From: Fonticula alba ATCC 38817
Lineage: Eukaryota > Protista > Nucleariida
Reading direction: 5' to 3' (one strand)
Assembly (NCBI GenBank): GCA_000388065.2
Contig: KB932214.1
DNA: 38,136 bases
The position numbers and the translations under genes were made by a program. The notes below the pieces were generated by a model that was given only the letters and a program-made list of their open reading frames with translations, did not search any database and was not told the origin of the DNA. This document shows, one piece after another, positions 1 through 38,136 of the stretch; within the stretch, counting starts at the first letter, position 1, and each line of letters begins with the position of its first letter.

Positions 1-1511
1 CGAGAAGGATGGGACTCTTTGTCCCCCCCTTCTGTCTCTTGTCCGCCGGTCTATGCGCCGCCCGACGCCCATGGCGCATGGGCCGGCGGCCAGCCCGCGC
101 CTGCATGGCCCCGGGGTGTGTTCTCCTGTGTGTGTGTGTGTAATCCTGAGCCGCCTCTGGGCGGGCTGTCCCTGTGTGTGTGTGTGGATGCGCGTCCCCC
201 CCCCCCCCCCCCTCGCGCTCCCCTTGGGTTTACTGGGCAGACGCGCGAAGGTCACGGACAAGCGCGCGTGTGTTTACATCGGCCCGCCGCATTCCGCCTG
301 GGTCGTGGTCGCGAGGTGGCCCGCCCCGCCCCGCCGCCCCCGTGTGGCCAGACATCTCCCATTCATTTGTCGCGTCTCGTCGTTCAGCGATAGAGAGAGA
401 GAGAGAGGCAGCCGCCCGCCTGAGGCCGGTGGGGGGATGTGTATCCGCATTCCGCATGCGCGCCCAGCCAGCCGCTTTCTCGCGGCCCCGGGCCGGGGAC
501 AGGGAAGACGCCCGCGCGCGGGCGCGCGCGTGTGCCTGCCCAAGGGGAAACACCGGACAAAAGGGGCGCGGCGGAAGCGGGGCGGGCCGCCCCTCGACAA
601 GCCGCGCGCCGGGTCCTGCCAGGGGGCGGACATTCCCCCCCGTGCACCCCCGTGTGCCGGCCCCCCCCCGCTCGCCGGAGCCCAGGCCGCCGTGCGTCGG
701 CGTGGCCGCGGCCCCCGGCTGCCCGCTCCACGGCCCCCGCCCCGCGCCCCGCGCCCCGGGAGGGGGGGGGGGCGGAGCAGGTCGATCCAGCTGGCCGGCC
801 GGCCGACGCGCGGGCCCCTTTCGCCAGAGGCCCGCACCGTGCGCGAGTGTGTCTGTCTGTTTCTCCCCCTCCCCCCCCCCCGCCTTTGGCCCCTGTCCAT
901 GGCCGGCGTTCCTTTGGCCCGCCCCCTGGTCTCTCTCCCTCTCTTCCTCCCTCACGCGCTGGCACACCGGCGCCGCGCGCGCGTCCGCCCGCCCGCCGAG
1001 ATCTGAGTCATGGGCGAACCCCGGCCGCTGAGACTACTGCCGGGCTATTCGCCCGCGGCTGGAACAGGGCACACCTGCCCGCATCTCCCTGCGCCCAGGC
1101 CTCTGTTATCCTTCTGCGCGCGCGCGCGCGCCCCCCCTCCCCCTTCCTCTTCCCTTGCGGCAGTGGCGTCGGGCACTTGCCCTCGCTACGTGTGCGCGCG
1201 CGGGCGTGTGTGTATGTGTGTGTGTGTGTGTGTGCGTATGTATGTGCGCATCAGGATGCACTTGCACCTGCATGCGCGTGCGCACACACACACACACGCA
1301 GCCCCCTCCGCCCATCGGGTGCTCCGCCATCCCCGCGCGCCGCCCCCTTCCCCTCCTCCAGTGTGCCGTTATGTGTGCCCCCTAGACCGCCGCTTCCTGC
1401 GCTGCGCGTCCGTATGGATGGTCCAATTTCTTGGAGCCTCCTCCTGTCACGACGCACTCGACCGGCTATTCCCCTCCGTCCCCAGCAATCTCCCCCCCCC
1501 CCCCCTCACCC

Positions 1512-1616
1512 NNNNNNNNNNNNNNNNNNNNNNNNNNNNNNNNNNNNNNNNNNNNNNNNNNNNNNNNNNNNNNNNNNNNNNNNNNNNNNNNNNNNNNNNN
1601 NNNNNNNNNNNNNNNN
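1512..1616. other. Assembly gap (N run)
   Basis: N bases, flanked by a poly-C tract. Confidence 1.
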
Positions 1617-2358
1617 TTGCATGGGCTCGCCACCTTCGGCAGCCATTCCCAACGACTCCCTCCCCGGCGAGTGAGGACACCTGTGCATCCCCCCTCCCCT
1701 CCCTGACCTTCGCCCCCTTCTTCGCTCCCGGCTTCCACCCCGCGCCCCCGGCTGCCCATGCTGACCTCCCTGCCCTCTGCGGTCTTCGGTCGACACGTTG
1801 TGCGGCCCGCCCGACAGCCGGTCGCGCTATCGCACCGTCCCGGGTCTCCTCCTCCAGGAAGGGAAGCCACATCACCACACACGCCTACACACGCACACGC
1901 GCACGCATTGAGAAGAGCACGCGCACGCGCACCCACACACAGAGCACCGCCCCGCCCGGCCGGTCCGCTGCGAGACAAAGCGCGAGAGCGACCGATCCCC
2001 GCGTTGTCCTTGAGAGAGACCGAGAGCGCGCGCGCTCCAGCGGCCCATAGCCCCCTCCTCCTCCTCCCCCCCCCTCCCCCTCTAGAGCCGGTATGTTTGC
2101 CCTCGCCGGCCCCCCTCCCCCTCCCCTCTCCCTCCCCTCCGCCACCGCCGCTGCCGCCTGGTCCTTACCCGCGCGTGCGCGTTGCCATGCCCCCCCCCCA
2201 ATCCTCCACTCCGCGAACATCGACCCCCCCTCTACGCACACACACACACACACACAGAGTCGCCCTCGTCTCTCCGCGCATACACGCGCACACACACGCA
2301 CGCGCACATACACACACACACGCACGCACGCGTGTGCGCGCGCTCGCATCACAGAGAC

Positions 2359-3413
2359 ATGTCCCACGTCGAGACTAATCTCTTCATACCTCCCGGCGCC
2401 CTGCTCTTTGGCAGCCAGCCGCCCCAGTCGCATTCCTCGCCTGCCTTCCTGCTTTCGGGCCAAATGCCGTCCTCCCCACAGCAGCAGCAGCAGCAGCAGC
2501 AGCAGCAAACCGGCGACATGCACCTCGCCGGTGGTGATGCGCTCACATGCATGGGCACCGGTGGTGCCCCCCCGGTGGCGGGCGCCACCGCGGCAGTGCC
2601 CCCCGGCTCGCCCTCCTTCGCTCCGCTGAATGGGGCTGCCGGCGGCGGGGCCGACGGCACGCCCACGGTCGGGGCGCTCAACTCCCCGAATGGCCTGGCC
2701 CCGGGGGCATCGCCCTCCCCCTCGCCGATCCCCCCGACGGCGGTGCTGCCGCTGTCCTCGCGCGGTGGCGGCGCCCCGCGCATGGGCCGGCGCAGCAGCG
2801 TCGGCACCCTGCCCTCCAACTATCCGCGCATGATCCGCCGCGGCAGCACCGGGCTCAACTTCGGCGAGTCGACCCCCGGCCCGGGCGGGGCCCTGCTCAA
2901 CTTGTCGGCCATCTACAGTGGCACGGCCAGTGGCAGCTCCTCGCCGATGCTGGTCGGGTCGAGCTCCGGGCCGCTGCCGGCCTTCGATGAGCTGGCCGAG
3001 GCCGGGCCCCATCACGGCCACCATGGCGGCGCATCGTCTTCCTCCTCCTCCTCCTCCTCCTCCTCTTCCGGCGGCTCGACCAATGGGTCCCAGCACCATG
3101 GTCACCATGCGGCGGCCATGATGGATGCCGACCCGCCGGTGGGCGGGTCGCCCATCCTGTCGGCTGACGCGGCCACCGCCGCTGCCGCGGCCGCGGCCGC
3201 CGCCGCCGCCGGCCTCATGGCCGGAGCCCCGCCCAGCTCGCCCGGGCTGTCGCTGTCGCCGCTGTCGCACCTGTCCCTGGGGTCCGGGGGCATTGCCGGG
3301 GCGGGCACCGGCCCCGGGTCCTCATCCAGCTCGCCGGTCCTTGGGGCCAGTGCGGGCATCGTGGCCGGCGGCGCTTCCGGCGGCGGGCACCTGCCCATGT
3401 CCTCGGCAGCCCT

Positions 3414-3448
<35 letters not shown>

Positions 3449-3854
3449 CCGCCGCCCTCGGGGGTGGCATGGCCGGCGGCCCGGGCATCGCGTCGACCCC
3501 CGTGGTGGTGGGGGGCCCCCCTTCGTCGGACCCCGCCTCGCCGGGGTCCTCGGGCATGGGGTCGCCCATGCTCCCCCCGGGGCAGGGGCTTTTCCAGTCT
3601 TCGCAGGGCGGCGGCCCCTCCGGGCATGGCAGCCCGGAGGCCGTCGGTGGCGGGTCCAATGTCAACGGCGGCGGCGGCGGCGGGGCCCTGACCACGCACA
3701 TCGGGCCCAGCAGCAGCTCGCTCGCCGCGCACCAGGCCCAGGCCATGCTGCAGCAGCACCTCCACCAGCAGGCCCAGCAGGCTGCCCACCACCATGGCCT
3801 GCACCACTCGCTGCATCACCACCACGCGGCGGCTGCCGCCGCGCACATGCACTC

Positions 3855-3918
<64 letters not shown>

Positions 3919-6198
3919 AACCCGACTCAGTACCATTCGCAGCTGCTGAGCGTCAACAACATCCAGAGCCAGGTCCTGTTCGGGTCGCTGTCCTCCGCCG
4001 GGCCCATCCTCAGCAGCGCCTCGCCGCACTCGTCCTTCTCCTCGCCGAACCCGAGCCCGGCTGACGCCTTCCCCCGGCCCAGCAGTACGTCCCCGGCGGC
4101 CCCGCCCCCCCCCTCGGCCCATGCCACCTGCTCCGTGCCCTTTTGCCACCTGCTCCGTGCCCTTTTGCCATCATTCCCCCGCCTCCGATCGGAGCCCCGC
4201 CACTTACACCCATGCACGTCCCCCCCCCTGGCTTCCTCCCAATCGTAGACCGCATGAACCAGCCCGGCGGCTCGGTCCGGCGCAACAGCTCCCCGGCCAT
4301 CCGGCCCATCTCCGGGCACCCGCTGTCCGGTGGCGCGTCGTCCAGCTCGCCGTCCGGGCCGTTTGCCGGCATGTCCAACGGTCCGGGCACCCTGCTGCGG
4401 TCGCCCTCGCCCGGGTCCGGGTCGGCCTCCGGGTCGGGGTCCGGGTCGGACACCGGCCGGCGGGGGTCCCTCGGCACCGGGCGTGCCGGGTCCTCGCGAG
4501 CCGGGCTGGCGGCGGTGGCCGCGGCCGCGGCCCAGTCCGGCCCCGGCAGCGGCACGTCCTCCCGCGGGGAGCAGTGCCTGTGGGACGGGTGCAAGCTCTA
4601 CTTCGAGGATCAGATTGAGTTCTTCATTCACCTGAAGTCCGACCACCATGTGTTCATCCGGCCGACCTCCATCCGGGCCTCCTCGCTGACGGACCCGGCC
4701 GGGTACGGCGGTGGGGCCGGGTCGGCCGAGGCCGCGGCCGGGTCGCTCGGCAGCCTGAACATGGTGTTCGCCGGGCAGCTGGGGCCCGGGGCCACCGGCG
4801 GCCTGCTGGGCCCGGGGCCGGGCCTGGTGGCCGGGCCCGGGGGCGCCATGCCCGGCGATCCCGGCCACTCGGCGGCCGCCGGCAAGAACACCTGCAAGTG
4901 GCGCGGCTGCAACAAGGAGGGCCGGCACTTCCGCAAGTACTACGACTATACGTCGCACATTGCCACGCACTACCGGGTGCCGCGGTTCTTCTGCTCCCTG
5001 TGCGACCAGCTGATCATCCGCCGGGGGCAGGTCATCCAGCAGCACTTCTCGCGCACCCATCCGGAGCTCAAGCAGGGGACCGGGCCCTCGCCGTCCGGGG
5101 CCGTGGCCTCCACCCCGGCCACTCCCTCCTCGCCGACCATGCCGGATGTGGGCACCGGGTCGGGCGCCTTCGCCGGCGGCGAGGGCGACCGGCCGGGGCA
5201 GCAGCCCGGCGACGGGGGCCTGTCGAACCCGGCCTCGCCGAGTGGCGGGCTGCCGCCGAATGCGTCGGCCGCGGCGGCCGCCGCGGCGGCGGCCGCCGCC
5301 GCCGCCGCCCTCGACGCGTCCATCCAGTCCTCGGTCTGGAATCAGTATGTCATCGATCTGGCCAACCTGTCGGATGACCAGGTCCGCGGGCTGTACCGCC
5401 GGTCGCAGGAGGCCCAGGCGCTGAAGAACATCATGGAGACCGGGGCCCCGGGGGCCGGGATGCTGACCGGCCGGCCGGGGGCCGCGGTGGCTGCGGCTGC
5501 GGCTGCGGCGGCGGCCGCCGCCGCCGCGGCCGCCATCGGCAACGAGATGCCTATGAATGCCCTGCCGAAGATGCCCGTCTCGCCGATGCCCTGCATGTCC
5601 TACGACGATGCGGACACCGAGAGCCTGGCCAGCGCCAACAGCAGCCGGAGCAGTGGCTTCTACTCGACGGCTTCCTCCTGCGGCTTCGAGGATGGGCTCT
5701 TCACCGGCGAGTCGGACAACGACGAGTTCGAGTCCCTGCCGAACATCTACAAGGGCGCCGGGGCCGGGGCGGCCAACCGCCGGAGCAGCCTGGCGGCCAC
5801 CACGGCCGGCATGGACCCGACCGGGCAGCTGGGGCTCCTCCGCCGGCGGGGCAGCGCCCCGGCCATGAGCCTGTCCTCGATGCCGCTGATCCGCGACATC
5901 GGCCTGCCCTTTCACCTGGGCCAGCGGCAGTCCAGCTCATCCAGCCTGAGCAGCGAGCTCGGCGACAGCACCGAGCTTCTGGTGACGCCGCTGGGGGCGG
6001 CCACCGGGGCCACCGCGCCCGGGGCCCACTCGCCGCAGCTGCTCTTCCAGCAGGCCGGCCCCGGGGGGGTCGGCGCCGGCGGCGGCGGCGCCGCCGCCGG
6101 TAACGGCTACTTCAGCGTGGCCACCAATGGCCAGCAGCATGGGTATGCCGCGGCTCCCGGCGGCGGTGGGGCCCCAGCGCCCAACCCGCTGCTCATGT

Positions 6199-6231
<33 letters not shown>

Positions 6232-6418
6232 TCCACCACTCGCAGCAGCAGCAGCAGCAACAACAGCAGCAGCTCCACCACGCTGGCATGGTGCCCGGCC
6301 ATGGGGCCATCGGAGCCGGCACGCACCCCAATGGCCTGGCCCTGCTGGGCGCTGGCGGCGCCGGCATGCCGCTGCACATGCTAGGCGGCTCGCTGCAGGC
6401 GCACCACCAAGCCTCCGG

Positions 6419-6459
<41 letters not shown>

Positions 6460-6887
6460 CCCCGCATGCGGCCCACTTCGGCGGGTCGATGCATCTGCTC
6501 AATGCCCCGGGCTTTGGCCCGTCGGCCGGGTCCCTGCAGCAGCACCAGCAGCAAGTTCACCAGCAGCTCCATTCGCCGCAGCTGGCCTCCTCCTCCGGGA
6601 CCCTGCAGGCATCACACGGCGGCCCTGGCGGTGTCCATTTGACCGGCACCGGCGGCATGGTGGGCTACCATCATGGTGGCGCCGGCGGTCTTGTCGGTGC
6701 CAACATCCAGGGGGGCAGTCCCACCATGTCGGCCACTGGGAGCCTCCTGGTTCCGTACCAGCAGGCCCAGCAGCAGCAGCAGCAGCAGCAGAGCCCCGTG
6801 CTCGGCGCGGTCCCCAATGGCAACGGCCTGCACCCGCAGCATCATCACCACCTGCAGCAGCAGCAGCAGCAGCTCCAACTCCAGCTC

Positions 6888-6922
<35 letters not shown>

Positions 6923-7133
6923 GCAACAGCAACAACAACAGCAGCTCCAGGCCCAGCTTCAGCACCTGAAGATCGACCAGTATTCCTCGGCCAGCGATGG
7001 CGGCGCCTCGGACTCCGGGCTGTTCGGCGGTGCGGCCCAGATGCACGGCGCCGGAGCCGGGCTCCTGGGTGGGTCCCCCTTCCCGGCGGTGCCGAACTCG
7101 GTGTCTGTGGCACCGGTCTCGGAGGGCGTGTAA
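2359..7133 (+). CDS. C2H2 zinc-finger transcription-factor-like protein (three fingers, Gli/PacC-Rim101 type), polyQ/polyA/Gly-Ser rich; join(2359..4084,4249..7133), 1536 aa
   Basis: ATG at 2359 follows CA repeats. Intron 4085-4248 (GTACGT...TAG, phase 1) joins ORFs 2182..4248 and 4143..7133 in frame (4611 nt). Fingers CLWDGC-x12-H-x4-H, CKWRGC-x15-H-x3-H and CSLC-x13-H-x4-H lie at 4575-5060. Confidence 0.85.
3856..3918 (+). repeat. Pure (CAG)20 plus CAA, encoding Q21 in the zinc-finger gene
   Basis: Directly visible. Further CAG tracts at about 2481-2508, 3415-3447, 6201-6271, 6420-6458, 6768-6791 and 6855-6944. Confidence 0.95.
4123..4170 (+). repeat. 22-nt tandem duplication inside the zinc-finger gene intron
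   Basis: GCCACCTGCTCCGTGCCCTTTT x2 plus GCCA. Confidence 0.9.
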
Positions 7134-7650
7134 AGAACCACCCACGGCGCGCACATACACACACACATATACATGCGCGCATGATGCCCCCGGTGTCCGG
7201 CCCGGTCCGCCTCCTTTTTGTACTCTATGGGCCAGAGAGAGCGAGAGAGGGGGCAGGCGCACGTCCCTCCTTCCCCCCACCCGCCCGCCCACCCACCCAT
7301 GCTGGTCGCGTGCATGTTCCGCCCCCATCCCCCCATCCCCCCGCCCCCCCCCCATCCCTCTCCTCTTTCTCCCCCTTCTCTCTTCCCCCCTCCCAAGAAT
7401 GAGGGCCTGGGCGCCTGCATGTGGCGCACGCCACCCGACTCAGTTTTGCCGGGGGCTCTCGCATGCGTGCCAGGTCTTTCCTCTCCCCCTGCCGTCTCTT
7501 CCCTCCCCTCCCCCTCTCTCCCTCTGCCCGCCTGGCGAGTGTCACAGGGGCAGACGTGTCCCGCTCCGTGGGCATGGCCTCTCCGCCGTGAAGCGACTAG
7601 TTTCCGCATTTCGGCGAGCGGCGCCGCGAGCGACACGCTCCTCTCCCCCC

Positions 7651-8166
7651 NNNNNNNNNNNNNNNNNNNNNNNNNNNNNNNNNNNNNNNNNNNNNNNNNN
7701 NNNNNNNNNNNNNNNNNNNNNNNNNNNNNNNNNNNNNNNNNNNNNNNNNNNNNNNNNNNNNNNNNNNNNNNNNNNNNNNNNNNNNNNNNNNNNNNNNNNN
7801 NNNNNNNNNNNNNNNNNNNNNNNNNNNNNNNNNNNNNNNNNNNNNNNNNNNNNNNNNNNNNNNNNNNNNNNNNNNNNNNNNNNNNNNNNNNNNNNNNNNN
7901 NNNNNNNNNNNNNNNNNNNNNNNNNNNNNNNNNNNNNNNNNNNNNNNNNNNNNNNNNNNNNNNNNNNNNNNNNNNNNNNNNNNNNNNNNNNNNNNNNNNN
8001 NNNNNNNNNNNNNNNNNNNNNNNNNNNNNNNNNNNNNNNNNNNNNNNNNNNNNNNNNNNNNNNNNNNNNNNNNNNNNNNNNNNNNNNNNNNNNNNNNNNN
8101 NNNNNNNNNNNNNNNNNNNNNNNNNNNNNNNNNNNNNNNNNNNNNNNNNNNNNNNNNNNNNNNNNN
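7651..8166. other. Assembly gap (N run)
   Basis: N bases. Confidence 1.
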
Positions 8167-8173
8167 CCCCCCC

Positions 8174-8209
<36 letters not shown>

Positions 8210-8523
8210 CTCGCCCGCCTCCTGCGCCCGCCAGCCCGTCGTGCGCACGCCCCTCCCTCCTCTGCCAGCCCCCCGCGCCGGCCTGCCCAATCGTGCGCGC
8301 CCACCTTGCCGGGTCCCTCTCAGCCAGGACTCGGGGTAGCTCTTCTGCCGCTCGGTCCGGCCCCGAAGCCGTCCTCCCGCCTCGCCTGTCGCCCCCCCCG
8401 CCGGCGTCGCCCCCCCTCGGGCTGGACTTCGGCTGCGCCACCCCCCGGCTATCGGATACCGACGGTTGCGACATCGACCTCGAGGAGGAGCCCCACCCGG
8501 TTGAACTCCACCTCGGCAGCGCC

Positions 8524-11500
8524 ATGGACTCGTCGACCGAAGACGCGGTCGCCCGGTCGATGGACCTCGTCTTCGAGGCCATCGCCACTCTGCATTCGGT
8601 GGGCTCCGGGTCGAAGGTCACCTCGGCCGACCGGCGCGCGGCTGACCGCTGGCTAAATGCCTTCCAGTATGAGCCGGTGGCCTGGGTGGTTGCCGACCGC
8701 CTGCTGCAGGCCGAGGGGGCCTCCACCGAGGTCCGGTACTATGGGGCCCAGACGCTTGTCCGCAAGGTGCGTGTCCCTGCCCTGTGGGCCTTTCCCCCCC
8801 CCTCCTCGCGCGCGCGCGCCCTCTTGCTCCTTCCTGGCCGCCCTCCGGGAGCGAGTACATACACACATGCATATCCGGGGATCCTCCCTGACCCCCTCGT
8901 CTTTGCCCCTCCCTCGGCAGATTTGCTCAAGCCTCCATGAGCTGGGCCCCGAGTCTCGTGCCCAGCTTCGAAGCTCCCTGACCAACCACCTGCTGTCGGT
9001 TTCCTTCGGCCCGTACGTTTACCTTTCTCCCCCTCCCGCATGCACACAGATGTCCTGCCATCCGTGTGCGCGTGCGCGCTCTTGCACATGCACATATCCC
9101 CTCACGCATTGGCCTCTGACGCGACCTGCCCCCTCCCCCCCTCCCCTCCCCTCCCCTGTTGCCCTTCGTTCCTCCCCCTCCCCTCCCTCCACCACACGGC
9201 CCCCCCCCACACACACACAGCACAATCCTCCGGACGCGCCTCTGCATCGGCATGGCCAGCCTGATGCTCCAGTCAACCGAGTGGCCAGACCCGGTGGCGG
9301 CCCTGTCGCACACGTTCTTCGGACAGACTGGCGTCCAGTCGGCCCTCGGGGTCCTGCAAAACGCCGCGGCACACACGCTCGAGGACGTGCACAAGGCCCA
9401 TGTGGCCGTGTGCCTGTGGCTGGAGCTGCTCAGCATCCTGCCGGAGGAATTGGACAACCGGCAGATCCCGGTGGACCCGTCTCGGCGGCGGGCCTTCGCC
9501 GAAAACTACCTGGCCGGGGAGATCCCCAACCTGCTGGGGCTTTGCTCGGCCCTGGTGCAGGAGTGTGCCCAGGCGCCGGCCGGGCAGGCGGCCCCGACGC
9601 CCGAGGCGGTCACTCGGTCCAAGATGGCCCTCCAGTGTCTGTCGCAGTGGATCCACTCGTCGCTGCTGTCCCTGCCGCAGATCATGGACCTGAAGTTGAT
9701 TGAGTTCGCGTTCAATGTGCGTGGCGGGGCTGCCCCTGGTGCTTGTGTCAGCCTGCCGCCTGATCGCCATCTGACCTGATTGGTGTGCCCCCCCCCCCCC
9801 CTCCCCCCTTGCTGGCGGTCCTCCTGGCCTGGGGTCCGTGCTTCTGTCCCTCTGGTCCCCCTGGCTGGCGGGGTAGATCCTCCACCAGGAGCCCCTCTTC
9901 GACGTGTGTGTCGCCATGATCTGCGACTTCTTCAGCCTGGTCGGCGACCCGGACCTGGAGGAGCTCACCTGGGAGTACCATGCGCAGCTGCTGGCGGTCT
10001 TCTATCCGCTGGTCCTGCAGCTGGGCCCGCGGGCTGGTCAGGCCTTGGGTCTGCCAACCGGCTACCGGCCCGAGGTCCCGATCCCGGCGCTGCTCGAGGC
10101 GGCCGATCCCCAGGCGGCCGACGGCTTCTGCCGGATTGTGTCGAGTTTCATGGAGCTGTGCGTGCAAGCCACCCCCCGCCCCGCCCCCTCGGCCGCGCCC
10201 TCCGGCTGAAGACGCCCTATTCTGACACGCCGACGCTCTGCCCCCCCCCCCCCCCCCCCCCCCACACACACACAGCGCCATCAAGTATCCCAAGCACGAG
10301 CAGTTCACCCCCCTGGCCGGCATGTACTTTGGATTCCTGCTGACCGACGAGCCGGACATCACCCTGCGCGCCAGTGACTTCTGGATTGACGTGGTGGCGG
10401 CGGATCCGGCCACGCAGGCCCTTCCCCTGCTGTCCACGTGCCTGCTGCATTTCCAGTACCCGGCCGATGGGGACATGGGGTCCGACCCGTGGAGCACCTC
10501 GCGGCAGGAGGAATTCAGCGAGTACCGGCACCGGGTAGCTCAGATCCTCCAGTCGCTGGACCAGGAGGTGGAGCTGTTCGACCAATGTGTCGGGCACTTG
10601 GCGGGTCTGCTGGCGGCGACGGGGCCCGGGGCCGGGGCCGGCCTCGCACCCGGCCCTGGCCCCGCGGCCACCTGGCAGCAGGTGGAGGCGGTTCTTTTCG
10701 CCCTGCGAGTGCTTCCCCTGTCGGCGACGGCGGCCCGGGGCCCGGGGCTGGTGCACCTGTTCCAGCTGCTGTTGCTGCAGCCGAGCGACAGCCCGGCCGG
10801 GGCGCTGCTTGACCACCCAAACATCCGGTATACCGTGCAGCTGGTCCTCAGCGCGGTGGTGCCGCGGCTCTGGGGCGAGGCCCCGAGCTCGAGCAACGAG
10901 GCGATCCTCAACCGGACGCTGGACTACCTGATGCACAGCCTGCGGGCCTCGGCCGCCGGGGGGACCTTCCAGCACCCGGCCATGACCCCGGGGCAGGTGC
11001 TGGCCTCGGCCACCAGCTCCCTGGTGAAGCTGTCCCCCGGGCCGACGGCCTACTTCCTGTCCAGCATGCTGCCTTTCGTCGAAACCGGCGAGCTGGATCG
11101 TGTTCAGTTCAGCAGCCCCATGCAGTATCTGGAGTTCCTCCAGGCCACCGGTGCGCCTTGGCCCGGCTGCTCCTTGCCGGCTGCTCCTCTTCCTTTCTCC
11201 TCTGCTTTTTTCTGTCTGGCTCCACGCTAATGCCGTCTTCCTCCTTTCTCTGCGGTCTCTGCGGTCTCTGCGGTCTCTGCTGTCTCTGCGGTCTCTGCGG
11301 TCTCTGCTGTCTCTGCGGTCTCTGCGGTCTCTGCTGTCTCTGTCGGTCTCTGCTGTCTCTGTTCCCTCCGCCCTCTCTGTTCCCTCCGCCCTCTCTGTTC
11401 CCTCCGCCCTCTCTGTTCCCTCCGCCCTCTCTATTCCCTCCGCCCTCTTTGCTCTCCTTTGTCTGTTTTCTCTGTCTATCCTCAATTCTCTGCTCTCGCT

Positions 11501-12960
11501 GCTCTCGCTGTCCTCTCTGCTCTCTTTTCTCTCTTCCTCCCCTGCCGGATCCGGACCTGCAACTCACAGCCATCGTGGTGGCTCGGCACACGGACGCAGG
11601 TCAGATCCCGGAGCTGGTACGACGCCTGTGCGCGCCGACCCTCCGGAGACTGGAGACCGCCGTGCGTGAATCCCCCTCACTGGACCAAGCGTCCCGGGAG
11701 CTGGTCACGCAGTTCGACCGACTGGCAGTCATTTTCGAGGAGCTCCACCAGCCGCTGGGCCTGGCCGCCGGGGATCTGCACATGGGGGCCGACATGCTGG
11801 CGGACCCGGCCATCCGACGGGCGGTCTTCCAGCTGCTGGCCGGCGTGACGGATCCGGCGGTGCTGGCGGCGGCCGGCGGGCTGGCCTCGGTGGCCGAGCT
11901 CTGCCGGCACCTGTTCACCGAGGGCACCCTGGCCAGCGCGGCCGGGCATCCACTGATCCCGGCCCTGAATGACGTGTGGCCCGTGGTGGAGGCGGTCCTG
12001 CAGTCGCACCGGGCCGGCGCGCCGCCGACGACGACGACCGGCAGCGGCTCCGGCCCGGCCGACCCGGCGGCCGGCACCAGCAGCGATGTCATTGAGCTCA
12101 TCTGTCGGATGCTCCGGTCGGCCATTGTCTCCTGCGGTGGAGGGGGCTTCGCGCCGGTCTTCCCCCGGGCCCTGTACCTGTTGTACTCCGGCTTCCAGGC
12201 GACCACGCACTCGTCCTTCCTGTATGCCATCAAGCAGCTGGCCCGGGTGTATGCCACGCACCATGCGGCCCGGGCCCTGCTCTTTGAGGGGTTCTCCCAT
12301 GCCACGCACCTGGTCATGGGGGCCTTCTCCGGGCCGCTGGCCTTCGCGGCCGACGGGTCGACCGACCAGCGCCCGGCCGCCGCGGCCGGCCTCCTGGCCG
12401 ACACGCTGGTGGAGGACTTCTTCGACCTGGCCGGCGTCATGTCGCGCTACCTGCCGGACTTGATGCCGCAAACCCTGGCCCAGCTGCTGCCAGCGGCGCT
12501 GGTCGCCCTGCGGCGGTATCACAACTGCAGCTCCGCCATCAAGGGGGTCCTCTATTTTGTGGCCTGCGTCTTGAGCTCGGCCCATGGGGCCACCTCCGGG
12601 TCCGAGGCTGGCATCGAGCTCCGGCGCCTGCTCCGGGACCCGGCCCCGCCGGGGTCGGTGCCGGCTGGCCCGGCCCTGGCCCGGCCCCCCGGCCACCCGG
12701 CCGCCCCCCTGGGCGCCGAGGCCGTCATCTGCATGCTGGAGGGTGTTTGCCGGACTTTCCCCCGGCGGACCGGCAACCGCGAGGTTGTGGACATCATGGA
12801 GTACCTGCTGCAATTGTTTGGCCCGGTACGCGGCGGCGAGCCATGTGCCTGGTGTTTGCCTCGGGCTTTCTTGTGGCCCTTTTTTTCGCCCCGCCCGCCG
12901 CGCCGCCCCCTCTCTGACGGGCTCTCTGACACCATGCACACGCACACACACACACGCACA

Positions 12961-13008
<48 letters not shown>

Positions 13009-13182
13009 CACACGCAGCAGGAGCTTGTCAGTTGGGTGGCTACATTTGTCGAGGGCCTGCCGCCCGGGGCGGTCACTGGCGAGGAGGCAGCCATCTTCCT
13101 GGGCACCCTGGGCTCCGGCGCCCCATCCATCAAGGCCCCGCTGGTGGATTTCATCAAGCTGGTCCGCATGCGGACCACATAG
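8524..13182 (+). CDS. TNPO3: Transportin-3/Mtr10 (importin-beta family karyopherin); join(8524..8766,8921..9012,9221..9716,9877..10157,10276..11150,11570..12825,13021..13182), about 1134 aa
   Basis: gccATGG start. Six GT-AG introns keep frame (3405 nt). Motifs resemble recalled TNPO3/Mtr10: ADRWLNAFQ...AWVVADRLL...YYGAQTLVRKI, LELLSILPEEL...RR, EFSEYRHRVAQIL, WQQVEAVLFAL. Importin-13 is not fully excluded. The last acceptor could be 13018. Confidence 0.8.
11247..11355 (+). repeat. 9-nt minisatellite (TCTCTGCGG/TCTCTGCTG) with 27-nt higher-order pattern, TNPO3 intron 5
   Basis: Twelve units; the pattern GG,GG,TG recurs three times. Confidence 0.9.
11357..11446 (+). repeat. 18-nt minisatellite (CTCTGTTCCCTCCGCCCT)x5, TNPO3 intron 5
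   Basis: Five consecutive units, the last with one G>A change. Confidence 0.9.
12962..13009 (+). repeat. (GCAC)12 microsatellite in TNPO3 intron 6
   Basis: Directly visible; a similar tract lies at about 24060-24087. Confidence 0.9.
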
Positions 13183-13685
13183 TCGGCCAACGTGCCGCGG
13201 CATGTGCCAGCTCGCCCTCCTCCTTCCACACAGCCCGGGGTGGGGGGGGGGGGGGACCCCCTTGGCTTGGGCCTTCCCCTCTTGTCCGCTCCCTTCCACA
13301 AAGAGACGCCCTCTTTTCTCTCCTTTTTGCTGTACATGTGCCAGCCCTGGGAGCGCACGTCGGGGAGGTATGTGTGTATGTACACATGTGCTGTGGCGCA
13401 TGCGTGCCCTGCCTGAGCATGCCTGCCCTCTGTCGGTGTGCGCCTCGCACGGCGCGAACACCCCCCGCCGCGGCGCCCGGGCCAGAGTGCAGGGCCGTCT
13501 AAACAACCCCACTCATGTGATCATGCCTCGTTATTAGTTGGGATGCCCGCCGCGCGCTCCCATGGCGCCACCGGCCTCCGGGCCCGGCCGCCACCGTGTC
13601 TTGCGGCCTAGTCGGCGGTGGGGCGGGGGCGGGGGCGGGGGGTGGAGACCAGTAGAGTGTGGTCACTAGTGGTAGTTACCCGGGC

Positions 13686-14130
13686 NNNNNNNNNNNNNNN
13701 NNNNNNNNNNNNNNNNNNNNNNNNNNNNNNNNNNNNNNNNNNNNNNNNNNNNNNNNNNNNNNNNNNNNNNNNNNNNNNNNNNNNNNNNNNNNNNNNNNNN
13801 NNNNNNNNNNNNNNNNNNNNNNNNNNNNNNNNNNNNNNNNNNNNNNNNNNNNNNNNNNNNNNNNNNNNNNNNNNNNNNNNNNNNNNNNNNNNNNNNNNNN
13901 NNNNNNNNNNNNNNNNNNNNNNNNNNNNNNNNNNNNNNNNNNNNNNNNNNNNNNNNNNNNNNNNNNNNNNNNNNNNNNNNNNNNNNNNNNNNNNNNNNNN
14001 NNNNNNNNNNNNNNNNNNNNNNNNNNNNNNNNNNNNNNNNNNNNNNNNNNNNNNNNNNNNNNNNNNNNNNNNNNNNNNNNNNNNNNNNNNNNNNNNNNNN
14101 NNNNNNNNNNNNNNNNNNNNNNNNNNNNNN
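13686..14130. other. Assembly gap (N run)
   Basis: N bases; covers the dUTPase promoter region. Confidence 1.
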
Positions 14131-14181
14131 ACACACACACACACACACACACATAAAGCCTCCCCGCCCACTTGCCCGGAC

Positions 14182-14906
14182 ATGTTGCTGTCTGCCACCT
14201 TTGCTCGTCGGATTGCCACCCACACGACCGCCCCCTCCCTCCTCCGTACCATTATGACCCATCCGATGCCCGCCTCCGATGTGGTTTTCCGCGTGAAGCG
14301 CCTCTCGCCCCAGGGCCACCTGCCCATGCGCGCCTCCAAGGGCGCCGCCGGCTACGATCTGTTCAGGTGTGCAAACCACCCGCCCGGCGCACCCGCTCCC
14401 TCCCCCACCCCGCCCACTTACCACCCGCCCCGTGTCCCGCCCCGTGTCCCGCCCCGCCCCGCCCGGCAGTGCCCGCGACATGGTCATCCCTGCGCGCTCT
14501 CGGGCCCTGGTCCCCACCGACATCAGCCTCGCCCTGCCGGAGGGCACGTACGGTCGCATGGCCCCGCGCTCCAGCCTGGCCCTGCGCCATGGCATCGACG
14601 TCGGTGCCGGTGTCATCGACTGCGACTACCGCGGCCCGCTGGGGGTCATGCTCTTCAACCACAGCGATGAGGACTTCCAGGTGGTCGCCGGCAACCGCAT
14701 TGCCCAGCTCATCATCGAGACTATCATCACCCCGCCGGTGGTGGAGGTGGACGTGCGTCCCCGTTGCCCCCCCCCCCCTCTTTCTTCTTTCCATCCTCCC
14801 GCGCCTGCCTGCCATGGGGCACCATTCTAACTAACCCCGCGCGTGTCAACAGGACCTGGACGATACTGAGCGCGGCGCCGGTGCCTTCGGTTCCACTGGC
14901 GCTTGA
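14182..14906 (+). CDS. DUT: Trimeric dUTP pyrophosphatase; join(14182..14366,14470..14752,14853..14906), 173 aa; downstream in-frame ATGs at 14254 and 14266
   Basis: All five dUTPase motifs appear after splicing: [35 protein letters not shown]. Intron 2 has a CTAACTAAC branch-like site at about 14827-14835. Confidence 0.95.
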
Positions 14907-15100
14907 TGCCCTGCTCCCCTCCCCCCCCCCTCCCAAGCCGGGTTTTTTTGTCACCCCTGTTCAGATAGATGTTTTTGTTTTTTGCCCTTGTTTCTGTTTT
15001 TTTCGGCGACCAGGCCCGGCAATGTGCGTGTGTGTGTATGTATGGCACCGACAACAGGCCAGAGGGGGCTTGTATTTCAGCCTGGTAGGCAGGTGGCGGG

Positions 15101-16668
15101 TCAGGAATTTGCCTGGCCGGTGTCCTCGTGGGCGGTGGCTTCGGTATTGACCTCCACCGACTCCGAGTCAGCCGTATCGCCGGGGGTGCTGGTGTCAGTG
15201 GTGGCGGCACCGGTGGTGGGAGTGACATGTGCATCGGCATCGGCCCCGGTGGCCGCATCGACTGCGACATTGGCGGCACCATCAGCGGGAGCTTCTGCGG
15301 TAGTGGCGGCGTCGGTGGCGACGACATTGGTGGTGATATTGGTGGCAGCATCAGCGGCGACGTCAGCGGCGGCATCAGCGGCGGCATCAGCGGCGACGTC
15401 AGCGGCGGCATCAGCGGCGGCATCAGCGGCGGCATCAGCGGCGGCATCAGCGGCGGCATCAGCGGCGGCATCAGCGGCGGCATCAGCGGCGACGTCAGCG
15501 GCGGCATCAGCGGCGACGTCAGCGGGGGCTTCCGCAGTGGTGGCGGCGTCAGAAGCGACATCCGCGACGGCATCCGCGCAAGCAACGGAAGGAGCGGCGG
15601 CACCAGCAGCGGCATCTGCGGAAGCAGCAGCCACGCCAGAGACATCGGAGGCGCCGACGTCAGCAACAGCAGCGACGTCAGCGGCAGTGACACCAGAAGT
15701 GGAGGACGCCGCGACGCTGGCAGCGGCGGCAGCATCCGAAGCAGCAGCCTCCGAGACCTTGCGCCGCTCGGCCGATCGAGCAGCTAGGTCGCGCTCGAAG
15801 TTGGCACGCTCGAGGGCGTCAATCTCGGCACGCTCCTTGCGCCGGTCCTGGCGCAGCTCGGCCATATGCTCGGACGCCTGGAGGACCTTGGTGATGCGTG
15901 TGGCGATTTGGTCGATACCTGAGGCAAGGAGAAGCAGGTGAGGGAAGGACACACGCCGAGGGGGGAGAGAGAGAGAGAGAGGGAGGGAGAAAGATGGCAG
16001 GGGAGCGGAGGCGAGACGAGGCCCCCGGTCGGGCGGACCGCCGGCCACGAGCCTGGGCCGGGGCAAGGCGGGCCGCAGGAGAAGGAAAGCAAGGGCCGGC
16101 TTGCACACGTACGGGCCGGATCGCTGAGGGATGTGAACACGGGCGCCGGAGCCCCCTCGGCTTGCGGGCCGCTGATCTGCCCGAGCCGGGCACTGCACTG
16201 CTGCAGCGTGGAGTGTGCCTGCTCCAGGTACTGCACGGTCTTCGAGTGCTCATAGTCGGCATTGCGTGCGAAGGAGGACGACGTGCGAGACAGCATCTTC
16301 GAGTGGTCAAACAGCAGCGAGTAGATGGAGCCAATGTCTGCGCGGCGAGTGGCCCGTGTGGGGGGGCGGCGCAGTCGGCCGGACGGGCCGGACGGAGGGG
16401 AAGAGGGGGGGGGGGGGGGGGGGCAAGAAGGGCATCGAGGGCGTCGGGCGCGGGAAGGCAGTGCGCGGCACATGGGCCCCAGCCTGGCGGCGGCATTACC
16501 CTCAACAACTGGAAGCCAGAAATCGTTGCTGGACCCGGACAGCTGGCCTGGAGCGCCGGGGTGCGACGGGGTGGCGGCTGGCCCCGGGGCGCTGGGGCCG
16601 GATGCCCGGCTGGCCGCGGCGCTGGCTACGCCGCTGCCGCTGCTGCTGGTGCTGCTGCGGGAGGCCAT
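15101..16668 (-). CDS. BLOC1S5: BLOC-1 subunit 5 (Muted)-like coiled-coil protein with long Ala/Asp/Thr C-terminal tail; complement(join(15101..15918,16113..16337,16500..16668)), 403 aa
   Basis: Splicing (GTAATG and GTACGT donors, CAG acceptors) gives 1212 nt. It creates PVVEDIGSIYSLLFDH, matching recalled Muted IIKDLGEIHSRLLDH, and later RAEID, matching RAEVD. Confidence 0.65.
15348..15527 (-). repeat. 12-nt coding tandem repeat x15 encoding (AD[A/V]A)n in the BLOC1S5-like tail
   Basis: Plus-strand units GCATCAGCGGCG or ACGTCAGCGGCG. Confidence 0.95.
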
Positions 16669-19600
16669 AATGCGTGCAGCGTATGCGTGGGAGAGGGGGC
16701 AAAGGGGGGGGGGGAAGGGGCAAACAAGCAGACACAGAGAGGGGTTGACCCTGTTCCGGCGCGACAGAGAGGGGTGGATGCAAGGAGGAAAAGGAGGGGA
16801 GGCCTGGATATGCGATCAGTCGCGTCTCTCCCCCGCCCCGTCCGCCGGGCGCGATCTCTTGTGCCTCCCAAATAGCCAGGCAGATCATGCGCCCTGGCCC
16901 GGCAGATCACCCGATCCTCCAGGGCCCGAGCCGAGCGCCGGCCTTAACTCGGCGCTCCGCGGCCCCTCATTCTGAAAGGCGCGGCGCATTGCCGGGGGGA
17001 GGATCTGGTTCTCACGCATGCTGGCGCCCCGCGGGGTGCTGGTGCCGGCGACCCCCCGCGCGCCGGCTCCCCGGAGGGGCCTCTGCGCCGGTGCGCCGCG
17101 GCTGTTGCGCCGCAGCTACCGGCGCTCCCTCCTCTGGGAAAGGCGACGCGCGGCACGGCACGCCGCCACACAATGGTCATGCTTTCGGTCCCAGCCCCCC
17201 CCCCCTCCCCCCCCACACACACGCCACCCGTTTCCGGACTTGCCAGCTTGGCTTCTTCGCGGTCGCGTACGTTCGGCAGCCTGAAGCCTGGTCGACCGGG
17301 GCCTGGAGCCTCCGGCGGGACCGGGGTGTTCGCGCACGCATTTCTCCAGGTGGGACATGCCTGAGCCCAGCTGCCCCCGGCGCACGTCGCCCTCCCGCCC
17401 CCCCCCCCCCCTACCTACACCAGGCCGTGATGGAGAGCCAGCGGGGCCTGGGGGCGCGGGCGCGGGCGCGGGCGGGCAGCCCGGCCGACGCCGGAATGCA
17501 TGTAGGCCGCGCGCGACCGGACGCCGCCCGCCGGGGCTGGCATGCCTGCCTGGCCCTTCTCTTCGGCCGATGGACCTGCATCGATACCTGTGGCCGAGGG
17601 GGGCCCCTATCCCGGGGCACCTGTGTCTCCGGTTTCGGTCAAGATGCTCGGGCTGTCGTGCTTCTCTCTCTGTCTCTCTGTGCCTCTCTCCCTCTTGCAC
17701 CCGGGCCGAATGGTGCCCCTGGGCCTAGACTGAGGCCAGCCTCCCCCTGCCCCGGCTTCTCCGTCCACCTGGGAAGTGCGCGCGCGCGCGCGCGCGGGGC
17801 GCCGGGCGCGCGGTCGGGCAGCGGGAGGCCCTCGGGCGGGGGCACAGGGGGGGGGCGACCAGAGGGCACCCGACTTGGAAGGGGCGGGGGCGACACAAAA
17901 ATTGGACAAGCAGCGTCGGCACAATTGGCGTCTGCATCGCGCCCGGGGGGGGGGGGGGAGCGGCCTGGCAATCGGACGATATTTGGGTGCTGTTGTTTTT
18001 TTTTTGTTTTTTTCCATCCCCAAGCGCGCATGCTCTCTCTCCTGAGGCCGGGAGCGGGGCTGCTCACAGGGCAGGCTGTGCGCGCTGCGGCCGCCTGCCG
18101 GGCATGAGGGACGCGTCCTGGGCCGGCCGTCGGGCCGAGAGCCCCGGGCGAGGGCGCCCTTCGCCTTGCCAAGACACCCGCACCTAACAACCAGGCAGCC
18201 CTGCCTCTCCGGGCGCCGGCCGGCAGACAAGCACACGGGCAGGCACCGCGCCACGCACACGGACAGGGGATGTGTGTGTGTGTGTGTGTGTGTGAGCGCC
18301 GGGGGGGGGGGGGGCTGTTCAAAAATGCAGGGAAAAAGAGCCCCTTAAAACCACCAACTCCTGACACCGATTGAGGCCACAATCGTGGACGATCGCCCGG
18401 CCCGCGCGCCCGAGAGGAGGCATCCGCTCGTGCGGTGGGCGGACGGGCGCGCGCCCTCATGCGTACAACACGTTCACGCGCACACACACATACACACATA
18501 TAGAGAGACATAATGTGAAATAGGCCTGATCCATGGGGGCCAGGTCCAGCCCCCGGCGGCCCCTCCTACCCCATCAGGGGGCCTCCGCGGGCCCGAGGGC
18601 GAGGCATGCCTTCGGACCGGCGCAGGGGCCGCGTCGCTCGCGGGGAGCGAATGCATCCGGCGCGCCGGCCCGCCCGAGGGCCCCGAGGGGCACGGCGTCC
18701 GTGTGTGGCGACGGACCGGCGGCCGCACACCCGGCGGCACAAGAAGCCGGCCGCAGGCCCCGCCAGCCATGCGCCTCGCGCACCGCGGAGGCCCTCCGGC
18801 CCCGGGAGGGGGGGGGGGGCAGGCCCTCCATCCCAACATGCGTGTGTGACGACGGGTGCCTTTCGGGGATGCGGGCGCCTGCGCTGGCCCGCGGCCTCGG
18901 GGCGGAGTGGGGCCCGGCGGCGTCGCGCGTCATGGGGGCACGCCAGATGCGCCGTGCGCGGGGTCCCCTGTGCGGCCACACGCAATGGCCTTGCCTGGTG
19001 CGTGGAGCCGCTAGACCCGGCGCGAGGGCCGCCTCGAGCGCAGGTGCGCTGGGGGTGGACCCCGGGCGGGGCAGGACAACCTACGGACGGCGGGGGGCGG
19101 GGGAGCGAGAAAAGCCGAGCGCCCGGGCAGGGAAGAAAGTAACCCACAGTAGCCGGGGCATAAAGGGGGATGCGGGCGGCAAGAGGGACACGAGACCGCG
19201 GCGGCGGCGGCGGTGGCGGCACCGCCGCCGCCCCAAAACACCCCCGGGCCGGCCGGCGGACAGGGCCGGCGCCGAGAAGGACGGGGTGCCGCGCACGCGC
19301 GCGCGCGCGCGCGCACACACACACACACACGCTCACGCCGACATGCGTGTCATCGCCGCTCCATGATGAGCCGGGGGCTAGACCAGGCAGCAGCCGGCAG
19401 TGGCCGCAGGTGCGGCGAAGGCGACTAGCCCGCCGGGCTCTCACGGGTGCGGCCAGCTGCGCGGTCTATTGCTCCCGCCCCTCCGCCAGGCACACACCCT
19501 CACACACTCCCACGTACCAAGGGCGGGGGGGCGGGGCGGGGGGGGGGGGGGGGGGGGGGTCTCGCGCGTTCCTGTCCCCCCCCCCCTGGGGGTGTGCGGA

Positions 19601-20335
19601 TGCGCGCGCGCACAGGGCGGACGGCCAGGCCGGGCGAGGCCAAGATGGAGAAGGGGCGTCGACCGGCCATTAAAGGGGGGCGTCGAGCCGGCCGTTGTGG
19701 GCAGAGCGTCTGTCCGCCAGCCACCCCTGGCTTCCCCATCCCCTCGCCCCCTCGTTGCAGCACCTGCTCTCCCGCCCCATCCTGGCGCCCATGCTCGCCG
19801 ATGCGCCACCCAGCCCTCCAGCGGGGATTGTCCAGATCGCATGCACCCCGGGCGGCAGGCTGGGTGGCGAAGTAGAGTGCGCACCGGGCGGCAAAAGGGG
19901 CCTACCCACCGCCGGGCAACCGGGCGGGTGAGGGGTGGGGCGGGGGGCGGGGGAGGGGGCATCCCCGAGGCGGGCGACAGGGTGTGGCATGGCCCCGGCG
20001 GATCCCCCCTCCCGGCAATCCGCTCCTGCCTGCGCCCCCTCCCGCACCCCCATGCCGGGGCCACATAAAAGGCGCGCCCGTGCCTGGCCATCCCTCCTCC
20101 GGGGGCCGCCACTGCCCCAGACACCCCTGCGCCCCTCCGCACGCATCTGCACGCACCCGCACGCCTGCGCCCCTCCCAGATCTCCCGCCCGCCCTTTCGC
20201 GCCCGCCAGGCCCCGCCCTGTCTGGTGCCCTTTCTCGCCCCTTCCCCTCGGCTCGCCGACTTCCATCTCTCCCCTGGCCCCCCGCCCCCCCTCCCCCCTC
20301 GCCGCTGCCACCGAGGACCCCTCACCTACGCCACC

Positions 20336-23300
20336 ATGACCGACGGCATGATGCGCTCCGAGCAGATGGCGCTCACCCAGATGTACATCCCATCGGATGC
20401 GGCCCACTCGACCATTTCGGCGCTGGGCATCTTCGGCATGACCGAGCTCCGTGACGTGCGTCCCCCTGCTTGCCGCGTGTGTATGTGTGTGTGTGTGTGT
20501 GTGTGTGTCTGTCGCTTCCGCTCTCATCTAACTTGTGGCCCCCTCGCTCTTCCCTTCGCCCCCCCCCCCTCCCCCTCACAGCTCAACAGCGATGCCAACC
20601 CCTTCCAGCGCCGGTACACCACCCAGATCCGTCAGTGTGACGAGCTCGAGCGCATCCTCCGTACGTAGTGTCCGTTCTCCACCCGCCTGGCCTGGTCTGC
20701 CCGCGATCTCGGCGGCCGCCGCTGTCCATGCGCATTCCCACGGTCAGTCAGCAACTCACCCTCTCGACACCCACGCACACGCACACGCACACACGCGGCA
20801 AGCAGGCTACCTCAGGGAGGAGTGCACCGCGGCCGGACTCCAGCCGGAAGAACCATACAACCTGCCGGCCGACTGGACCATCCAGACGCCGCAGGTGCTG
20901 ACCGAGCTCGGCCAGCGCCTGGCCCACCTGGAACGCGAGGTCCGCGGCGGGGCCACCAGCGAGCAGAGCCTCCGCCGGAGTCGCCACGAGTTGCTGTCCC
21001 TGCGGGCCATCACCCGCGCGGTGGACCGGTTCTTCGAGGATGAGCCGGCCCAGGCGGCCATGGGGGCCACCCTGCTGAAGCCGGCGTCCGTCGACAACCT
21101 GGACCACATCCAGCCACGCAACTATCGCTTTCACAATGCCCAGGCGCAGGACGACCACCATCTGCTGCTGGGCACCGGGGCCGGCCATGCCGAGGCCATC
21201 GAGCTGGGCGACCTGACGCAAACCGAGTCGCCCACCCTGCAGGACATGGACTCCTACTCGCCCACCCTGCAGCCGATCAATCCGTCCTCGCTCAGGTAGG
21301 TGCCCCTGCGGCCGCGGGCCCCGTCGGCTTTTTGGCCCCCCCCCCCTCCCCCCCCTGACCCGCTGCTTGCCGGACTGTGCTCCGTTCTAACCTGGCCGCT
21401 CTGATCTTCCCCTCGCCGTTGCTCCGTGCCTGCCTCTGCTGCCTTGCTTCACCCTCCCCTGCTGCGCACCGCTCCCGGGGCGGGCGGGGGGCTCTGTGCC
21501 GGTCCGCGCCAACCCTGACAGCTTCATCTGCGGCATCGTCGAGCGCACCAAGCGCTCGGCCATGGAGTCGGTCCTGTGGCGCTCGCTCCGGGGGAACCTC
21601 TACTCCAACTTCTCCAGCTTGGAGGTCCTGATCCAGGAGGACGAGGACCTGGACGCCGATGTGGCCAGCCTGCACGGGCCCGGCCCCGACGGGTCCGCCG
21701 ACGCCAAGTGGCTTCCGGTGCGTCTGCCCACCTGCAGCTCCCTCCGCGTCGCTGGCGCGGCCTTGCACCAAGGCCCGGGGGGGGGGGGGGGGGGGGGGAA
21801 GGGAGCCCCCCTCACCTCCAACAAACACCCACACACAAACACACACACCCACAAGTACAAACAAACACGCGTGCTCCCGCCGCCGATCTCCCTCTCCCAC
21901 GACCCTGTGCCTGGTTGACTGGCAGAATGTCATGTACGATTGCTTGGTGGTGCTGGTCAAATCCGGATCCCTGCTGGACCGCGCCCAGAAGGTGGTCACC
22001 GCGTACGTGGCCCAAAGGGGCGCCCCTCCTCGCCCCTTCGCCGTCCGTGGCAAGCTCGCTCCCGCTCGCGCGCGCGGTGCTCCTGCCTTGCCGCCCGCTC
22101 TCTGACTCCGGACGCCCTGCGCAGCTTCGGTGCCTCTGTATACCCCTGCCCGGGAAATGGATCCGACCGGGAGGAACTCCGCAGCCAGATCGGCATTCGC
22201 ATTGACGACCTCCGACGGGTACGCCATCGCCATCATCACCATTCACAATCCGGCCCCCTGTCTGCCGGGGCCGGCGCCGAGGCCGCCCTTGCCCATCTAA
22301 CACATGTTGCTGGGGGGGGCGGGGGACGTGGTGGGACCACGAAAAAATGGGGGGGAAAAATCATCATGCAACCAGGTCCACAGCCAGACGGTGGCCCACC
22401 GCAAACGCACCCTCGCGCAGGTGAGCGAGGCCCTGCCGGAATGGCAACGCCTCGTCGCCCGGGAGAAGGTCACCTACTCCGAGATGAACAAGCTGTGCTT
22501 CGATGTGACATCTAGCTGCCTGATCGGCGAGGCGTGGGTACCACGGCGCGACCTGCCCGAGCTGAGCAGACGCCTTGACGAGGCATCCGTACGTTCACCG
22601 AGCCCCGGGCTTTTGTTGGTGGCCCTGCCCTCCTCCTCGTCGCCGTGCCTGACCCATCTCACATGCGTATGCCGCCGCCGACAACAACACCTCGGCACCC
22701 ATGCCCTGCCCTGCCCTGCCCTGCCCTGCCCTGGTGCAGGCCAAGGCCAACAGCGAGGTGCCCACCATTTTGCGGACCCTCTCCACCCGGCAGACACCGC
22801 CCACCTTCTACCGGACCAACAGCTTCACCTCCGGCTTCCAGGCGCTCATTGACTCGTATGGCATCAGTCGCTATGGCGAGGTCAATCCCGGCGTCTATGC
22901 CATCATCACCTTCCCCTTCCTCTTTGCCGTGATGTTCGGCGACCTGGGGCATGGCTTCATCATCACCATCATCGCGCTGGCCATGATGGCGTACGCCAAG
23001 CCGCTGGCGCGCCTGTCCCGCGGCAACGAGGTGCGCTCGCCGTGTCCGCCCGCCCGCCCGCCCGTCCCTCTTGGCAAAAAGGGCCCGCGGCCCGCGGGCC
23101 CATTCCCTTCTCGCCGTGTGCCCCTCTCGCCCTGGCTGACAAGAGGGGAAAACCCAAAAACTCGCCTCGTCCCCCCCCCCCCCGCCCGCCTTCGCGGCTG
23201 ATAGATGGTCGGCACCTTCTTCCACGGCCGGTACATCATCCTCCTGATGGGGCTCTTCTCCCTGTACACCGGGCTCATCTACAATGACATCTTCTCCAAG

Positions 23301-24066
23301 GGCATGCCTTTGGGCAAGAGCGGCTTTGACTTTCCCCCGCCCGCGGTGCGTGCCCCCCCCCCTCCCCCCCCCCACCCCCACCCCGCCCTTGGGGCTGGCA
23401 TCCTGCGCGCCTCCCCTGCCAGCCGCCAAGCTGACCCTCGGCTCCTATGTGTGCTCCCGCCCGGCCCCCCTCTCGCCCCACCTGCCGACCTCTGGCGCGC
23501 CCTGCCGGCGGGCCGCCCCGTCCCTTCCCCCTCTGTGGCCCTGCTGCCCGTCGACCCTGCCCGCGCGCGCGCGCGCGCGCGCGCCGGGGCCCCTCCAGCC
23601 CGGGCAGCAGGTCGTCCACGGCACCTTCAACGGGCACATCTACACCTTCGGCCTGGACCACGCCTGGCACGGGTCCGACAACATGCTGATCTTCATGAAC
23701 TCCTACAAGATGAAGATGTCCATCGTGCTCGGTGTCATCCAGATGCTCTTCGGCATGGGCCTGCAGGTGGTCAATTATCTGAACATCGGCGACCGGCTGG
23801 ACATCATCATGGATTTCATCCCGCGGCTGCTATTCATGGTTTGCATCTTCGGCTACCTCATCTGCATGATTGTCTACAAGTGGACGGTCGACTGGTCGAC
23901 CCGGCCCACGGCGCCCTCGCTGCTGAACATGCTCATCAATATGTTCCTCTCGCCGGGGCACGTCCCGGCCGATGAGCGCCTGTATTCCGGCCAGGTGCGT
24001 GCGCGAGTCTCGCCTGTGCCGCCCCGGCTACCCGACAGCCCGTCTGGCCGCGCCCTCCCGCACGCA

Positions 24067-24098
<32 letters not shown>

Positions 24099-24965
24099 CA
24101 CACAATAGGCCACAGCAACCGCCAGCACGACCGACACTGACACATACCGAACCACCCACCCCCTGTGCATGTGCACGCGTAGGAAACCGTCCAGCTGGTT
24201 CTGGTGGTTGTGGCCCTCGTGGCCATTCCGTGGATGCTGCTGACCAAGCCGCTGGTCCTGCGCGCGCGGCACAAGCGCCAGCTTCGCCGCAACGCCGGCC
24301 AGGGCCTGCTCGGGACCTACACCCAGCCGGGGCCGGTGGAGGCCCCGGGCGGCGATGCGCTGTCCTCCGACTCGGATGATGCCAGTGCGTCGGACGTCCC
24401 GCTGACCGGGCTCGGCCCGGGGCCGGCCGCGCTTCACCCGAACCCGGGCCCGGAAACCGCGGCACCCCTGATGGGCGCCACCGGCGGCCTGGCCCCGGTG
24501 GAGTCCAGCCTCTCGCGGCGCCTGGCCGTGGCCGAGGCCACCGACGGGGCCCTCTACATGGACATGGAGGCCGGGGCCGAGGAGGAGTTCGACTTCGGCG
24601 AGATCTTCATCCACCAGGCCATCCACACGATTGAATTTTGCCTGGGCGCCATTTCCAGCACGGCCTCCTACCTGCGGCTGTGGGCCCTGTCGCTGGCGCA
24701 CGCCCAGCTGTCCACCGTCCTCTGGGACATGACCCTGCAGATGATCCTCAACCTCGAGGACCCGATCGTGGCCGGCGTGCTGCTGGTGGCCGGCTTCGCC
24801 GTGTGGATCACCCTCACCGTGGCCATCATGTGCATGATGGAGGGCCTGTCGGCCTTCCTGCATGCGCTGCGTCTGCATTGGGTGGAGTTCAACAACAAGT
24901 TCTTCTTCGGCGATGGCCGCGCCTTTGAGCCCTTCTCTTGGGAGCGTGTCTTCGATGAGGAGTGA
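20336..24965 (+). CDS. ATP6V0A: V-type H+-ATPase V0 subunit a (Vph1/Stv1/ATP6V0A family); join(20336..20455,20582..20660,20806..21295,21522..21717,21926..22002,22125..22218,22376..22588,22740..23030,23205..23345,23599..23994,24183..24965), about 959 aa
   Basis: Hallmarks: MMRSEQM, ELRDLN, NPFQRRY...[29 protein letters not shown]...YGEVNPG...[37 protein letters not shown] (essential Arg), [17 protein letters not shown]. Ten frame-preserving GT-AG introns (2880 nt). Confidence 0.95.
22702..22731 (+). repeat. (TGCCC)6 in V-ATPase intron 7
   Basis: Directly visible just before the acceptor at 22739. Confidence 0.9.
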
Positions 24966-25154
24966 GCCGGCCCATGTGTCCCTGCCGCCGCCTCCCCCCG
25001 CCCCCCCCCCTTCCCCGGGGCGAGGCGGCGTGGCCATGCACATGCGCACGCATACCCACACATACATACAGACACACATTGTGTACATGCCCTGCCCTTG
25101 AAAAATATACCTACGTATGCGTGCGCACGAATTCCACCCAGGTGAGCATGAGCG

Positions 25155-25166
25155 TGTGTGTGCGCG

Positions 25167-25222
<56 letters not shown>
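25155..25222 (+). repeat. Compound (TG)n-(CG)10-(AG)20 microsatellite downstream of the V-ATPase gene
   Basis: Directly visible. Confidence 0.95.
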
Positions 25223-25225
<3 letters not shown>

Positions 25226-25783
25226 GACATGGCCAGCAGGGGGTGCTGGTCGCACGTGTCTGCATCTCTTGATGTCTCAGTGGTCGGTCGGCTGCTCCTT
25301 CTCTTTCCTTTTCATCCTCGCCCCCCGGGAGAAGGGCACGCCCGCGCGCGGAAAAAAAATCACCCACAGTTGCTTGGTGTGGGAGATGCAAATGCGGGTC
25401 GGGGTCACGTGCGCTGCGTGCGCTTTTCACGCATGGTATGCACGCTGGCCGATCGAGGCACGGGCGCCGGCGCGGCCTTCTTGTGCCAGCACGATCCGCC
25501 CGGGGGCCAGGCCTCTCGTTCATTCGCATCCGAGCCGCCACCCGACCACGCCCTCTGTCCCTTTCTCCGCCCCCCCCCCCACACACACGCATTCCCTTCC
25601 CTCGCCCGCTGCCCCATCCCTTGCGCCCCGGCTGCATTGGACCCAGCCCAAGCGCCGCCCCCCCCCTCCACACACACACACACACGCGCACACGCGCACA
25701 CATACACACGCAGGCAGAGTGGTACAGGCGTGTAGCCACACGTGCCAGCACAGCCACAAGCACGGGCACAACCACAAGCACCA

Positions 25784-28299
25784 ATGCTCCGTCGTAGCAT
25801 GAGCGCCGCCCTCCGGCGCGTGGACCATGGCCGCGTCCTGCCGGGGCTGGCGGCTCGCGGACTCGCCTCCGCGGCCGGGCCGGGCCCGGCGCCCCCGGCC
25901 CCCGGCAGCAGCTCGACCGCCCCGAAGAAGAACCTCATCAGCATCAGCGAATTTACCCCCCGGCGGAATGTCCCCTCGCCCGGGGTGCGGATCCCGCGGA
26001 TCTTCCTGCACAGCGCCGGCGGCCGGGCCCCCGGGAGTGCCCTGTCCGGCACTCTGATCCCCGGGGCCAAGATTGCCCTGGACGAGCGCAGTGCTCACCA
26101 GATCACCCGGGTGCTGCGGTTCCGGCAAAATGAACTGGTGGATCTGTTCGACGGGGCGGACGGCTTCGACTACCGGGCACGTCTGCTGCCGAAGGAGGAG
26201 TTCCCCTCGGTGGAACTGGCCCGGCGCATTGCCGAGATGCCGTTCATCGACGACACCGGCAAGGTCCAGCGGAAGAAATTCCACACCCGCGTCCGGGCCC
26301 AGAAGGGCCGGCCGCGAGACACCTACGTCGAGGTGTTGAACCGGGTGCGCACTCTTTCCCCGGCCCCGCCTTTGCCCTGCTCCTTCCCTCGTTCCTTTCC
26401 TCCCTGTGCTCGCATCTGGATGTTCTTCCGGGGGGGGGNNNNNNNNNNNNNNNNNNNNNNNNNNNNNNNNNNNNNNNNNNNNNNNNNNNNNNNNNNNNNN
26501 NNNNNNNNNNNNNNNNNNNNNNNNNNNNNNNNNNNNNNNNNNNNNNNNNNNNNNNNNNNNNNNNNNNNNNNNNNNNNNNNNNNNNNNNNNNNNNNNNNNN
26601 NNNNNGGCCCGTGACTGACCCGCCCCTCTGCTCCCGCTCTCCCGCCTCCTGGTCCCGCTCGCCTGCCCCCCTGGTCCCGCTCACCCGCCCCCGCCCCCCC
26701 CCCCTCCGCTCCCGCTCGCCCGGCCGCCTGGCCAACCAGCGCCTCCCCCGGTCGCAGGAGATCCCGACGCGCATCCACGCGGCGCTGGTCCTCTCCCCGC
26801 GGCTGGACAATGTGGAGCCCTTCATCCAGCGCGCCGTGGAGATGGGCGCCGCGTCCATCATTCCCCTGCTGCCACTGGCCGAGGGCAAGCGCCCGGACTG
26901 GGTGGACCCGGCGCAGCGGGAGCTCTTGACGCAGGAGCGCCTGCTGTCGTGGCGCCTGGCCGCGGCCAAGGCCGCCGAGGCGGCCGGCCGGTCGGTTGTC
27001 CCGCCGGTGGTCATGTCCACCGGGCCGGACGGCCAGCACCTGATGCCCTTCTTCTTCGGGGACTGGACGACGGCCGTGTCGCGGGCGGTGCGGAATGCGC
27101 GCGCCAGCGCCGGCCCCGGCCCCGGCCCCGGGTCCGGCCCCCCGGGCCCGGCGCCCCAGCTGACGGCCAAGGTGTCCACCTGCAGTGCGGATCTCCTGCG
27201 CCACCTGCCGGATGTGGCCAACGCCCTGGAGGAGCATGACCGGCAGTTCCGCTCGGACTCCGAGGATGAGGCCGGCGGCCCGGGCAGGCTGGCGGTGCCG
27301 CAGCCGGCCGTCGTGCCGGCCGGCATGACCTACGAATCGGTGGCCAACCTCAGCGAGTACTACTACGAGGGGCTGGACTATTCGGACCCCGGGACCTGGA
27401 TCCAAAGCCCCAAGGGCCCGGTCAATCCGACCACCGCGCTGCCCATCGGCGACTATGACGACGCCATTGCCCTGACGGATGCCCACCGGTTCCTGGTCCG
27501 ACAGGTGGACTGGCCATTGCGGGACTCGCTGGCCCTGACCAGCCCCCCGGCCGGGGCCTGCCTGCTGTGCTACGACCCGCTGGACACCCAGGAGCAGCCG
27601 TCGCTGCTGCCGCTGCTGTCGGCCGGCCTCCGGGCAGGCGGCGACCTGGCCGAGGCCGGGGGGCGCCCGGGGCGCCGGGGCCGCGGCGCACCCGCCGGCC
27701 GTCGGCACGCCGGCGCCAGCCGCCTTGAGCAGGAGGCCCCCCCTGCCCAGGTGGACGAGTCGCGGCCGGGGGAGGCCCGCCGCGGCCGGGGCCGGCGTAG
27801 CCCTCCCCGCCCGGGGGGGGCCGCTGTGGCCGGGCACGAGTCGGCCCCCGAGTCCGACGTGGCGGAGGCCGCGCCCACCGAGGGGGCGAGTGGCCAGGCC
27901 CGGCGGGGCCGCGCGCGTCGCGCCGCCCCGGCGGCCGAGGTGCCCGGGTCTGACTTCGACAGTGGGCCGGACTCCGACGGGGAGCGGCCCCCCTCCGACC
28001 TGGGGCACGGCCACCACGAGGAGGAGGAGGAGGACATTTCGTACGATGCGCTGACCGGCGACACGGCCGGCGCGCTGGATCTGGCCAGCGAGCAGGAGGT
28101 CCGCGATGTGTTCTTCCTGCTCGGGGCTGACATTGGCATCTCGGCGGTCGAGCGGGCGCACCTGAACCGCCTGGCCACAGACCGCGACGCGTGCGTGCCC
28201 TGGGCCCGGGGGCACTTCGGCCCGCGGCTCCTCCGGCCGGAGAGCGCCCTCGGCACCCTGGCCACGCTGGCGCACTCCCTGGCCGGGAACTTCGACTGA
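25784..28299 (+). CDS. RsmE-like (16S rRNA m3U1498) SPOUT methyltransferase homologue with N-terminal presequence and large insertions; join(25784..26344,26740..28299), about 706 aa; the intron spans an assembly gap
   Basis: Colinear with recalled E. coli RsmE: RIPRIF...IALDERSAHQITRVLR...VDLFDG; IHAALVLSPRLDNVEPFIQRAVEMGAASIIPL; WRLAAAKAAEAAGRSVVPPV; FFLLGADIGIS..E; FGPRLLRPESA. The acceptor could be 26758, and a hidden exon in the gap cannot be excluded. Confidence 0.8.
26439..26605. other. Assembly gap (N run) inside the RsmE-like intron
   Basis: N bases. Confidence 1.
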
Positions 28300-28853
28300 A
28301 GGGCGCCGCCGGGGGAGCAGGGAAAACACACGATATAGACGCAGCCCGCCATCCCCCTGTGCCCTGTGTGTGTGTGTGTGTGCGCGCCTGACCCTGGTTC
28401 GGCGCGCGAGGAGAGGGGGAAACAGAGAAAGCACAAGAGAGAGAGAGAGCACAAGAGAGCGCACACAGCAACAAGAGAGGGGAGAAGGAAGTTGGTTGTA
28501 TTTGTATGTGGGGGGATTGTGTTTGGGGGAAAGGGGGGGGGGGGAAGAAGGACACACAAGGGCGGGGGAGTCTGAGGGAAGAGGGAGAGAGAGCGCACGC
28601 ATACTGCGCGCACGCATGAGAAAGAAGGAGGGAGAGAAAGGAAGGGAGGGAGTGCGATCGCGATCTCTCCTGCCCTGCGCTTCTCCTCGCCGCCCCCCCC
28701 CTGCTCTCGCTCTCCCGCTCCCCCCCGCCGCTCGCCCGCCACAGGCAGGGGGGCGCGAGGGAAGGAGCGAAAAAGCGCGGGAGGGAGGGGGAAAGAGAGA
28801 GAGAGAGAGAGAGACAGAGAAAGAGAGAAGGGAAGCCCAGCTTCCACGCCACT

Positions 28854-31800
28854 TTAAGACTTGAGGAACTTCTTGTTGATCAGGTAGATCATCAGGTTGA
28901 CGTTGATCTTGGCGCTGCCGATCTGCATGGCCTGGATGTTGTCGAACTGCTTCTGCAGCAGGTCCTCGATGGAAATCTCGTGGGTGTCGGTCATGCCGAA
29001 CAGCTTGCCCTCGATCTGGTAGACACCGGACTTCGGGGTGTTGGAGATGGTGAGGTAGGCCTTGCTGCGGGCGTTCTTCGGGACATTCTCCAGCTCATAC
29101 AGGACACCCTTCTGGAAGAGGCGCTCCGCGGTGTAGGAGTAGGAGATGGTGCTGTCGTTCTGGTCCTTCTTGGAGTCGCGGAACAGGCCGAGCCCCTTCT
29201 TCTTGGGGGGCTTGGCCTTGTCCACCATGCCACTGATGGTGGAGTCCACGTACTCCTGGTACTTGGACTTCTGCTCATCCAGGTAGGAGGTCTTCTCGTC
29301 GAGGTTCTCCAGGGTCTGACGAACCTTGACCAGCTCCGAGCGGCGCTGGATGCGGCGGCGGTTCTTGTTGCGAATCTCCTTGGCAATGTCATTCAGGAGC
29401 TCCTGGTAGCCATTGGCACGGGACACCATGCCGGCGGCCTCCAGCTGCTCGAGGTTGCTCTGGACGCGCTGCTTCAGCTGCTCGAGGTTCTGCGGCTGCA
29501 GGGGCTCGGCGGCGGCGGCGGCCGCCGCCGCCGCGGCATCCTCATCCTTCTTGTGCCCGGCGCGGCTCTCGCGGTTCAGGCGGATGTTCTCCTCGGACTG
29601 GAGCTGGGCCTCGTAGAGGGCCTGCTGCTCGGCGGTCACCGGCGACTCGATGATGGCCATCAGGGTCTTGCCACGCTGCACACGCATGACAGACAGGCAC
29701 ATGCGCTTGGTCTCGACGAACATCTGCCGCATGCGCTGGGCATCCTCCGACTCCAAATCCGGGAACCGATTGGTCAGGTTCAGAGTGACATCCTGATCGC
29801 GGCTCTGGTTGTCCACCGTGGCCGGGGGCTGGCCCAGCTCATCGAGGATGACATTCAGATGGTCCGACGCCTCGGGGGCCAGGTCCTCGCGGAACTCCAG
29901 CAGCAGCGAGTGCGTGGTGTAGATCTGCACCGTGGACATGTAGACAATCGGCTTCTGGATGGTCAGCAGATCGTCATACCGGTCCACCTGGAAGTACTCC
30001 TCCACGGTGACCACATTGCCCACCTCGCGGAAGAAGTTGAAGAACCGGTCGGTCGACTGGCGGACAAACTCATTGAGCGACGACAGGTAGAACAGCTCGT
30101 CCTCGAAGAGCTTGCCGACACTGATCTGCATCAGCATCTTGGAAATCTCACCGAGGTTCTTGCGCTCCTCCTGGCGCACGCGGCCGGACTCGACCACGCC
30201 GAAGAAGTCCGGCGACACGATGGCCGGGTTGATGTACCGGTAGTAGATCAAATGACCGACCACCTTGAGGATCTCATGCTCCTCGCCCGGGCCGAGCTTC
30301 TCCGACATGAGACGGTGCAGCTCGCGCGCGATGTACCGAATGCCATACGGCATGTGCGGCAGGGACTCCATGATGGCGGTGATGAACTTGTCGGTCATCG
30401 ACCGCAGGTCCTTGACACGGCGAACGAAGATCTTCATGACCTCATCGCTGTCGAGGGCCTGCGACCGGCTGATGTCATACTGCAGGGTGGACACCTGACC
30501 GGTGCGGGACTCCTCATCCTTGATGAGAGTCCGGTAGATGGTCAGCGGGTCGACATCCAGGTCGAGCTCCTGGTTGTCCAGGATCTCCGACACCAGGGGC
30601 TTCAGCAGGCCATGAAGGAACTGCTGCTCCTTGGCACCACGCGTGTACCGGACAATGAGGTTGATGAAAACCGGATTGTCACGCAGCAGCTCCTGGGCCG
30701 AGCTGACATGGGTGATTTCCTCGGTGAGGGCATCACGGAAGAGCGACAGCAGCAGATACTCCTCGCGGGCATTGTGCGCATAGCTGTACAGGGTGAGGAC
30801 CACCTGCTCCAGGAACTTCTGGTTCTGCTCGCGGCTCTTGAGCGCCGACATGAGCTTGGCCAGGTAGTGGGGCTTGGTCTGGAGCAGGTAGAACAGATGC
30901 TGGTAGGACATGAGCTTGTCGCGGGACTCGCGATCCAGGAGCTTGAGCGAGCCGCCGGTCTCCTGCTGCTGCTCGGACTTCTTCTGCTGCTGGCGCAGGA
31001 ACTTCTTGGTCGACTCGACGAACTCATCCAGCGACACGCGGTTGCGAATGAGCAGCGCAATCTTGACATCCAACTCGCCAAGCTCGCGCTCCTTGGTCTG
31101 GTTCTCGCGAATCTGCAGGACAACCTGCTGCTTGTGGCGCTCCAGCTCGATCTCCTCGTCGAAGTCCTTCTCCGAGTCGTCCAGCAAATGCACAAACCGC
31201 TGGATGGTCTCGAAGGAGGTGTTCTCCTTGGCCATGAGGGCCTTGTACTGCTGCTGGGCGATCTTCCGGCGGAAGTGCGCCTGGATCTTGATGATCTCCT
31301 TCTCATGCTCGCGGTAGTGGCGCATGCGCTCGGCATGGTGCGCGCGCACGGCATTCCCCCGGATCATGGCCTGGATGCGCTCCCAGAAGGGCTCATGCTC
31401 GCGCAGGAGGGCCATGCGCTCCAGGTGGTCACGGCGACCGAGGAACCCACGGATGTTGGCCTGGAGGATCTCGATCTGCGGCTCGTTCTTGGCGAAGTGC
31501 GCCGCGCGGGCCTGGTCTTCCAGGAGCTTGCGCTGCTCATTGAGCGCATGCTCGCGGTTGTCCTTGGCCTGGCGGAAGATGGCCAGGAGCTGCTCCAAAT
31601 CCGACAGGGCCTTGCCAATGGGCGGGGTGTACTGGTACTCGTCGTGCAGCAGCTGGTACTCGGTGCGCAGGGCATCGGCCTGGCGCTCGAAGTCCGCCAG
31701 CTGGGTGTCCCGGTCCTTGGCCAGGTCGGCCAGGAGCTGGTTGACGGCGGCCAAGTCGGCCGGGAAGTCGCGGCTGTCGTCGGCGCTCTTGGCGGCGCGG

Positions 31801-33813
31801 ACCTGACCGGCCACCTCGTCGAAGTGCGCCTCGTAGGTCTTGCACTTGAGGGCGCGCTCGCGATCGTCGAAGGCCGAATGCACCGACGCGGCGATCTTCC
31901 GCGCATCCTCCACGCCCATGCTGGCCGGCGGGGTGTAGCCATGGTCATTGGCCAGGCCCGTGGCATCGGTGGCCAGGGCATCGACCAGACCGCCGAGGTG
32001 CTTGTCGGCCTCCGCGCGACGGGTCTGCACCTCGGTCACCATGGTGGCCAGCTCCTGGCTGGAGTTGGGGAACTCCCGGCGCGAAGCCTCGGCAATGTAG
32101 TCATTGGCATGCTGGTTGAGGGCCGAGAAGTCGTCGACATAGGCCTCCCGACGGAGGGCATAGTCCTTGGCCACGGCCAGAGCCGCGCCATAGGTCTGAT
32201 CGGCCTCATCCAGCCGGGCCCAGCCGGCATCGAGGCTGGCATCGGTGGCCGGCTCCGGGGGGACATACCCGTGCTCGGCGCCGAAGGCCGCATTCTCGGC
32301 CTTCAGCTGGCCCAGCAGCGCCTGCTTGGTGGGCTTCTCCGCGGTGGAGTAGGTCTGGAAGTCATCCAGCAGCGACTGCACCCGGACCGAGTTCATGGTC
32401 TGCAGGGCCGTCGGAGCCGGGGGCTGGTGCGCGGCGGTCTTGGCCGCCATCCAGTCCTGCAGGCCCTCGGCCTCGGCATCATGACGCAGGCGCTTCTGGT
32501 TGTAGGTGAGGGCCGCGTCGAAGTCGTCCATGGCCGCCACGAGGACCTCCCAGGCGGACTCCAGCGCCGCCGGGGACACCTTCTCATCGACCTCGTACTC
32601 GCCCATGTCGTTGTCGGCCATGCGCTTGGCGATGTCCTGGTAGGCGGTCAGCACGCGCTGCTTGGCATCCCGGCGGGGGGGCAGCTCGGTGGTCTTGAAG
32701 GCGTCGAACCCGGACACCAGGCCGGACAGGTCGTCGGCCACGATGTCATCGGTCGGCATGTTGTCGCGGAAGTTGCTGGACGAGGTGTTGCACCACTCGA
32801 TCAGATCGCTGATGCGCGACTCGAAGTCCGCCTGCTTCTCGCGGATCTCCCGGCGAGCCGAGTCATCGATGCCCAGCTCGCGGTTCAGCGAGTTGCCGAT
32901 GTCCCCGAAGGCCGGCAGCTGCAGGTCGCCCAGGTTCTTGGACGCCTGGGCCAGCTCCTCGTCGGTGAAGGTGAGCGTGCCCATGAGGTCGCCGATGCGC
33001 GGGGCCAGGCCCTTGGCAAAGAGGAAGTGACTGTGTCGCGCGCGCCGGTGGGATTGCAGGGGCGAGGGGGAGGGGGGGGAAAGACAGGGTCAGCGGAGGA
33101 GGGAGGCTGGGGGTGGCCAACTGCGGCGGGCGGCGGGCGGCGGGCGGCGGGGAGAAACACATTCGGTGGCGGGCCCCCCCCACACACACACATATGCGGC
33201 GCGACACTTACCTGAGGGCATGGATCATGTAGATGACCTTCGGCATGTTCTTCTTGTCGTAGAGATCGGTCAGCTCGAAGAAGTAGATGACCGGCAGGCC
33301 GACCTTCAGCGAGGCGACGCGATAGGCGTTGAAGTTGTCCGAGTGGCGCAGACCCAGGGGAAGCTTCTGCTTCTCGTCGAAGATCTTGCGCACGTCCTCC
33401 GGCGAGAAGAAACGCGCCAGCTTGGCCAGGAACACACCATTACGCAGGGCGTCCTCCATCTCGATGACGGGGGGCAGCTCCTCCTGGATGCAGACCTCAA
33501 TCCAACTGCCGGGGGGGGGCGGGGGCGGGGGGAGAAGAAGGCACATGCGCGTGTCAGTGTATGTGGTAGTGCGTCACCGGCGGGCGGGAGAGGGAGGGAG
33601 AGGGCGGCGGGCGGGAGGGGGAGGGAGAGGGCGGCGGCGGCGGCGGCAGCCGGGCCCGTGCGCATGCAGATGTGCCCCAGGAGGGGGGCGGCAGAAGACA
33701 AGCACGTACGCCTTGGCCTCACCAATACGGACGAGGTACTCGTGCGCAATGCGCCGAGTGCGCTCCTCGTCCATGGTGTTGGCGTCCGCGCGGATGGGGA
33801 CGGGGTCCTCCAT
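28854..33813 (-). CDS. IQGAP: IQGAP (CH, repeat rod, 3 IQ, RasGAP-related domain, RasGAP_C); complement(join(28854..33030,33212..33505,33710..33813)), 1524 aa
   Basis: MDEERTRRIAHEYLVRIGEAKAWIE...LRNGVFLAKL...LRHSDN...DLYDKKNMPKVIYMIHALSHFL (CH). IQ motifs LQANIRGFLGR, IQAMIRGNAVR and IQAHFRRKIAQ at about 31478-31245. REEYLLL and YYRYINPAIV (GRD). C-terminal INVNLMIYLINKKF. Two introns keep frame (4575 nt). Confidence 0.95.
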
Positions 33814-34959
33814 GATTAGAGCTCAAAGCAGCCGAGGCTGAGTGAGAAGGAGGGGCCTGTGTCAGGCCTGGGCGTTGGGGGAGGGCGGGCGAGAGGGGAG
33901 AAGCGACGACGCGGGGGGGGGGGACAACCGAGGGTCAGTACGCGGCGCGCAGAGGGGGAGGAAGGGAGAGGAGGGCAAGGGAGAGAGGAAGGGAGGAAGG
34001 GAGGCTGCGGACACGAACAATGAGGGGGGTCTCCGGGGGGTGGAGGGGACGGTTGGAAAACCGGGAGTGGGGGGGGGGGAAGGCGCGCGCGGGGGAGAGG
34101 TGGGTGGGGGCGCGCGGGGTGATGTCGAACTTGCGCTCAATGTCACCGGACGCAGTGTAGGGTGGAGAGGGGGTATGTGGGTGTGTATGTAAAAAGGAGA
34201 GAAATGCGGTAGCCTCTGCGGGAGCAATGGCACAGCGATGCCCAAGGTGCGGTAGCCGCGGCACAACGCCGGGCTGTCTCTTGACTCCCCGCCACACCCC
34301 CCCCCCCTGCCACCACCGCCACACCCCCCCCCCCTGGTGGGGGCTGCGCCGGCGTGCTGCGCGCACCGGGCGCATGCACCGCACACACACACACACACGC
34401 GCTGACCGTGCGCGCCGGGGGGACCGGCACCCGGCCAGGGGCGGGCGCAAGGGGGCGGAGCTGGCCGGCGGGGGCGGGGACCGTGGGCGGGGGGCGAGGC
34501 TGGTATGTGCCGCCCCCTCCCCCCTGGAGAAGGGGGCGCGCACGAGCGCCAGGAGCGGGGGACGGGGGGGGGGGGAGGTCAACACGGCGGCCGGACGCCC
34601 CTCCACGGCCTTCTCCCGGGGCCGGGCGGGTGCAGACCGGGCAAACGACGGCCGCCGTGTGCAACCCCTCCCCGGTCGCGGCCCCCGCGCGCGGCTCTCG
34701 GGCGGCTGGCCAAGACGCGCCGCCTGTGTGCGACGCAGGCCCCGAGCAGCACCGGGAGGGCCTACGCCCGAAGACACACGCACACACACACACACACACA
34801 CACACCGGGGCCGGCCGGCCGCGGGGGGAGAGCACGTTCGCACGGGGGAGAGGTGTCTCCGGGCCGCCGGCGCCCTCCCCCCCCCCCCCCCCCCGCCGGG
34901 CGGAGAGGGGGAGTCGCGCTAGCCGGCGCGGCTGGGCGCGCGGCCGAGGTCAGTAGGGC

Positions 34960-34967
34960 CCAGTGCT

Positions 34968-35013
<46 letters not shown>

Positions 35014-35178
35014 ACGCCACCGCCCCCCAAAAACCCCCCCCCCCCCCGGCGGGGGGGGGGGAGAGGCCGGCCGCCCGCGGGCCCGCCCCCCGGGGGACGC
35101 CCCCCCCCCCCCCGCCCCCCGCCCCCGCGCCGCCGCCGCCCGCGCCGCCCCCCACCGCGGGACCGGGGCAGGAGTGCT

Positions 35179-35216
<38 letters not shown>

Positions 35217-35400
35217 GGCGGGCGGGCCGCGGGGGGGGGGGCCTCTTGCCCGGGGGGGGGGTGTCCCCCGGCCCCCCCGGCCCCCCCCCCCCCCCCCCCC
35301 CCCCGGGGGGGGGGGGGGGGTTCCGCCTGCCCCGGCGGCGGGGGGGCCCGCCCCGGGTCCGAGGGGCCCCTGGTGTCCCCCCCCCCCCCCCCCCTGCCCC
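34960..35400. repeat. Extreme C/G homopolymer low-complexity island
   Basis: Multiple long C and G runs (the longest is C, about 43 nt at 34970-35012) with almost no A/T. Confidence 0.9.
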
Positions 35401-38136
35401 GCCCCCGGAGCCGGCCGGAGTGCGCCCGGTCCCCGCAAAGAATGACCGGACTACGGGCGGGGGCGGGGGAAGAATGCTGCGCGCCCGGGGCCGCAGCTTC
35501 TGGAGGACGCCCCGCCCCCCTCGGGCCCGGGCCAGGCGGGGCCGGCGCCGGCTTCGAGCATCGTCCGGAGAAGGCTGAGAGGCGTTGCCGCCCCGTCCCC
35601 CCCCCCCCCCCGGGCTCTTTGCAAGGGAGCCGGCGCGAGCGCATTCGCACACACACACACACACACACACACACCCAAGAAGCGGTCACCGGCGCCCCTC
35701 CGCGGCCGGGCAAGGCAGAGCAGGCAAATGAACTTGCACATTCCACACAGGTCCAATAAACGCCCGGCCAGCGCGCCCGCGGCCGGGCATCCTTGCCCCC
35801 AATTAGGGAGGAGCCGCCGCGCCGGCTCCGCCGAACGTGGGGGTGGGGGACGGCCTACGGGCGCGCGCGCATGTGCGAGCCCGCCGGAGCATGCAAGCAC
35901 ACGGGCTGTCCCTCCCCGGGCGCCGGCGGGAGGCCCCGCGCCCGCCCCCGCACACGCCCCGGTGTACGGGCGCGCAAAGGAATTCCCCCCCCCCCCCCGT
36001 CCGGCAGGCGGGCTGTCGACAGCCAGCCCCAGCCGGCCGGCCGGAGGGCCACGACAAGGGACGCCCGGCCCCCCTGTCACCCGGGAGCTGGGGGGGGGGG
36101 GCGGGGACAAGGCACCTGGTCGCGCGTCCGAGTTTCCCCCCCCTCCAATCAGTCATGGTCGTCACCTCGGCGGGCCGGCCGGCGGCGAGGAGAGGTGCGG
36201 CCGCCGGCCCCCCCCCCCCCGGCCGGAGGTGCCGCGGGCGAACCATGGTCAAGGAATTTTCCCCCCCCGCGCGCCCGGCGAGCCCATTGAGCAAGGGACC
36301 CGCTCCCCTGGGCGCGGGGACCATCGCCGGGCGTTTGCGGGGCCGCGAAGCCCCCCCCCCCCCGGAGAGCCCTCGCCCGGCACCCCGGCGTCCGCATACC
36401 AGGGCACGCCGGGGCAGCGCACCCTCGGCCGGGCTCAGACACGCGCCCGGCACACCAAACAAAGGCAGGGGCGCGCAGGCGAGCGGAGACCCAGAAAGAG
36501 CGAAAGACGTAGAGGCACGGGCGGGGGGGGGGGGGGGCGCGGGCAGACAGGGGCGTAGGCAACAGAGGCCCCCCCCCCCGGGCAGGGGACAAGACAGGGG
36601 AAGCCTTAATTTCGGGGCCCCGGGCGCCGGCGCGCAACATGAGGCAGGCCGCGGCCGCGGCCCGCTCGGCCGAGCACCGCGGCCGCCTCGCCCCCCCCCC
36701 GCGATGGTGATGGGGCCGCCGTGCCCGCCGCCGGGACTCGGCGGGCCGGCCGTGACACCCCGCGCGCGGGCGCGCGTGTGCGGAGGACACACCCATGCAC
36801 ACGCACCCCCGGCCCCCCGGCCCCGGGACAGGGGCCCCGTCGCGCAAACGGAAGCGGCCCTGGTGAGCCGGGTCTCCCGGACAGAATGACACATCCCGGT
36901 GTCACACGGCGCCCTCTCGTGTGAGAGGGGACGCCCTGGTCTCTTTTGTCCTGTTTCCGTCCCCCCCCCCCCCCGGGGGGGGGGCGAGACACCTCCGAGC
37001 AGCCAATATTCGTACGAAAATAATCCCACCAATATGCGCGGACATATGCCCGGCGCATATATCCCCCCCCCCCCAGCTCTAAATGGGCCTCTCGAGGTCC
37101 GGTGCCGGGCCTGGTCCCCGGCGGTGCGGGCCCGGGACCGCCCCGCTGCCAGGCCCTCCCGGCAGCGGGCTCTCCGTGTGCCCGCCGTGTCGCCCCGCGC
37201 CACGCCAGGCCTGGACTCATATGACGGACGGCGGCCGGGGCGGCGCGCCCGCCTCGAGAGAGAGCCCCCGGCGCCGCAAGCAGAGGCGCGCTCTGGCCGA
37301 GGCGCGAGGGAGAATGCCCGCGCCCGGGTAAATGGCCGCGCCGCATTCCGAGATTCCACCACCCCAGAGGCGGGCCTGCGGCGCGCGCGCGCGCGCGCGC
37401 GAATGTGGGCGAGAAGCTATTTGAAGTCCGGCTATGGTGACCGGCCCGCGGGTTGTCCGGCGGCGGGCATTCCACCGCGCGCGCCCCGCGCGCCCGCCCG
37501 GCGGCCCAAATGCCCGCCACCAGGGCCGGCAGACAGCACCGGACCGCCCGCTCCCCCGGCCGCCCGGCCTCCCCGAGCCCAGGCGCCGGCGCATGTCAGG
37601 CGCGCCTCCTCCGAGGCACCCCCCCCCCCCCGCCCGCCCGCCCGCCCCTGGTGCCGGGGCAGCGTAGGGCCCCCCGCCCTGGCCGGGGAGGTATAGGAAA
37701 TGCGCCCAGCCCCCCCCCCCCCCCCCGCCAGACGCCGCTCACTGGCTGCTGACGACCGCCCCGGGGCGCGGGTCCCCTGCCGGCCCGGCCCGGCCCCGGC
37801 CCGGCTCCCGGAGGGGCGCGTGTCAGACACAATCGTTCGAGCCCGTCACACGGCCAGCCTCGAGCGGCGCGCACGGTGCCGCCGCGGGCCCCCGACGGGC
37901 GCCCCCGCCCGCGCGGTCGCGGCCGGCGCCAGCGCAGCCTGCCTCTAGTCCGGCGCATTCCCGTCTAGCCGTGCCGGGCGCACGAATTCCTGCTGGCCCT
38001 TGGCCCGGGGCCCGGGCGGCAGGGACGAGCGCCGGCGCGCCTCCCTCCCTGGCCGATACCCCGACATTCCTCCCGCTACCGGGGCGGGGGGGGCGGGGGG
38101 GGGCACCGCCAGCGCGGGCCGGCAGGCCCGGGCCCG

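What the first reader, a model, noticed from the sequence alone, without database searches (positions are those of the whole stretch)
25784..26900. Bacterial-type RsmE homologue with a mitochondrial-like presequence in a probable opisthokont
Seen: leader MLRRSMSAALRRVDHGRVLPGLAARGLASAA, then a domain starting RIPRIF that follows recalled E. coli RsmE (MRIPRIY...IALCEDAANHIGRVLR...LFDG) closely; the gene has a spliceosomal intron. Known: RsmE makes m3U1498 in helix 44 of 16S rRNA and is mainly bacterial; I do not know of animal or yeast orthologues. Inference: a retained endosymbiont gene or a proteobacterial transfer retargeted to the mitoribosome, implying an unreported mitochondrial SSU modification or assembly factor.
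Basis: partly seen in the sequence, partly recalled or inferred. Interest (0 to 1): 0.76.

Follow-up and report, generated by a model that had tools for sequence, protein, structure and literature searches.

The report
Divergent RsmE-like methyltransferase gene in Fonticula
The amoeba Fonticula alba has a real, expressed nuclear gene for a very divergent, insertion-laden relative of the bacterial ribosomal RNA methyltransferase RsmE, which probably acts in mitochondria; I found no counterpart in any other eukaryote, and its activity is untested.

Summary
The gene is Fonticula alba H696_05778 (706 aa). Exon 1 is 25784-26344, the GT..AG intron is 26345-26739, and exon 2 is 26740-28299.

- **Gap:** The assembly gap (26439-26605) lies wholly inside the intron. 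Transcript contigs from two runs join 26344 to 26740 directly, so the protein is unaffected.
- **Homology:** The match to RsmE is real but distant. Pfam and NCBIfam matches fall below their curated cut-offs. A profile of 79 proteobacterial RsmE proteins scores 61.5 bits in three colinear pieces (best of 1000 shuffles: 6.8). A predicted model aligns with E. coli RsmE at Z 21.6.
- **Differences:** A 67-residue N-terminal extension carries an Arg-rich, acid-poor leader. About 350 residues of low-complexity insertions split the methyltransferase domain. Several near-invariant residues are changed (GPEGG to GADIG, Gln to Ala).
- **Relatives:** An exhaustive search of 1.84 billion proteins found only bacterial-size RsmE relatives (53 bits or less) and no eukaryotic orthologue.

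The origin (endosymbiont or later transfer) is unresolved. Mitochondrial location and methylation activity are inferred, not shown. UniRef already auto-names the protein RsmE, but I found no paper on it. The scan noted the split domain before, on this same window (s1-066033).

The parts
25784..26344 (+). Exon 1 (aa 1-187): leader, linker and PUA-like domain
   Evidence: First ATG of the frame. The spliced translation equals P0001. Transcript contigs cover 25718-26343.
25784..25876 (+). Presequence-like leader (aa 1-31), followed by a Pro/Gly/Ser linker up to aa 67
   Evidence: The leader has 6 Arg, 1 Asp and no Glu. Helix 2-14 is predicted. An ARGL|AS stretch resembles an R-3 cleavage site. 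Bacterial RsmE proteins start at about aa 68. The next in-frame Met after M6 is M152, inside the domain, so the extension must be translated.
25985..26344 (+). PUA-like RNA-binding domain (aa 68-187), with a 38-aa insertion at aa 138-175 (26195-26308)
   Evidence: Pfam PUA_4 E 0.008, below cut-off. NF008692 positions 2-55, E 6e-7. Own profiles score 27-42 bits. R72, L99, V110-L111-R112, F122 and G124 are kept.
26345..26739 (+). Spliceosomal intron (GTGCG...AG) holding the assembly gap 26439-26605
   Evidence: The joint 26343/4 to 26739/40 is seen in contigs of two runs, with zero depth inside. The true length is unknown because the gap length is only estimated.
26740..28299 (+). Exon 2 (aa 188-706 plus stop)
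   Evidence: Transcript contigs cover it contiguously over 26739-28193 with no joints. It is identical to P0001.
26758..27024 (+). First half of the SPOUT domain (aa 194-282)
   Evidence: PF04452 positions 2-76, E 0.0011-0.0018, below cut-off. NF008692 positions 76-151, E 4.7e-7. E194, Q217, E221, G223, P229, W258, E267, G270 and R271 are kept. K to R at 218 and invariant Q to A at 268.
27025..28080 (+). Low-complexity insertions (aa 283-634) inside the SPOUT domain. A short strand island at aa 459-476 (27553-27606) stands for strand beta9.
   Evidence: This stretch has no counterpart in 102 bacterial RsmE proteins. pLDDT is under 50 except at 460-480. It is present in the mRNA contigs.
28081..28296 (+). 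C-terminal knot half of the SPOUT domain (aa 635-706)
   Evidence: Not found by Pfam or by sequence search of solved structures. Against the 79-sequence RsmE profile, aa 620-706 score 12.2 bits when searched alone and aa 639-705 score 6.1 bits as the third colinear segment of the whole protein. None of 2000 shuffles of the piece reaches 12.2, the best being 4.8. The model aligns to E. coli RsmE through to residue 706.
28123..28137 (+). Altered SAM loop beta10/alpha6: GADIG in place of GPEGG
   Evidence: In 102 proteobacterial RsmE proteins the five positions read G 101, P 93, E 100, G 97, G 101.
28216..28248 (+). Kept SAM and dimer loop beta11/alpha7: FGPRLLRPESA against the bacterial LGPRxLRTETA
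   Evidence: G681, P682, R683, L685, R686, E688 and A690 are kept. T to P at 687 and T to S at 689. The roles of these residues are described for Lpg2936 in PMC5699498.

Best explanation
This is a nuclear, intron-bearing, transcribed gene of Fonticula alba for a highly divergent member of the RsmE family (PUA-like domain plus SPOUT knot domain).

Shown here:
- The gene model, the splicing and the position of the gap.
- The colinear homology and the RsmE-like predicted fold over the whole bacterial protein length.
- The extra N-terminal 67 residues and the roughly 350 residues of insertions in loops.
- The absence of any closer relative among 1.84 billion proteins.

Inferred:
- The Arg-rich leader sends the protein into mitochondria. 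Fonticula has no plastid.
- The protein dimerises like other RsmE proteins.
- It binds the nearly finished mitochondrial small ribosomal subunit at helix 44.
- It then either transfers a methyl group from SAM to N3 of the uridine equivalent to U1498, or, if the altered SAM loop has disabled it, acts only as a late assembly or checking factor.

My odds: RsmE-family homologue 0.95; mitochondrial 0.75; still an active m3U methyltransferase about 0.5.
For: - **Gene model:** It is identical to P0001.
- **Transcription:** Spliced transcript contigs come from two runs, the intron has no depth, and exon 2 is continuous.
- **Curated profiles:** NF008692 gives colinear hits at E 6e-7 and 4.7e-7.
- **Own profile:** 79 proteobacterial RsmE proteins score 61.5 bits in three colinear segments, against 6.8 for the best of 1000 shuffles. 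The C-terminal piece alone scores 12.2 bits, against 4.8 for the best of 2000 shuffles.
- **Exhaustive search:** All 23 other hits are 194-269 aa, and every named one is a bacterial RsmE. The best hit sits in a bacterial gene neighbourhood.
- **Fold:** The AlphaFold model built with alignment A1 has a core pLDDT of about 90. It aligns with E. coli RsmE 4e8b at Z 21.6, rmsd 2.5, 236 of 242 residues, model range 70-706. The next non-RsmE SPOUT family scores Z 10.9. The top 28 Foldseek hits are all RsmE. The ESM Atlas's own model gives TM 0.78 to a bacterial RsmE cluster.
- **Conservation:** Most near-invariant residues are kept, including the Arg and Glu of the beta11/alpha7 loop. Their roles are given in PMC5699498 and PMC1829167.
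- **Leader:** Its composition fits a presequence, and no alternative start exists.
- **Host-like gene:** GC3 is 0.91, like the neighbouring V-ATPase gene. The intron has a GTGCG donor. The gene lies between the V-ATPase a-subunit and IQGAP genes on a 542-kb contig.
Against: - Both Pfam domains, TIGR00046 and NF008692 score below their curated cut-offs.
- Four positions that are invariant or nearly so in 102 bacterial RsmE proteins are changed: K218R, Q268A, E651D and G652I.
- The predicted structure was built from an alignment of RsmE proteins, so its fold is not independent evidence. The single-sequence model was useless, with pLDDT 38.
- Targeting rests on composition and a motif read by eye. 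No predictor or experiment was available.
- There is no orthologue with which to test purifying selection.
- Expression appears low (word depth about 3-9, a poor measure of expression), and the run type is only guessed to be RNA, although the spliced form argues for RNA.
Confidence: 0.7

Rival explanations
1. It is a pseudo-methyltransferase. The protein keeps the RsmE fold, dimer surface and RNA-binding PUA domain but can no longer bind SAM or catalyse. It serves only as a mitoribosome small-subunit assembly or quality-control factor, as inactive SPOUT proteins do in trypanosome large-subunit assembly.
For: - The SAM loop GPEGG is GADIG, with a bulky Ile where 97 of 102 sequences have Gly. 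The invariant Gln (102 of 102) is Ala.
- Large disordered insertions could add binding surfaces.
- SPOUT proteins in Trypanosoma mitoribosome assembly intermediates appear among the structural matches, at Z about 9-10.
- The branch is very long, 3.87 changes per site.
Against: - The beta11/alpha7 loop, which carries the adenine contacts and the proposed catalytic Arg, is kept almost intact (G681, R683, L685, R686, E688).
- SAM contacts in RsmE are mostly through main-chain atoms, so side-chain changes need not abolish binding.
- Glu to Asp and Lys to Arg are conservative changes.
Confidence: 0.3
2. It is a lineage-specific bacterial gene transfer with no mitochondrial ribosome role. The gene was taken up from prey bacteria. 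It now acts elsewhere in the cell on another RNA, or is drifting towards loss.
For: - There is no eukaryotic orthologue; all relatives found are bacterial.
- Fonticula feeds on bacteria (my own knowledge).
- Divergence is extreme and low-complexity insertions are present.
Against: - The gene has an intron, host codon usage and a 67-aa leader that must be translated.
- About 30 of 40 near-invariant RsmE positions survive at about 30% overall identity, which argues for continued selection on an RsmE-like function.
- No near bacterial donor exists: the best hit is 53 bits, and the genome scan found none.
- A transfer would not in any case exclude a mitochondrial role.
Confidence: 0.1
3. It is an artefact: bacterial contamination, a misassembly across the gap, or a chance open frame in GC-rich DNA.
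For: - There is an assembly gap inside the locus.
- The GC-rich DNA carries long open frames on every strand, for example a 764-aa antisense ORF.
Against: - Spliced transcripts bridge the gap region exactly at GT..AG.
- The eukaryotic neighbours lie on the same 542-kb contig.
- The profile score is far above that of shuffles.
Confidence: 0.02

Closest known systems
Bacterial RsmE (YggJ; COG1385, PF04452 + PF20260), the 16S rRNA m3U1498 methyltransferase; structures 4e8b, 1nxz, 5o96, 5vm8
   Same: - The order is the same: a PUA-like domain followed by a SPOUT knot domain.
- The predicted fold matches over residues 3-244 of the E. coli protein (Z 21.6).
- The hallmark residues R72, VLR110-112, F122/G124, E221/G223, W258, G270/R271 and the GPRxLRxE(T/S)A loop are kept.
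   Different: - It is 706 aa rather than about 245 aa.
- It has a 67-aa leader and linker.
- It has a 38-aa insertion in the PUA domain and about 350 aa of insertions in the SPOUT domain.
- GPEGG is GADIG, the invariant Gln is Ala, and the invariant Lys is Arg.
- It is encoded in a eukaryotic nucleus and has an intron.
- It scores below every curated family cut-off.
Plant and algal RsmE homologues (for example Arabidopsis AT1G50000), the presumed chloroplast 16S m3U1498 enzyme
   Same: Both are nuclear-encoded RsmE-family proteins with an organelle-type N-terminal extension. The language-model search puts P0001 nearest to diatom and green-algal RsmE clusters, but at 0.86-0.87 this is only a lead.
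   Different: - Those proteins are about 350 aa and meet Pfam's thresholds.
- They occur in plastid-bearing lineages, where m3U has been detected in chloroplast 16S rRNA (10.1101/2024.06.14.598963).
- Fonticula has no plastid.
- None of them appeared among the sequence hits at E up to 0.001.
- I could not fetch their sequences for a tree.
Mitochondrial SPOUT proteins of ribosome assembly (MRM1/MRM3; inactive SPOUT factors in trypanosome mitoribosome large-subunit intermediates, 6yxx, 7aoi)
   Same: They have the SPOUT knot fold, are imported into mitochondria and act on late ribosome assembly intermediates. Some are catalytically dead scaffolds.
   Different: They belong to other SPOUT families (TrmH/SpoU type), act on the large subunit and lack a PUA domain. 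Their structural match is only Z 9-10, against 21.6 for RsmE.

Membership tests
RsmE (COG1385 / PF04452+PF20260 / TIGR00046) | Score at or above the curated family thresholds | tested here: not met
   PF04452 scores 18.3-19 bits against a cut-off of 23.9. PUA_4 scores 14.3-16.7 against 23.9. TIGR00046 scores 14.6 and 10.9 against 41. NF008692 scores 29.1 and 29.4 against 196.
RsmE (COG1385 / PF04452+PF20260 / TIGR00046) | Significant colinear homology over the N-terminal PUA-like domain and both halves of the SPOUT domain | tested here: met
   The profile of 79 proteobacterial RsmE proteins scores 61.5 bits in three colinear segments (profile positions 7-51, 60-147, 179-238), against 6.8 for the best of 1000 shuffles. 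The C-terminal piece scores 12.2 bits, against 4.8 for the best of 2000 shuffles. In phmmer against 1.84e9 proteins, all hits are RsmE-size and the named ones are RsmE.
RsmE (COG1385 / PF04452+PF20260 / TIGR00046) | PUA + alpha/beta knot fold superposable on solved RsmE structures | tested here: met
   VIA-align gives Z 21.6, rmsd 2.5 and 236 of 242 residues against 4e8b, with other SPOUT families at 10.9 or less. The top 28 Foldseek hits are RsmE. Caveat: the model was built from an RsmE alignment.
RsmE (COG1385 / PF04452+PF20260 / TIGR00046) | SAM-binding loop beta11/alpha7 (LGPRxLRTETA) with the proposed catalytic Arg | tested here: met
   The loop reads FGPRLLRPESA at aa 680-690. G, P, R, L, R, E and A are identical to positions that are 93-101 of 102 conserved. 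Their roles are given in PMC5699498.
RsmE (COG1385 / PF04452+PF20260 / TIGR00046) | SAM-binding loop beta10/alpha6 GPEGG | tested here: not met
   The loop reads GADIG at aa 649-653. P to A (A occurs in 7 of 102), E to D (E in 100 of 102), G to I (G in 97 of 102).
RsmE (COG1385 / PF04452+PF20260 / TIGR00046) | Invariant Gln of helix alpha3 (Q141/Q143; dimer contact and proposed active-site residue) | tested here: not met
   Position 268 is Ala where 102 of 102 bacterial sequences have Gln. The residue's role is given in PMC1829167 and PMC5699498.
RsmE (COG1385 / PF04452+PF20260 / TIGR00046) | Homodimer that methylates N3 of U1498 in assembled small subunits | not testable with these tools
   This needs biochemistry. 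The dimer-contact residues R218 (for Lys), E221, R683, R686, E688 and S689 (for Thr) are kept or conservatively changed.
Mitochondrial presequence proteins | N-terminal extension beyond the bacterial start, Arg-rich and acid-poor, able to form a helix, with an R-2/R-3 type cleavage motif | tested here: inconclusive
   The extension is 67 aa. Residues 1-31 hold 6 Arg and 1 Asp. Helix 2-14 is predicted at low confidence. The hydrophobic moment is moderate (0.38). An ARGL|AS stretch was read by eye. No trained predictor was available.
Mitochondrial presequence proteins | Demonstrated import or mitochondrial localisation | not testable with these tools
   No localisation or proteome data for Fonticula were found.

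The most novel reading that the evidence does not exclude
Fonticula alba mitochondria carry an RsmE-dependent m3U at the U1498-equivalent of helix 44. This decoding-centre methylation has not been reported for any opisthokont mitoribosome. Its enzyme has been rebuilt with large disordered insertions and a changed SAM loop. The gene is either the last surviving copy of an ancestral mitochondrial rsmE in this part of the tree, or a bacterial gene re-recruited to the organelle.
Probability: 0.35. Interest if true: 0.6.

Novelty: new variant of a known kind. Interest (0 to 1): 0.45.

Why it matters
Animal and yeast mitochondrial small-subunit rRNAs are not known to carry m3U at the U1498 position. 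The open literature I searched treats RsmE as bacterial with a few plant members. A working RsmE in the mitochondria of a close relative of fungi would add a modification to the known set for opisthokont mitoribosomes. It would also show that the set of bacterial-type ribosome maturation enzymes kept by mitochondria differs between lineages.

If the protein is instead inactive, it would be a small-subunit example of a methyltransferase turned into an assembly scaffold. In either case the protein shows how far a knotted SPOUT domain can be split by insertions (about 350 residues between its two halves) while keeping its core motifs.

The significance is moderate. It is a single gene in a single species, databases already auto-name it, and every functional step is inferred.

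Tried and rejected
- **Word-index protein searches.** Searches with exon 2, with aa 60-300 alone, and with aa 60-300 in full-length context found only the protein itself.
- **Bacterial genome scan.** A scan with aa 60-300 found no relative by tblastn.
- **Single-sequence AlphaFold.** The model was unusable, with pLDDT 37.7.
- **C-terminal knot piece (P0001:620-706 in Pfam, 630-706 against solved structures).** Pfam and sequence search of solved structures found nothing relevant. Only the custom profile and the fold comparison recovered it.
- **Tree for alpha- versus gamma-proteobacterial origin.** The loci fetched with alignment A2 were all beta- or gammaproteobacterial, because hits are ranked by likeness to the first row. 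The Fonticula branch is too long to place. I therefore draw no conclusion on origin. The best hits are all GC-rich bacteria, which may reflect shared amino-acid composition.
- **2026 RNA run.** Run X11 (organism B) gave only 4 reads, on a poly-C tract, so it says nothing.
- **Literature.** Searches for RsmE with mitoribosome, protists, Fonticula or the Acanthamoeba mitochondrial proteome found nothing on a mitochondrial RsmE.
- **My first acceptor guess.** I first placed the acceptor at 26757/26758; the transcript joint and P0001 correct it to 26739/26740.
Full report
**What is there.** The window is GC-rich eukaryotic DNA, 58-79% GC in 2-kb windows. A word-index search with the downstream exon returned one protein, P0001. 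This is 'hypothetical protein H696_05778 [Fonticula alba]', 706 aa, on a 542-kb contig, and UniRef auto-names it 16S rRNA (uracil(1498)-N(3))-methyltransferase. Joining 25784-26344 to 26740-28299 and translating gives P0001 letter for letter. The organism is therefore Fonticula alba, a bacterivorous amoeba on the fungal side of the opisthokonts, and the gene model is already public.

**The gap.** The N run at 26439-26605 had to be tested first.
- Three small 2012 runs of the same study hold the locus as contigs.
- In two of them, a contig joins 26343/4 directly to 26739/40. It skips 395 letters with GT..AG ends.
- All three runs have zero depth over 26356-26676.
- The run type is only guessed to be RNA, but a spliced form with an empty intron is what RNA gives.
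- The gap is therefore inside the intron and no coding letters are missing.
- Bacterial RsmE profiles align straight across the exon junction at aa 187/188.
- The donor GTGCG fits the donor pattern that another note of this scan reports for this genome (s1-066092).
- Exon 2 is covered contiguously from 26739 to 28193 with no further joints. The long insertions described below are therefore in the mRNA and are not unrecognised introns.

**Is it RsmE?** By curated thresholds it is not.
- Pfam PUA_4 scores 14-17 bits and PF04452 scores 18-19 bits. Both are under their 23.9-bit cut-offs, and only the first half of PF04452 matches.
- NCBIfam's RsmE models match colinearly but weakly. NF008692 gives E 6e-7 for positions 2-55 and 4.7e-7 for positions 76-151, far below its cut-off.
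- Single-sequence matches to solved RsmE chains have E-values of 0.14-0.4.
- The C-terminal 77-87 residues match nothing relevant in Pfam or in the sequences of solved structures.

By homology it clearly is RsmE.
- An exhaustive phmmer run against 1.84 billion representative proteins gave 23 hits other than the protein itself at E up to 0.001. All are 194-269 aa, and the best scores 53 bits.
- Every hit that carries a name is a bacterial RsmE, from Gammaproteobacteria or Pseudomonadota MAGs or from Thermomicrobium.
- The five hits I scanned (P0002-P0005 and P0010) match NF008692 at 229-298 bits.
- The best hit lies between a primase gene and other bacterial genes.
- I built a profile from 79 beta- and gammaproteobacterial RsmE genes fetched from GTDB genomes. 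It scores P0001 at 61.5 bits in three colinear segments, against 6.8 for the best of 1000 shuffles.
- The C-terminal piece alone scores 12.2 bits, against 4.8 for the best of 2000 shuffles.
- An AlphaFold model made with alignment A1 has a core pLDDT of about 90 (aa 90-140, 180-285) and 70-86 in the C-terminal knot.
- That model superposes on E. coli RsmE 4e8b at Z 21.6, rmsd 2.5 Å, over 236 of 242 residues and model range 70-706. The best non-RsmE SPOUT protein reaches Z 10.9.
- Foldseek's top 28 hits are all RsmE structures.
- The model leans on an RsmE alignment, so I count it as consistency rather than independent proof. The ESM Atlas's own single-sequence model gives the same answer, TM 0.78 over residues 27-705.

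**Anatomy, relative to 102 proteobacterial RsmE proteins.**
- aa 1-67 are extra.
- The PUA-like domain runs from aa 68 and has a 12-aa and a 38-aa insertion.
- The first half of the SPOUT domain is aa 194-282.
- About 350 residues of Ala/Gly/Pro/Arg-rich, low-confidence sequence (aa 283-634) follow. They are interrupted by a short strand island at aa 459-476 that stands for strand beta9.
- The knot half is aa 635-706.

Kept residues include R72, L99, V110-L111-R112, F122, G124, E194, Q217, E221, G223, P229, W258, E267, G270 and R271. Almost the whole beta11/alpha7 loop is kept too (G681, P682, R683, L685, R686, E688, A690). In Lpg2936 that loop makes the adenine contacts, the dimer contacts and carries the proposed catalytic Arg (PMC5699498; PMC1829167).

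Changed residues:

| Position | Bacterial residue (of 102) | Fonticula |
|---|---|---|
| 218 | Lys (102) | Arg |
| 268 | Gln (102) | Ala |
| 650 (loop GPEGG) | Pro (93) | Ala |
| 651 (loop GPEGG) | Glu (100) | Asp |
| 652 (loop GPEGG) | Gly (97) | Ile |
| 687 | Thr (95) | Pro |
| 689 | Thr (100) | Ser |
| 698 | Gln (90) | Ala |

The beta10/alpha6 loop therefore reads GADIG. This confirms the scan's other note on this window (s1-066033).

**Where it probably acts.**
- Bacterial RsmE proteins begin at about aa 68.
- After M1 and M6 the next in-frame Met is M152, inside the PUA domain, so the extension is necessarily part of any functional product.
- Residues 1-31 hold six Arg, one Asp and no Glu, are rich in Ala, Leu and Ser, and are predicted (weakly) to be helical at 2-14.
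- They end in ARGL|AS, which resembles the R-3 cleavage pattern. A Pro/Gly/Ser linker follows.
- Fonticula has no plastid (my knowledge), so a mitochondrial address is the natural reading. This is inference from composition only.

**Genuinely nuclear and long resident.**
- The gene has a spliceosomal intron.
- Its GC3 is 0.91, like the exons of the V-ATPase a-subunit gene just upstream, which have 0.86-0.91.
- The IQGAP gene lies downstream.

**Origin.** No eukaryotic orthologue and no long form appeared in the exhaustive search, in three word searches or in the bacterial genome scan. In a tree with its 22 best full-length hits and 40 named proteobacterial sequences, the Fonticula branch is 3.87 changes per site against a median of 0.78, and no supported group holds it. 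The sample lacks alphaproteobacteria, cyanobacteria and plastid-type RsmE. The best hits are all from GC-rich bacteria, so shared composition may contribute to their ranking. I cannot tell retention of an endosymbiont gene from a later transfer out of prey bacteria; I put them near even. Another note of this scan reports a nuclear gene for a mitochondrial-type TatB in this genome (s1-065355, not tested here). That would fit a lineage that keeps bacterial-type mitochondrial functions.

**Mechanism.** RsmE acts as a dimer on nearly mature 30S subunits. The PUA domain of one protomer holds the RNA, and the SPOUT knot of the other presents SAM to U1498 of helix 44 (PMC9508554). The Fonticula protein keeps the PUA motifs, the dimer-contact residues and the main SAM/catalytic loop. 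The best-supported reading is the same job on the mitochondrial small subunit. SAM contacts in RsmE are largely through main-chain atoms, so GADIG need not abolish binding. An Ile in place of a Gly in a tight cofactor loop, together with the lost Gln, still leaves a real chance (about half) that the protein is now a non-catalytic binder.

[quoted passage not shown] The plant homologue AT1G50000 is only a presumed chloroplast enzyme. Searches combining RsmE with mitoribosome, m3U with mitochondrial rRNA, or Fonticula with methyltransferase found no description of a mitochondrial RsmE. The family assignment itself is already in UniRef. I rate this a new variant of a known kind, of moderate interest. 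It is a single-species, strongly remodelled RsmE that points to a testable mitochondrial rRNA modification or assembly factor not yet reported.

Noticed in passing
window 20535-24965 (+): A multi-exon gene for the V-ATPase 116-kDa a subunit lies just upstream. ORF pieces match PF01496 at positions 36-124, 429-471, 488-614 and 621-814.
   Followed up: partly
window 25150-25240, 25570-25700, 26640-26710: Microsatellites and homopolymer tracts flank the gene and fill its intron: (GA)n/(CT)n, (CA)n and poly-C. Reads of an unrelated 2026 run (X11) stick only to the poly-C tract.
   Followed up: no
window 27105-27211, 27961-28067, 28496-28700: Contig word depth spikes to 50-160 at short low-complexity stretches (the Gly-Pro and Glu/Asp runs). 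Loose ends there lead into other transcripts. These are shared simple repeats, not higher expression of this gene.
   Followed up: partly
window 26323-28617 (-) and others: Very long open frames occur on the antisense strand and in other frames over the same gene (764, 476, 425 and 360 aa). This is expected in 68-74% GC DNA, where stop codons are rare. ORF length is no evidence of a gene here.
   Followed up: no
window 26345-26350: The intron donor is GTGCGC, which fits the GT[G/A/T]CG donor rule that another note reports for this genome (s1-066092).
   Followed up: partly
L081:4225-7199: In the metagenomic contig of the best bacterial hit, rsmE directly follows the primase gene dnaG and overlaps the start of a LEA_2-domain gene by 4 bases. 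This differs from the era/rnc neighbourhood described for many bacteria.
   Followed up: no

What the first reader, a model, noticed from the sequence alone, without database searches (positions are those of the whole stretch)
31539..32837. IQGAP whose CH-to-IQ segment looks like four alpha-actinin-type spectrin repeats
Seen: four units of about 102-115 aa (approx. 32831-32487, 32486-32154, 32153-31848, 31847-31539) with a recurring turn (GYVPP, GYTPP, QYTPP). Units 1 and 2 carry spectrin-repeat Trp positions: FESRISDLIEWC...LESAWEVL, and LQDWM...FQTYSTAEKPTK...GWARLDEADQTY. These match recalled alpha-actinin repeat 1 (LASDLLEWI...FRDYRRxHKPPK...GWQHLEQAEKGY). Known: animal IQGAPs have IQGAP-specific repeats and a WW domain here; the four-repeat actinin rod dimerises antiparallel; Dictyostelium IQGAPs recruit separate cortexillin bundlers. 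Inference: a domain-shuffled IQGAP-actinin chimera, possibly a GTPase- and calmodulin-regulated actin crosslinker with a built-in spacer. I know of no description of this architecture.
Basis: partly seen in the sequence, partly recalled or inferred. Interest (0 to 1): 0.8.

Follow-up and report, generated by a model that had tools for sequence, protein, structure and literature searches.

The report
IQGAP with a spectrin-repeat rod
The IQGAP cytoskeleton scaffold of the slime-mould-like protist Fonticula alba carries a real rod of four spectrin repeats between its actin-binding head and its calmodulin-binding motifs. I found this rod in only four related IQGAP genes and in no paper, and what it does is still inferred.

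Summary
The window comes from Fonticula alba. The gene is H696_05779: 1524 aa, minus strand, three exons, and both introns are confirmed by transcript contigs.

Residues about 191-644 (window 32858-31497) form four homologous units of 102-117 aa.
- The four unit profiles match each other (hhalign E 1e-10 to 1e-14).
- The rod-family profile hits alpha-actinin rods (E 6e-20).
- An AlphaFold2 model (pLDDT 95) shows nine long helices forming four three-helix bundles. It superposes on solved spectrin repeats (Z up to 16.5; rmsd 2.3 A over 210 residues).

This is an IQGAP with alpha-actinin-like repeats, but it is not a transplanted SR1-SR4 actinin rod. Each of the four units matches actinin SR1 best, the repeat next to the actin-binding domain. 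That points to one captured repeat type that was then duplicated.

Only three other genes share the rod, all from environmental or unidentified assemblies; one has three repeats. With Fonticula they form one clade (SH-aLRT 99). About 118 other IQGAPs lack the repeats, including Parvularia, chytrids, animals and yeasts.

Function is inferred: a stiff spacer of roughly 20-25 nm, possibly a dimerising one, that takes the place of the animal IR or fungal MTA/CykF module. Dimerisation and crosslinking are untested. I rate it a new variant of a known kind, of moderate interest.

The parts
33710..33813 (-). Coding exon 1 (ATG at 33813); start of the CH domain
   Evidence: Gene model rebuilt. It equals the database protein P0001, H696_05779. 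The splice joint 33710|33505 is seen in transcript contigs of 4 runs.
33212..33505 (-). Coding exon 2; core of the CH (calponin homology) domain
   Evidence: Joints 33505|33710 (204 nt skipped) and 33030|33212 (181 nt skipped), both GT..AG on the minus strand. The CH region is 50-64% identical to other IQGAP CH domains.
28854..33030 (-). Coding exon 3 (includes the stop): end of CH, linker, spectrin rod, IQ motifs, coiled coil, GRD, RGCT
   Evidence: Continuous ORF. A transcript contig covers 30900-33030 with no differences.
32859..32993 (-). CH-proximal linker (residues about 146-190) conserved among the rod-bearing IQGAPs
   Evidence: This stretch aligns closely between P0001 and P0002 in BLASTP. 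Coordinates.
32487..32858 (-).
   Evidence: Profile A2 against PDB: alpha-actinin SR1, E 8.7e-18. AF2 helices 2-33, 42-83 and 97 onward.
32154..32486 (-). Spectrin repeat R2 (residues 315-425)
   Evidence: Profile A3 against PDB: first repeat of Dictyostelium and human alpha-actinin, E 3.6e-10. The AF2 helix runs continuously from C1 into A2.
31848..32153 (-). Spectrin repeat R3 (residues 426-527); both tryptophans lost; absent from the three-repeat relative P0121
   Evidence: Profile A4 against PDB: 1hci residues 12-118 (SR1), E 3.5e-13. Alignment A1. Trp counts.
31497..31847 (-). Spectrin repeat R4 (residues 528-644); both tryptophans lost
   Evidence: Pfam Spectrin best stretch 334-432 of the 433-aa segment. 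Profile A5 against PDB: first repeats of actinin and plectin, E 2e-9 to 1e-8. AF2 helices 317-361, 370-409 and 419-455.
31224..31481 (-). IQ motif region (residues about 650-735; three IQ-like motifs)
   Evidence: Pfam IQ E 1.9e-5, 24.5 bits, above the cut-off. Motif positions 655 and 685, plus an IIKIQAHFRRK motif read from the sequence.
30120..30743 (-). GAP-related domain (RasGAP, residues 896-1103)
   Evidence: Pfam PF00616, E 3.3e-60, 204 bits.
29079..29486 (-). RasGAP C-terminal (RGCT) domain (residues 1315-1450)
   Evidence: Pfam PF03836, E 6.9e-35, 120.6 bits.

Best explanation
The gene is the Fonticula alba IQGAP orthologue. Its variable module between the CH actin-binding head and the IQ motifs is a rod of four contiguous spectrin repeats. 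Shown: the repeats are homologous to each other and to the repeat that directly follows the actin-binding domain in alpha-actinin, beta-spectrin and plakins (the SR1 type). They are predicted to form four three-helix bundles joined by continuous helices. The gene is transcribed and spliced. The rod occurs in one small clade of IQGAPs, with three or four repeats. Inferred: one SR1-type repeat was captured from a spectrin-superfamily gene in the stem of the Fonticula lineage and amplified in tandem. The resulting stiff, acidic rod would be about 20-25 nm long, judged from the roughly 24 nm four-repeat actinin rod (established knowledge, not measured here). It would hold the CH head at a fixed distance from the IQ/GRD/RGCT signalling core. 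That would give an IQGAP oligomer a defined reach for bundling or tethering actin filaments. It would fill the role played by the unrelated IR (animals), MTA (budding yeast) and CykF (fission yeast) modules.
For: Identity and expression. IQGAP domains. Repeat homology: (hhalign E 1e-10 to 1e-14). Spectrin membership: Pfam. A HMMER scan of 1.8 billion representatives returned only spectrin-repeat proteins and one IQGAP. Family profile against PDB: alpha-actinin 6e-20, beta-spectrin 2.4e-12, plectin 1.5e-8. SR1 type for every unit. Fold: AF2 pLDDT 95.4, pTM 0.68, 9 long helices. Foldseek against PDB: top hits are the alpha-actinin-2 rod, E 2e-7 over about 480 columns. AFDB Swiss-Prot: the top 30 are all actinin or spectrin rods and include no IQGAP. 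VIA-align: Z 16.5, rmsd 2.3 A over 210 residues to alpha-spectrin R16-17. Lineage restriction. One clade on the rod-free C-terminal 880 aa: SH-aLRT 99. Variable repeat number. The CH-to-IQ modules of other IQGAPs are mutually unrelated: Wang et al. 2023, PMC10809011. Animal IQGAP1 acts as an actin-bundling dimer according to the review PMC13299636.
Against: No experiment or multimer model bears on stiffness, oligomeric state or actin bundling. The Fonticula rod alone is below Pfam's gathering score. R3 and R4 have lost the signature tryptophans. The high-confidence model used an alignment that includes true spectrin-repeat proteins, which pulls it towards that fold; the single-sequence model had pLDDT 45. 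The single-repeat tree is poorly resolved, so capture once followed by tandem duplication is the parsimonious reading, not a demonstrated one. All four repeats are acidic, with no obvious charge complementarity that would argue for a specific dimer.
Confidence: 0.7

Rival explanations
1. Alpha-actinin-like antiparallel dimer. Two rods pair antiparallel (R1 with R4, R2 with R3), placing a CH head at each end. The IQ-bound calmodulin or light chain of one subunit then sits next to the CH head and neck of the other, as the calmodulin-like domain does in alpha-actinin. The result would be a Ca2+- and GTPase-gated crosslinker with a spacing of about 25 nm.
For: The nearest relatives in sequence and fold are alpha-actinin rods, and the alignment starts at the junction between the actin-binding domain and the rod. 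The domain order CH, four repeats, calmodulin-binding site parallels ABD, four repeats, calmodulin-like domain. Actinins with one or two repeats exist in PDB (Entamoeba entries), so a three-repeat variant need not break the scheme.
Against: All four units are of SR1 type, so the SR1:SR4 and SR2:SR3 complementarity of actinin is not inherited. All repeats are acidic, with no complementary charge pattern. The head is a single IQGAP-type CH domain, not a CH1-CH2 tandem. No multimer prediction could be run. IQGAPs have other self-association regions (my knowledge of the animal IQGAP1 literature, not tested here).
Confidence: 0.2
2. Docking platform rather than spacer. The rod mainly recruits partner proteins or targets the protein to the cortex or division site, as the MTA, CykF and IR modules do in yeasts and animals. 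Its length would be incidental.
For: [quoted passage not shown] Spectrin repeats commonly serve as protein-binding surfaces; for example, the actinin rod binds FATZ-1 in PDB 7a8t.
Against: No partner is known. Rod sequence conservation among the four relatives is low (19-33% identity to Fonticula), and one relative lacks a whole repeat. This fits a structural spacer better than a conserved docking surface. The two roles are not mutually exclusive.
Confidence: 0.25
3. Not a spectrin rod at all: a generic coiled coil, a diverged form of the standard IQGAP IR repeats, or a gene-model or assembly chimera.
For: The Fonticula segment alone scores below Pfam's Spectrin cut-off, and the single-sequence AF2 model was poor.
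Against: Profile hits to actinin, spectrin and plectin at E 1e-8 to 6e-20. Z 13-16.5 to solved spectrin repeats. No similarity to the IR region. One uninterrupted transcript contig joins CH, rod and downstream sequence in four runs. Independent orthologues have the same layout.
Confidence: 0.02

Closest known systems
Animal IQGAP1/2/3 (CH - IR repeats - WW - IQ - GRD - RGCT)
   Same: Orthologous CH, IQ, GRD and RGCT domains in the same order. A long helical module sits between CH and IQ.
   Different: The module here is four spectrin repeats. It has no profile similarity to the IR region (hhalign probability below 1%), and Pfam finds no WW domain. No IQGAP appears among the top 30 structural matches in Swiss-Prot AFDB.
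Fungal IQGAPs Iqg1 (MTA module) and Rng2 (CykF module), and chytrid, aphelid and Parvularia IQGAPs
   Same: Same family and same holomycotan branch of the IQGAP tree. The CH-to-IQ segment is the variable slot (PMC10809011).
   Different: Chytrid, blastoclad and Parvularia proteins have only about 100-180 aa between CH and the first IQ motif, and no Spectrin match. MTA and CykF are unrelated to spectrin repeats according to the paper and to my scans.
Alpha-actinin (CH1-CH2 ABD - SR1-SR4 - calmodulin-like EF hands)
   Same: Nearest solved relatives of the rod by sequence (E 6e-20) and by fold. Four repeats of about 110 aa joined by continuous helices. The rod starts directly after an actin-binding CH module and is followed by a calmodulin-related element.
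   Different: The head is a single IQGAP-type CH domain. All four repeats are SR1-like rather than SR1 to SR4. There are no EF hands; IQ motifs stand in their place. The antiparallel dimer is untested.
Beta-spectrin and spectraplakin/plakin N-terminal repeats; environmental proteins P0122 (CH-Spectrin-EF-GAS2) and P0123 (array of SR1-type repeats)
   Same: They carry the same SR1-type repeat after the actin-binding domain, with the W...R-[DN]-F-P...E-x-P-P-K signature. P0122 is the best non-IQGAP hit (E 2.6e-22). P0123 shows that tandem amplification of this repeat type happens elsewhere.
   Different: None of these carries IQ, RasGAP or RGCT domains.
Dictyostelium DGAP1/GAPA-Rac1-cortexillin complexes
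   Same: They combine an IQGAP GRD/RGCT core with an elongated actin-bundling element (review PMC13299636).
   Different: There the bundler is a separate coiled-coil protein with a CH1-CH2 head, and the IQGAPs lack a CH domain. Here the CH head and the rod are part of the IQGAP polypeptide.

Membership tests
IQGAP family | N-terminal single calponin-homology domain of IQGAP type | tested here: met
   P0001 carries PF00307 in the precomputed Pfam list, and residues 1-200 are 50-64% identical to many IQGAP CH regions.
IQGAP family | IQ motifs followed by a RasGAP-related domain and RasGAP_C (RGCT) | tested here: met
   IQ 24.5 bits, RasGAP 204 bits, RasGAP_C 120.6 bits, all above their cut-offs. 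The protein falls inside the IQGAP tree.
IQGAP family | IR repeats and WW domain (animal subfamily only) | tested here: not met
   No WW hit. hhalign of the rod against the bird IR region gives probability below 1%. This is not a universal IQGAP feature (PMC10809011).
Spectrin repeat (PF00435) | Match to the Pfam Spectrin model at the gathering score | tested here: inconclusive
   The Fonticula rod scores 25.7 bits against a cut-off of 29.9, E 1.7e-5. The orthologue P0002 scores 44.3 bits with 4 stretches and P0121 scores 27.8 bits. The family profile hits solved spectrin repeats at E down to 6e-20.
Spectrin repeat (PF00435) | Left-handed three-helix bundle of about 106 aa, with helix C continuing into helix A of the next repeat | tested here: met
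   The AF2 model (pLDDT 95.4) has 9 long helices forming 4 bundles. VIA-align gives Z 16.5, rmsd 2.3 A over 210 of 213 residues to alpha-spectrin R16-17, and rmsd 4.4 A over 306 residues to three repeats. This is a predicted structure, not a solved one.
Spectrin repeat (PF00435) | Conserved tryptophans in helix A and helix C | tested here: inconclusive
   Present in R1 and R2 of Fonticula and in all four repeats of P0002. Absent from Fonticula R3 and R4.
Alpha-actinin | Tandem CH1-CH2 actin-binding domain | tested here: not met
   There is only one CH domain, orthologous to IQGAP CH domains.
Alpha-actinin | Rod of four distinct repeats SR1, SR2, SR3, SR4 in order | tested here: not met
   Each of R1-R4 matches the SR1 stretch best (1hci about 12-127; 4d1e 264-379).
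Alpha-actinin | C-terminal calmodulin-like EF-hand domain | tested here: not met
   No EF-hand family in the Pfam scan of the whole protein. IQ motifs follow the rod.
Alpha-actinin | Antiparallel homodimer through the rod | not testable with these tools
   No multimer prediction or biophysics was available. The net charges of the repeats give no indication either way.

The most novel reading that the evidence does not exclude
The protein is a functional analogue of alpha-actinin built on an IQGAP chassis. The SR1-type rods would pair antiparallel, so that calmodulin or a light chain bound to the IQ motifs of one chain regulates the CH head of the other, with a Rho-family GTPase bound to the GRD as a second input. 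That would make it a single-polypeptide, doubly gated actin crosslinker with fixed spacing. It would have arisen by convergence in the lineage of an aggregative protist.
Probability: 0.15. Interest if true: 0.7.

Novelty: new variant of a known kind. Interest (0 to 1): 0.5.

Why it matters
IQGAPs link Rho-family GTPase and calmodulin signals to actin in cytokinesis and motility. The segment between the actin-binding head and the IQ motifs is their least understood and most variable part. In this lineage that slot is filled by a well-understood structural module of defined length and stiffness. This gives a natural experiment on what the slot needs: a spacer, a dimeriser or a docking site. It is also a clear case of domain shuffling between the spectrin superfamily and a GTPase scaffold, in a close relative of fungi. 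Finally, it shows that the SR1-type repeat can be amplified on its own into a rod. The effect on current views is modest, because spectrin repeats are known to be mobile modules and the function here is not tested.

Tried and rejected
- **Single-sequence AF2 of residues 150-660.** pLDDT was 45, so the model was unusable for fold search. It was replaced by a model built from a 15-row alignment.
- **Word-based homologue searches with the rod.** They found only the protein itself, or one partial relative. The exhaustive HMMER scan was needed.
- **Metagenome contig scans.** The scan with the Fonticula-first alignment found nothing. The repeat with P0002 first found only the contig of P0127.
- **Tree of single repeats, to decide whether R1-R4 are positional orthologues and monophyletic.** With only 115 columns most deep branches are unsupported. 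The direction of the three- versus four-repeat change is unresolved: Fa_R3 groups with the R4 units at 96/89 but sits on a long branch.
- **Idea that the animal IR, ichthyosporean or dikaryan CH-to-IQ regions are diverged spectrin repeats.** Profile comparisons give no support, nor does Pfam.
- **Charge complementarity as a hint of an antiparallel dimer.** All repeats are acidic, so this is uninformative.
- **Earlier notes of this scan.** Nothing relevant turned up near this place or under the words spectrin, actinin, IQGAP or calponin.
- **Literature.** No paper combines Fonticula with IQGAP. None of the top-listed papers holding both IQGAP and spectrin repeat has the two terms in its title or abstract. 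The one I read (PMC9145010) mentions IQGAP only as a scaffold protein in its conclusions and reference list.
Full report
**What is there**

The window has about 70% G+C. Positions 28854-32984 on the minus strand hold a 1376-codon ORF. Reading upstream, I found two GT..AG introns and an ATG at 33813. The joined reading frame has a single stop, at its end.

The product is identical to a database protein, P0001, named 'hypothetical protein H696_05779 [Fonticula alba]', 1524 aa.

Transcript contigs from four public runs (two samples) lie on 30900-33867. They show exactly the two joints I modelled: 33030|33212 and 33505|33710. There are no differences across the rod. The gene is therefore expressed, the model is right, and the CH head, the rod and the rest sit on one mRNA.

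**Domains**

Pfam finds RasGAP (204 bits), RasGAP_C (120.6 bits) and IQ (24.5 bits) in exon 3. The N-terminus is a CH domain 50-64% identical to those of more than 100 IQGAPs. There is no WW domain. The protein is an IQGAP orthologue.

**Checking the observation**

- Its weak best hits among PDB sequences are all alpha-actinin repeats.
- An exhaustive HMMER scan of 1.8 billion representative proteins with residues 195-640 gave only six hits. One was another IQGAP, P0121 (E 1e-34). The other five were spectrin-repeat proteins, led by P0122, a CH-Spectrin-EF-GAS2 spectraplakin-like protein (E 2.6e-22).
- An orthologue from a JGI metagenome, P0002 (41% identical overall, collinear), has a cleaner rod. 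It scores 44.3 bits on Pfam Spectrin with four stretches.

I aligned the rods of P0001, P0002, P0121 and the partial P0127. The resulting profile hits:

| Target | E-value |
|---|---|
| chicken alpha-actinin | 6e-20 |
| human alpha-actinin-2 rod, 1HCI | 1.8e-16 |
| beta-spectrin | 2.4e-12 |
| plectin | 1.5e-8 |

The alignment to 1HCI is collinear, profile 5-333 to chain 8-354. The alignments begin right at the junction between the actin-binding domain and the rod.

Profiles of the four separate units match each other over their full length (hhalign probability 97-98%, E 6e-11 to 8e-15).

**Fold**

A single-sequence AF2 model was poor (pLDDT 45). With a 15-row alignment of the four IQGAP rods plus the HMMER-detected relatives, the model has mean pLDDT 95.4 and pTM 0.68. 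It consists of nine long helices. This is the pattern of four three-helix bundles in which helix C of one repeat continues into helix A of the next.

- Foldseek against PDB puts the alpha-actinin-2 rod first (7a8t and 1hci, E 2e-7 to 4e-7, about 480 aligned columns). The top 35 matches are all spectrin-repeat or spectrin-like (plakin) repeat proteins.
- Against AlphaFold Swiss-Prot the top 30 are all alpha-actinin rods (about 268-750), the first four beta-spectrin repeats, or alpha-spectrin (TM 0.67 by query). No IQGAP appears, although human and yeast IQGAPs are reviewed Swiss-Prot entries as far as I know (my knowledge, not checked here).
- VIA-align gives Z 16.5 with rmsd 2.3 A over 210 of 213 residues to alpha-spectrin R16-17. 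It gives rmsd 4.4 A over 306 residues to three repeats, and 427-436 residues aligned to the actinin rod.

One caveat applies. The alignment includes true spectrin-repeat proteins, so the model leans towards that fold. Those rows were recruited by significant sequence similarity, however.

**What kind of repeats**

I searched PDB with each unit's own profile. In every case the best-scoring stretch is the first repeat after the actin-binding domain:

| Unit | Best hits |
|---|---|
| R1 | 1sjj 250-366 (8.7e-18); 1hci 14-127 |
| R2 | first repeat of Dictyostelium actinin (3.6e-10); 1hci 16-119 |
| R3 | 1hci 12-118 (3.5e-13) |
| R4 | first repeat of Dictyostelium actinin (2e-9); first plectin repeat; 1hci 13-127 |

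Beta-spectrin is always hit at its first repeat, residues 301-416.

So the rod is not a transplanted SR1-SR2-SR3-SR4 actinin rod. It is four copies of the SR1 type, which carries the signature W...R-[DN]-F-P...E-x-P-P-K. P0002 shows this signature in all four repeats.

The same repeat type is amplified in tandem in an unrelated environmental protein, P0123. The parsimonious reading is capture of one SR1-type repeat followed by tandem duplication. A tree of single repeats (115 columns) is too weak to prove it.

**Distribution**

- Among 120 CH-bearing IQGAPs retrieved through the CH domain, none has PF00435 in its precomputed Pfam list.
- Only P0001 and P0002 match HMMs of the four units at E of 1 or less.
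- Chytrid, blastoclad and Parvularia proteins have only about 100-180 residues between CH and the first IQ motif.
- Direct Pfam scans of ten representative CH-to-IQ regions find Spectrin only in P0002.
- Profile-profile comparison of the rod with the bird IR region and with the ichthyosporean, dikaryan and kickxellalean regions gives probabilities below 1%.

The four rod-bearing genes are:
1. Fonticula.
2. The P0002/P0130 cluster, seen on intron-less contigs of about 4.7 kb in two JGI samples.
3. P0127 on contig L004. This contig also encodes the CH domain, R1 and R2, with an intron inside R2.
4. P0121, on a 22-kb eukaryotic contig from run SRR1955887, with a CH exon upstream.

On the C-terminal 880 residues, which exclude the rod, the four form one clade (SH-aLRT 99). 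This clade is sister to the remaining holomycotan IQGAPs, which include Parvularia.

P0121 has three repeats; it lacks the counterpart of R3. Repeat number has therefore changed within the clade.

**Function (inferred)**

Wang et al. 2023 (PMC10809011) state that the segment after the CH domain differs between lineages: MTA in Iqg1, CykF in Rng2, IR in animals. [quoted passage not shown] The Fonticula clade fills this slot with a spectrin rod.

The most defensible mechanism is a stiff spacer of about 20-25 nm between the actin-binding head and the IQ/GRD/RGCT core. The length is judged from the actinin rod, from my own knowledge. Such a spacer would set the reach of an IQGAP oligomer on actin filaments. 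Animal IQGAP1 is reported to act as a filament-bundling dimer (review PMC13299636).

Whether the rod itself dimerises antiparallel like alpha-actinin is open. That would place the IQ-bound calmodulin of one chain beside the CH head of the other. The repeats are all SR1-like and all acidic (net charge -7 to -12 in Fonticula), so nothing in the sequence argues for or against a specific interface. I could not run a multimer prediction. A docking role is also possible and does not exclude the spacer role.

**Novelty and verdict**

I found no description of an IQGAP with spectrin repeats. The only examples in very large protein collections are these four related genes.

Spectrin repeats are known to be mobile modules and no function has been tested. 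I therefore rate this a new variant of a known kind, of moderate interest.

Noticed in passing
window 30681-30683 (minus strand; P0001 residue R916, in the stretch LLRDNP): P0001, P0002 and many other holomycotan IQGAPs (Parvularia, an aphelid, some chytrids, Kickxellales) have Arg at a GRD motif position. Bird IQGAP1/2 have Thr there (IVTGNP), Corallochytrium has Thr and Chromosphaera has Ser. P0121 and P0127 also show Arg in the same motif in the sequences printed. From memory this is the arginine-finger-equivalent position, whose loss makes animal IQGAPs non-catalytic. If so, this protein might be a true GAP. The alignment was by motif only.
   Followed up: partly
L001 6001-9753 (P0121), with a CH exon at L001 5432-5737: A relative from an unidentified eukaryotic assembly (run SRR1955887, about 60% G+C) has the same architecture but only three repeats; it lacks the counterpart of Fonticula R3. 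In the weak repeat tree Fonticula R3 groups with the R4 units, so R3 could be either a loss in P0121 or a recent duplicate of R4 in Fonticula.
   Followed up: partly
window 31539-32153 (repeats R3 and R4): Fonticula R3 and R4 have lost both signature tryptophans, while the metagenomic orthologue P0002 keeps two in every repeat. The Fonticula rod is also the most acidic (pI 4.2-4.9). The rod is evolving fast in Fonticula (19-33% identity to its relatives) compared with the GRD/RGCT part (56% identity to P0121).
   Followed up: partly
P0123 (ENA, 1946 aa) and P0122 (JGI, 1985 aa): P0123 is an environmental protein made almost entirely of nine or more tandem SR1-type repeats. P0122 is a spectraplakin-like protein (CH, Spectrin, EF-hand, GAS2) that reiterates a module of about 240 aa beginning with an SR1-type repeat. 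Both show that this repeat type is prone to tandem amplification in protists.
   Followed up: no
L004 2131-2205: The P0127 gene has a short GT..AG intron inside repeat R2. The Fonticula rod and the P0002/P0130 contigs are uninterrupted there; the P0130 contigs carry a full 1517-aa ORF on about 4.7 kb and look like transcripts.
   Followed up: no
window about 29510-29540 (P0001 residues about 1298-1307): A run of ten alanines sits in the linker between GRD and RGCT. It is absent from P0002. It is probably a G+C-rich low-complexity expansion.
   Followed up: no
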